The notes: generated by a model not told the origin, from the sequence alone. A DNA stretch of 64,000 nucleotides from Podarcis muralis (GCF_964188315.1 NC_135658.1:11098001-11162000), one strand, 5' to 3'. Shown: positions 1-64,000, counted from the first letter of the stretch. Translations and numbers: made by a program.

Positions 1-223
1 CCCCACCCGCCCCAATATTTAATGCAGGTTGGCCCCGCTGACTCTGACCATGCACAGAGTGATTTCCTTGGATGCCCTTTTGCACAGCCCAGGGAGACAG
101 TTCTTCCCCTCAAACCCGGGCATGCGCAGAGCGGTTTCCCCAGCACCAACCACCCCTCCCCTGAGCATGCACAGAGTGCATTTCCTCAGGAACCCTCCTT
201 CCTTCCCGCCGGCCTCGACCCAC

Positions 224-377
224 CCGTTCCCAGGACGGGCCTCTGTCTGATGGCGTTCTCCAGCAAGACGCTGATCCAGCCCAGGAAGCCCAGGTAGACC
301 GAGCCCCTGTTGAACAGCCGCGGGGGCGGGATCGACCGAGCCTCGTCTGGCAGGCGGAGGTACAGCGGCGACGGCAT
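224..377 (-). CDS. NDUFC2: NADH:ubiquinone oxidoreductase subunit C2, coding exon 1 (rest of gene lies beyond the window start)
   Basis: ATG at 377-375; translation MPSPLYLRLPDEARSIPPPRLFNRGSVYLGFLGWISVLLENAIRQRPVLGT resembles the NDUFC2 N-terminus (LPDEARSLPPP...YIGFLG); phase-1 donor G|GTGGGT at 224/223; syntenic with ALG8. Confidence 0.93.
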
Positions 378-670
378 GGCGGAGGCCGGCGACAAGGGCG
401 CGCAGACCCAGCAGCAGCAGCGGCGCCGCTCGGGGAGGGTCTGGCTTCAAGGGCAGGGGGAGGTCCGCCCCGCAACACCGTCCCCCGCGACTCCCGGCCC
501 GCGACGCAAAGGTTCCGCGGCGCTTTGGTTCCCTCGCCTCGGAGCCAAGGGCAAGGGCGGTCCCTCAGCGACGTCTTCCCCCGCTCCGCATTGCACGCGG
601 CCAGCGACGCGGAGGTTCCGCGACTCTTTGGTTCCCCGCTTCCTAGCCGCCCTCCCAGGGCCGGATTGAG
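230..670. promoter_or_regulatory. CpG island / NDUFC2 promoter and first exon
   Basis: Very GC- and CpG-rich stretch spanning the NDUFC2 start codon, ending abruptly in AT-rich sequence at about 670. Confidence 0.8.
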
Positions 671-909
671 GTTTGATGAGCTACTGAAGGTAATGGGGCC
701 CTTTATATGTCCAGCTGTCCTTTGTCAACAACAAATTGTCCCTGTTTTTTGTGCTGAATATATGCTAGATGGTAATTTATGGACCTCATAGGTATCTCAA
801 GCTATTTGCACATAACAAAATATGTATTTTATCAAAGTAATTGCTGGACTGAAATACAGTAAAGAAGTATATTAATAGCAAAACACAATTAAGAAGTATA
901 TTGTAGTGA

Positions 910-1210
910 GGACGCGGGTGGCGCTGTGGGTTAAACCACAAAGCCTAGGACTTGCCGATCAGAAGGTTGGGGGTTCAAATCCCTGTGACGGGGTGAGCTC
1001 CCGTTGCTCGGTCCCTGCTTCTGCCAACCCAGCAGTTCGAAAGCACGTCAAAGTGCAAGTAGATAAGTAGGTACCGCTCTGGCGGGAAGGTAAACGGCGT
1101 TTCCGTGCGCTGCTCTGTTTCGCCAGAAGCGGCTTAGTCATGCCGAGATGAGCGCCACAACCCAGAGTTGGTCATGACTGGACCTAATGGTCAGGGGTCC
1201 CTTTACCCTT
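910..1210 (+). mobile_element. Sauria SINE
   Basis: GGACGCGGGTGGCGCTGTGGGTTAAACC head and GGTCCCTTTACCCTT tail; internally shortened; many near-identical copies in the window. Confidence 0.88.
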
Positions 1211-1214
1211 ACAT

Positions 1215-1480
1215 CTCCTCTCAGTCTCCTCCTTTCCAGGCCAAACATACCCAGCTCCTTCAACCTTTCCCCATAATGCTTGGCTTCCAGACCCTTGATC
1301 ATCTTGGTTGCCCTCCTCTGCACACATTGCCAACATCCTTCTTAAATTGTGGTGCCCAGAATCAGAATTCCAGATGTGGTCTGACCGAGGCAGACTGGAG
1401 TGGTACTATAACGTCCCTTGATCTGGACACTAGACTTCTGTTGCTGCAGCCTAGAATGGCATAAGCTTTTTGCTGCTGCA
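1215..1480 (-). mobile_element. CR1 LINE 3' fragment
   Basis: Minus-strand peptide [35 protein letters not shown] is the typical CR1 ORF2 C-terminus. Confidence 0.8.
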
Positions 1481-1712
1481 TCACAATGTTGTAGTTTACA
1501 CCAGAGGTGGGTAGATTCCAGCCTTCTACATTTTTTTTCTTTACTTGAACCTAGTGGTCTACCAACCGAAACCAGGTACCACTGAGCCTCTTCAGCTCGC
1601 CAACTGGAAGGTCGGCGGTTCGAATCCCCACAACGTAGTGAGCTCTTGTTGGTCTGTCCCAGCTCCTGCCAACCTACCAGTTTGAAAGCACGCCAGTGCA
1701 AGTAGATAAATA

Positions 1713-1880
1713 CAGTGCGGGGGTGTGGGGGTATTTGATCCCCTGCTAAATTTGCCCATTTGCCCTCTGATGAAGAAACGACCAGTCCATAATTTTAATG
1801 GTAGGTTTATTGTAGCTGTGAGAGACAGAATAACAGGAAAACCCCCAGAAACCCAGAAGACAAAAGTCAGAGATTGATGT
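1713..1880 (+). mobile_element. Tc1-like transposon terminal fragment, inserted at a TA inside a Sauria SINE fragment
   Basis: TA|CAGTG...GTATTTGATCCCCTGCT...ATAATTTTAATGGTAGGTTTATT...GTGAGAGACAGAATA recalls the long TIR of fish/amphibian Tc1 elements; the SINE sequence (about 1580-1712) stops exactly at this TA. Confidence 0.55.
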
Positions 1881-2075
1881 GCCTCTTCAGTCCAGCCTAA
1901 TTTAGGTGGAAAATGTTGTTTGGTTGATGTGAGTCAATGACCCGCAACCCGCGTAGGGTAAATAAGACACAAGGATACATGTATTTTAGGTTAATGGGCT
2001 AAAGAAGGCCAATACTTTATTGGGTACATACAGCATGAGAGTGGTATTGGCTTAGGCATTGGATCAAACAACATA

Positions 2076-2520
2076 CTGTATTTTTTGCTCTATAGGACGC
2101 ACCAGACCATAGGAAGGGGAGAATAAGAAAAAAATAAATTCTTGTTCTCCCCCTCTAAAACAAGGTGCATTCACCCAAAGCCTCGGGAGTGCAGCAGTTC
2201 CCGCTGCACTCTGGAGGCTTCAGGTGGCTACCTTGGAAGCCTGGAGAGCAAGACTCTCCTGGCTTCAGCGAAAGGAACCCAAAGACTTTGGAGCGCAGCG
2301 CGAGGTCCCGCTGTTCTCCAAAGGCTTCAGGGATCTTTGAGGCTGCGGTGAGGGAAAGCAGCACTTCCCCCACACCGCAAGCCCCACAAGTTCGGGGGGC
2401 AGCAGCAAGGCTGCGTGCAGCCTTTGCGCTGCTCCCCGATCTGGTCTTTGAGGCTAGCGGTGGGGGAAAGCAGCGCTTCCCCCCACTGCCAGCCTCACAA
2501 GCTGCTGATGTGGGAACAGC
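2076..2520. mobile_element. Truncated Tc2/pogo-like MITE inside the YR element's A2 repeat
   Basis: TA|CTGTATTTTTTGCTCTATAGGACGCAC terminus and internal segments shared with the complete MITE at 11326-11904; second TIR missing. Confidence 0.7.
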
Positions 2521-2769
2521 TCCCACTCACAACACCTCCCCTCTGGGAGCGGAGGCTTTGTGAGTCAAGGACCTACAATGGGTAAATAAGACACAAGGAC
2601 ACATGTATTTTAGGTTAATGGGCTAAAGGAGGCCACAACTTTATTGGTTACAGCATGTGAGTGGTATTGGCTTAGGCATTGGATCAAACAACCTATATAT
2701 GACCCCACAGGACACATATTCCAATGCCTAACCACCACCTGAGCCAAAGAGGCTCGCCGCCAAATACCC

Positions 2770-3310
2770 TCACAGCTGCAACCAATCCCTAATGCTACTG
2801 ATATCAGCCAACCACACATTATTTCCTTGATCAGACAAATGAACGCCATCGTCTCTAAACAAGGCCACCTCGCTGAATCTGATGTCAACATGCTTGATCA
2901 CATGGCTGTTAATAAAACACAATTTGCGGGCCACCACACAATTCAAGAGTTTCCTGGATTTGTCGATGGCAACGACTGCCACGCCAAACTCTCCTCTTCA
3001 GAAGGGAGGACCAAAACAAGGTAGACTCCGGAAACAGAGCAGCAAGTTCGTCTAAGTCCTTTTTTATGTTCAATAACAAGTCCAAGCTCTTCCTGAAGGC
3101 CAAGTCGTTTCCCCCTTAGCTGAATGATCAGGTGGACCAAACACTGCTGCTTTTGCCTTTATAACTGGCATCAACTCCTCCCATCGCATGCCACGCCTTG
3201 AAATCCAGGAAACTCTCACACTTGCAGTCCCAGGTTGTTGCCCAAGCCGCAATCTCTGGCCCAGTGGACGATACTGTGACCGCAGATCCAAACTTGAATG
3301 TTAAAAGAAG
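2770..3310 (-). pseudogene. Frameshifted SGNH/GDSL-hydrolase-like ORF of the YR element
   Basis: All four SGNH blocks are readable across frames: VWICGHSIVHWA (Ser codon 3273-3275), ISRRGMRW, GGNDL (3101-3115), DGVHLS (DGVH at 2839-2850); preceded by a polypyrimidine tract and CAG acceptor at 3311-3313. Confidence 0.8.
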
Positions 3311-3361
3311 CTGAGGGTAAAAAAACAAGGACAGGTGAGTGGTTGCGTTCTAAAAATTCTT

Positions 3362-4924
3362 TCATATGTACCATTTCAATGCATTCCTGATTCTATTTGT
3401 TGGGTGGCCTAAAGGGCCAGCCATTGCGGCGGCCCCAATCCTGAAAGAGTCGGCAGCATATTCCTCTGCAGGGAAACCACAGGCATCAATCGCTTTGCGC
3501 AATACTTGCGTGAACTGATGCCTCTTCAAGCAGGAACCATCCTCGTGTATGAGTAAAGGGCCACGGCCAGGTGGTCTAAGATATAAGTACCGCCTAGTGT
3601 CTTTTACTGGGCATGGACCCTGGTTTTCAGAAGCAGAAAGTCTGATTGGGACACCTTTTCCCTGTTGGTCAGTTTTTGACCGCTGAATGCATATTATTAA
3701 CTCAGAGTCAGATAATTGTATGTCATTTAAGTGGAGGCCACAAGAGGAACCATCTGGCTGGGCCTCAAACACAACCTCGCCAACGCTCAGGGCTCCGAAG
3801 GCGGCAATGGAGAATGCCGCGGAAAACAAACGTGCTTCATATTTTGACCAACATATTGACCTAAGTTTCTGGCGTATCAGGCAGAAGAGATCAAATGTTA
3901 TCGGCTTTCCTTTTGCAGGTTGGAGTCTGCCCCAGCCCTTAATTGCCATATGAACGATAAAATCAGCACAAGGGTCAGCTGAGAATATAAATTGGCTAAA
4001 AAAGCTGATGGCAGCCGAATGCATTCTTATGGTTTCTGCTGCAAGTCCCAACATATGCAGGTGCGCTAGGTAATGTAACACGTGATCAGTAGTGGGCGGG
4101 ATATTGCGGGCAAGAGCTGAAACCTTGGATCTGAAATCCAGGAAATCGCACCAGGCTTTCTTATACAACCTGAGAGTAGAAGGTTCCAGTGAGGCTAATA
4201 CTCCCTTGATAACTTCACATTTCCAATGCTCCAGAGGTGGTCCGAGAAAGGTTCCGGCAGCTGCTGGGCCGAAGATGCTAAGTGGAAGCAGTTCATCTGA
4301 CTCCTCATCCGTATCCCGCGATCTAGACTTCTCGTAAACGTGTTTCTTCTTGGAGCGTCTCTTCCCTGCTGGCTTATCTGTTGTGGTGGGCTGTTGCTTG
4401 TCTGATGCCTGAAGCTGCAGCTCCTCACCATCAGAGATGCCAGACTCAGGAAGTTGAACCCCTGGTTGCAAGCTCTGAAGAAGACTAGAAGACTGAGACA
4501 TAGACATGTTATTGGGTGGAGCAGAAGCCGACCGACCTGAAGCACGTGCTGCTGCTGACAAGGTGTGGGCCATTCGGGACCTCGCACGAGTCTCTGGAGG
4601 TTGATTAGCTGACAACATAGCCTGCGTACTTGGACTTGCGAATTGGGATTCGTTAAATAATGATGCAGATGTGCCGGGCAGCTCACCATCGAGGGATGAG
4701 GGATCAGGCGCCGTGTCAGGAATAAAACTAGGAGAAGGGGAGGACCTTGGCGAACGGTTAGCAATACGTTGTTCAAAATCATCTATAAAACACCTGAAAG
4801 CATTAAATAATTGAGACATGGTTTTAGGATCAGAATCCTCCTTACGCGACTCCCGATTGCTTGAGGTAGGACGCTTTGCCTTAGAAGTGGGATTCTTGGC
4901 AGGAGCTTTCCTCTTTGGCGCCAT
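3362..4924 (-). CDS. 520-aa ORF: low-complexity gag-like N-terminus fused to a DIRS/Ngaro-type tyrosine recombinase (probably catalytically dead)
   Basis: SLEPSTLRLYKKAWCDF (SAM-like N-domain), AAFGALSVGE, RSKTDQQGKG, DSFRIGAA and terminal WYI are Ngaro/DIRS YR motifs; ATG at 4924-4922, TGA at 3364-3362. Confidence 0.8.
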   Translation of the reverse strand: MAPKRKAPAKNPTSKAKRPTSSNRESRKEDSDPKTMSQLFNAFRCFIDDFEQRIANRSPRSSPSPSFIPDTAPDPSSLDGELPGTSASLFNESQFASPSTQAMLSANQPPETRARSRMAHTLSAAARASGRSASAPPNNMSMSQSSSLLQSLQPGVQLPESGISDGEELQLQASDKQQPTTTDKPAGKRRSKKKHVYEKSRSRDTDEESDELLPLSIFGPAAAGTFLGPPLEHWKCEVIKGVLASLEPSTLRLYKKAWCDFLDFRSKVSALARNIPPTTDHVLHYLAHLHMLGLAAETIRMHSAAISFFSQFIFSADPCADFIVHMAIKGWGRLQPAKGKPITFDLFCLIRQKLRSICWSKYEARLFSAAFSIAAFGALSVGEVVFEAQPDGSSCGLHLNDIQLSDSELIICIQRSKTDQQGKGVPIRLSASENQGPCPVKDTRRYLYLRPPGRGPLLIHEDGSCLKRHQFTQVLRKAIDACGFPAEEYAADSFRIGAAAMAGPLGHPTNRIRNALKWYI

Positions 4925-7042
4925 CGGGAAACGGTTACACAGTGCTAAACAACACTATATACAGCAAAATGCAGTAGTGTGAATTATACTTCTTGTCTCT
5001 TTTTTATTGATTGATCGATTGGATTTTGTTATTAATTTCTATTTAATGAATTTTTATTATTATATATCTTTTATTTATTATCACTTAAGGCTAGCCCTAT
5101 AAGCCAGCTTTAAGGAAAAGGCAGCAAAACTATGCCAGCAACAAACTAGACAAATTAGCTGTGAAAGCAAAACCAAATTATTGAGGCAAAATAACCGCTT
5201 TGAAAAACCCTGTAAAACTGGCAAATGTCCTGCAGCACACAACAGCCAGCTATCCGCAAGCCTTAATTAACTTAGTCCCAATCCCAATTTAAATACGACT
5301 AATGCAATAATTCTAGAACCCCTAGTTAATTTAAACTCAAAACCAAGTGAAATAAATTCACAGCTGTTACTTAGCTCGGTGTTGTTTCAGGTAAACTTGC
5401 GGCTGTTAATAGAGCTCCAAGCCGCTAGAAAATAAAACTGTAGCCAAAAGACTTGTACGTAAACCTTAAAAGTAAAATGAACCAAGATCAATTGTAGCCA
5501 AATCAATTCAAAATAAAGTGATCGAAAGGGAAGCAAGACGTAAGCCCCCCCCCCCAAGTTCAAGGCTCCGGTCCTATGACCGGCAGTGAAGCGATTAGGA
5601 CTACTGGCAAGGCAACTGGAGGGCAATTAAGCAATTTTGGATAACAAAGGACAAAATGCAGGAGCAAGTCAAACAAAAGCAGCCCCGATGAGATGTAGGG
5701 CAAAGGGCGCTGGAGGGAAAAGCACACCCGTCCAGGCAATGCTCCTTGTTAATATGACCCCCAGATGGCTCCCCACAGCAACCCGCAGACGTAGAGGATG
5801 TTTGGAGGAAGAAGCCCCTTTGCTGAGGGAGAAATGCCCTAGCAAATAAGAAAAGGCACCAGTAAGGTTGAAAAAAGGTTTTTTTTTGGGGGGGGGGCTG
5901 AGGAAAAAAAACGGGGAGGGGGGGTTCGAAGCCCACCAGGCTGAATGGAGCCAGCCAATGAAAAACCCCAGAGGAACCTAGAGAGCCCGGAAAAGTAAAA
6001 AGGAAAACAGGCACGCTCTCTCCTCTGAAGGGCAGGGGGAAGCCCCGGCAGGGGAAATCCCAACAAATGACACGACGGCTGGGCTGGTGGGGGGGGTAGT
6101 TAGGGCTGTGAAGGGCTGGGGGAAGCCAAGTAAAGGAGACAACGGCTGGGCTGGGAGAAGCTGAAACAAGGCACTAAGGAGTTGCGAAGGGGAAGCCCCG
6201 GCAGGGGGAATCCCAACAAAGGACTCAAGGGCCGGGAAGAGCAGGATCAGCGCTCCGCCGACCCAAAGCAGCCTCCAAACCTCGAGGAGAAAGAGTCCCG
6301 CCGATCGCGGAGGAGCTGGCGAGGAAGAGGCAGAGATCTTGATCCCACGACTCCAGGAAGCAGAATGAATGAGGCGCAGGGTTGCCGCGTGGCCGCTTGA
6401 ATGAGGCTAGACTCCGCCCCCAAGCCAACCCTATTGGCTGCCTTGACCGGCGTGGCAGTCGGGAAAATCACGCAGGGGGCCGAATACGCTCCTGCTCTCA
6501 CTACCTCCCCTCTGGGAGGAGGAGAGGCTTTGCGTAACGTGGGAATCAGAAACTGCAGATTAACTGCAAATCAGTCCGTAGACCTCCAGATCGTTTCTCC
6601 TTTTGCCCTAGGAGCAGTTGTTGCAGGAAACGCCCCCCCAATCATTTAGTTTGTACAAACTTCACACACACTCACACACTACATACGGTACTGTTATAAA
6701 TTCATAGAAAATCAACCATACATCGGATTTGCACTGTTCCACTTTTATTTTACCCCATGAAGGAAGGACTACAGAATGGGGGAGGTTTCATACAGGGCAG
6801 CCATAATCCCTTGAGCATACCAGCACATCCACAGGAGCCCTGCCCAGTTGCTATGCCAACCCTGATGGTCCTAGACAGAAGACCAATCAAGGACAGAACA
6901 AACTGCATATGTGAGTGGATTCAACACGGACTGCAACAAAGGAACAGTGATTGGGTCTCCCCTCAGGGGGCAGGAAACTGCAACTTCCCTTTTGTCTTCT
7001 GGAAGTGACTCATGGGGAGGGGGAGAAGGGGAACCGGCCAGG

Positions 7043-7339
7043 TGTCATGATACACAGGTTACCTCCACAACCCCTCCCTTAACCCCTCCTGTTTGTGATG
7101 TAGTCATGATGTAGTTATAATGTATTTCTAGGGGTGTAGTTTGGGGGATTAGTAACTAATAAAAGTTGGGGTCTTCTTTTGTTCTGGGCTTCCATTTTGC
7201 TTCATCTTGTTGTGGGTGGGAGTCCTGTCGCAACAGTATTCAATAAAGGCCAAGCCTACAGGCTGCTGTTTTGCTCCAAGTTATCCTGGTTGGTGTCTTT
7301 GTTTTTGTCCAAGGGAGCCCTCGGATTTTCCCGTTAACA
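7043..7339 (+). mobile_element. Solo LTR (about 297 bp)
   Basis: TGTCATG...GTTAACA ends, internal AATAAA, near-duplication CAGG/CAGT on the flanks. Confidence 0.6.
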
Positions 7340-7597
7340 CAGTGAAACAGCTGAATTGTGATGACGTTCTTGGGACTACAATAGTTTTCCCTCCATTACA
7401 TTTGTTAGTTAATGGTAACATTGCAGGGGATTGAACTTCTAACTTTAAGATTCTATGACCATTGCTATTATAAAGGGTCACCATGCTTCTTTTGCACTTT
7501 CCAGCTCTAATTAAATTATCACTCTCTGCACTTTTTGTGTTGCATTTCCCTCTCACCCAAAGCTTTCATGCCCCCCCCCTGCAATTATATTACAGTA

Positions 7598-7954
7598 AAA
7601 AGGTAAAGGTACCCCTGCCCGTACGGGCCAGTCTTGACAGACTCTGGGGTTGTGCGCCCATCTCACTCAAGAGGCCAGGGGCCAGCGCTGTCCGGAGACA
7701 CTTCCGGGTCACGTGGCCAGCGTGACATTGCTGCTCTGGCGAGCCAGAGCCGCACACGGAAACGCCGTTTACCTTCCCGCCAGTAAGCGGTCCCTATTTA
7801 TCTACTTGCACTAGTGTGCTTTCGAACTGTTAGGTTGGCAGGCGCTGGGACCGAGCATCGGAAGCGCACCCCGCCGCGGGGATTCGAACCGCCGACCTTT
7901 CGATCGGCAAGCCCTAGGCGCTGAGGCTTTTACCCACAGCGCCACCCGCGTCCC
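7598..7954 (-). mobile_element. Sauria SINE, full length, variant 3' end (GTACCCCTGCCCGTACGGG)
   Basis: 13-bp TSD TTATATTACAGTA at 7585-7597 and 7955-7967. Confidence 0.92.
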
Positions 7955-8165
7955 TTATATTACAGTACATGTATGCATATGTGTCTCTGTTATCTTATAT
8001 CAGCACATGAAGGAAACTTGGGGGAGGGAAAAATCATTTTAATGCCAGGTTCAGACTTCCCTCAAAGGACCACAGGCTGAGAACCCTTAGCTTCACGGGA
8101 ACCCAAATATCGTACATAAAAAAGGCAACGCTACAATAATTTTTACAAAAGCAATTATTGCATAT

Positions 8166-8171
8166 TTTATT
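8166..8171 (-). terminator. ALG8: Candidate ALG8 polyadenylation signal
   Basis: AATAAA on the minus strand about 525 nt downstream of the ALG8 stop codon. Confidence 0.5.
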
Positions 8172-8695
8172 CACATTTTTCACTCCACGTTTGTAACTGA
8201 CAGTGCAACCCTACCCATATCTACTCAGAAGCAAGTCCCACTGAATTCCGTGGAGCTTCTGCCTAGATAAGTGAGGTTAGGCATGCAGCCTGAGTTTCTT
8301 GTCTGGAGGACAGTCCCATAATACATACAAGTAACCTTACACATTACATGTAAGGATAGACCCGTTAAACGTAACCAGGGATTGCTTCAGCTCAAACTGA
8401 AAGTAAAAAAAGAAAGTCCAATTCCATTTTTAAAAACCCTCCAATTAAGCATCCTTTTGTAAACAAGGCTTCTCCTGCAATTCTCTTTTCATGTCAGGAA
8501 TTGCCCCTGCTTATTTAAGGGTATTTGCTCACTAATTTCTTGCTCCCACATCCTTAAAGAAACAGCAGCTATTTCTGGAGCACCTCTGCATGAACAGCAC
8601 ATGGCACCATGTGTGGCAGGAGCCAACACTGTTTAGCATGATTTGGAGGCTATTCTGGAGGTATCGCCGTTGACTCGGGTATGTTGTAAGCATCG

Positions 8696-8927
8696 CTATT
8701 CTTTCTTTCGCCTGACAGCTGGTGGTCCCGTGAAGGCAGAGATGTACAGTTTGAGCCAAGCGTACGTGACACCTACAGCACAATATACAGAGGTGAGCAA
8801 TAAAGGGAGGAAAGGGAATTTGACTATCCAGGTGGTGAAAGGCATCACAATTTCACACAAGATTTCCAGAGGTATCAGCCCAATGAGGTAGATTGTTTCC
8901 AACCAATTAAGCAGAGGCCCTTCTTTT
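8696..8927 (-). CDS. ALG8: ALG8 alpha-1,3-glucosyltransferase coding exon 13 (last)
   Basis: CAG acceptor; [61 protein letters not shown]...RRKKE-TAG. Confidence 0.95.
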
Positions 8928-9455
8928 CTGCAGGGAGAGAGAAAGCAGAAAAAAGGATTTTAATATAATCACTTCACAAATTATCACTTTGAAATAGTTA
9001 CTGATATCTAAAATCAACCCCTCTTTTGCAAAGCAGAGCAAGCATGTCTTATTCTGGAGGAAATATCTAAATCGGGGATTGAGAACCAGTGACCCTCCAA
9101 ATATTTGCTCCGCAGCTCCCATCATTCCAGACCATTGACTGATGAGCTGGGAGTCCAAAAACACAGCCAGAAGGCCACAGGTTCGCTATTCCCAGTCTAA
9201 ATGCAAGAGCAAAGACTTGCTAGGCCGACAGGGAACCCCAGTCTAAAATGTGAGCAGGTTGTGGGCCCCACTTCCTTAAGACAACCAAAAGATGAACTCA
9301 GAGACATTTGCAAGCCAAGCAACCCCTAATGGAAGCTTACCTTTGCAAAAACATTTAGGCTGTAATCCTAACCCCGCTTACCTGGGAGTAAGGGCCACGG
9401 AACCCAACAACTAACTTGTGGTTAGACATGGTAAGATTGCGCAGTTGGTCATTAC

Positions 9456-9528
9456 CTGAATATGGCCTTCAGCGAGGAAAAGCTATACACCGTGAAGAGC
9501 AGCATGAGCAAGATTTTAATTGGCAGTT
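9456..9528 (-). CDS. ALG8: ALG8 exon 12
   Basis: 73 nt, [29 protein letters not shown] bounded, phases fit. Confidence 0.93.
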
Positions 9529-9657
9529 CTGAAACACAACAAACAGTTGGCAGATGTTGTATATGGCCAAAACAATAGGGGGAGGGGAATACTCTTTGTA
9601 TTTTGACATTTATTTTGTTTAACAAAGTGCATATACCACTTGATTAAAAAAAAAATG

Positions 9658-10012
9658 GGGACGCGGGTGGCGCTGTGGGTTAAACCACAGAGCCTAGGAC
9701 TTGCCGATTAGAAGGTCGGCAGTTCGAATCCCCACGACGGGGTGAGCTCCCGTTGCTTGGTCCCAGCTCCTGCCCACCTAGCAGTTCGAAAGCACGTCAA
9801 ACTGCAAGTAGATAAATAGGTACCGCTCTGGCGGGACGGTAAACGGCGTTTCCGTGCGCTGCTCTGGTTCGCCAGAAGCGGCTTAGTCATGCTGGCCACA
9901 TGACCCAGAAGCAGTACGCCGGCTCCCTTGGCCAATAAAGCGAGATGAGCGCCACAACCCCAGAGTCGACCACGACTGGACCTAATGGTCACGGGTCCCT
10001 TTACCTTTACCT
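9658..10012 (+). mobile_element. Sauria SINE, full length
   Basis: Canonical head and (ACCTTT)n tail. Confidence 0.9.
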
Positions 10013-10490
10013 AAAATAAAAATACAACTCTCTAAGCAGTGTACAAAACAGTGGCAGCAGGCACACAGGAAGATGCCTTATACTGAGGCTGACCACTGCC
10101 CCATCTAGTTCAGTATTTCCTACAATGACTAGCAATGGCTCTTCGGGATTTCAGATGGGGTTCTTTCCAACCTTACCTGGAGAAGGCGAGGATTAAACCT
10201 GAGACCTTCTCCGTGCAAAGTAGGATGCTCTACCGCTGAGCTACATCACCTTCTAAGAAGAGGCACCTGCTGTTTCAGAAGTACGTACATTAAAAATAAG
10301 GCACTCTCCCACTAATCTGGGAAACCTTTTATTCAATTCAAAGGAGTTTTAGTCAATGAAAGGAAGCAGCCCTAAATGACGTATATTCTCGATGTGTCGC
10401 CGGCCCTTCACGTACATCAGTAATCTTTGAAAACGAATGTGTAAGCCAGGAAATATTTTAGGCAGGTGGTGAGACATAGAAGGTACTTAC

Positions 10491-10588
10491 CTGGTGCTGT
10501 AAACAGTAGAGGAAAAAGGGAAAGATGTCCTGTAGTGGACAGAACCAGGTAAGTGCCAGCGTCTCTGGATCTCTCCACAGCCAGCAGG
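10491..10588 (-). CDS. ALG8: ALG8 exon 11
   Basis: 98 nt, LLAVERSRDAGTYLVLSTTGHLSLFPLLFTAP, AG/GT bounded. Confidence 0.94.
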
Positions 10589-11107
10589 CTAAAAACACAT
10601 ACCAAAAACAGGAGATTTTGGAAAGGAGCCGCTAAGCTGTTCAAGGAGGAGATCATTTTCTTCAAGGTCCTCCCTCACTGCTGCCACCATGCTCCTGGCA
10701 CAATGCGATGCATGTCTACCCCGACGTTTCACAGAGTTCAGCTCTGGTTAACCATGTGCAACGGGGGGTGAGAAACTTGTAGCCTTCCCAAGGTTGTTGA
10801 ATTACAGTTCCCACCGTGCTGGCTGGGGCTGAAGGGAATTGGGAGTGCACCTTTAAAGCAGTACCTGGGATCTTCCTGCAGCAGCAGGGGGAACAAGGAA
10901 GTCAAGTTCCAAAGCTGCTTCCTTGTTTTGCTCTTCAGCTGCAAAAAGCTGCTTTATCCCTGACTTGTTTCTAAGATATCACAGAAACAGGCCCAAGATC
11001 CACAGGGAAGTCCTATGTAGCCATGGAATTTTTAAAGAGAAAATCAAATTAAGAAAACTACACTGTTTGGATTCCATTATGTCATTTGTGGTGTGATATT
11101 TGTGATA

Positions 11108-11930
11108 CAGTGGTACCTCGGGTTACATACGCTTCAGGTTACATGCGCTTCAGGTTACACACTCCGCTAACCCAGAAATAGTCCTTCAGGTTAAGAACTT
11201 TGCTTCAAGATAAGAACAGAAATCGTGCTTCAGTGGTGCGGCAGCAGTAGGAGGCCCCATTAGCTAAAGGGGTGCTTCAGGTTAAGAACAGTTTCAGGTA
11301 AAGAACGGACCTCCGGAATGAATTACCGTATTTTTCGCTCTATAGGACGCACTTTTCCCCCTTCAAAAATGAAGGGGAAATGTGTGTGCATCCTATGGAG
11401 CGAAGACGCCATAGCCCTGTGACCCTCTCCCGGCTGGAGAGGTGACGCGCGCCTATGGCAGGAGCCTTTATAGGCACGCGTCACCTCTCCAGCCGGGAGA
11501 GTGCGCGTGGGGCTAAAGAAGCCATGACGCGTGACTATGGCAGCAGCCTCTCTGCTGCGCCTTTCCGCTGCTCCCTGACCTGCTCTTTGGGGCTGGTGGT
11601 GGGCTTCCCCTCGCCAGCCCCAAAGAGCAGGTCGAAAGGAACCTGAAGCCTGGAGAGCGAGAGGGGTCGGTGCGCACCGACCCCTTTCGCTCTCCAGGCT
11701 TCCAAGGTAGCCGCCTGAACGCACCTTGTTTTAGAGCGGGAAAACAAGAGGGGGGAAATTCTCCCACTCTCTGCGCAGAGCCTCCTGCCGCTTCACTGAA
11801 GGGGCGCTGGGCAGAGAGCGGAATAATTTTTTCCCCTTGTTCTCCCCCCTCTAAAACAAGGTGCGTCCTGTTGTCCGGTGTGTCCTATGGTGCGAAAAAT
11901 ACGGTAAGTAGTTAACCCGAGGTACCACTG
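11108..11930. mobile_element. Tigger-like MITE interrupted by a Tc2-like MITE
   Basis: TA|CAGTGGTACCTCGGGTTA...TAACCCGAGGTACCACTG|TA inverted termini. Confidence 0.88.
11326..11904. mobile_element. Tc2/pogo-like MITE nested in the Tigger-like MITE
   Basis: TA|CCGTATTTTTCGC...GCGAAAAATACGG|TA; TA duplication at 11324-11325 and 11905-11906. Confidence 0.88.
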
Positions 11931-12009
11931 TATCTTGCCCAGAAAGGGGTGCAAGTGTGAAGACTGGAAGTTATAAAAATGCAACCTGAACCCCTTTCCA
12001 TCCCTCTTA

Positions 12010-12150
<141 letters not shown>

Positions 12151-12257
12151 CTAGAAACAACAGGCAGAAAACAAAGCTTCAGTGGTGTATTTCAGCGCCA
12201 GGAACACAGGCTTATCATTCAGTGGGAGCTCAGCAGTTGCTAAGCTCTGCACTTTTA

Positions 12258-12456
12258 CAGTAGTGCCTTGGTTGTCAAACTTAATCTGACCCCGGAACTG
12301 TTCGAATACCAAGACGCAGCTTCCGATTGGCTGCAGGAGCTTCCAAGTTCAGCTTCCAAAAAACATTCGCAAACCACAACACCTACTTCCGGGTTTGCGG
12401 CGTCCGGGAGCCGATTTGTTCAGGAGCCAAGCTGTTCGACAACCAAGGTACCACTG
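12258..12456. mobile_element. Tigger-like MITE (diverged)
   Basis: CAGTAGTGCCTTGGTTGTC...GACAACCAAGGTACCACTG inverted termini. Confidence 0.7.
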
Positions 12457-13163
12457 CATTATTCTGCTTTGCATTGCCAGAAAGTGTTAAATTGCCTTTT
12501 TGAGATTCTAGGTACCACCTACGTTACATGCCAGTTTAACTGACGTGGGTCCCAAACCAAGGAACTCTGGGAATTGTAGTTTTGAGGATAATGCTGAGAC
12601 GATCTTGTACCCTATACTTTTCAAGTGACGGGTACGCCAGTGGTGCCACAACCATCTTTTGTAAAGCAGGGGTGGGGGAGGTGGAGAAAGGGTGACAAGC
12701 AGTGAAATTTAAGAGAATCTGTAAAAACAAAATCCAGAACACTGGAAGCTGACCTCATGTTTCAAATTGCAATTAATGGTGGTTCTTGGGTCTGAATATT
12801 TTGCCCCACCTAAGAACATAAGAGCAGTCTGCTCCTGACTCTTTAAAAGCAGCCTAACACAGGTGTGTGTAGATTTGAAGCTTTCCCCATCCATGTACTT
12901 CTAACCCAGGAAAAGCTTCACCTGTTGAATTTCCGCATGCCAGGCCACTGTTAAAGGCATAAAAGAAGTAAGCAAAACTAGTGGTAACTCTGTTTTTAAA
13001 GGCATAATAGACTGGCAGGGACCAGAGTGGGCTGAATATTCAATGCAAGCAAGTTGGTGCTTTAACAGGGGAGCATTCATTTTAAATGGGGAGAAATTTC
13101 TTGTGGGCTGCGCTTGCAAGCAGATGAAGATGTGCTCAGAGGGGTAGAGTGATATGGATTTAC

Positions 13164-13303
13164 CAGCATAGAGATGGCAGTACAGGTCAAAGTTGCCAAT
13201 GGAGTCACTGAAGGAAGAACGGTATGTTGAAATTCTTGGACTAGCCCTCCAGTCATGGCAGCCTTGGGCATCTTTGCAGGGTCAAGGAATTTATATTTCA
13301 GAC
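13164..13303 (-). CDS. ALG8: ALG8 exon 9
   Basis: 140 nt, [47 protein letters not shown]. Confidence 0.95.
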
Positions 13304-14065
13304 CTGGAAGTTATAATGAAGTTTGTAAGAAGGACAGGCACGTTGTCAGCCACACCATACACACCCTAAATATATGTGGAAGCAAGTCCCACGGCTTGTT
13401 TCAACACTTGTTTACATCCAGAGACATTTTAAATTTTATTTAAAGGTTTATAAGCCAGTTTTTGAGCAGATGCTCCAAAGTGTCTCATAGCACAAGTAAA
13501 AACCCAAATCCAAATATAATTTAAAATATTATGTTTGTGCGAAAAAACAGCATTAAAACCAAAATAAAACCAGCAGGTTTAACAGAGTCAGTTTATAATC
13601 GCAACCTGTTACAAAGGATTATTAAAATGTAGGGTTGTTAGGGACCGAGGATCATCTGCTCCAACCCCCTGCAATGCAGAATATGCAGCTGTTCTGTATA
13701 GGATTCTAACCTGCAACCTGGGCGTTATGAGCACGATGCTCTAACCAACTGCACTGAATGGGTTAAGTCTCAAGGAAAAAGCGGGTCTTCTAGGCCTATT
13801 TAAGGACTAAGGGATGAGGCTCGCTTAAGTTCAACAGGCACTGAATTGTTGTGGGACCACTGCTGAGTGTCCAGCAGCCTAATTGTCGTCATGTGCAGTC
13901 ATGCAAGGACGCTACACAGCCCAAATGGTTTTTTAAACAGTTTACTAAAAATGTCCTTTTAGACATAGCAAGATGTCTGAGGCACACGCACATAACCAAC
14001 TCCACTTTATTAAACAGTAAGCTTCTGAGAAGATATTTAGGATGGTTTGGAAGTCACCCTCTGAG

Positions 14066-14644
14066 TGTGCACACACTCAAACGCCATCTCAAACTCTTCG
14101 AAAGATTCCATCAACGATGCCACCAAATTTTTTTACACATCTTTTGGGAAGACAGGCGAACTAATGCCAGTGCAGTGGAAGCAAAGATCACCAGTGCTGA
14201 AGCAATGATTCTTCAACATCAACTTCGTTGGACTGGTCATGTTGTTTGGGATGCCTGATTATCGTCTTCCAAAGCAACTACTCTATTCCAAACTTAGAAA
14301 TGGAAAGTGTAGTACTAGTGGTCAACAGAAGAGGCTTAAAGACTCTCTGAAGGCAAATCTAAAAAAATGTAGTATAAACACCAACAACTGGGAAACACTG
14401 GCCTGCAAGCGCTCAAATTGGAGAACAGCCTTTACCAAAGGTGTCATGGGCTTTGAAGACGCTCAAACTCAGGACGCAAGGGAGAAACGTGCTAAGAGGA
14501 AGGCACGCTTGGCAAACCTGCACCATGATCGACTCCCACTGTGGATCCAGAATTGGACTCCACAGTCACCTATGGACACACCATTAAGACCGTGTTCATG
14601 GAAGCCAATCTTACTCAACTGCGAGTGATCGCCAAAGAAGAAGA
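14066..14644 (+). mobile_element. RTE-clade LINE 3' fragment (non-BovB type)
   Basis: Peptides WEDRRTN...LRWTGHVV and PDYRLPKQLLYS.L..GK...GQQKRLKDSLKANLK; ends in a short (GAA)n tail. Confidence 0.8.
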
Positions 14645-14946
14645 GTAAACACAGTGGTTTAGGAGACTATAAAGATGAAGAACTTGCATGGAAATCTCCC
14701 TGCTGCTGTCGTATCCAATGACTGTCAAAGGCAAGAGATTGGACTGGACATCCCACTTACCCAACCCAGTTAAACTGTCCTCATGCTTATATATTCTTTT
14801 GCATACTTTCAAAAGATTAATAATAAAATGTAAGGAGAGGAACTGCAGCTGTGCTGGTCAGACACAGCAGGCTTCTCCTACTGAAGATTTCTAAAAGGGA
14901 ACAAGAATCACCGAACACGTATTTGCTATTAATACATGCAGGGTTA

Positions 14947-15078
<132 letters not shown>

Positions 15079-15497
15079 CTAATGGAAGAAAAAGGAAGTT
15101 AGAAAGTTAGTCAAAGATTTTTCATTTATATTAAGTAACACAACAATACATTTGTGGTTGTGGCTTTATTGCGTTTACTGGTCATGTTGCATTTTGTTAA
15201 AATAATTTTAAATGATTTAAAGCTGCTTTCAGAGCCTTTGGAAATTCAGCTTATAAATCCAAGTAGAAATCACAGAATAGCAGTGTTGGAAGGGACCACA
15301 AGGGTCAACTAGTTCAACCCCCTGCAAAGCAGGAATCTTGTTGTCCAATGTGGGGCTCAAACCCGTGGCCCTGAGATTAAGAGTCTCATGCTCCACAGAT
15401 GGAGCTACCCTGAGCTAACAGCCAAGTCAAGAATGTTCCTCACACTCAATCAGCTTATAAAGCATATTATTCATACATATAGTAACTACCCTTTGTA

Positions 15498-15729
15498 CAG
15501 TGGTACCTCAGGTTACAAACACCTCGGGTTACAGACTCCGCTTCAGGTTACAGGCTCCGCTAACCTTGGGTTAAGAACTTTGCCCCAGGATGAGAACAGA
15601 AATCGCGTGGCGGCGGCGTGGCAGCCGCAGGAGGCCCCATTAGCTAAAGTGGCGCCTCAGGTCAAGAATGGATTCAGGTTAAGAACGCACCTCCAGAACG
15701 AATTAAGTTCATAACCAGAGGTACCACTG
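15498..15729. mobile_element. Tigger-like MITE
   Basis: TA|CAGTGGTACCTC...GAGGTACCACTG|TA. Confidence 0.88.
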
Positions 15730-15823
15730 TACTCGCCTATGGGAACAATTAGTAAAGAATGTCTTGCATGCAGTCATCACTCAGGAAGCAGGTGCATGTT
15801 TTAAAGAGGATGAGGGTCCTTAC

Positions 15824-15927
15824 CCAAACAATAAATGGTCCCAGTGAAAGTGCAGAAACAAAACAGACAATGAATCCCAGGGCAACTAAGCGAAGAAAAC
15901 TGAAGCTGCCCCATCGGAGGGACCCAT
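15824..15927 (-). CDS. ALG8: ALG8 exon 7
   Basis: 104 nt, [35 protein letters not shown]. Confidence 0.94.
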
Positions 15928-16368
15928 CTGGAGAAAACGAAAATATTATGATTAAAACAGAAGGGTGTGTGTGAAAGAAACAAGAAATGCTTCGGCAGTG
16001 TGTTTTAATTTCTTTCCAATTATAAAACAAGATCTTCCTCCGAGATAGAAGAAGAAGAGTTTGGATTTGATATCCTGCCTTTCACTCCCTTTAAGGAGTC
16101 TCAAAGCGGCTAACATTCTCCTTTCCCTTCCTCCCCCACAACAAACACTCTGTGAGGTGAGTGGGGCTGAGAGACTTCAAAGAAGTGTGACTGGCCCAAG
16201 GTCACCCAGCAGCTGCATGTGGAGGAGCGGAGACATGAACCCGGTTCCCCAGATAACGAGACTACCACTCTTAACCACTACACCATACTGGCTCCCTAGT
16301 TAAAGATACATTAAATTCTTGTCACAGACCAGTCTTTCCCAAACTGGGGCCCACCAGATACTGTAGAC

Positions 16369-16504
16369 CAGTGTTTCCCAACCTTGGGCCTCCAGCTGTT
16401 TTTGAACTACAATTCCCACCATCCCTGACCACTGGTCTTGCTAGCTAGGGATGATGGGAGTTGTAGTCCAAAAACAGCTGGAGGCCCAAGGTTGGGAAAC
16501 ACTG
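16369..16504. mobile_element. hAT-type MITE (136 bp)
   Basis: CAGTGTTTCCCAACCTTGGGCC inverted termini; 8-bp TSD CTGTAGAC. Confidence 0.88.
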
Positions 16505-16583
16505 CTGTAGACTACAACCCCAGCCAATATGGCAGTCTTCTTTTTCACCTGGCAGTGTATCCAAACCCAGGTCGTTCCCCCTA

Positions 16584-16760
<177 letters not shown>

Positions 16761-16878
16761 TCAGGCGGTTATTTGAAGGAACAAAGAATCCAAAGCATAC
16801 ATAAACAGAATGCACACTTAAGAGCTGGTTGAGACTTCTAGAATAGGAATTGGGCATGGCTGCCTCTTAATACACTAC

Positions 16879-16946
16879 CTGGAATAGCCGTGCAATGGAA
16901 AGCAGCATGAATCCAAACAGAAAGCCGTTGTACTGAAAATGAATGT
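16879..16946 (-). CDS. ALG8: ALG8 exon 5
   Basis: 68 nt, [23 protein letters not shown]. Confidence 0.95.
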
Positions 16947-17201
16947 CTGTGATTGAGTTAAGGACTAACATCCACTTCAGAAAGACGCCCTAACCCAGGA
17001 AACATTTTAAACTTTAGTGCTTCAATTCAACTTCCACGTTGAATGACCAGTTCTAATTCTTACCAGTAGCAAATTTAGCAGTTCCAATTCTCATTAGAAT
17101 TTGATAGGTATCTCCCCACTCCCCCCAAACCCATCAAATATTGATGTTTGGTTTTAGGTTATCTGGCCAGATTTCTTTTGACACCTGAGTTGGAAGGATA
17201 C

Positions 17202-17311
17202 GGTCCACAATTAAGAGGCCAAAATTCCATAAGAGGAGAACTGAAAGGACAAGCTGAGGGTTCTCCAGAGGTTCCTTTGTACCTCGCTTCCCATTTACAC
17301 ATCTACAGCAC
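17202..17311 (-). CDS. ALG8: ALG8 exon 4
   Basis: 110 nt, CCRCVNGKRGTKEPLENPQLVLSVLLLWNFGLLIVD. Confidence 0.95.
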
Positions 17312-17619
17312 CTGAGCAGAGGAGAAATAAAGAGACAAGACAAAATCCAAATCCCTTTGTTCTTCCATACACATTTCTTAAAGATCAGGTGCAGTTTATA
17401 GGTTATGTTAACAGTGTTCTCTCCTCCAAACAGGTTTTTGTTTTGTTATTTAAAAAAATACTCCATCTATTCCATCTAAAATACTCCATCTATTCTACCC
17501 TTCAACAAGAGGCAGGCTGAGTGGTCTCTTTCCAGATCCCAGTGGCTTATCTTCCCTTCTCCCGAAACACAAAACATAAAGACTTCTTATTTAAAAACAA
17601 TAAAGGGGCACCAACATAC

Positions 17620-17813
17620 TCGCGAACTGCGTAGATGAAGAGCACATCTGTGAAGATGACCGAAAGCCTCTGGAAAAGAATGGTTGGGTAGCTGGAATAG
17701 TTGAGGTTCTGGATGACCAGCATCTCTTTGTCAAAGTATTTGGCAACATGTGAAAGCCCATACTCAAACCATGCAAAGAAGGGAGGGTAGTCCAAGGTCC
17801 ACTCAGATGTTGC
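17620..17813 (-). CDS. ALG8: ALG8 exon 3
   Basis: 194 nt, [32 protein letters not shown]...FIYAVR. Confidence 0.96.
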
Positions 17814-18399
17814 CTGTAAACATGGGAAAAGAACACAAGTGAGACGGCAGGTGTCAATCACTGGATGACCTTAAACTGTGAGCTACTTCACATATGAACA
17901 TTCAACGTGTGGCAAGTGCAATATCAAGTGATCTCTCGTTTCATGAACAGCCCATCACAAATCAAATGCTTTGCAGTCATTAAAGGTAAAGGTAAAGGTA
18001 CCCCTGCCCGTACGGGCCAGTCTTGTCAGACTCTAGGGTTGTGCGCCCATCTCACTCTATAGGCCGGGGGCCAGCGCTGTCCGGAGACACTTCCAGGTCA
18101 CGTGGCCAGCGTGACAAAGCTGCATCTGGCGAGCCATTAGGGTGGCTTTAAAAAAAATGTGCAAAGGGGAACGATCTGGATCAGTTGACTGTTCTAAACC
18201 AGACAGAGACCTTCACTTTTACTCTAGGAAGCCTGGAAAAACAGGCAAAAGACATTTCAATTGCCTGCACTGGAGGTCCATTCAGCTTCCAGTAACAAGG
18301 AAGGGATAGCTGACGGCAGCCTTTAATCATCTGCAAAACTCCACAAGATGCTGCACCTCACTGTTCTAAGAACCAAGCACACTTCTGGAAAGGCAGTTA

Positions 18400-18507
<108 letters not shown>

Positions 18508-20258
18508 TTAGTATCTGGATCATACCACATAGCATTCTACTTTGTAAAAGGCAAAAGATTTATATGATCTGAAGAGAAACCAGAGCATTTCTACTTTGCA
18601 TTTTCCAGTGCAAAAGTAGGTAAATAAGAACTGGTGAGGAACTCTCTGCTAGGTTGTTAACAAGAGACAAACTTTCAGCAGTTGTGCTCATGCATTAACA
18701 TGTATGTCTACGCATCTCTGTAGGTATCTGTGCACAATAGCTTTCCTACAGTTAGTTCTGTTTCCTAATTTCATGAGAAATTGCTTCTGCCACATTCTGG
18801 CGAATCAATTATCACCACATCTACAACTCACATTCCCATTTATATGCACAGGTAAATGTACACAGCAGTGGATGACCAAAAGGTAAGGAGGATTTTCAGA
18901 GCGGCACTCGGTGGGCGCACAGAGCAAACCGACAAAAAAGTGGACTGGGCTCATACACCATTAACACAGAATCATAGAAAGTTATGTAGAAGAGGACATT
19001 TTGATCCCTGGATGTCAGGACAAGCTGCAACTGCCAAAATTTGCAACATGGAGAGACAATGGAGTGCGTCTCTGGGGGTGAAGTCAAACTGCTGCATTAG
19101 CAGCACCAAAGTTGCCTCCCAGGGGTACAAGCCTGGGCAGTATGTATAGAGGCCCTGAGCTGCTCAGATGACAACACATACCCCTCTCGGCTGGGCTGCA
19201 AGAGTTGCCAAAAGGAGGCATACAAGGCACCATCGAACCATCTTAGGGATTCCACTCCGGATTTGTGTCAGGATTATGCCTTAGCCCTTTCATCTCCTGA
19301 ATATATCCAGCAAGGCAGCAGAGGTTTAGGATCTTTTCCTTCTCCTACTTGGGCTACCTTCCCAGGTTGATGAGCCCCAGCTGCCCCTCACTTCTCTCTA
19401 CAGCACATGCAGAAACTGCCTTCTGGGCCGTTGGACCCACTATTAGTATCATCTGCTCAAGACATTGGAGCTAATCCTTGCATGGAGGGGAACTACACCT
19501 GTAAATATCAGCAGCTGGGAACTGCAAGTGGGGAAGAGTGCTGTTGTGCTCATGACCAGTTTCAGGGCTTTCCAACAGCATCTGTTGGGCCGCTATGAGA
19601 ACAAAAAGCTGGAATACAGGAGACTTTGGTCTGACCTTGTGGGGTTTTTAAATGTACTTAATGTACAATTGGGCCAAAGCAGCCAATCATAACAGCCTTC
19701 ACTATGTGAGCTGATGTTTTCTTTTTCTTTTCTTTTTTTTGTTCAACTTGCTATAAAACATAATTGCACTGATTACCAAAATATGCTCCGTGAATATCTT
19801 GTTTTTAGTCTGACCACATCCTGCAATAGTCAACAGTACCATTGGTGTCCATTTCCTTAGAGACAGCAACATACTTTAGTGCTTTGACAAAACCTGCATC
19901 TCCTGCATTATTAAGCCTAATGGACATTTACTGGAATTGATGCAGTGCTTTCCCCCCCCATTTTATCACCTAGAAGCCCAGAGGGTTAACTAATATTCCT
20001 CCTCTTCAGCTAGATCTGTACCCAATCCCTCATGATCCTCATAAACTTGGTATTACTGCACTTCTGAGTTTGACTCCACTGCTAACTAGGGTATAATTTC
20101 TTGAAGATAGATAATCTGAAGGGGTTTCTGGCAGAGAATTAGAATAAAGATAGCTAGATAGAGGGAAAGAACAAAGGCCAGGGAGGAAACAAAAGCATTG
20201 AAAGAATGCTATTATTTTAATCACACATACTTTGGGTTAAGGTAGGGATACCTAACAT

Positions 20259-20620
20259 AAAGGTAAAGGTAAAGGTACCCCTGCCCGTACGGGCCAGTCG
20301 TGTCTGACTCTAGGGTTGTGCGCCCATCTCACTTAAGAGGCCGTGGACCAGCGCTGTCCGGAGACACTTCCGGGTCAGGTGTCCAGCGTGACAAGCTGCA
20401 TCTGGCGAGCCAGCGCAGCACACGGAACGCCGTTTCCCTTCCCGCTGGTAAGCGGTCCCTATTTATCTACTTGCACCCGGGGGTGCTTTCGAACTGCTAG
20501 GTTGGCAGGCGCTGGGACCGAATGACGGGAGCGCACCCTGCCACGGGGATTCGAACCGCCGACCTGACGATCGGCAAGTCCTAGGCACTGAGGTTTTACC
20601 CACAGCGCCACCCGCGTCCC
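20259..20620 (-). mobile_element. Sauria SINE, full length, variant 3' end
   Basis: TSD ATACCTAACAT on both sides. Confidence 0.9.
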
Positions 20621-20957
20621 AATACCTAACATGGTATCCACTAAATGTTTCATGAACATAAGAAAAGCCTGTTGGATCAGGCCCATCTATTCTAGCATCT
20701 GATTCTCAGTGCCCAAGCAGATGCCTGTCGAAAACCTATAAGCAGGACGCAAGTACAAGAGCACCTTCCCCTCTTACGACGTCCAGCAATTGGTATTCAG
20801 AAGCCATTTACTGCCTCCCCAATGTGAAGGCAGAGCACGGCCATAGTGGCTGGTAGCCACTGATAGTCATATGCTCTCTGAATCTGTCTAAACCTCTATT
20901 AAAGTAATCCAAGCTAGTAGCCCATCCCTGCCTTTTGGTCTATAACTCTTTGCCTCA

Positions 20958-21105
20958 AGGGATAGCTCAGTTGGCAGAGCATGAGACTCTGAATCTGAGG
21001 GTTGTGGGTTTGAGCCCCATGTGGGATGAAAGATAGGATCCTGCACTGCAGGGAACTGGCCTAGATGATCCTCATGGTCCTTTACAACTCTATAATTATG
21101 TGATT
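20958..21105 (+). mobile_element. tRNA-Lys-derived SINE with CR1-like tail
   Basis: GGGATAGCTCAGTTGGCAGAGCATGAGACTCTGAATCTGAGGGTTGTGGGTTTGAGCCCCA resembles tRNA-Lys(CTT); related copies near 13640-13750, 15290-15415, 22327-22420 and 27780-27900. Confidence 0.7.
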
Positions 21106-22028
21106 ATAGAACTCTCATTTGTCCCAGACAGCATGAGTTCACCATGCTGGTCATCCCTGCAATAAGGTGTAGGGAATGGGGTGTGATCCAAAGGGGGAAA
21201 AAGTGAGTTTTGAGGAAAACTTTTTCCACCCAAGGGCAACATGTTGAGTAGAGTGGGTTCTCTACTTGCTTGATTGCAAGCAAGCCGAAGCATACCTGAT
21301 TGAAACAATTCCATATTCCTCCCGCCTACCTATGTCTCAAATCCCCTCCCCTTCCTGTGTGACTGTCTGGTGTCCATTTTATATTGCAATCCCCTCAGGG
21401 CAGAGACTTGTCAAACCTGTTCTTTGTAATGCACTGCGTTCGCATGGGACTGCACTGCTTGTTGTGCAATTCACACACGTCTCCTAACCTTACACTTACT
21501 GGAGCTTTGCTTATGAAATGTATATTTTGTTATCATTTAAAAGCTGCAGCGTAAGTTCTACAGAGTGACTCTCAGGTTTCCCACCCTCTTTTTTTGACAT
21601 TACAGGAGGGTCGGAAGAATTAGGAATAACATTAAGAATAGCCTACTGGCTCTAGTCCAGCATCCTGTTCTCACAGTGGTCAACTAGATGCCTGAGAAAC
21701 CAGCGAACAGGATTTGAGCACAAGAGCGCTCTCCCTTCCTGCTGTTTCCTGCAACCGGCATTCGGAAGCATTGCTGCCTCCATCTGTGGGGGTACAGCGC
21801 AGCTGGCTAGTAGCCCTCTCCTCTTCCTCGACTTTGTCTAATCCTCTTTTAAATCTGTCTAGGGTGGCGGCCATTGCTGCCTCCTGGGGGAGCAAGTCCC
21901 ATAGTTTGTCTATGTGCTGCGTGAAGAATCACTTCCTTTCCTGTCTTGAATAATAACAATTCATCTATATGCCTGCCACCCATCTGACTGGGTTTCCCCA
22001 GGGACTCTGGGAGGCTTCCAACAAATTA

Positions 22029-22254
22029 CAGTGGTACCTCGGGTTAAGTACTTAATTAGTTTCGGAGGTCTGTTCTTAACCTGAAACTGTTCTTAACCTG
22101 AAGCACCACTTTAGCTAATGGGGCCTCCTGCTGCCGCTGTGCCGTCGCTGCACGATTTCTGTTCTCATCCTGAAGCAAAGTTCTTAACCCAAGGTACTAT
22201 TTCTGGATTAGCGGCGTCTGTAACCTGAAGCGTGTGTAACCCGAGGTACCACTG
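22029..22254. mobile_element. Tigger-like MITE
   Basis: TA|CAGTGGTACCTCGGG...CCCGAGGTACCACTG|TA. Confidence 0.9.
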
Positions 22255-22659
22255 TACAGTAAAACACAGGTAAGACATCAAACATTAAAAACTTCACCAT
22301 ACACCATACAACAGCCCATGAGGCCCTTAATCTCAGGGTCGTAGCTTCCAGCCCCACCTTGGGCAAAAGTTCCCTGCATTGCAGGGGGTTGGGCTGGATG
22401 ACCCCTGGGGGTCCCTTCCTACTCTGCAGTTATTCCACGATTAAGAGAGGCGATGGGGGAGGGAACATTCCTCTGCCCACCTTCTCCGTGCCACGCATTC
22501 ATTTCATAAGATGCCAGTTACGGAGCGAGGTTTCCCAAGAGCGTGGGCCTCTGGCAGTTTTTGGACTACAACTCCCATCATCCCTAGCGAGCAGAACCAG
22601 CGGGCGGGGATGCTGGGAGTTGTAGTCCAAAAACTGCCAGAGACCCAAAGTCTGGGGAA

Positions 22660-23200
22660 CGCTGCTGTAGAGGGAAGCCCTGCAACGGGGAACCCAAGGC
22701 AGACTCGGAGAGAGAGAGATAGAGAGGGACCAGGCAGCAGGAGGGCGGAGAGGCCCCCGCGAGGAACAGCCGCGTCCATCATGGCGGCGCCGGAAGCCCC
22801 CTCGCGCCCGCCCCTTCCCCGCCAGAAGAATGTGAGGGGGGAATAATAACGAATCCGGGCTCCTTACTACGTGGGGATGAGGAGCAGCTTGAGTAGCGTG
22901 ACCCCGAAGGCCAGAGCCGCGAACCAGCCTCCGCTCGCCGCCATGACGGCCCGCTTGCCTCCGCCAGCGCCTCAGAGGGCCGGCGGGCACTGCGCATGCG
23001 TGGGGGTGGAGGCGAGCCGTTGCCGCGCCGCAACGGTTTCAACCGCCTTCGCAGCATCCAGGCGCCTGCGCGGGAAGAGCGGCGGGCGGGAAAAGTACTG
23101 CGCCTGCGCGCTGGGTTTACTCCCGGCGTCCTGGCTCGCCACACCCCCTGCAGGCGGGAGTGTGTCAATGCAGCCGCCTCGACGCAGGGGGGAGTTTCAA
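22660..23200. promoter_or_regulatory. CpG island / ALG8 promoter with NRF1-like motifs
   Basis: CpG-dense; TGCGCATGCG at 22991-23000 and GCGCCTGCGC copies near 23062 and 23100. Confidence 0.75.
22868..22944 (-). CDS. ALG8: ALG8 coding exon 1
   Basis: ATG at 22944-22942; MAASGGWFAALAFGVTLLKLLLIPT; donor TA|GTAAGG; the 13 exons sum to 1563 nt in frame. Confidence 0.95.
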
Positions 23201-23384
23201 TGCGGTTTGCAAACCGGTTCTTTGCTTGTTATGTGCAGTTGGTTCCAAGTCTAGAGGCTCTAGAATTCAGTGGGGCTTATTTCTGGCAGACTCTGAGATA
23301 GTTGCAGGCTTCTAAATGTGCACTAGTCCCAAGTCTAAATCCTGACCCTGTGGAATTTATTGGGCTCTTTTTATTCTGATTATA

Positions 23385-23406
23385 TGTGTGTGTATGTGTG
23401 TGTGTG

Positions 23407-23455
<49 letters not shown>
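23385..23455. repeat. (TG)n(TA)n microsatellite
   Basis: Directly visible. Confidence 0.95.
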
Positions 23456-23458
<3 letters not shown>

Positions 23459-25607
23459 TTTATGTTGATCTAGTATGTGAACCACCCAGGTATAGGTATA
23501 GGTAAAGGTCCAGTTCAGTTGCAGATGACTCTAGGGTTGCGGCGCTCATCTCGCTTTAAGGGAGCCAGTGTTTGCCTGCAGACAGTTTTTCCGGGTCATG
23601 TGGCCAGCATGACTCAACCACTTCTGGCACAACGGAACCCTGAAACCAGAGCCGCGCATGGAAACGCCGTTTACCTTCCCGGCGCAGCAGTACCTATTTA
23701 TCAACTTGCACATTTTGGGTGTGCTTTTGAACTGCTAGGTTGGCAGGAGCTGGGACCGAGCAACAGGAGCTCACCCTGTTGTGGGGATTCAAACCGCTGA
23801 CCTTTTGATCAGCAAGCCCAAGAGGCTCAGTGTCTGGGTATAGGGTGGTACAATTGTACCTTGTTTTGCAACTGGGATCCGTTCCAGAGCCCTGGCCGCT
23901 AGCCGAAAAGGATGCAGGAAAAAGCACCGCGTCTGTGCACACACGGAGCGGTTTGTGCTTCTGTACATGCGCGAAGTGTGGTTTAGCGCTTCTGCACGTG
24001 CACGAGTGGCAAACCCAGAAGTAACCCATTCCGGTACTTCCGGGTTTGCCGTGGACGTTCGCCGGAACGGACACTTGATGAGGTGGACGTTTGTAAAGTA
24101 TTGCTGTATATAAATTCAATTAATAATAATAATAATTTGATGGGCGTTATTCCTGGCAGTGTATCGGGTTAAACGTGGGGTTGCAGGCTTTTACTATATG
24201 GATCTCACTGGTTTGGAACTGGAAGTGTTAAAGGGGTTTGCAGCATGTTTACTCTTCAATCCCACTGGACGTACTCCTAAATTGTGCATAGTGTCGCCGC
24301 CTTAATTTGTGTCATGCAAAACTTAATTCTTGCTTTGTATTCACGGTGAGGATTGATTGCAAGCTCATTACACAAAGGGCCGATAAATATAATAAACAAA
24401 TAAATAGTAATGTGAGCTCGAAACCCCATACAGTTTCATATGTGATAAATTATTGCTGTTACTGTTCTTCATTTTGCCAGAGCCGCTTGAATTCCACGCA
24501 AACCTAGGATCTGAAAATTGGTGCGAAACTTTGCACACCAGAAATATACAAAGTTGTCTCAGCCGTCTAGTGGGGAAGCACCCTGACAAGTTTATTGTCT
24601 GTCTGAATGAGCAAGTCAGAAAGTGATTGGAACTGACATCCCATGATTTGAAGACTTATCTTGCAGGTGTTTAGCTTGCTTTCTCTTTTAACCTCACTGG
24701 TTTCATTTCAGCCAGCTGTGGAGAATCTTTGGCTCTCCAGGTTTTCGCTGAACTACAACAAAGGTGACCAAGATGATAAAGTGTCTGGAAAAATAGAATG
24801 GGTGAAATTATAAGACGGTAGGTTTCAGTTGAATATTAGGAAATGCTTATTGACAGGGGTGGGGGGTGGGGGGAACCTGAAGCCCTCCAGTTGTTTCTGG
24901 AATAAAACCTCCATAATTTATCTTTGACTAAAGGGCCAATCTGCCTGAAGCAGATGGGAGTTGGAGTCCAACAATATCTCAAGGGCCACAGGTTCCCCAC
25001 CTGTGCCCTAGAGGCTTGAAAACCAATCATCGCTTTGTTTTTTTTGTACCCAGAGACTATTGCAGGCATAGGCAAACTCGGCCCTCCAGATGTTTTTTTT
25101 TTGGACTACAACTCCCATCATCCCTAGCTAACAGGACCAGTGGTCAGGCATGATGGGAATTGTAGTCCCCAAACATCGGGAAGGCCAAGTTTGTCTATGC
25201 CTGGACTATTGTATGCCCAGATAATATTTCTATTGTCTGATTCCACCCTTCATCCAAAGATCACAAGGCAGTTTACGGTATTCGGAATTAACTTCAGTTT
25301 TCTGGAGACTCCAAAGACAGACCCCATATGTACAATTTATTACAGTCATCTATCCTAGATGTCAGTTTAATGGAAAGGCATGTTGTTCAACATGATCACA
25401 ATGCCTCCTGCCCGGATGCATAGAAAACCACAATCTGTCTGTAAGGGGCTGACATGCCAGTCTGTGTGTCTGAAAAATGCTCTTTAACAAATTTGATCAC
25501 CCTTTTAGTCAATGAGGGCCATGCAACTTGGGGGTGGGTTGAGGACAGAGGTCACGCTCCATCTTCTACTTTTGTCATGCAACAACTACCTGTGGGATAT
25601 TGCGATC

Positions 25608-26126
25608 CGTCATAAACCAAGCCCAGACACACATGCGGAATTCTCAGAGGCGTGTTTCTAAAGTTAACAAGCAGATTTATTATAAACATCTGTTAAACCC
25701 AATATGCTTTTAGAGAGAGTCCCAAAGACCCTGTAACTCTGCAATAAGATGTCTTTACAGGATCTGTCATGGAGTTTGGCATTTATTGCAGAACTGAACG
25801 CCATTCGTCATAATCCCCCACAGAGCATCGAGTGTCAACGTCTAAGGACACCTTTCAAGTGTCACTTTGGCATCCCAATGAAGCAGATTTCAAAGTCGCC
25901 CTCTACCTGGCTCTGAATTCTTTCCAAGGTGAACTGAAATCTCAAAAGAGTTTTTACAGGACCAGTTTCTGTGCACAAAAAACTCAGGTGTTTTTACAGT
26001 GATTGCAACCAATTTCCTACAGACATCTTTGGTCCGTCCTGAGGCAAGCTCCCTCTATCCTGACTGCCCACTCTGCTGTTATACCATTGGCCAGGGAACC
26101 AAGATCACTGTTGGACTATGACTACA
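25608..26126 (-). mobile_element. Possible degraded solo LTR
   Basis: Minus strand starts TGTAGTCATAG, has CCAAT then TATAAC and a later AATAAA, and ends TTATGACG; no TSD found. Confidence 0.35.
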
Positions 26127-26282
26127 CCCCCTGGAAGTATGGCTGATAGCCAGGGATGATGGGAGTTGTAGTCCAACAACAAACATAGGGTACCATGCTA
26201 TTATTATTAAATGTTTTCATATATGCTGGAAGCCACCCAAGGTGGCTGGAGCAATCCAATAAGATGGATGGGGTACAAATAA

Positions 26283-26333
<51 letters not shown>

Positions 26334-26887
26334 TATTGGCTACCACTGCTGCATGCCTTCCTAGAGAGAGATGACCTGGCCATAGGCACCCGTGCCCTAG
26401 AAACACTCCTGCTTTTATTAATTGCTTTTGTGTATTTTAGTCGCTATGGCTTTAAAACAATCTGCTGCTCTGTTGCTTCTACTGCTTTCCATTATGCAAT
26501 ATATTTATTTTTTCGTTAAGCCCTCTGGAGACTCATGTAAAAGATGGGCAGTAAATCCCTAACAGCGCCCTCCTACGCACGTTTATTCGGAAGTTAAGCC
26601 CCTGCTGTGTTCAATGTGGGCTCACTCCCAGATAAGTGTGAGTGGGATTGCCGCCTCAAATGAATAAATAATAGAATTGCAGAGTTGGGAGGGACACCGA
26701 GGGTCATCTAGTCCAAACCCCTGCAATGCAGGAATGCAATCCACTCCAAATGAAGCACAGGGCTAGTGAGCTATGTTCTCTTTGGGGGTGAGGGTGTCAC
26801 AAGTTGTGCAGGCCTGATCTAAACCTAGGCCCCTTCGTGCTTATTTCTTTTTGCTCTGAGGAGAATCTGTGTTCGTCCGTGTCCAAC

Positions 26888-27452
26888 ACCCCTTCTCCAT
26901 CTGACTATTGCAATGCGCTCTATGTGGGGCTACCTTTGAAGGTGACCCGGAAACTACAACTAATCCAGAATGCAGCAGCTAGATTGATGACTGGACGCAG
27001 CCGCCAAGACCACGTAACACTGGTCCTGAAAGACCTACATTGGCTCCCAGTACGTTTCTGAGCACAATTCAAAGTGTTGGTGCTGACCTTGAAAGCCCTA
27101 AACAGCCTCAGCCCTGTATACCTGAAGGAGTGTCTCCACCCCCATCGTTCAGCCCAGACACTGAGGTCCAGCTCTGAGGGCCTTCTGGCAGTTCCCTCCC
27201 TGTGAGAAGTGAGGTTACAGGGAACCAGGCAGAGGGCTTTCTCGGTAGTGGCACCCACCCTGTGGAGCACCCTCCCATCAGATGTCAAGGAAATAAACAA
27301 CTACAGTATCTGACTTTTAGAAGACATCTGAAGGCAGCCCTGTTTAGGAAGTTTTTAATGTTTGATGTTTTATTGTGTTTTAAATATTTTGTTGGGAGCT
27401 GCCCAGAGTGGCTGGGGAAACCCATTCAGATGGGCAGGGTATAAGTAATAAA
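26888..27452 (+). mobile_element. L2 LINE 3' fragment
   Basis: DYCNALYVGLPLKVTRKLQLIQNAAARL...LKDLHWLPV. Confidence 0.88.
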
Positions 27453-27455
27453 TTA

Positions 27456-27673
27456 CAGTGGTACCTCAGGTTAAGTACTTAATTCGTTCCGGAGGTCTGT
27501 TCTTAACCTGAAACTGTTCTTAACCTGAAGCACCACTTTAGCTAATGGGGCCTCCTGCTGCCGCCGCCGCACGATTTCTGTTCTCATCCTGAAGCAAAGT
27601 TCTTAACTTGAGGTACTATTTCTGGGTTAGCGGAGTCTGTAACCTGAAGTGTATGTAACCCAAGGTACCACTG
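27456..27673. mobile_element. Tigger-like MITE
   Basis: Inverted termini, flanked by TA. Confidence 0.88.
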
Positions 27674-27912
27674 TATTATTATTATGAGTGCTGGGGTAAC
27701 CAGCTGCAAAATGCTCCCTTTGCTGGCTGGTTCTGGAAAGGCTGGAAGGAGATATCATGGCCCTAAGCCACGTAGCTTAGCCCTGAGCCATGTAGCTCTT
27801 AATCTCAAGGTTATGGGTTCGAGCCGCACGGTTGGGGGTTGAACTAAATGACCCACATAGTCCCTTCCAACTCTGCAATTCTATGATTCCATGATCTTGC
27901 ATTTGTCTAGTG

Positions 27913-28409
27913 CAGGGGTCTGCAACCCGCGGCTCCGGAGCCGCATGTGGCTCTTTTACACCTTTGCCGCGGCTCCGGGGCGGATACTAGCGAGGGGAGG
28001 AGGTGCATTGTGCGCCCCGACACTCCCCACTGTGGCGGGCGCTGTACTGGCTGTGACGTCGCATGGGGGCGGTGCGTGTGTTAGTCACGCACCGTCCCGA
28101 TGTCACCTTCCCACCCACCCGCCTGCTACATTGTAAGGGGCATGTACACTGGTCACTGCATTGAAAGGGGGCATGTACGCTGGTCACTGTTTTGAAGGGG
28201 AGTGAAGAACACACACACACAAAAAGGTAACTTGTTAATTTAACGTTAATTCTATGAGGAGGAGTAATTCTGAGGGGTCAAACAAAGAAATAATAAAAAA
28301 GTGACAAAAAAGTTATTTTTATAATGACGAGTTTTGCGGCTCCCAGTTGTTTTTTTCTTCGGAAACGGGCCCAAGTGGCTCTTTTTGTCTTAAAGGTTGC
28401 AGACCCCTG
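27913..28409. mobile_element. hAT (Charlie-like) non-autonomous element, 497 bp
   Basis: TIR CAGGGGTCTGCAACC; perfect 8-bp TSD GTCTAGTG at 27905-27912 and 28410-28417. Confidence 0.92.
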
Positions 28410-29661
28410 GTCTAGTGCCTGTTAGCTGCACTCTCCACATAGATGCTAGGCAGTTTTCGATGCTTCCTTTCTCCTTAGGAACAAACAGGGTCATAGGAAG
28501 CTGGCGTTTTACCAAGACCATTTGTTTCCCTAGCGCGGTATCATCCACACATACCAGCAGTGGCACTTCAGTTGGGGATATTCCCAGTCGTATCTGCAGA
28601 TGCTGGGGACTGAACCTGGAATCTTCTGCATGCAGAACCTTCTACCTAGCAGCCAGCTAGCAGACAGATACCCCCCAATAGCCTAGTACCATGAAGCCAT
28701 GCTCCATTTTGTACCGCAGGGGGAAAACCCCCAAATATTCCAGAGGCTGCCTCTTCAGACCGTTTGAATCTTACAACTGGCCAATCACATTAAAGGAAAC
28801 AGCGACAGCATGGAGGCAAACTGCTGCACTTGGGAAACTTGGGCAATTTCCTATCTACGTACCAGAGACGTTATAATATGACCGAGGAGGGAATCAACTC
28901 CAATGGCTGTCATGCCCTGCTCGGGTCAGAAAGTCTCTCTCACCCCGAATCCTCCAGCTCTTGCACAAACACAGACATCCTTAACCGCCTTTAGCCGCTC
29001 GGCTGCCCTTCATAGTAAGTTAAGATTGCACAAGTCTCTTCCCAGTGGGAAAAAATGAGGCAGAGAGGTTAAAATGATGAGTCACCCGTCATTAAACAAA
29101 ATGTGGGATCTCTTCACAACTCCCAGTCTCTGTGTAAATAGTTCAATATTGCTATTTTGCCCTGTCATCCCCACAGATAAGGGACGGACAGCTTCATTCT
29201 GGCATTGTGCCGTTTGGGAAACAGATTTATCCATCAACATTCCCCTTCCCTCGCCCTTTCTGCCTCTTCCTCGCTGGGCACAATATAGCATCGAACATGC
29301 AAGGGGGGCAAACAAGGGCAGTACATAATGCCCCCGGTGCTGATGTCATTGCCGGTGCCCACAGGAAGAGACTCGTCCCTTCCCGATGATGCATCTTAGA
29401 AGAAAGGTAATTGGTTGACACGGAACCAGAGATCTTCCTCCGTCCCTGTTACCACCTGGCCCACAAACCAATCTGTCACACATCCCTAATCTGGAGTTTT
29501 GACATACACTGGTTAGTCTGTTAAGCAGAAAACTAGCTCCGTAATTCAGGTTATTAGCGCACGATTCGTGAAGCGGGCTCGAAGAGGTAAACCCGTATCC
29601 AGACACGAACCTCAGCGCATCGTTGCTATGTGTAGTGGAACGGGGGGTGAAGAGGCCCCGC

Positions 29662-30444
29662 CTACTTGTACCGTATTAGCCGGATAATTTTATTGTTCAT
29701 AAAATCCGAGGCGTGCGGGTGAGAGGAGTCGACGCAGAAGCCATCGCTCATGGCGATTTTCAGTACCTCCTCTACAAACACCTGGAAACTGTTGATCTGC
29801 TTCTTGGCCGGCAGGACCCACAACCTCTTTAAGTTCTGCCTGGTGTACTCCTCTTCCGGCAGCCCTTCCACGCTGGCAACCCAATCCAAGGTCACGTGGT
29901 AGGGATCCTGCAGGTAGCTGGAGATCGAGGACAGGTTGCCGTTGAAACAGTAGTAGAGCTTGGAGCCCAGAAGTTTGAGGAACAAACTGGAGGTGCTGAA
30001 GATGTGAGCGTTGAACACTTCCATGTTGGAAGAGGACAAGCTGTAGATCTGGGGAGCTTCCCGGACGGTGAAGTGAACCGTCTGAGTCCTCTGGTCCAAG
30101 CTGATGTTGAGCATGGCGTTCTTCTCCGCCCTAGAGAGCTCCACCTCCTTCTCCTGCAGGGCCTCAATCAGCGGCTGCACCTGGTAGAAATCTGCTTCTC
30201 GGCGGAGCAGGCCCATTTCTTGGAAGTCCTCTGGGAGGTCCAGGTGGGAGGTTCTCAGGAAGTTGAGGATGTAGCGGAAAACCTTGCCGTCCCGGTCGAT
30301 GAAGCAGTTGCCTTGGCTGTCCCTCTTGGTTGGCAGGTTCCCGCTGAACATGGCACCCAGCATGGAGTCTGGGAAGCTGGTCAAGGTGGACAGCGATGTT
30401 GTGTACAGCTTCCCACCAACGTTTAGTGTTATAGGCTCTGACAT
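29662..30444 (-). CDS. KCTD21: BTB/POZ domain protein KCTD21, complete single-exon CDS (260 aa)
   Basis: MSEPITLNVGGKLYTTSLSTLTSFPDSMLGAMFSG...FMNNKIIRLIRYK; the true ATG is at 30444 (the ORF track start is intronic); acceptor CAG at 30473-30475. Confidence 0.97.
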   Translation of the reverse strand: MSEPITLNVGGKLYTTSLSTLTSFPDSMLGAMFSGNLPTKRDSQGNCFIDRDGKVFRYILNFLRTSHLDLPEDFQEMGLLRREADFYQVQPLIEALQEKEVELSRAEKNAMLNISLDQRTQTVHFTVREAPQIYSLSSSNMEVFNAHIFSTSSLFLKLLGSKLYYCFNGNLSSISSYLQDPYHVTLDWVASVEGLPEEEYTRQNLKRLWVLPAKKQINSFQVFVEEVLKIAMSDGFCVDSSHPHASDFMNNKIIRLIRYK

Positions 30445-31218
30445 GGTGGGAGGAAGGACGTCCGGAGCAGATCTGGGATGGAAGGAATGAGCATCAGACA
30501 TTAGCACATGCATCGTTTAGGGGTGGGTTCTTTTTGGAGGGGGAGAAACTTGAGTGCATTAAAATTCTTCCATTTACCTCCCTCTTCAGGGGGAGCAGGA
30601 GAGGTGAAGGAACATGAGGAAGAGAAGGTGGTGTGGAAGCCCTTGACTCTCCACCAGAAAGGACCCATCCTTCTTGTCCTCCTGGACCTGCTCCTCACTC
30701 TCCAACCCTCCAGCTGATCCTGTCTGACTCTTGTCTCCTGGCTGTTATGGGCTCCCCCAGATCCCTTCTTCCTTCAGCTTCTAACCCCCTTTCTCCCAGT
30801 GCCCCACTCCTCAGTTTGCCTAGCCACCTCTCCTCAGTCTCCAGCCAGTCCCTGACAGTATCAGCAGGAAAGTCTTCTCCTGCAGAGCACAATAACTGGT
30901 TGGGTATCTAAGGAGTGAGATGATCTTTTGAGAGCCAGTGTGGTGTGGTGGTTAAGAGCAGTGGACTCGTAATCTGGTGAACCGGGTTCGCTTCCCTGCT
31001 CCTCCACATGCAGCTGCTGGGTGACCTTGGGCCAGTCACACTTCTCTGAAGTCTCTCAGCCTCACTCACCTCACAGAGTGTTCGTTGTGGGAGAGGAAGG
31101 GAAAGGAGAATGTTAGCCGCTTTGAGACTCCTTCGGGTAGTGATAAAGCGGGATATCAAATCCAAACTCTTCTTATTTTGGAAGCTGATTAGGGCTTTGC
31201 ACACCTATACTAGCACCT

Positions 31219-31753
31219 GTTGTCTTTGTCCATGGAGTTTGTCCAATGGCAAACCTAGACAGCATCTTTAAAAGCAGAGACATCACCTTGCCAACAAAGG
31301 TCCGTATAGTTAAAGCTTTGGTTTACCCAGTAGTGATGTATGGAAGTGAGAGCTGGACCATAAAGAAGGCTGATCGCCAAAGAATTGATGCTTTTGAATT
31401 CTGGTGCTGGAGGAGACTCTTGAGAGTCCCATGGACTGCAAGAAGATCACATCTATCCATTCTGAAGGAAATCAGCCCTGAGCGCTCACTGGAAGGACAG
31501 ATCGTGAAGCTGAGGCTCCAATACTTTGGCCACCTCATGAGAAGAGAAGACTCCCTGGAAAAGACCCTGATGTTGGGAAAGATGGAGGGCACAAGGAGAA
31601 GGGGACGACAGAGGATGAGATGGTTGGACAGTGTTCTCGAAGCTACGAACATGAGTTTGACCAAACTGCAGGAGGCAGTGGAAGACAGGAGTGCCTGGCG
31701 TGCTCTGGTCCAGGGGGTCATGAAGAGTCGGACACGACTAAACAACAACAACA
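31219..31753 (+). mobile_element. BovB (RTE) LINE 3' fragment
   Basis: LDSIFKSRDITLPTKVRIVKALVYPVVMYGSESWTIKKA...; (CAA)n tail; TSD ACTAGCACCT. Confidence 0.92.
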
Positions 31754-33679
31754 ACTAGCACCTAGAAGGCTGTATTATAGAATCATAGAGTTGGGAATCT
31801 CAGCTAAAGCATCCAGGACAGATGCCCATCCAACCTCTGCTTAAAAACCTCCCAAGGAGGGAGACCGTTTCACTGTCAAACAACCTGAGGATCCACTTTC
31901 TAGGTGTTCGGTTCCCACATGCAAGATCGTAACTGCAGCTTTCAGCGTCGGCTTGCAAGCGAGAACAAAACTCCCACAGGTAGAACTTCTACGTCTCCAG
32001 AAAACAACACTTTTCAGCATAGCTACTTTGCCCGTTCAGATGCCACCAGGCTTCCAACTTCTGAGTAACACAGTGAAGAGGAAATCAACTGATGGTATGA
32101 ACCTGTGTGAATGAGTTCTTGGGTACAGGGAAATGGAGACCCGTAGTAACTGGTCATCAGCCTTGAATGCCAGTTTGCCTCAAAGTCAACGGCAATTTCC
32201 CCGTTGGAAATCTCAGGGTTGTAAATTCAAGAAGCTGCACTGAAGTCTACTACTAGGTCTTCTGCTGAGGCCAGATACCATCTGGAGACAAGGTACCTTT
32301 ACAATGTCTGCTAATTTATTAATCGGCACAAAGCCAGCGTAGTTAGAAAGTCACACTAGGACTTGGGAGACCTGGGTTCAAATCCTCACTCACAGGGTTA
32401 TTGTGAGGATGAAACAGAGGAATGTAAACCACGTATGCCGCCTTGAGCTCTTGTGGGGTATACATGTCAGGAAGAAAGGAAGAGAAACTTGCTAACAAAA
32501 CTCCCATCACCCCTTCCTGGCTGGGGCTGATGGGTGTTGGAGTACAATGACAATCTGAGGACCCTACTTAGGGGCCTTGGTTCTCAAACACCTTGGTTCT
32601 CAAACGCCAAAAACCAGGAAGTAAGTGTTCTGGTTTTCTAACGTTTTCCGAAAGCCGAACGTCCGGTGTGGCTGTCGGCTATTGTTTCAGAGGCGGTTGC
32701 ACCAATCAGAAGCTGCGCCTTAGTTTTTAAACATTTTGGAAGTCAAACAAAGTTCCGAAACAGATTAAGTTTGGTGCTTTTATTTTTGCTACGTATTTTG
32801 TGTTTTTGTTTTTGAGGCTTTTTTGGTTAATGTGTTTTTGTGACTGTGTGGAATCCAGTTCAGCTACTGATTGATTGATTGTGCGACTGCGGAAATGAGT
32901 AAAAGCCCCCTATCCAAACAATGATTATCATCAGTGCAGGTAAGAATTTTATTTTTTTTAATCATCTACAAAACTGGCTTATTTATTTTATAGTACAGCA
33001 CATTGATTATTGCTTTCATTTTATGGATCAATGATCTCATTAGTAAAATTCATGTTGAATGGCTGTTTTAGGGGTTTTTTAAAAAAAAGTCTGGAACGGA
33101 TTAATCCGTTTTGCATTACTTTCTATGGGAAAGCATGCCTTGGTTTTGGAACGCTTTGGTTCCAAATCCGGAACGGATTAAGTTTGTGAACCAAGGTATC
33201 ACTGTACCAGGTTACGGAAAGGTGTGTTAGGAGTCAGAACTTTCAGACCCTCTTCAATCCATTATGACACGGCGTGCTGAAGCCTTGCATGTTATGGAAG
33301 AGAAGAATAACAGTTGGCTGCATGAATGGGCCTTTCCCCACGACTCTTTATTCACTGCATCAGGTGAGATCTGAGGCTGGGAAGACCATTTCACCGACCC
33401 ATCCGTGAGGTAAGACCACTTGGGCAAAGAGTGATCTTGGAGGGAGTAAGCCAATTAGGGTGTCAAGGCAGACACGAGGGATAAGAAATGCAAGAATTGT
33501 TTTGCTGGATGAGCACAAGGTTTCCATCTGCATTCTAAGGCTGGATCTAGACACATTACAAAAAAACGTTTTGGGAAAACACGTTGGAAAGCTCATAATG
33601 GGAAATCACATTAGCGAAGGATTGAACTCTATAGCGCCATCTGGTGTCATGGTGTTATAACACATTTAAAACTAATGTA

Positions 33680-34030
33680 AAAGGTAAAGGGACCCCTGAC
33701 CATTAGGTCCAGTCGTGGCCGACTCTGGGGTTGCGGTGCTCATCTCGCTTTACTGGCCGAGGGAGCCGGCATACAGCTTCCGGGTCATGTGGCCAGCATG
33801 ACTATGCCGCTTCTGGCGAACCAGAGCAGCGCACAGAAACGCCGTTTACCCTCCTGCCGGAGCGGTACCTATTTATCTACTTGCACTTTGATGTGCTTTC
33901 GAACTGCTAGGTTGGCAGGAGCAGGGACCGAGCAACGTGAGCTCACTCCGTCACAGGGATTCGAACCACCGACCTTCTGATCAGCAAGCCCTAGGTTCTG
34001 TGGTTTAACCCACAGCGCCACCCGTGTCCC
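33680..34030 (-). mobile_element. Sauria SINE, full length
   Basis: TSD AAAACTAATGTA. Confidence 0.9.
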
Positions 34031-34522
34031 AAAAACTAATGTAGCTGTGTCCTAAGTCCAATAGTGGTCAGCCATATATTCCTAAGAAGGTAGTCTAATT
34101 CTCACAGTGACCAAACAGATAGATGCCTCTTATGGGAAGTCGGGAAGTCGGGTCTGATTTTTGCTTTGTTTATGCTTTTATTGTTAAATTGCTTCTAAAT
34201 GTTTTAGAGGAAGCGATTAATAAATGAACAAATAACAAATAAATAAAACAATGTGGAAAATGTGTATACTGCTCAAAGGAAAGTATCTAAGTGGCGAGGA
34301 AGGGCATGTAAAAATATGTAGGACCGATCATCAAAGAAAATTAGAAATCATAATAACAAAAACCCTTCGTTGTACGTTGTATCAGCCGTAAACTGATAAA
34401 CAACAATTCAGCTGGAGATGACCTGAGTTGTTGTTGTTAAGCCTCTGAAGCGCAAAATAATAGGTGCCCATTGCCAAGGGGACAAAATGCCATTATGCTG
34501 GTGCATAATTAAGAGGCATATA

Positions 34523-34764
34523 CAGTGGAACCTTAGTTCCTGAACGGCTTAGTTGCCAAACAAATCAGCTCCAGAACGCCGCAAACCAGAAAATAAGTGT
34601 TCTGGTTTGTGAACGCTTTTCGGAAGCCAAACATCTGACGCGGCTTCTGCTTGAGTGCAGGAAGCTCCTGCAGCCAATCAGAAGCCGCGCCTTGGTTTTC
34701 AAACAGTTTCGAGAGTCGGACGGACTCCCGGAATGGATTAAGTTCAAGAACTATGGTACCACTG
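34523..34764. mobile_element. Tigger-like MITE
   Basis: TA|CAGTGGAACCTTAG...CTATGGTACCACTG|TA. Confidence 0.78.
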
Positions 34765-34900
34765 TAATAATAATAATACCCCACCCATCTGGCTGGGTTT
34801 CCCAGCCACTCTGGGCAGCTTCCAGAAAATATAAAAACATAATAAAACGTCAAACGTTTAAAAACTTCACAATCTTCAGATGTCTTCTAAAAGTAAGGTA

Positions 34901-35503
34901 CACTGGTACCTCACAAGACGAATGCCTCGCAAGACGAAAAACTTGCAAGACGAAAGGGTTTTTGGTTTTTTGAGTTGCTTCGCAAGATGAATTTCCCTAT
35001 GGGCTTGCTTCGCAAGACGAAAACGTCTTGCAAGTTTGTTTCCTTTTTCTTAAAACCGTTAATACAGTTGCGACTTGACTTCGAGGAGTAACTCATAGCA
35101 CGCGGTGTGGTAGCCGTTTTTGAGGTTTTTGAAGACTTTGGTGATTTTTGAAGCTTTTCCAAAACTTTTCCAAAACTGTGCTTCGCAATACGAAAAATTC
35201 GCAAGACGAAAAAACTCGCAGAACGAATTAATTTCGTCTTGCAAGGCACCACTGTACAGTGGATGCTTGGGTTGTGAATGTGATCTGTACGAGAGGCACG
35301 TTCGCAACCCACAGCATTTGCAATCCGCAGCGCCGCGTCTGCACACGTGCAGATTGCAATTCCGCACTTCTGTGCACGCGCACTTCTGCACATGTGCAAC
35401 CGTTGAAACCCAGAAGTAACCTGTTTCAGTACTTCTGGGTTTTGGCGCGCCTGTAACCTGACAAAACGCAAGCTGAAGCATCTGTAACCCGAGGTATGAC
35501 TGC
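34901..35503. mobile_element. Two different Tigger-like MITEs in tandem (34901-35254 and 35257-35503) separated by one TA
   Basis: CACTGGTACCTC...GGCACCACTG|TA|CAGTGGATGCTTGGG...CCCGAGGTATGACTG. Confidence 0.75.
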
Positions 35504-37343
35504 AGTTGTTTATCTCCTTGGCATCTGGTGGGAGGGCGTTCCACAGGGCGGGCGCCACTACCGAGAAGGCCCTCTGCCTGGTTCCCTGTGGCTTCACCTC
35601 TCGCAGTGAGGGAACTGCCAGAAGGCCCTCGGAGCTGGACCTCAGTGTCTGGGCTGAGCAATGGGGGTGGAGACGCTCCTTCAGGTATACTGAAGTTTAA
35701 CCATCCCTGACTTGAGGCCTACATAATACCTGGAGGATAACTGAATCGCAGGTAGGAAACTGGCCCCCTTGGGTGAAGAATGTTGGTGCGCATATGAGTC
35801 AAAGGTCGCTGGTGAAGGACCTTTGAGTCCTATGTGGATATTTGCTTCCTTGACCTGCTCTGCGCTTGTGGTCCGACCCGACAGCCCAGCTTTGAAACAA
35901 GTGGCTGTGCCGATGAACTTTTGCTCCTGCGCAAATTCCACCCCCTTTGTTTTTAAAATAACTATCTGCAAAGCAGGGGCTTAACTGACCTTGAAAAAAT
36001 GTCAAACAACTGGTCAGAGCCGTTCTGTATTTAACCTGAAGCAAGGATACACCTCTGTGTGCAGTGATGGCTAACTTGGGGGGACGATTTTGTGCTTGTC
36101 TACATAGGAAAGGCTATGAAAGAGCCATAGCTCAGTGCAAAGGAATGAGACTTTTATGCATATAGTTATCTGAAGTTTAACATTTTAGTATGTTTTTATA
36201 TATGTTGGAAGCCACCCAGAGTGGCTGGGGCAACCAAGTCAGATGGGTGGAGTTTAGAAGAAGAAGAAATCCCTCCTTTAGGAGAGAAATGTTGGAGGGC
36301 AAGGGCGAATGGCTGGATACAGAAGACTCTTACTACAGTCGTCCCTTGGAAGTCGAACGGAATCCTTTCCGGAAGTCCTTTCAACTTCCATAACGTTCGG
36401 AAACGAAATCGCGGCTTCTGATTGGCTGCAGGAAGCTCCTGTAGCCAATCGGAAGCCGCATCAGACGTTTGGCTTCCAAAAACAGTTCGCAAACCAGAGC
36501 ACCCACTTCTGGGTTTGCAGCGTTTGGGAGCCAAAACATTTGAGAACTAACTGCTTGAAAAACAAGGTGCGACCGTATATTCTTATGTTCCGAAATCCCT
36601 GGAGTCATTGACAGTCAGTGCAGACCAGGTGAGTAACCTGTGGCACTCCAGATATTGCTGGACTGACTCTCAGCATCCCTGACACCACCACTGGCCATGG
36701 TGTCTGGCGCTGATGGGAGTTGTAGTTGCAGTTCAAGACATCTGGAGGATGTCAAATTGGCAAAAGCTTTGTTACGGAAGTGCCACCTGCAACAACAACC
36801 TGCAGACGTTGATGTAAGTTCCCTTGAGCCCTGGGGCGTACAAAAGAGTGTTAGACATGTAAATACATAAGCAACATTAAGGCCACCGTGGCCTCAACCA
36901 CACTTTAAAACCTACCCTTAAAAAAGATCTTCCTTCCAAAATATCTCCATGTTTATCTTTGGGGTTGTATCGTAAGGCAAGGCGCAGCTAATCAAGGTAT
37001 ATTTGCACATATCCTGTCTGATATTTTTGGCCCCATCTCCTTATACCTTTAATCCCTTAAAACCAGTCCTACCTTTAAAGATAAGATCATAGGTAAATCC
37101 AGGTTGGTGCTCTTAGATAAAAGGAACCAGCCGTGTATTAACAGATGATTTACCAATTCTGGCTTGCCGTCTGCCTTCAGCCACAAAAACTAAAAAACTG
37201 GTTCAGCCGTCAGGGTCTGCCCCCTGGCCCGATCCCAATCACGATTACTCAGAAGAAAGTTTCCGTGAATTCAGCCAAGCTTACTCTCAATTAAGTGCAG
37301 AGATCGTGGCAACCTTAATTTAATTTTACCTTGCCTCTAACAA

Positions 37344-38001
37344 GAAATCTCTACGTGGGACAAGAAGCTACAGTTAGAACTGGATATGGAACAACTGATT
37401 GGTTCAAAATTGGGAAAGGAGTATGACAAGGCTGTATATTGTCTCCCTGCTTATTTAACTTATATGCAGAATTCATCATGCGAAAGGCTGGGCTGGATGA
37501 ATCCCTAGCCGGAATTAAGATTGCCAGAAGAAATATCAACAACCTCAGATATGCAGATGACACAACCTTGATGGCAGAAAGTGAGGAGGCATTAAAGAAC
37601 CTTTTATTGAGGGTGAAAGAGGAGAGCGCAAAATATGGTCTGAAGCTCAACATCAAAAAAATGAAGATCATGGCCACTGGTCCCATTACCTCCTGGCAAA
37701 TAGAAGGGGAAGAAATGGAGGCAGTGAGAGATTTTACTTTCTTGGGCTCCATGATCACTGCAGATGGTGACAGCAGCCACGAAATTAAAAGACGCTTGCT
37801 TCTTGGGAGAAAAGCAATGACAAACCTAGACAGCATCTTAAAAAGTAGAGACATCTCCTTGCTGACAAAGGTCCTGTTCTTGAAGCTACCAGCATGAGTT
37901 TGACCAAACTGCAGGAGGCAGTGGAAGACAGGAGTGCCTGGTGTGCTCTGGTCCATGGGGTCACGAAGAGTCAGGCACGACTAAACGACTAAACAACAAC
38001 A
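37344..38001 (+). mobile_element. BovB LINE fragment with RT motif and internal deletion
   Basis: LSPCLFNLYAE...NNLRYADDTTLMAES; jumps at about 37875 to the extreme 3' end; TSD GCCTCTAACAAG. Confidence 0.9.
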
Positions 38002-38552
38002 GCCTCTAACAAGCCTGGTCTAGCTACATTCATCTTTCCAAGGAGCTGAGGTCCTGCAAAAGGTTTTGTGTGCAGCTCAGGTCTTGTGATTATCTTGGCT
38101 TTCAACAACTTCGCATTTAGAAGAAATTCTAATGCGGACCCAGCAGACAAAAGTCATATCGAAACAGATTTGCCAGAAAGTATAGCATCTCTCTTTCTCC
38201 CTAAGATAGAAGTAGTTGTCAGACTATTTGCCCATTAGCTACTATTTCCAACTCTGACTAGGAACATCGCTTCATCATCTCAGACAGAGCATCTTTACCC
38301 TCTCCTGTTACATGTAACCTGGCAGTATCACATTAGTGTTTAAAAGTTCTAAATGACTTAAGCTCCAAATATCTGAAAGGCCTTCTCCTTCCCTACAGAT
38401 CCTCTTAAGATCTGCAGAGAGAATCCTCTTGGTAATTTTGTTGCCCTTGCAGGATCAAGGTGGTGGTAGTGGGTGTAGCAAGGGACAGGGTCTTCTCTGT
38501 GGCGGCCCCTAAACTATGAAATTCCCTCCTCACAGAAGTGCATTTATAGTCG

Positions 38553-39027
38553 TAAAGGTAAAGGGACCCCTGACCATTAGGCAGTGGCGTAGCGTGGGTT
38601 GTCAGCACCCGGGGCAAGGCAAGTAATTTGCGCCCCCTAACCCGTGGATTTGCGCCCCCTAAACCTAACCTCCAGATGTTGCGCCCGGTGCGGCCGGCCC
38701 CCCCCGCACCCCCCACGCTATGCCACTGCCATTAGGTCTAGTCATGACTGACTCTGAGGTTGCGGCGCTCATCTCGCTTTATTGACCGAGGGAGCCGGCT
38801 TACAGCTTCTGGGGTAATGTGGCCAGCATGACGGAAACACCGTTTACCTTTCCGCCGGAGCAGTACCTATTTATCTACTTGCACCTTAACATGCTTTCGA
38901 ACTGCTAGGTTGGCAGGAGCAGGGACCGAGCAACGGGAGCTCACCCTGTTGCGGAGATTCGAATCGCCGACCTTCTGATTGGCAAGTCCTAGGATCTGTG
39001 GTTTAACCCACAGCGCCACCCGCGTCC
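38553..39027 (-). mobile_element. Sauria SINE interrupted by a hAT MITE
   Basis: SINE halves rejoin exactly once 38582-38728 and one TSD copy are removed. Confidence 0.88.
38582..38728. mobile_element. hAT MITE (147 bp)
   Basis: TIR CAGTGGCGTAGCGTGGG; 8-bp TSD CCATTAGG at 38574-38581 and 38729-38736. Confidence 0.9.
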
Positions 39028-39118
39028 GACTTCATTGTACTACTATGCAAACAGCAAACAGTCGCAGGGAGAAGGTCAGGCGGGCTAAAGCTCAGAATGA
39101 GCTCAGACTTTCAAAAAA

Positions 39119-39150
<32 letters not shown>

Positions 39151-39289
39151 GGTTTCTTCGGATATGTTCGAAGCAAGAGGAAGAACAAGTAAGCAGTAGG
39201 TCCTCTGCATGGAGAAGACAGAGAAATGCTATTGGGTGAAAGAGAGAAGGGAACACGTACCTACTATAAACGAATTCAAATCTCCACCC

Positions 39290-40400
39290 AAGCTGCACCC
39301 AAGGGTACTAAAGGAACTTGCGGATATAATCTCAGAGCCTCTGTTTACAATCTTCGAGAATTCTTGGAGAACAGGTGAGGTTTCTGCAGACTAGAGACTA
39401 GAGATAGGCCAGTGTTGATCCTGATAACTAGCAACAGATCAGCTTGACATCGATACCAGGACAAGTCCTAGAACAGATAATTGAATGGTCGGTCTGTGAG
39501 CACTTATAAAAGGATGCCTTGATTACTAAGACCCAGCATAGGTTTCTCAAAAACAAGTCATGCCAGAAGAAATAGTTACAAGCTTTGATAGAGATACAAG
39601 CTTGGTGGATCAGGGGAATGCTGTGGACATAGTGTATCTTGATTTCAGACCTTGACAAAGTCCTCCATGGTATACTCGTGTTAAACCTGGTAAAATATGG
39701 GCTGGACGAGGTAACTGTTAGGTTGATTTGTAGTTGATTTACTGACCAAACCCAAAGACCGCTCACTAATGGTTCCTCATATCATCCTGGAAAAAAGTGA
39801 CAAATGGAGTGCTGCAGCGTTCTATCCAGGGTCCGTTGTCATTCAACGTCTTTATAAATGACTTGGAAGCAGGAATTGAGGGGATGCTCATCCAATTGGC
39901 AGATGACACCGCAGAAGATAGAATTTGAATTCAAGATGCCCTGAAAAGATTGGTGAACTGGGCCAAAACAAAGTAACAAAATGCATTTCAATAGGGACAA
40001 AGCTAAGGTTCTAAACTTAGGCATCCCCAACCTGCGTCCCTCCAGATGTTTTGGCCTACAACTCCCATGATCCCTAGCTAACAGGACCAGTGGTCAGGGA
40101 TGATGGGGATTGTAGTCCAAAACATCTGGAGGGCCAAAGATTGGGGATGCCTGTCCTAATCCAACCCTCTAACCCAGGCATAGGCAAACTCGGCCCTACA
40201 GATGTTTTGGGACTATAACTCCCATCATCCCTAGCTAACAGGACCAGTGGTCAGGGATGATGGGAATTGTAGTCCAAAACATCTGGAGGGCCGATGGTTG
40301 GGGGTGCCTGTTCTAAACTTAGGCAGGAGTAACCAGCTGCACAAATATAAGATGGGGGACATCTGACTTGACAGTAGTACATGCGAAAAGGTTCTTTCAC
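39290..40400 (+). mobile_element. Degraded CR1 LINE ORF2 fragment carrying hAT MITEs at 40017-40310
   Basis: LHPRVLKELADIISEPLFTIFENSWRTGEV and further CR1 RT-like segments. Confidence 0.78.
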
Positions 40401-41549
40401 ATTACCTGTTATCCATTTCCTTTTTCAAAACAGGAGATACCTGGGGCCTTCTGCATGTGAGACGGGTGTTGTACAAATGAGCTGGTCTCTCCCTTGAGTT
40501 AGGATGGTGTTGTGAGCAGAATGAGAGACCTGAAATTGCTGAGAGGCTCTGGGCAATTTTTAATCATGGTTTCCCTTCTCCAAAACAGAAATAATACGGC
40601 CTACTGCAGAGGGTTTATTTATGTCTCATTCATGGCCTGCCTTTCCTCCAAAGCAGATGGCATTTTCATGCAACAACAACTTTGCGAGGTAGGTTAGGCA
40701 GAAAAATAGTGACTGACCCCAAAGCCCCCGGTCACTTTCACAGCTAAAGCTGTGGCATAAAATTGTGTTTCAAACTTCCAAGGCCATCTCTCTAGCCACT
40801 GGACTATCACAACTCCCTATAATGAGTAAAGAAAGAAAGAAAAGAGTCTAGGTTATAAATGGGTATATTTTTATGTCTCTACGCAAACACACATCTGAAC
40901 AATCTCAGTAACTTAGAGCAGAAATAAGTACTGCAACTAGCTGGAGAAAGTAAAGGCGTTTGCATGCAGAGATTGAATAAAAAAACGATCAGGCAGCACA
41001 AAGTCTAAAAACAACGAGGTTTTAAGATTATGGGATGACAGCAGACTTTGTAATAGAGCTGGGTCTTTTTATGGACTATTGTAAGGTAACTTATGGTGGG
41101 GGAAATAATACGAATATACCTTTTACTGTTGCGTAGGGGCCTTGTTGCTTTGTATAATTTAAGAGTGGTTTACAAACTTGTACATAATGTTGGAAGGCGT
41201 TTAGATAGGGACATGTTGCCTTGATATCAACAGTTTATGTAAGCGTGTATACGCTTGGGAGCACCTTTGGATACCAAAGTGGAAGGACAATGTCAAACCG
41301 GAAAAGGACCTGGTACACATCTGCTACCTTGTCACCTTTAACTGCCTGACAGGCGGAAACTCAACAGATGCAGCTCTCCTTTCAGAGGAACTTTCCGACA
41401 GTTTTCGTGAGAAATGTGACTTCTGAGCCAGCTGGGTTTTAAAAGCCCCCCCTCCCCAAACAAACAAACAAAAAACCCCATCAAGGTGTATCGTGAACCT
41501 TGAGCCAAAGGCATGCATCTGAGGGGCCCAGCCGTTGGGATCCCTCTGT

Positions 41550-42620
41550 TGATCTCTCCTGCGACCAGCCAGCATCCCATTCATTGGAGGGCTTCCCCCG
41601 GCATCCTACGCCCCCTTTTGCGCACCTGGCTCTTTCGCATCACTTACCTGTCGCGCTGCCCACCTGCTGGACCGCTGTCGCAGATGCTTCTTTGGGGTGG
41701 GGAAGGGGAGAGAGAGGAAAAAAACGCGATGGGGAAGCTTGGGTGGACTGGGGAGGGGGGGAAGGCAAAGAGGTGGATCTGCCCTGCCTAGGAGACGAAG
41801 GGAAACCCCAGCCGGCCGCAATGCTCCGTGGGAACTGTATTTCCTGGGCGCCTCCGGTGCCAGCGCCGCGGGCCGGGGACGGGACTACAACTCCCAGCCG
41901 GCTCCGGGGCAAAGGCGGCCGGCGATCAGCTGGTGTTAAAGGGGACGCAGCCCTGGAATTGTGACTCGGGGGGAGGGAGGGGGGAAGAAAACAAACCCAC
42001 AGAGCGAGCCCATCTCCGAAAGCAGCCGGAGGTGGTTCCCTGGTGATGCGCGCCGGCTGCAGCAAAGCAGCTCCTGGCGCTTTCCCTCTGCACCACCAAG
42101 TCTGGGTTGGTTTGTTTTTTTTGCAAGCGGGGCGCTGGAGGAAAAGTGGGGCGTTGCTATTATTATTATTATTATTATTATTATTTGCAAAGGCGTCTTC
42201 TGCACCTGGAGAGAGAAGTAAGTGAACGGCCGCCTCCCTCCCTCCCTCCCTCCCTCGCTTGCTTGCTTGCTTTTTTGCTCGCCTCCCCGTTTTGCGCAAT
42301 GGTAACGCGCGCGTGCAGTGCGGACGGCTCCTCTGCGAGGAAGCGCCGCTGGGTTTTGCAAGCAGGAGGGGAAATTCTCCCAGGGAAATGGGCGCAAGGT
42401 GGCCCCATCTGGTCCTTCGGGTTTGGGGAGCTTCCTCGGCTCAGAATCTCCGCGCGAACCCCTCTTTTTGACCCCTCTTTCTTCGTGGAGTTGGAAAGGG
42501 ACCCGACGGGTCATCTAGACCAACCCCGCGCAGTGCAGGGATCGCAGCTGAATTCATGGAGGTTAGATGCGGCTCCGCTAGCAGCGCGGAGAGCCTCCAT
42601 GTTTAGCGACAGTATACCCA
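41550..42620. promoter_or_regulatory. CpG island, probable bidirectional KCTD21/USP35 promoter with non-coding first exons
   Basis: CpG-dense; minus-strand donor CAG|GTAAGTG at 41648/41647; plus-strand donor GAA|GTAAGTG at 42217/42218; ACTACAACTCCCA at 41884-41896. Confidence 0.72.
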
Positions 42621-44877
42621 TGAGTGCTTGATGCTGGGTGGCAAATGACGGGAGAGGGCAGTTGCCCTGTTGCCCCCACTTTGTGGTCTTTCCTGAGGGG
42701 TCTGGCAGGGAAAGCGACCATCGATCTTTGGGTTAATGCAGCTGCGCTCTTCCTATGTTGTCTTCTAGCTGCTTAAGATGCACTCTGCACATGCTCAGTG
42801 CTGCTCTTTTTTTCCTGGAGGATGACTTAGAATCGTAGAGACGGAAGGGACCCAAAGGGTTATCAAATCCAACGCCCTGCAATGCAGGAACCTCATCTCT
42901 TTCAAGGCCGAGATGTGGTTTTGGGAACTGATTTTGGAGCCCCAGTTCTTGATTTTTTGCTCCGGTCACTCGTCCTTTTCCCTGGGGCTGCCGTCCTCTT
43001 GTGAACCAAGTAACCGTATGGTCAGGTTTTGGCGAGACAGGTGAGTCTGCGGAGGGAATAGCAAGTGTGGAAAGATGGAGGAATGTTCCTGCAGCAGAAC
43101 AAACCCTTGAGGAAAACAAAAAAGTTGTCAGGCTTATTGATATGATGCAAGAAGAAGTCCAGGGGGAGTGCCAGTGGTGAGGCTGCCTCGTTGCTAACTC
43201 AGACTGAAATTTATGCTCTCTCCATTCTGTCACCACCACGTACTTCTGTAATAAGAACGGCTGCAGAATTAGAGCCATCAGAGAAGTGCAGTTGTGGTGC
43301 AGTAAATAGATGCATTTATTTATTACGTTCTGCCATTTCTTTTAAGGAGCGCACAGTATTGTGCAAGGTTCTCCAGCCTAGTGTAGTGGTTAGAATGTCA
43401 GACTAGGACCTGGGAGACAGGGGTTCAAATCCCCACGCAGCCTTGAAGCTCACTGGGCGTGCCCTTGGGCCAGTCTCTGTCTAACCTACCTGGCAGGCTT
43501 GTTGTGAATTGGGCATGTTGCCTTGAGTAAATTAGAGGAAAGACAGGGTGTCAATGCAATAAGAAATAGATGCGCACCTGTACGTTTTATCCTTGCAATA
43601 ATCTTGTGGGTTGGTTGGGCAGAGAGAGTGATTGGCAGTGAGCTATGTGACAAGAGTCGGGATTTGAACCCAGGGCTCTCTGGGATGCTAACCACTGTAC
43701 AAACACCAGCTGTAAGTCAAGTCTCCTGCGAGGGTGCTGGATTAGATGGGCCATTGGTCTGATCAAGCAGTGGCATGGTTTAGGGGAGCGGGGAGGTCCT
43801 GGGGGCCATGGCCCTGGGTTCAGAACTCTGAGGGGGTGCAACCAGGTGCCCCCGTGCAGGCGCTAGCTTTTGGGGGACCCTCGCTCTACCCCGGCAAAGA
43901 CAGCAGAGCAGCCCAAGCCCACAGTGGGCAACCCAGTGCAGCCCGGCCCAGCACTCTTCTTCGTGAGTGTCAGGATGAGTCTCCCACCAAGGGCTGCGTT
44001 GGCTGGCCAGGCTCCACCCTGCGTGGGTGGGTGGGTTGTGTGACATGGCCCCCGCTTGGCTCAGAGTGGGGGGTACCTTCTGGTGTCATCAGTGTCTTGC
44101 CTGCCCTGGGCACCAGCAATCCATGCTATGCCACTGTTCTTAAGTTCACTGGGCGTCCTCCAGCTTGGAGGTGCAGTCCCAAATATCTGGAGCGCACCAG
44201 GTTGGGGAAGATGAGTGTAGGCCAATGAAAATAAGCCACCACACTTTGAACTTATTGACTGTCTTGGCATAGGTGTTATGGGTGTTATTACAGATGATTT
44301 GGGCGCTTTCATGAAGGCTAGGTCTGCCATTGACTATTGGCCATATTAACTAAAATTGTGTTTCTGTAAACAGGGGCATCAGTATACCTGTCATTACTGA
44401 GCACCAGCAGGGAGAGAGAGAGAGAGAGACTGAGACTGGCCATTTTCATTATACCTGACTTGTAGGCTTCTCTGAGTCATTTGACTGCACACTGCCGGAG
44501 ACATAAATCTGGGAGCGGTAGGACTTTGACCTGATTCAGCATGACGGTTATGGTATTTCTGAGATCTGGTACTCAGCTTTATACTGAACAAAATACTCGC
44601 CCTCTTTTTTATGGTACACACTTTCTCTTCGCCAGAAGTGTCATATAATTATGGTATAAAACCCATTCATTTCAAGTTGTGCAAGTGTTCCATATTCACT
44701 CCTTTTCATTTCTTGTGTTTGTGGAATCCGCAGAGATTTCTTCCAGGTCTGTTTGATGAAAGAAAATGATGGTTTTGTGAGGCAAAGCAAATTGATTATT
44801 CAGAAATGGTAGTAATAAAAACTTGTGACCATATGCAGACTTTCTTGGGAGGGAAAAGCCCACCATTGTGGGACTTA

Positions 44878-44880
<3 letters not shown>

Positions 44881-44908
<28 letters not shown>

Positions 44909-44947
44909 CTTCTTCTTCTTCTTCTTCTTCTTCTTCTTCTTCTTCTT
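44881..44947. repeat. (TTC)n microsatellite
   Basis: About 22 perfect units; explains the poly-E and poly-S ORFs. Confidence 0.97.
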
Positions 44948-45262
44948 GTATTTGTACCCTGTTGCCCCAGCCGCTCTGGGCAGCTCCCAACAAAATATTT
45001 AAAACATCAAACATTAAAAACTTCCCTAAACAGGGCTGCCTTCAGATGTCTTCTCAAAGTCAGACAGTTGTTTATTTCCTTGACATCTGATGGGAGGGCG
45101 TTCCACAGGGCGGGTGCCACCACCGAGAAGGCCCTCTGCCTGGTTCCCTGTAACCTCACTTCTCGCAGGGAGGGAACCGCCAGAAGGCCCTCGGAGCTGG
45201 ACCTCAGTGTCCAGGCTGAATGATGTGGGTGGAGATGCTCCTTCAGGTATACTGGGCCAATG
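44948..45262 (-). mobile_element. L2 LINE 3' fragment
   Basis: GPVYLKEHL...RQRAFSVVAPALWNALPSDVK; similar fragments at 35503-35690 (-), 46020-46365 (+) and 52792-53196 (-). Confidence 0.85.
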
Positions 45263-45334
45263 CCATTAATCAGAAAATGTGCACAGGATTGTTGATCTTC
45301 AGTTTTTGATTCAAATTCTAACCTTCCTTCTAGG

Positions 45335-45530
45335 CACTGGTGGAGGAAGAGGGGTGTGGGGGGAGCGTACCGCCCCCGGCAGCGCGATCCCGGTGGGGTG
45401 CCATCATGGCTGCTCCCCACCTGCGCTGGGCACCCCACCCCCGCAGGAGCGTGCCACGCCCCCGGGACGCGCACCAGCCCCCCCGCCTGCTCCCCCCCCC
45501 CCAGTGCCGGAGCATGAAGCTCCGCCACTG
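45335..45530. mobile_element. GC-rich hAT MITE
   Basis: CACTGGTGGAG...CTCCGCCACTG; TSD CTTCTAGG/CTTCTAGC (7 of 8 match). Confidence 0.75.
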
Positions 45531-46703
45531 CTTCTAGCATGCAAAGAAGGGAATGGATCTAGCGTGAATTCTTTGTCTCAGAGTTATGATATGTGTGTAT
45601 CTGAAGAAGTGTGCATGCACACGAAAGCTCATACCAAGAACTAACTTAGTTGGTCTTTAAGGTGCTACTGCAAGGAATTTTTTTTGTTTTGATTATGATA
45701 TGAAATCACTTTTATTTTTAATTTATTGTTCGTATATTACAATTATATCCTGCCCTTTCTCCCAAAGGAAGTGGGTGTCATTTTTCAGGAACGCCTTGTC
45801 TCTGCTTTTGCGTATTATGAACGAGTCTGCCTTTTGCAAAACCTTATTGTGTGAAGACTGCTGATTTTTAAAAATTGAAATCCTTAATACAAGTTGGCAG
45901 TAGTCAAGAAATGTAATGGGAACGAAGTTGTACAGAATGTGGAGTAAAACATCCTGAAAGCATGGGACGATCTGTCTTGAATTAAGCATTCTTTCAGTCC
46001 AATCCTATGCATGTTTCCAAGCACAATTCAAAGTGTTGGTGTTGACCTTTAAAGACCTAAATGGGCTTGGCTTAGTATACCTGAAGGAGCGTCTCCACCC
46101 CCATCGTTCAGCCCAGACACTGAGGTCCAGCTCTGAGGGCCTTCTGGCTGTTCCCTCACTGTGAGAAGCAAAGCTACAGGGAACCAGGCAGAGGGCCTTC
46201 TCAGTGGTGGCGCCCGCCCTGTGAAACGCCCTCCCATCAGATGTCAAAGAGATGAACAACCACCTGACATTTAGAAGACATCTGAAGGCAGCCCTGTTCA
46301 GGGAAGTTTTTAATGTGTGACATTTTAATGTATTTTTAATATTTGTTGGAAGCTGCCCAGAATAAATGATGATGATGATGTTGACTCGGGGCTGAAGTCA
46401 AATGGCTGTGTTAACAGCACTATAGTGTCCTCCCTGGGGTAAAAGCATGGGCAGTATGTCTGGAGGTCCTGGGCTGCCCAGACGACAAGACCCCCCTCTT
46501 AGCTTCACTGATGTGGTCCAAAGAAAGCCGAGTAAGATATTTGGCACCAGCTTGGCTGCAGGAGTTGCTGGAAAGAGGCGTACAAGGCGCCATTCTTACT
46601 GACTCCACTCTGAATTTGTGCAGCAGTTCCTCCTGAGACTTTTCTTCTCCCAAAGATATCCCACAAGGCAGCAGAGGTTTAGGGCCAGAGTTTTCCTTCT
46701 TAA

Positions 46704-47050
46704 AGGGGACGTGGGTGGCGCTGTGGGTTAAACCACAGAGCCTAGGACTTGCTGATCAGAAGGTCGGCAGTTCAAATCCCCGCAACGGGGGGAGCTCCCG
46801 TTGCTCGGTCCCTGCTCCTGCCAACCTAGCAGTTCGAAAGCACGTCAAAGTGCAAGTAGATAAATAGGTACCGCTCCAGTGGGACGGTAAACGGTGTTTC
46901 CGTGCGCTGCTCTGGTTCACCAGAAGCGGCTTAGTCATGCTGGCCACATGACCTGGAAGCTCCCTCGGCCAGTAAAGCGAGATGAGCGCCACAACCCCAG
47001 AGTCGGCCACGACTGGACCTAATGGTCAGGGGTCCCTTTACCTTTACCTT
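46704..47050 (+). mobile_element. Sauria SINE inserted in an older dispersed repeat
   Basis: Canonical SINE; TSD-like TTCCTTCTTAA on both sides; host repeat also seen near 19000-19430 and 56870-57410. Confidence 0.85.
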
Positions 47051-47316
47051 TCCTTCTTAAAGATGGGCTCCCTTCCCAGGTTGACAAGCCCTTCACTTCC
47101 CTCTACAGCACAGGCAGAAATTGCCTTCTTGATCGTTGGACCCAACCACTATTGGTCTTGCCTGCTCAATCCTCTGGATTGCTTGCAAGGGAAACCCCTA
47201 ACTCATGGGTAGGCAAACGAAGGCCCGGGGGCCTGATCCGGCCCAATCACCTTCTAAATCCGGCTTGTGGACGGTCCGGGAATCAGCGTGTTTTTCCATT
47301 AGAATGTGTCCTTTTA

Positions 47317-47855
47317 CAGTGGTACCTCGGGTTAAGAACTTAATTCGTTCTAGAGGTCCGTTCTTTACCTGAAACTATTCTTAACCTGGAGATTTACAGA
47401 AGATTGGCGTAAATTTACAGACTATTTGAAAAGTAATTGTGATGATTCAATTACATTTGTAGGTTTGCAGGAAGTTTTGTAAGGGGAATAATTTGAATTA
47501 TTGCTTTATTGAACAAAAAGGTTGATGTTTGTTATGATAATTTAAGGCAATATGAATCTAAGAAATGCAGGAGAAATTATAAAAATGGGAGATCATCAGA
47601 GAGGCTGATGGAAGTCCAAAAGATTCTATAAGAGGTGAAAATTTGTGAAATGTATTACAATTCAAATGTTTTAAAATGAATAAAAATATATATAGAAACT
47701 ATTCTTAACCTGAGGTACCACTTTAGCTAATGGGTCCTCCTGCTGCCGCCGCGCAATTTCTGTTCTCATCCTGAAGCAAAGTTCTTAACCTGAGGTACTA
47801 TTTCTGGGTTAGCGGAGTCTGTAACCTGAAGCGTCTGTAACCCGAGGTACCACTG
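47317..47855. mobile_element. Tigger-like MITE (middle layer of the nest)
   Basis: TA|CAGTGGTACCTCGGG...CCCGAGGTACCACTG|TA. Confidence 0.88.
47389..47694 (+). mobile_element. 5'-truncated L1-type LINE 3' end
   Basis: FTEDWRKFTDYLKSNCDDSITFVGLQEVL-stop, AT-rich 3' UTR with AATAAA; 18-bp TSD GAAACTATTCTTAACCTG. Confidence 0.75.
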
Positions 47856-48223
47856 TATTTGAAATGCACCTCTGGGTTATTTGTGGGGCCTGCCTGGTGT
47901 TTTTACATGAGTAGAATGTGTCCTTTTATTTAAAATGCATCTCTAGGTTATTTGTGGGGCATAGGAATTTGTTCATTTCTTTCTTCAAAATATAGTCCGG
48001 CCCCTCACAAGGTCTGAGGGACAGTGGACCACCCCCCTGCTGAAAAAGTTTGCTGACCCCTGCCCTAACTCAATGAGGGTTTGAGACCTGGTTTAGCTGG
48101 CCAGTCGAAGCCATTCCAGAGTGTGGCTGTTGTCACATACTGGCAGCTTTTAGGAGCCACAGGTGAGAGGTGTGTGCAGGGTGAGGACCAAAGGTGGACA
48201 AACTACCCAGAAGGAGCAAAATA

Positions 48224-48494
48224 CAGTGGTGCCTCGCAAGACGAAATTAATCCGTTCCGCGAGTCTCTTTGTGTTGCGGTTTTTTCGTCTTGCGAAGCAT
48301 GGCTATTAGCGGCTATTAGCGGCTTAGCGGCTTTAAGAAAAAGGAAATGAACTCGCAAGAACTCGCAAGACGTTTCGTCTTGCGAAGCAAGCCCATAGGG
48401 AAATTCGTCTTGCGGAACGACTCAAAAAACGGAAAACCCTTTCGTCTAGCGAGTTTTTCGTCTTGCGAGGCATTCGTCTTGCGGGGCACCACTG
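48224..48494. mobile_element. Tigger-like MITE
   Basis: TA|CAGTGGTGCCTCGCAAGACG...GCGGGGCACCACTG|TA; same family as 34901-35254. Confidence 0.85.
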
Positions 48495-60799: not shown

Positions 60800-61138
60800 T
60801 GAAATATACTTGGAGTCGAGAGTGGATTTCATGCTCTTTATTCAGCTCATAGTGGTGAGGAGGAATGGAAGTTCCCCCCAGGATGTCTGCTTTATATACA
60901 TTATTTACATAATGGGCCCCATGTGATTGGCTAATTCCGGGATTCACCTGTAGGCCAATCCGGTTGCGGATTCACTTCCACCTGGAGCTGGATTGGGTGG
61001 CTCCTGTGGACCAATCAGACTGCTGCATTCTGAATCCTGTTGTTCTAGGGCCAATCAGACTGCTGCATTCTGAATCCTATTGTTCTAGGACCAATCAGAC
61101 TGCTGCATTTTGGATCCTATTCAACTCAGTACATAACA
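60800..61138 (-). mobile_element. Solo LTR (339 bp) inserted into a tRNA-Lys-derived SINE head
   Basis: Minus strand TGTTATGTACTG...TATTTCA; 5-bp TSD CCTGA; three tandem about 39-bp CCAAT-containing repeats; TATATAAA and AATAAA. Confidence 0.88.
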
Positions 61139-61629
61139 CCTGAGATTAAGGGTCTCGTGCTCTACTGACTGAGCTATCCCCCTACCTCTCTGCTGATGCA
61201 TCACAATGTAGAAAGCAAAGTATCGCCCAGCCCTAGCATTAAACTAAACCATCAGAGTTTAGTTGAGCTGTTGTGCTAATCCTAGTGGCAGTTGGCTTAG
61301 CTAATTCCCCTGTTGGACTTCCAAGATGAGACATGAATCCCAAACTCATGAGGCAAGATTCACTGAAAACCCTGCCTCCATGCAGCAGGAGAGTCCTCTA
61401 AACCTGTTATTCCTTCAAAGCAGCCAGAAGTTCAGTTTAAAAGTTATTCAGTTAAAAGTTATTATTGTGGCTTTCACTGTGCAATTAACAAGAAAAATGA
61501 GTCCCTGGTAGGATGGTGCTGCGGACCCTCTGGGTGTGCTCTGAAGACTCCCAGGGGTCTCCGGACCCCTAATTGGGGACCACTGCTTTATGCAACTACC
61601 CTGGAGTAGGGTTTTCCAAACTTGGATAT

Positions 61630-62626
61630 CTATATCTATATGAAGCCGCTGGGAGAGATCATCAGGGGGTTTGGGCTGGGTGTTCATCAGTATGCAGATG
61701 ATACCCAGCTCTACCTCTCCTTTAAATCAGAACCAGTGAAGGCGGTGAAGGTCCTGTGTGAGTGCCTGGAGGCGGTTGGAGGATGGATGGCGGCTAACAG
61801 GTTGAGGTTGAATCCTGACAAGACAGAAGTACTGTTTTTGGGGGACAGGGAGCAGGTGGGTGTGGGGGATTACCTGGTCTTGAATGGGGTAACCGTGCCC
61901 CTGAAGGACCAGGTGCGCAGCCTGGGAGTCATTTTGGACTCACAGCTGTCCATGGAGGCGCAGGTCAATTCTTGTCCAGGGCAGCTGTCTACCAGTTCCA
62001 CCTGGTACGCAGGCTAAGACCCTACCTGCCCGCAAACTGTCTCGCCAGAGTGGTGCATGCTCTAGTTATCTCACGCTTGGACTACTGCAACGCGCTCTAC
62101 GTGGGGCTACCTGTGAAGGTGACCCGGAAACTGCAATTAATCCAGAATGTGGCAGCTAGACTGGTGACTGGGAGTGGCCGCCGAGACCGCATAACACCGG
62201 TCTTGAAAGACCTTCATTGGCTCCCAGTATGTTTCCGAGCACAATTCAAAGTGTTGGTGCTGACCTTTAAAGCCCTAAACGGCCTCGGTCCTGTATACCT
62301 GAAGGAGCGTCTCCACCCCCATCGTTCAGCCCAGACACTGAGGTCCAGCTCCAAGGGCCTTCTGGTGGTTCCCTCATTGCGAGAAGTGAGGCTACAGGGA
62401 ACCAGACAGAGGGCCTTCTCGGTAGTGGCGCCCACCCTGTGGAACGCCCTCCCATCAGATGTCAAATAGATAAACAATTACCTGACATTCAGAAGACATC
62501 TTAAGGCAGCCCTGTTCAGGGAAGTTTTTAATATGAAACGCTGTACTGTTTTTAACACTTGATTGGGAGCCCTTGATTGGGAGTGGCTGGGGAAACTCAG
62601 CCAGATGGGCGGGGTATAAATAATAA

Positions 62627-62673
<47 letters not shown>
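61630..62673 (+). mobile_element. L2 LINE ORF2 3' part (about 1 kb, one frameshift near 61975)
   Basis: HQYADDTQLYLSF, LRLNPDKTE, SRLDYCNALYVGLP, LHWLPV; (ATT)n tail. Confidence 0.92.
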
Positions 62674-62675
<2 letters not shown>

Positions 62676-62971
62676 GGTCCCTGGCTGTTTTTGGACTACA
62701 AATCCCATCATCCCTGACCACTGTTCCTGCTAGCTGCAGGTGATGGGAGCTGTAGTCCAAAAACAGCCGGACACCCAAGTTTGGGAAACTCTTCCTTAGA
62801 GGAAGCCATGTTGAGAGCAACGGGTCTTAAATTCTGAGTAGGAATGAATAGGATTGCATTTCCTGAATTTGGCATTTAGAAATCAGGTTCGTCTGGAGCT
62901 GGCTTGCACCTTGCAAAGTTATTCTGCGTATCCTATCTTGCGGTACCTGCTTCCCCTCTTTCTCTTTGCAG

Positions 62972-63101
62972 GATGATTGAATGGGTGTCTTGGCCTCTGG
63001 GGAAGAACATCGACAAATGGATCATAGCGTTGCTGAAGGGTTTGGCTGCCGTGAAGAAGTTCAGCATCTTAATTGAAATCACGCTGTCCAAAATTGAGAG
63101 G
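62972..63101 (+). CDS. USP35: USP35 third coding exon (gene continues beyond the window)
   Basis: 130 nt, MIEWVSWPLGKNIDKWIIALLKGLAAVKKFSILIEITLSKIER; TTGCAG acceptor and AGG|GTCAGT donor. Confidence 0.95.
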
Positions 63102-63530
63102 GTCAGTTCACTTCTTCGCGTAAGCCTGCATACAAGGGACTAACGTGCATTTAGCACCAACAGGGAAGTTTTCTCTGCCCTCGGGGAGCCCATTTGGGAA
63201 TTATAGAAACATAACTCAATTTCTGGCACGTGTGTGTGTGTTTGAGTCATTGTTCAGCCCTCTGACATCAGCGCTGCCGTGCTATTATCTTCCAGAAATA
63301 ATTCAAGGGGCTGTTTTTTTAACTTATAAAGGCTTAAATGGCTTATGTCAGAGGGGAAACATTTGGAAATAATCAACAGTTGTGGGTCCCCACACAATAC
63401 CCATGGCACATGTTGACTGGGGCTGACAGGGATGTTCCTTGCTGATTTAAACCAAAGCCCAACATTCTTTGCAGAGGTTTGACTCCATTATGGTCTCTCG
63501 AGACAGAAGGATGTCAACAACAACAATATA

Positions 63531-63871
63531 CGCTAATGGCCAAAATTGTGGAAACCTTTTGGGAAAAGTGTATTTCTGAGGTTTGATGGCTCATAAAACC
63601 TAACTCTCTAAACATGCATGCTCATTGGCTACATTCAAATGAATGCATATCAACTTAAGCAAGTTGTGCTTCCTTTTTCTGGTTATTTGGCTATAACTTT
63701 TGATAGAATATAGATAATTGAACAGACTTTGTGGCATTACATTCTTCATTAAATTATCTTTCCTTTGATATATAATTTTATGGTATTACTAAAAAAAAAG
63801 TGGTGTTCTGAGCCATCAAACCTCAGAAATACACTTTTCCTAAAACGGTTCCACAATTTTGGCCACTAGTG
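63531..63871. mobile_element. Tc1/mariner-type MITE with about 65-bp TIRs
   Basis: CGCTAATGGCCAAAATTGTGGAAACC...TTTGATGGCTCA is mirrored at the right end; TA on the left flank. Confidence 0.8.
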
Positions 63872-63879
63872 TTACTCAG

Positions 63880-64000
63880 GGGGACGCGGGTGGCGCTGTG
63901 GACTAAACTGCTGAGCCTCTTCGGCTTGCCGATCAGAAGGTCGGCAGTTCGAATCCCCGCGACGGGGTGAGCTCCCGTTGCTCTGCCCCAGCTCCTGCCA
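63880..64000 (+). mobile_element. Sauria SINE 5' part (cut by the window end)
   Basis: GGGACGCGGGTGGCGCTGTGG head. Confidence 0.85.

What the first reader, a model, noticed from the sequence alone, without database searches (positions are those of the whole stretch)
1927..6529. RT-less Ngaro-type tyrosine-recombinase element with split direct repeats, upstream of NDUFC2
Seen: a YR ORF, an SGNH ORF remnant, repeat B twice (1927-2072, 2558-2692) and the A-repeat end twice (6503-6529, 2534-2557), giving A1-ORFs-B1-A2-B2 on the minus strand. No reverse-transcriptase (YxDD) or full RNase H coding sequence lies between the repeats. Established: Ngaro/PAT-group YR retrotransposons have this split-direct-repeat layout and normally encode gag, RT/RNH and YR, and some vertebrate members add a hydrolase ORF. 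Inference: this is a compact derivative that kept its termini and recombinase gene but lost RT. It may represent a non-autonomous family, or a route towards a YR-only mobile element.
Basis: partly seen in the sequence, partly recalled or inferred. Interest (0 to 1): 0.75.

Follow-up and report, generated by a model that had tools for sequence, protein, structure and literature searches.

The report
Spliced-RNA copy of a lizard Ngaro retrotransposon
This is an old, dead copy of a wall-lizard Ngaro jumping gene. It lacks reverse transcriptase most likely because it was copied from the element's own spliced "front-of-Gag + recombinase" message. If so, it is a DNA fossil of retrovirus-like splicing in this little-studied class of element.

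Summary
On the minus strand of this Podarcis muralis window lie:
- a 520-codon open frame (3362-4924);
- a frameshifted SGNH esterase remnant;
- two B repeats (1928-2075, 2559-2695);
- the start of the A repeat twice (about 6488-6530 and 2502-2558).
No reverse transcriptase, RNase H or C-terminal Gag occurs anywhere in the window.

The interpretation needs changing.
- Residues 1-208 of the frame match the N-terminus of lacertid Gag-like proteins. Residues 209-520 are the recombinase.
- The seam lies at TCAG|AT (4297|4296). There, Gag proteins carry Gly and seven independent fused proteins carry Asp. That pattern fits a phase-1 splice (G|GT...AG|AY).
- I therefore read the element as a retrocopy of a spliced sub-genomic RNA, mobilised in trans, not a random deletion.

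The recombinase is catalytically dead (Arg to Ser, His to Asp, a 7-residue deletion before Tyr). At 80% identity or more, 4300-5700 is single-copy, so there is no young RT-less family. Most of A2 is replaced by an unrelated abundant repeat.

This scan had already noted this same frame (s1-153063). On other DNA it had inferred conserved Ngaro splice sites (s1-189854, s1-189840, s1-181814).

The parts
6150..6530 (-). A1 terminal repeat (5' end of the element at about 6530). It contains a CCAAT box, a GC box and a TATA-like block at about 6390-6435. The 3' limit of A is uncertain.
   Evidence: Its start matches the A2 stub. Paralog contigs join this sequence to B. The promoter-like block is shared with the solo A-B unit at 56 kb. 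Depth is about 12 times baseline at 6300-6499.
4925..6149 (-). Long non-coding leader between A1 and the start codon. It is pyrimidine-rich at 5500-6150 and AT-rich at 5000-5500.
   Evidence: Composition and sequence. No Pfam hit for the one leader ORF scanned, 5601-6014. No tblastn match of Gag or RT proteins. 4900-5699 is single-copy at 80% or more.
4297..4924 (-). Gag-derived 5' part of the 520-aa ORF (residues 1-209 plus the first base of codon 210). It ends in TCAG.
   Evidence: phmmer hits to Gag-like P0035, P0036 and P0032. tblastn of P0035 aa 6-200 matches 4915-4301. Alignment A6.
3362..4296 (-). Tyrosine-recombinase part of the ORF (residues 210-520). It is catalytically degenerate: R380S, H492D and a 7-residue deletion between Trp518 and the C-terminal Tyr.
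   Evidence: tblastn of P0003 aa 182-507 matches 4300-3356.
4296..4297 (-). Inferred exon-exon seam (G|AT of Asp210).
   Evidence: Gag proteins have Gly at this position. Seven fused proteins have Asp followed by the YR leader. Unspliced YR ORFs have pyrimidine-codon peptides just before that Asp.
2773..3334 (-). SGNH/GDSL esterase remnant with three frameshifts. It is preceded by a pyrimidine tract plus AG (3334-3311) that is in phase 1 with the esterase frame.
2559..2695 (-). B1 repeat, which carries an AATAAA signal.
2502..2558 (-). A2 stub. Together with the end of B1 it forms a strong DNA hairpin (-19.5 kcal/mol).
2076..2501 (.). Foreign insert replacing the rest of A2. It is a fragment of a very abundant MITE-like repeat with about 110-nt internal units, and its terminus lies at 2074-2076.
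   Evidence: It matches 11324-11864. Depth is 23,000-94,000 against a baseline of about 35, and there are loose ends at 2074 and 2109.
1928..2075 (-). B2 repeat (3' end of the element at about 1928).

Best explanation
This is a fossil 'processed' copy of a lacertid Ngaro tyrosine-recombinase retrotransposon.

Proposed origin:
- A full-length element (A1-gag-RT/RNaseH-YR-SGNH-B1-A2-B2) was transcribed from the promoter in A1.
- The RNA was spliced from a donor at a Gly codon in the acidic/Ser-rich middle of gag (exon end ...CAG|GT) to an acceptor just in front of the recombinase (...AG|AY). This removed gag-C, RT and RNase H.
- The spliced sub-genomic RNA kept both terminal repeat blocks. It was reverse-transcribed and integrated by proteins supplied in trans from autonomous copies.

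Later decay:
- The recombinase lost catalytic Arg and His and 7 residues before the Tyr.
- The esterase acquired three frameshifts.
- Most of A2 was replaced by an unrelated repeat.

Shown here: the anatomy, the absence of RT, the Gag-N homology, the seam position and the dead active site.
Inferred: the splice sites themselves (from protein patterns only), mobilisation in trans, and the order of the decay events.
For: (1) ORF residues 6-208 are homologous to the N-terminus of Gag-like proteins. These are P0035 (Zootoca, 502 aa, with a CCCH finger) and P0036. tblastn homology stops at 4301.
(2) Homology to the YR part of RT-YR gene models starts at 4300.
(3) Alignment A6: Gag sequences read [S/T]-Gly-Ser-Ser-Ser where P0001, P0002, P0006, P0008, P0009, P0010 and P0034 read [S/T]-Asp-x-x-Leu-Pro. 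P0004 is joined 17 residues further on, again where Gag has Gly, and again gives Asp. That is the signature of phase-1 donors G|GT joined to one acceptor AG|AY.
(4) In the window the seam is TCAG|AT, a consensus exon end.
(5) Unspliced YR ORFs (P0003, P0005, P0007, P0015, P0020) carry Ser/Phe/Pro/Ile-rich peptides ending in a codon that can end in A just before that Asp. This fits a pyrimidine tract plus AG.
(6) Both termini are present, and paralog contigs show the B-then-full-A arrangement.
(7) No RT, RNase H or gag-C is found anywhere in 64 kb.
(8) RT of the related DIRS-1 acts in trans (PMC7192593).
(9) Earlier agents of this scan independently inferred a conserved gag donor and YR/SGNH acceptors on other DNA. 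These are leads only.
Against: - The GT and AG are therefore inferred from amino-acid patterns, not seen.
- No RNA read across a spliced junction was seen.
- The seven other fused proteins are Gnomon models. They could be spliced predictions or further intronless copies, and I cannot tell which.
- A distant Ngaro relative (L002) shows no obvious acceptor before its YR.
- The 1.6-kb leader between A1 and the start codon is unexplained.
Confidence: 0.65

Rival explanations
1. A one-off DNA-level internal deletion of an ordinary full-length Ngaro copy, made after or during integration. It happened to fuse gag-N in frame to YR.
For: Deleted Ngaro copies are common in this genome according to earlier notes (s1-175902, s1-173003). 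The junction region 4300-4499 is single-copy at 80% identity or more.
Against: The seam is in frame. It coincides on one side with a Gly codon of Gag and on the other with the start of the conserved YR leader. At amino-acid level the same seam recurs in seven other proteins from P. muralis, P. raffonei and Zootoca, which are only 42-57% identical to this one. A second junction (P0004) again sits at a Gly and again gives Asp.
Confidence: 0.15
2. A member of a self-propagating RT-less lineage. This would be either a non-autonomous Ngaro family with its own history or a YR(+SGNH)-only DNA transposon on the way to a Crypton-like life style.
For: Gag-N+YR proteins are annotated at several loci in three lacertid species. 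The termini are retained. The B|A junction forms a hairpin suited to a recombinase site.
Against: 4300-5700 has baseline depth (about 35-42) in DNA contigs at 80% or more, so there are no close sister copies. The recombinase of this copy is catalytically dead. The Gly/Asp pattern points to repeated splicing rather than one inherited fusion. The YR relatives sit next to RNase H and SGNH or are joined to RT in gene models.
Confidence: 0.1
3. Exaptation. Whatever its origin, the Gag-N/dead-recombinase ORF is now kept by the host as a non-catalytic (for example DNA-binding) protein expressed from the A1 promoter.
For: The 1563-nt ORF has no frameshift or stop, while the adjoining 560-nt esterase has three frameshifts (binomial p about 0.02). 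Both indels in the ORF relative to homologues are in frame (9 and 21 nt). B1/B2 divergence (K2P 0.085, two indels in 137 nt) implies roughly 66 substitutions and several indels expected in the ORF. Contigs of runs guessed to be RNA cover 2043-6127 and fade just downstream of the promoter-like block. The ORF is an annotated NCBI protein.
Against: 8 of 59 otherwise invariant family positions are changed, more than in the other lacertid sequences, where the proportion is 2-10%. Within-species variants are 9 non-synonymous to 5 synonymous, not clearly below the neutral expectation of 3.3:1. No orthologue of 66% identity or more is in the protein collection from P. raffonei, P. lilfordi, Lacerta or Zootoca, and the cluster has one member. 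Many Ngaro copies exist, so one open frame by luck is possible. The RNA status and strand of the contigs are unproven.
Confidence: 0.1

Closest known systems
Ngaro retrotransposons of vertebrates (Goodwin & Poulter 2004; Xenopus DIRS-53_XT/54_XT, PMC9210276)
   Same: Split direct repeats A1...B1-A2-B2. B is about 140-148 nt here, against 152 nt in Xenopus. A YR gene is followed by an SGNH hydrolase ORF. There is a Gag-like N-terminus. No target-site duplication is visible.
   Different: Gag-C, RT and RNase H are absent. Gag-N is fused in frame to YR. The YR active site is degenerate. A2 is reduced to a 55-nt stub plus a foreign repeat. The leader is 1.6 kb long.
Retrocopies of spliced retroviral or LTR-retrotransposon RNAs (spliced sub-genomic RNA that is reverse-transcribed and integrated). 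This comparison rests on my own knowledge and no paper was retrieved here.
   Same: An internal segment bounded by the element's own splice sites is missing. Both termini are retained. The copy depends on proteins supplied in trans.
   Different: The host element is a tyrosine-recombinase retrotransposon. I found no paper describing splicing for this class. Integration would use a recombinase rather than a DDE integrase.
Crypton DNA transposons and Crypton-derived host genes (DUF3504; PMC3212892)
   Same: A YR is the only recognisable enzyme left. As in domesticated Crypton genes, catalytic residues are lost while the frame stays open.
   Different: No DUF3504 match. The YR relatives are linked to RT/RNase H and SGNH. 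Long split direct repeats are present.
DIRS-1-type elements
   Same: They are YR retrotransposons. RT is shown to act in trans (PMC7192593).
   Different: DIRS has inverted terminal repeats, an internal complementary region and a methyltransferase-like domain. None of these is seen here.

Membership tests
Ngaro (YR retrotransposon) | Split direct repeats A1 ... B1-A2-B2 | tested here: met
   B1/B2 are 92% identical over 137 nt. The start of A recurs directly after B1. Paralog contigs show B followed by a full A like A1. In this copy A2 is truncated to about 55 nt.
Ngaro (YR retrotransposon) | Tyrosine recombinase of the Ngaro/DIRS kind, linked to RT/RNase H in relatives | tested here: met
   Homologues P0003, P0016, P0017 and P0018 carry RVT_1. 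The distant relatives L002 and L001 show the order RNase H-YR(-SGNH).
Ngaro (YR retrotransposon) | Reverse transcriptase / RNase H ORF | tested here: not met
   No tblastn match of the RT parts anywhere in the 64-kb window. This copy is therefore a non-autonomous derivative, not an autonomous member.
Ngaro (YR retrotransposon) | Gag-like ORF | tested here: inconclusive
   Only the N-terminal 208 residues are present, fused to YR. The C-terminal Gag with its CCCH finger is absent.
Ngaro (vertebrate subgroup) | SGNH hydrolase ORF downstream of YR | tested here: met
   A remnant at 2773-3317 matches P0004 (Lipase_GDSL_2) and has three frameshifts.
Processed (spliced-RNA-derived) retroelement copy | The missing segment is bounded by the element's own GT...AG splice sites | tested here: inconclusive
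   The protein-level Gly-versus-Asp pattern, the TCAG exon end and the pyrimidine-codon peptides before the acceptor all fit.
Processed (spliced-RNA-derived) retroelement copy | The spliced RNA with this junction exists | not testable with these tools
   The single read-laying run was used on this locus, and no full-length copy was available to lay reads on.
Crypton | YR of the DUF3504/Crypton type, no RT-linked relatives, no long terminal repeats | tested here: not met
   No DUF3504 hit at E up to 1. The relatives are linked to RT, RNase H and SGNH. Split direct repeats are present.
DIRS-1-like | Inverted terminal repeats plus an internal complementary region; a methyltransferase domain | tested here: not met
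   The repeat finder shows direct, not inverted, terminal repeats belonging to the element. There is no methyltransferase hit.

The most novel reading that the evidence does not exclude
The copy is more than a fossil. It is transcribed from the promoter in A1, and its 520-codon Gag-N/dead-recombinase frame is being kept open by host-level selection. That would make it a young domesticated gene derived from a Ngaro recombinase. It would also be physical proof that YR retrotransposons make retrovirus-like spliced sub-genomic RNAs that can themselves be retrotransposed.
Probability: 0.12. Interest if true: 0.8.

Novelty: new variant of a known kind. Interest (0 to 1): 0.55.

Why it matters
How Ngaro and DIRS elements express their downstream genes is essentially unknown.
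- An intronless genomic copy whose seam sits exactly at the inferred gag donor and YR acceptor would be DNA-level evidence of two things. First, that these elements splice a Gag leader onto the recombinase, as retroviruses do for env. Second, that spliced RNAs keep all the cis signals needed for reverse transcription and recombinase-mediated integration.
- It also yields a simple genome-wide assay: count the copies with this seam. That would measure how well these elements exclude spliced RNA from replication.
- The open but catalytically dead recombinase frame is a candidate for a check on domestication.

Tried and rejected
I could not read genomic context or full-length copies for any homologue.
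- The word search with the N-terminal 215 residues found only the query itself. The full HMMER search was needed.
- Pfam on the ORF gave only weak sub-threshold hits. The short SGNH pieces gave nothing.
- The metagenome scan returned only distant relatives (24-32% identity). They are useful for gene order but not for the lizard splice sites. L002 shows no clear acceptor before its YR, and its esterase has its own ATG and a signal-peptide-like start. A pyrimidine tract before the esterase is therefore ambiguous evidence for an acceptor.
- The idea that 2076-2557 is a full A2 was rejected. Only about 55 nt match A1, and the rest belongs to another repeat family.
- I tested whether the MITE-like terminus next to B2 is an extension of B. 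Loose ends at 2074 with unrelated flanks in other copies show it is an independent element end.
- The hairpin at a modelled B2-end + A1-start junction is weak in this copy, whereas the internal B1|A2 junction folds strongly.
- The polymorphism N:S count and the invariant-column test gave no clear sign of constraint.
- Paper searches found no description of Ngaro/DIRS splicing or of RT-less Ngaro families in lizards.
- The search of earlier findings by sequence was blank, which means nothing.
- The position of NDUFC2 was not verified.
Full report
**1. What is there**

The window is from Podarcis muralis. The species names of the closest proteins show this, and one of them lies on the same 107.5-Mb record.

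On the minus strand, the ORF listing gives a 520-codon ORF at 3362-4924. The word search finds 30 relatives. Most are lacertid 'integrase/recombinase xerD homolog' or uncharacterised proteins. Four carry a reverse-transcriptase domain (P0003, P0016, P0017, P0018), and one carries a GDSL/SGNH domain (P0004).

Downstream of the ORF, the three minus-strand frames carry the SGNH blocks (CGHS, GGND, DGVH) in the frame order 3, 2, 1, 2. That means three frameshifts. tblastn with P0004 confirms the match at 3305-2773.

**2. The repeats**

- B2 (1928-2075) and B1 (2559-2695) align over 137 positions with 11 substitutions and two indels. K2P is 0.085.
- Directly after B1, about 55 nt (2558-2502) match the sequence at 6530-6488, including an exact 16-mer.
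- The rest of the inter-B segment (2076-2501) does not match A1. It matches a MITE-like repeat at 11324-11864.
- In DNA contigs of a P. muralis run, that segment has a summed depth of 23,000-94,000 against a single-copy baseline of about 35. Loose ends mark an independent element terminus at 2074.
- The same run contains contigs that join 6440/6487/6489-like sequence to 2502-like sequence and then B. So in sister copies B is followed by a full A that resembles this A1.
- The layout A1-ORFs-B1-A2-B2 is therefore real, but A2 here is a stub plus a foreign insert.
- A1 carries a CCAAT box, a GC box and a TATA-like block. It shares these with a solo A-B unit of a related family at 56012-56500.
- The B1|A2 junction folds into a strong DNA hairpin of -19.5 kcal/mol.

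**3. No RT**

The RT parts of P0003, P0016, P0017 and P0018 match nothing in the 64 kb. The C-terminal two thirds of the Gag-like proteins P0035 and P0036 also match nothing.

**4. What the N-terminal half of the ORF is**

- Pfam and the word search left residues 1-215 unexplained. I therefore ran the full HMMER search.
- It found P0035 (Zootoca XP_034996112, 502 aa, with a CCCH zinc finger near its C-terminus) and P0036 (P. lilfordi). Both are Gag-like proteins.
- They share with this ORF the basic N-terminus, the LF-x-AF helix, the FIPDT and LPGTSA motifs, and the Lys-rich cluster.
- By tblastn, P0035 residues 6-200 match 4915-4301 and no further.
- The RT-YR model P0003 matches from 4300 downward.
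- The ORF is thus Gag-N (residues 1-208) joined to the recombinase with its short leader (209-520).

**5. The seam**

In alignment A6, the three Gag sequences (P0035, P0036 and the Gag part of P0004) read [S/T]-Gly-Ser-Ser-Ser after the acidic stretch. Seven fused proteins read [S/T]-Asp-(Gly)-x-Leu-Pro at the same place. They are P0001, P0002 and P0009 (Zootoca), P0010 (P. raffonei), and P0006, P0008 and P0034 (P. muralis).

P0004 is joined 17 residues later, after Ser-Tyr-Trp. There Gag again has Gly, and the fused protein again has Asp.

A phase-1 donor at a GGT glycine codon (G|GT) joined to an acceptor AG|AY gives exactly this Gly-to-Asp change. In the window the seam reads TCAG|AT at 4297|4296, and CAG is the consensus exon end.

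Unspliced YR ORFs have Ser/Phe/Pro/Ile-rich peptides just before that Asp: SISFP, CPVSFS, VSIP, ISIS and FSK. Each ends in a codon that can end in A. This is what a pyrimidine tract plus AG would encode.

All of this is inference from protein sequences.

Earlier agents of this scan, working on other DNA of the same genome, reported a conserved donor inside gag and acceptors before YR and SGNH. I treat these reports as leads. The present seam is the result those leads would predict for a retrocopy.

In this copy the pyrimidine tract plus AG in front of the esterase (3334-3311) is intact and in phase 1 with the esterase frame. The esterase frame also has its own ATG at 3374 and a short hydrophobic start.

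**6. Mechanism**

The simplest reading has four steps:
- transcription from A1;
- splicing of gag donor to YR acceptor;
- reverse transcription of that sub-genomic RNA, which still carries A1 and B1-A2-B2;
- integration by proteins supplied in trans.

Trans action of RT has been shown for DIRS-1 (PMC7192593). The paper searches found no description of splicing in Ngaro or DIRS.

**7. State and age of the copy**

- The recombinase has Ser for the first catalytic Arg (GALSVGE) and Asp for the His of HSFRIG. It also lacks 7 residues between the conserved Trp and the C-terminal Tyr.
- It differs at 8 of 59 family-invariant columns. The other lacertid sequences differ at 2-10% of theirs.
- B1/B2 divergence of 8.5% implies an old insertion, tens of millions of years at roughly 1e-9 per site per year. 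That rate is my own rough figure.
- 20 of the 24 listed runs, from 8 studies, hold the stretch or part of it. All 24 carry the same coded species label as the best holder.

**8. Family or not**

At 80% identity or more, the DNA contigs give baseline depth (35-42) over 4300-5700. There are a few paralogues over the YR domain, with homology ending near 4281. Depth is about 12 times baseline over 6300-6499, and there are thousands of copies over B.

So there is no young family sharing this leader and seam. The recurrence of the seam in diverged Gnomon models may reflect spliced predictions on full-length copies or further processed copies. I cannot tell which.

**9. Classification**

- Distant relatives from metagenome contigs show the canonical order RNase H-YR-SGNH (L002) and RNase H-YR (L001).
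- There is no DUF3504 hit.
- The YR therefore groups with Ngaro, not Crypton.

**10. Unexplained**

- The 1563-nt frame has no stop or frameshift, while the adjoining 560-nt esterase has three frameshifts (conditional binomial p about 0.02). Both indels in the frame are multiples of three.
- Contigs from runs guessed to be RNA cover 2043-6127 evenly and fade at 6300-6499, just downstream of the promoter-like block. Neither the strand nor the RNA status is proven.
- Variants within the ORF are 9 non-synonymous to 5 synonymous.
- No orthologue is present in the protein collection.
- I give exaptation about 10%.

**11. Limits**

- No parental DNA and no spliced RNA read were seen.
- The position of NDUFC2 was not verified.
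- Read laying could be run only once.

Noticed in passing
window 11324-11895: A MITE-like repeat with terminal inverted repeats of about 25-30 nt (it starts TACCGTATTTTTCGCTCTATAGGACGCAC and its end is the inverted counterpart). It has internal units of about 110 nt. The family is extremely abundant and supplies the 2076-2501 insert.
   Followed up: partly
window 56012-56500 (minus strand): A solo A-B unit of a related Ngaro family. The A part has CCAAT, GC and TATTTAA boxes and abuts a B part with AATAAA directly. This is useful as a reference for an intact A-to-B junction.
   Followed up: partly
window 3311-3374 and L002:1468-1560: The esterase frame has its own ATG (3374) followed by a short hydrophobic stretch. 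In a distant Ngaro relative, the esterase ORF begins with ATG plus a signal-peptide-like segment encoded by a pyrimidine-rich tract ending in AG. The proposed 'acceptor' before the esterase could therefore also be signal-peptide coding sequence.
   Followed up: partly
window 4340-4706: DNA contigs of one individual (X1), and also X17, show two versions of this stretch: identical to the window, and with 25 differences plus 8 gap letters (9 plus 3 in X17). This suggests two very different haplotypes in the Ser/Pro-rich Gag-N coding part.
   Followed up: no
window 2043-6499: Contigs of two small runs guessed to be RNA cover the element evenly at depth about 10-26 and drop to about 2 at 6300-6499. 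Raw single-cell RNA reads that match this locus's own variants are present at low depth on both strands.
   Followed up: partly
window 1001-1712 and 7735-7925: SINE-like copies in opposite orientation flank the element (arms 79-93% complementary). Bin 1500-1699 has the highest depth of the whole stretch (about 1.9 million).
   Followed up: no
window 1900-2099 and 2500-2699: B-like sequence has a summed depth of about 125,000 against 435 for A1. The B core (about 2580-2665) is therefore thousands of times more abundant than the rest of the element. It may occur as solo units or be shared with another repeat family.
   Followed up: no
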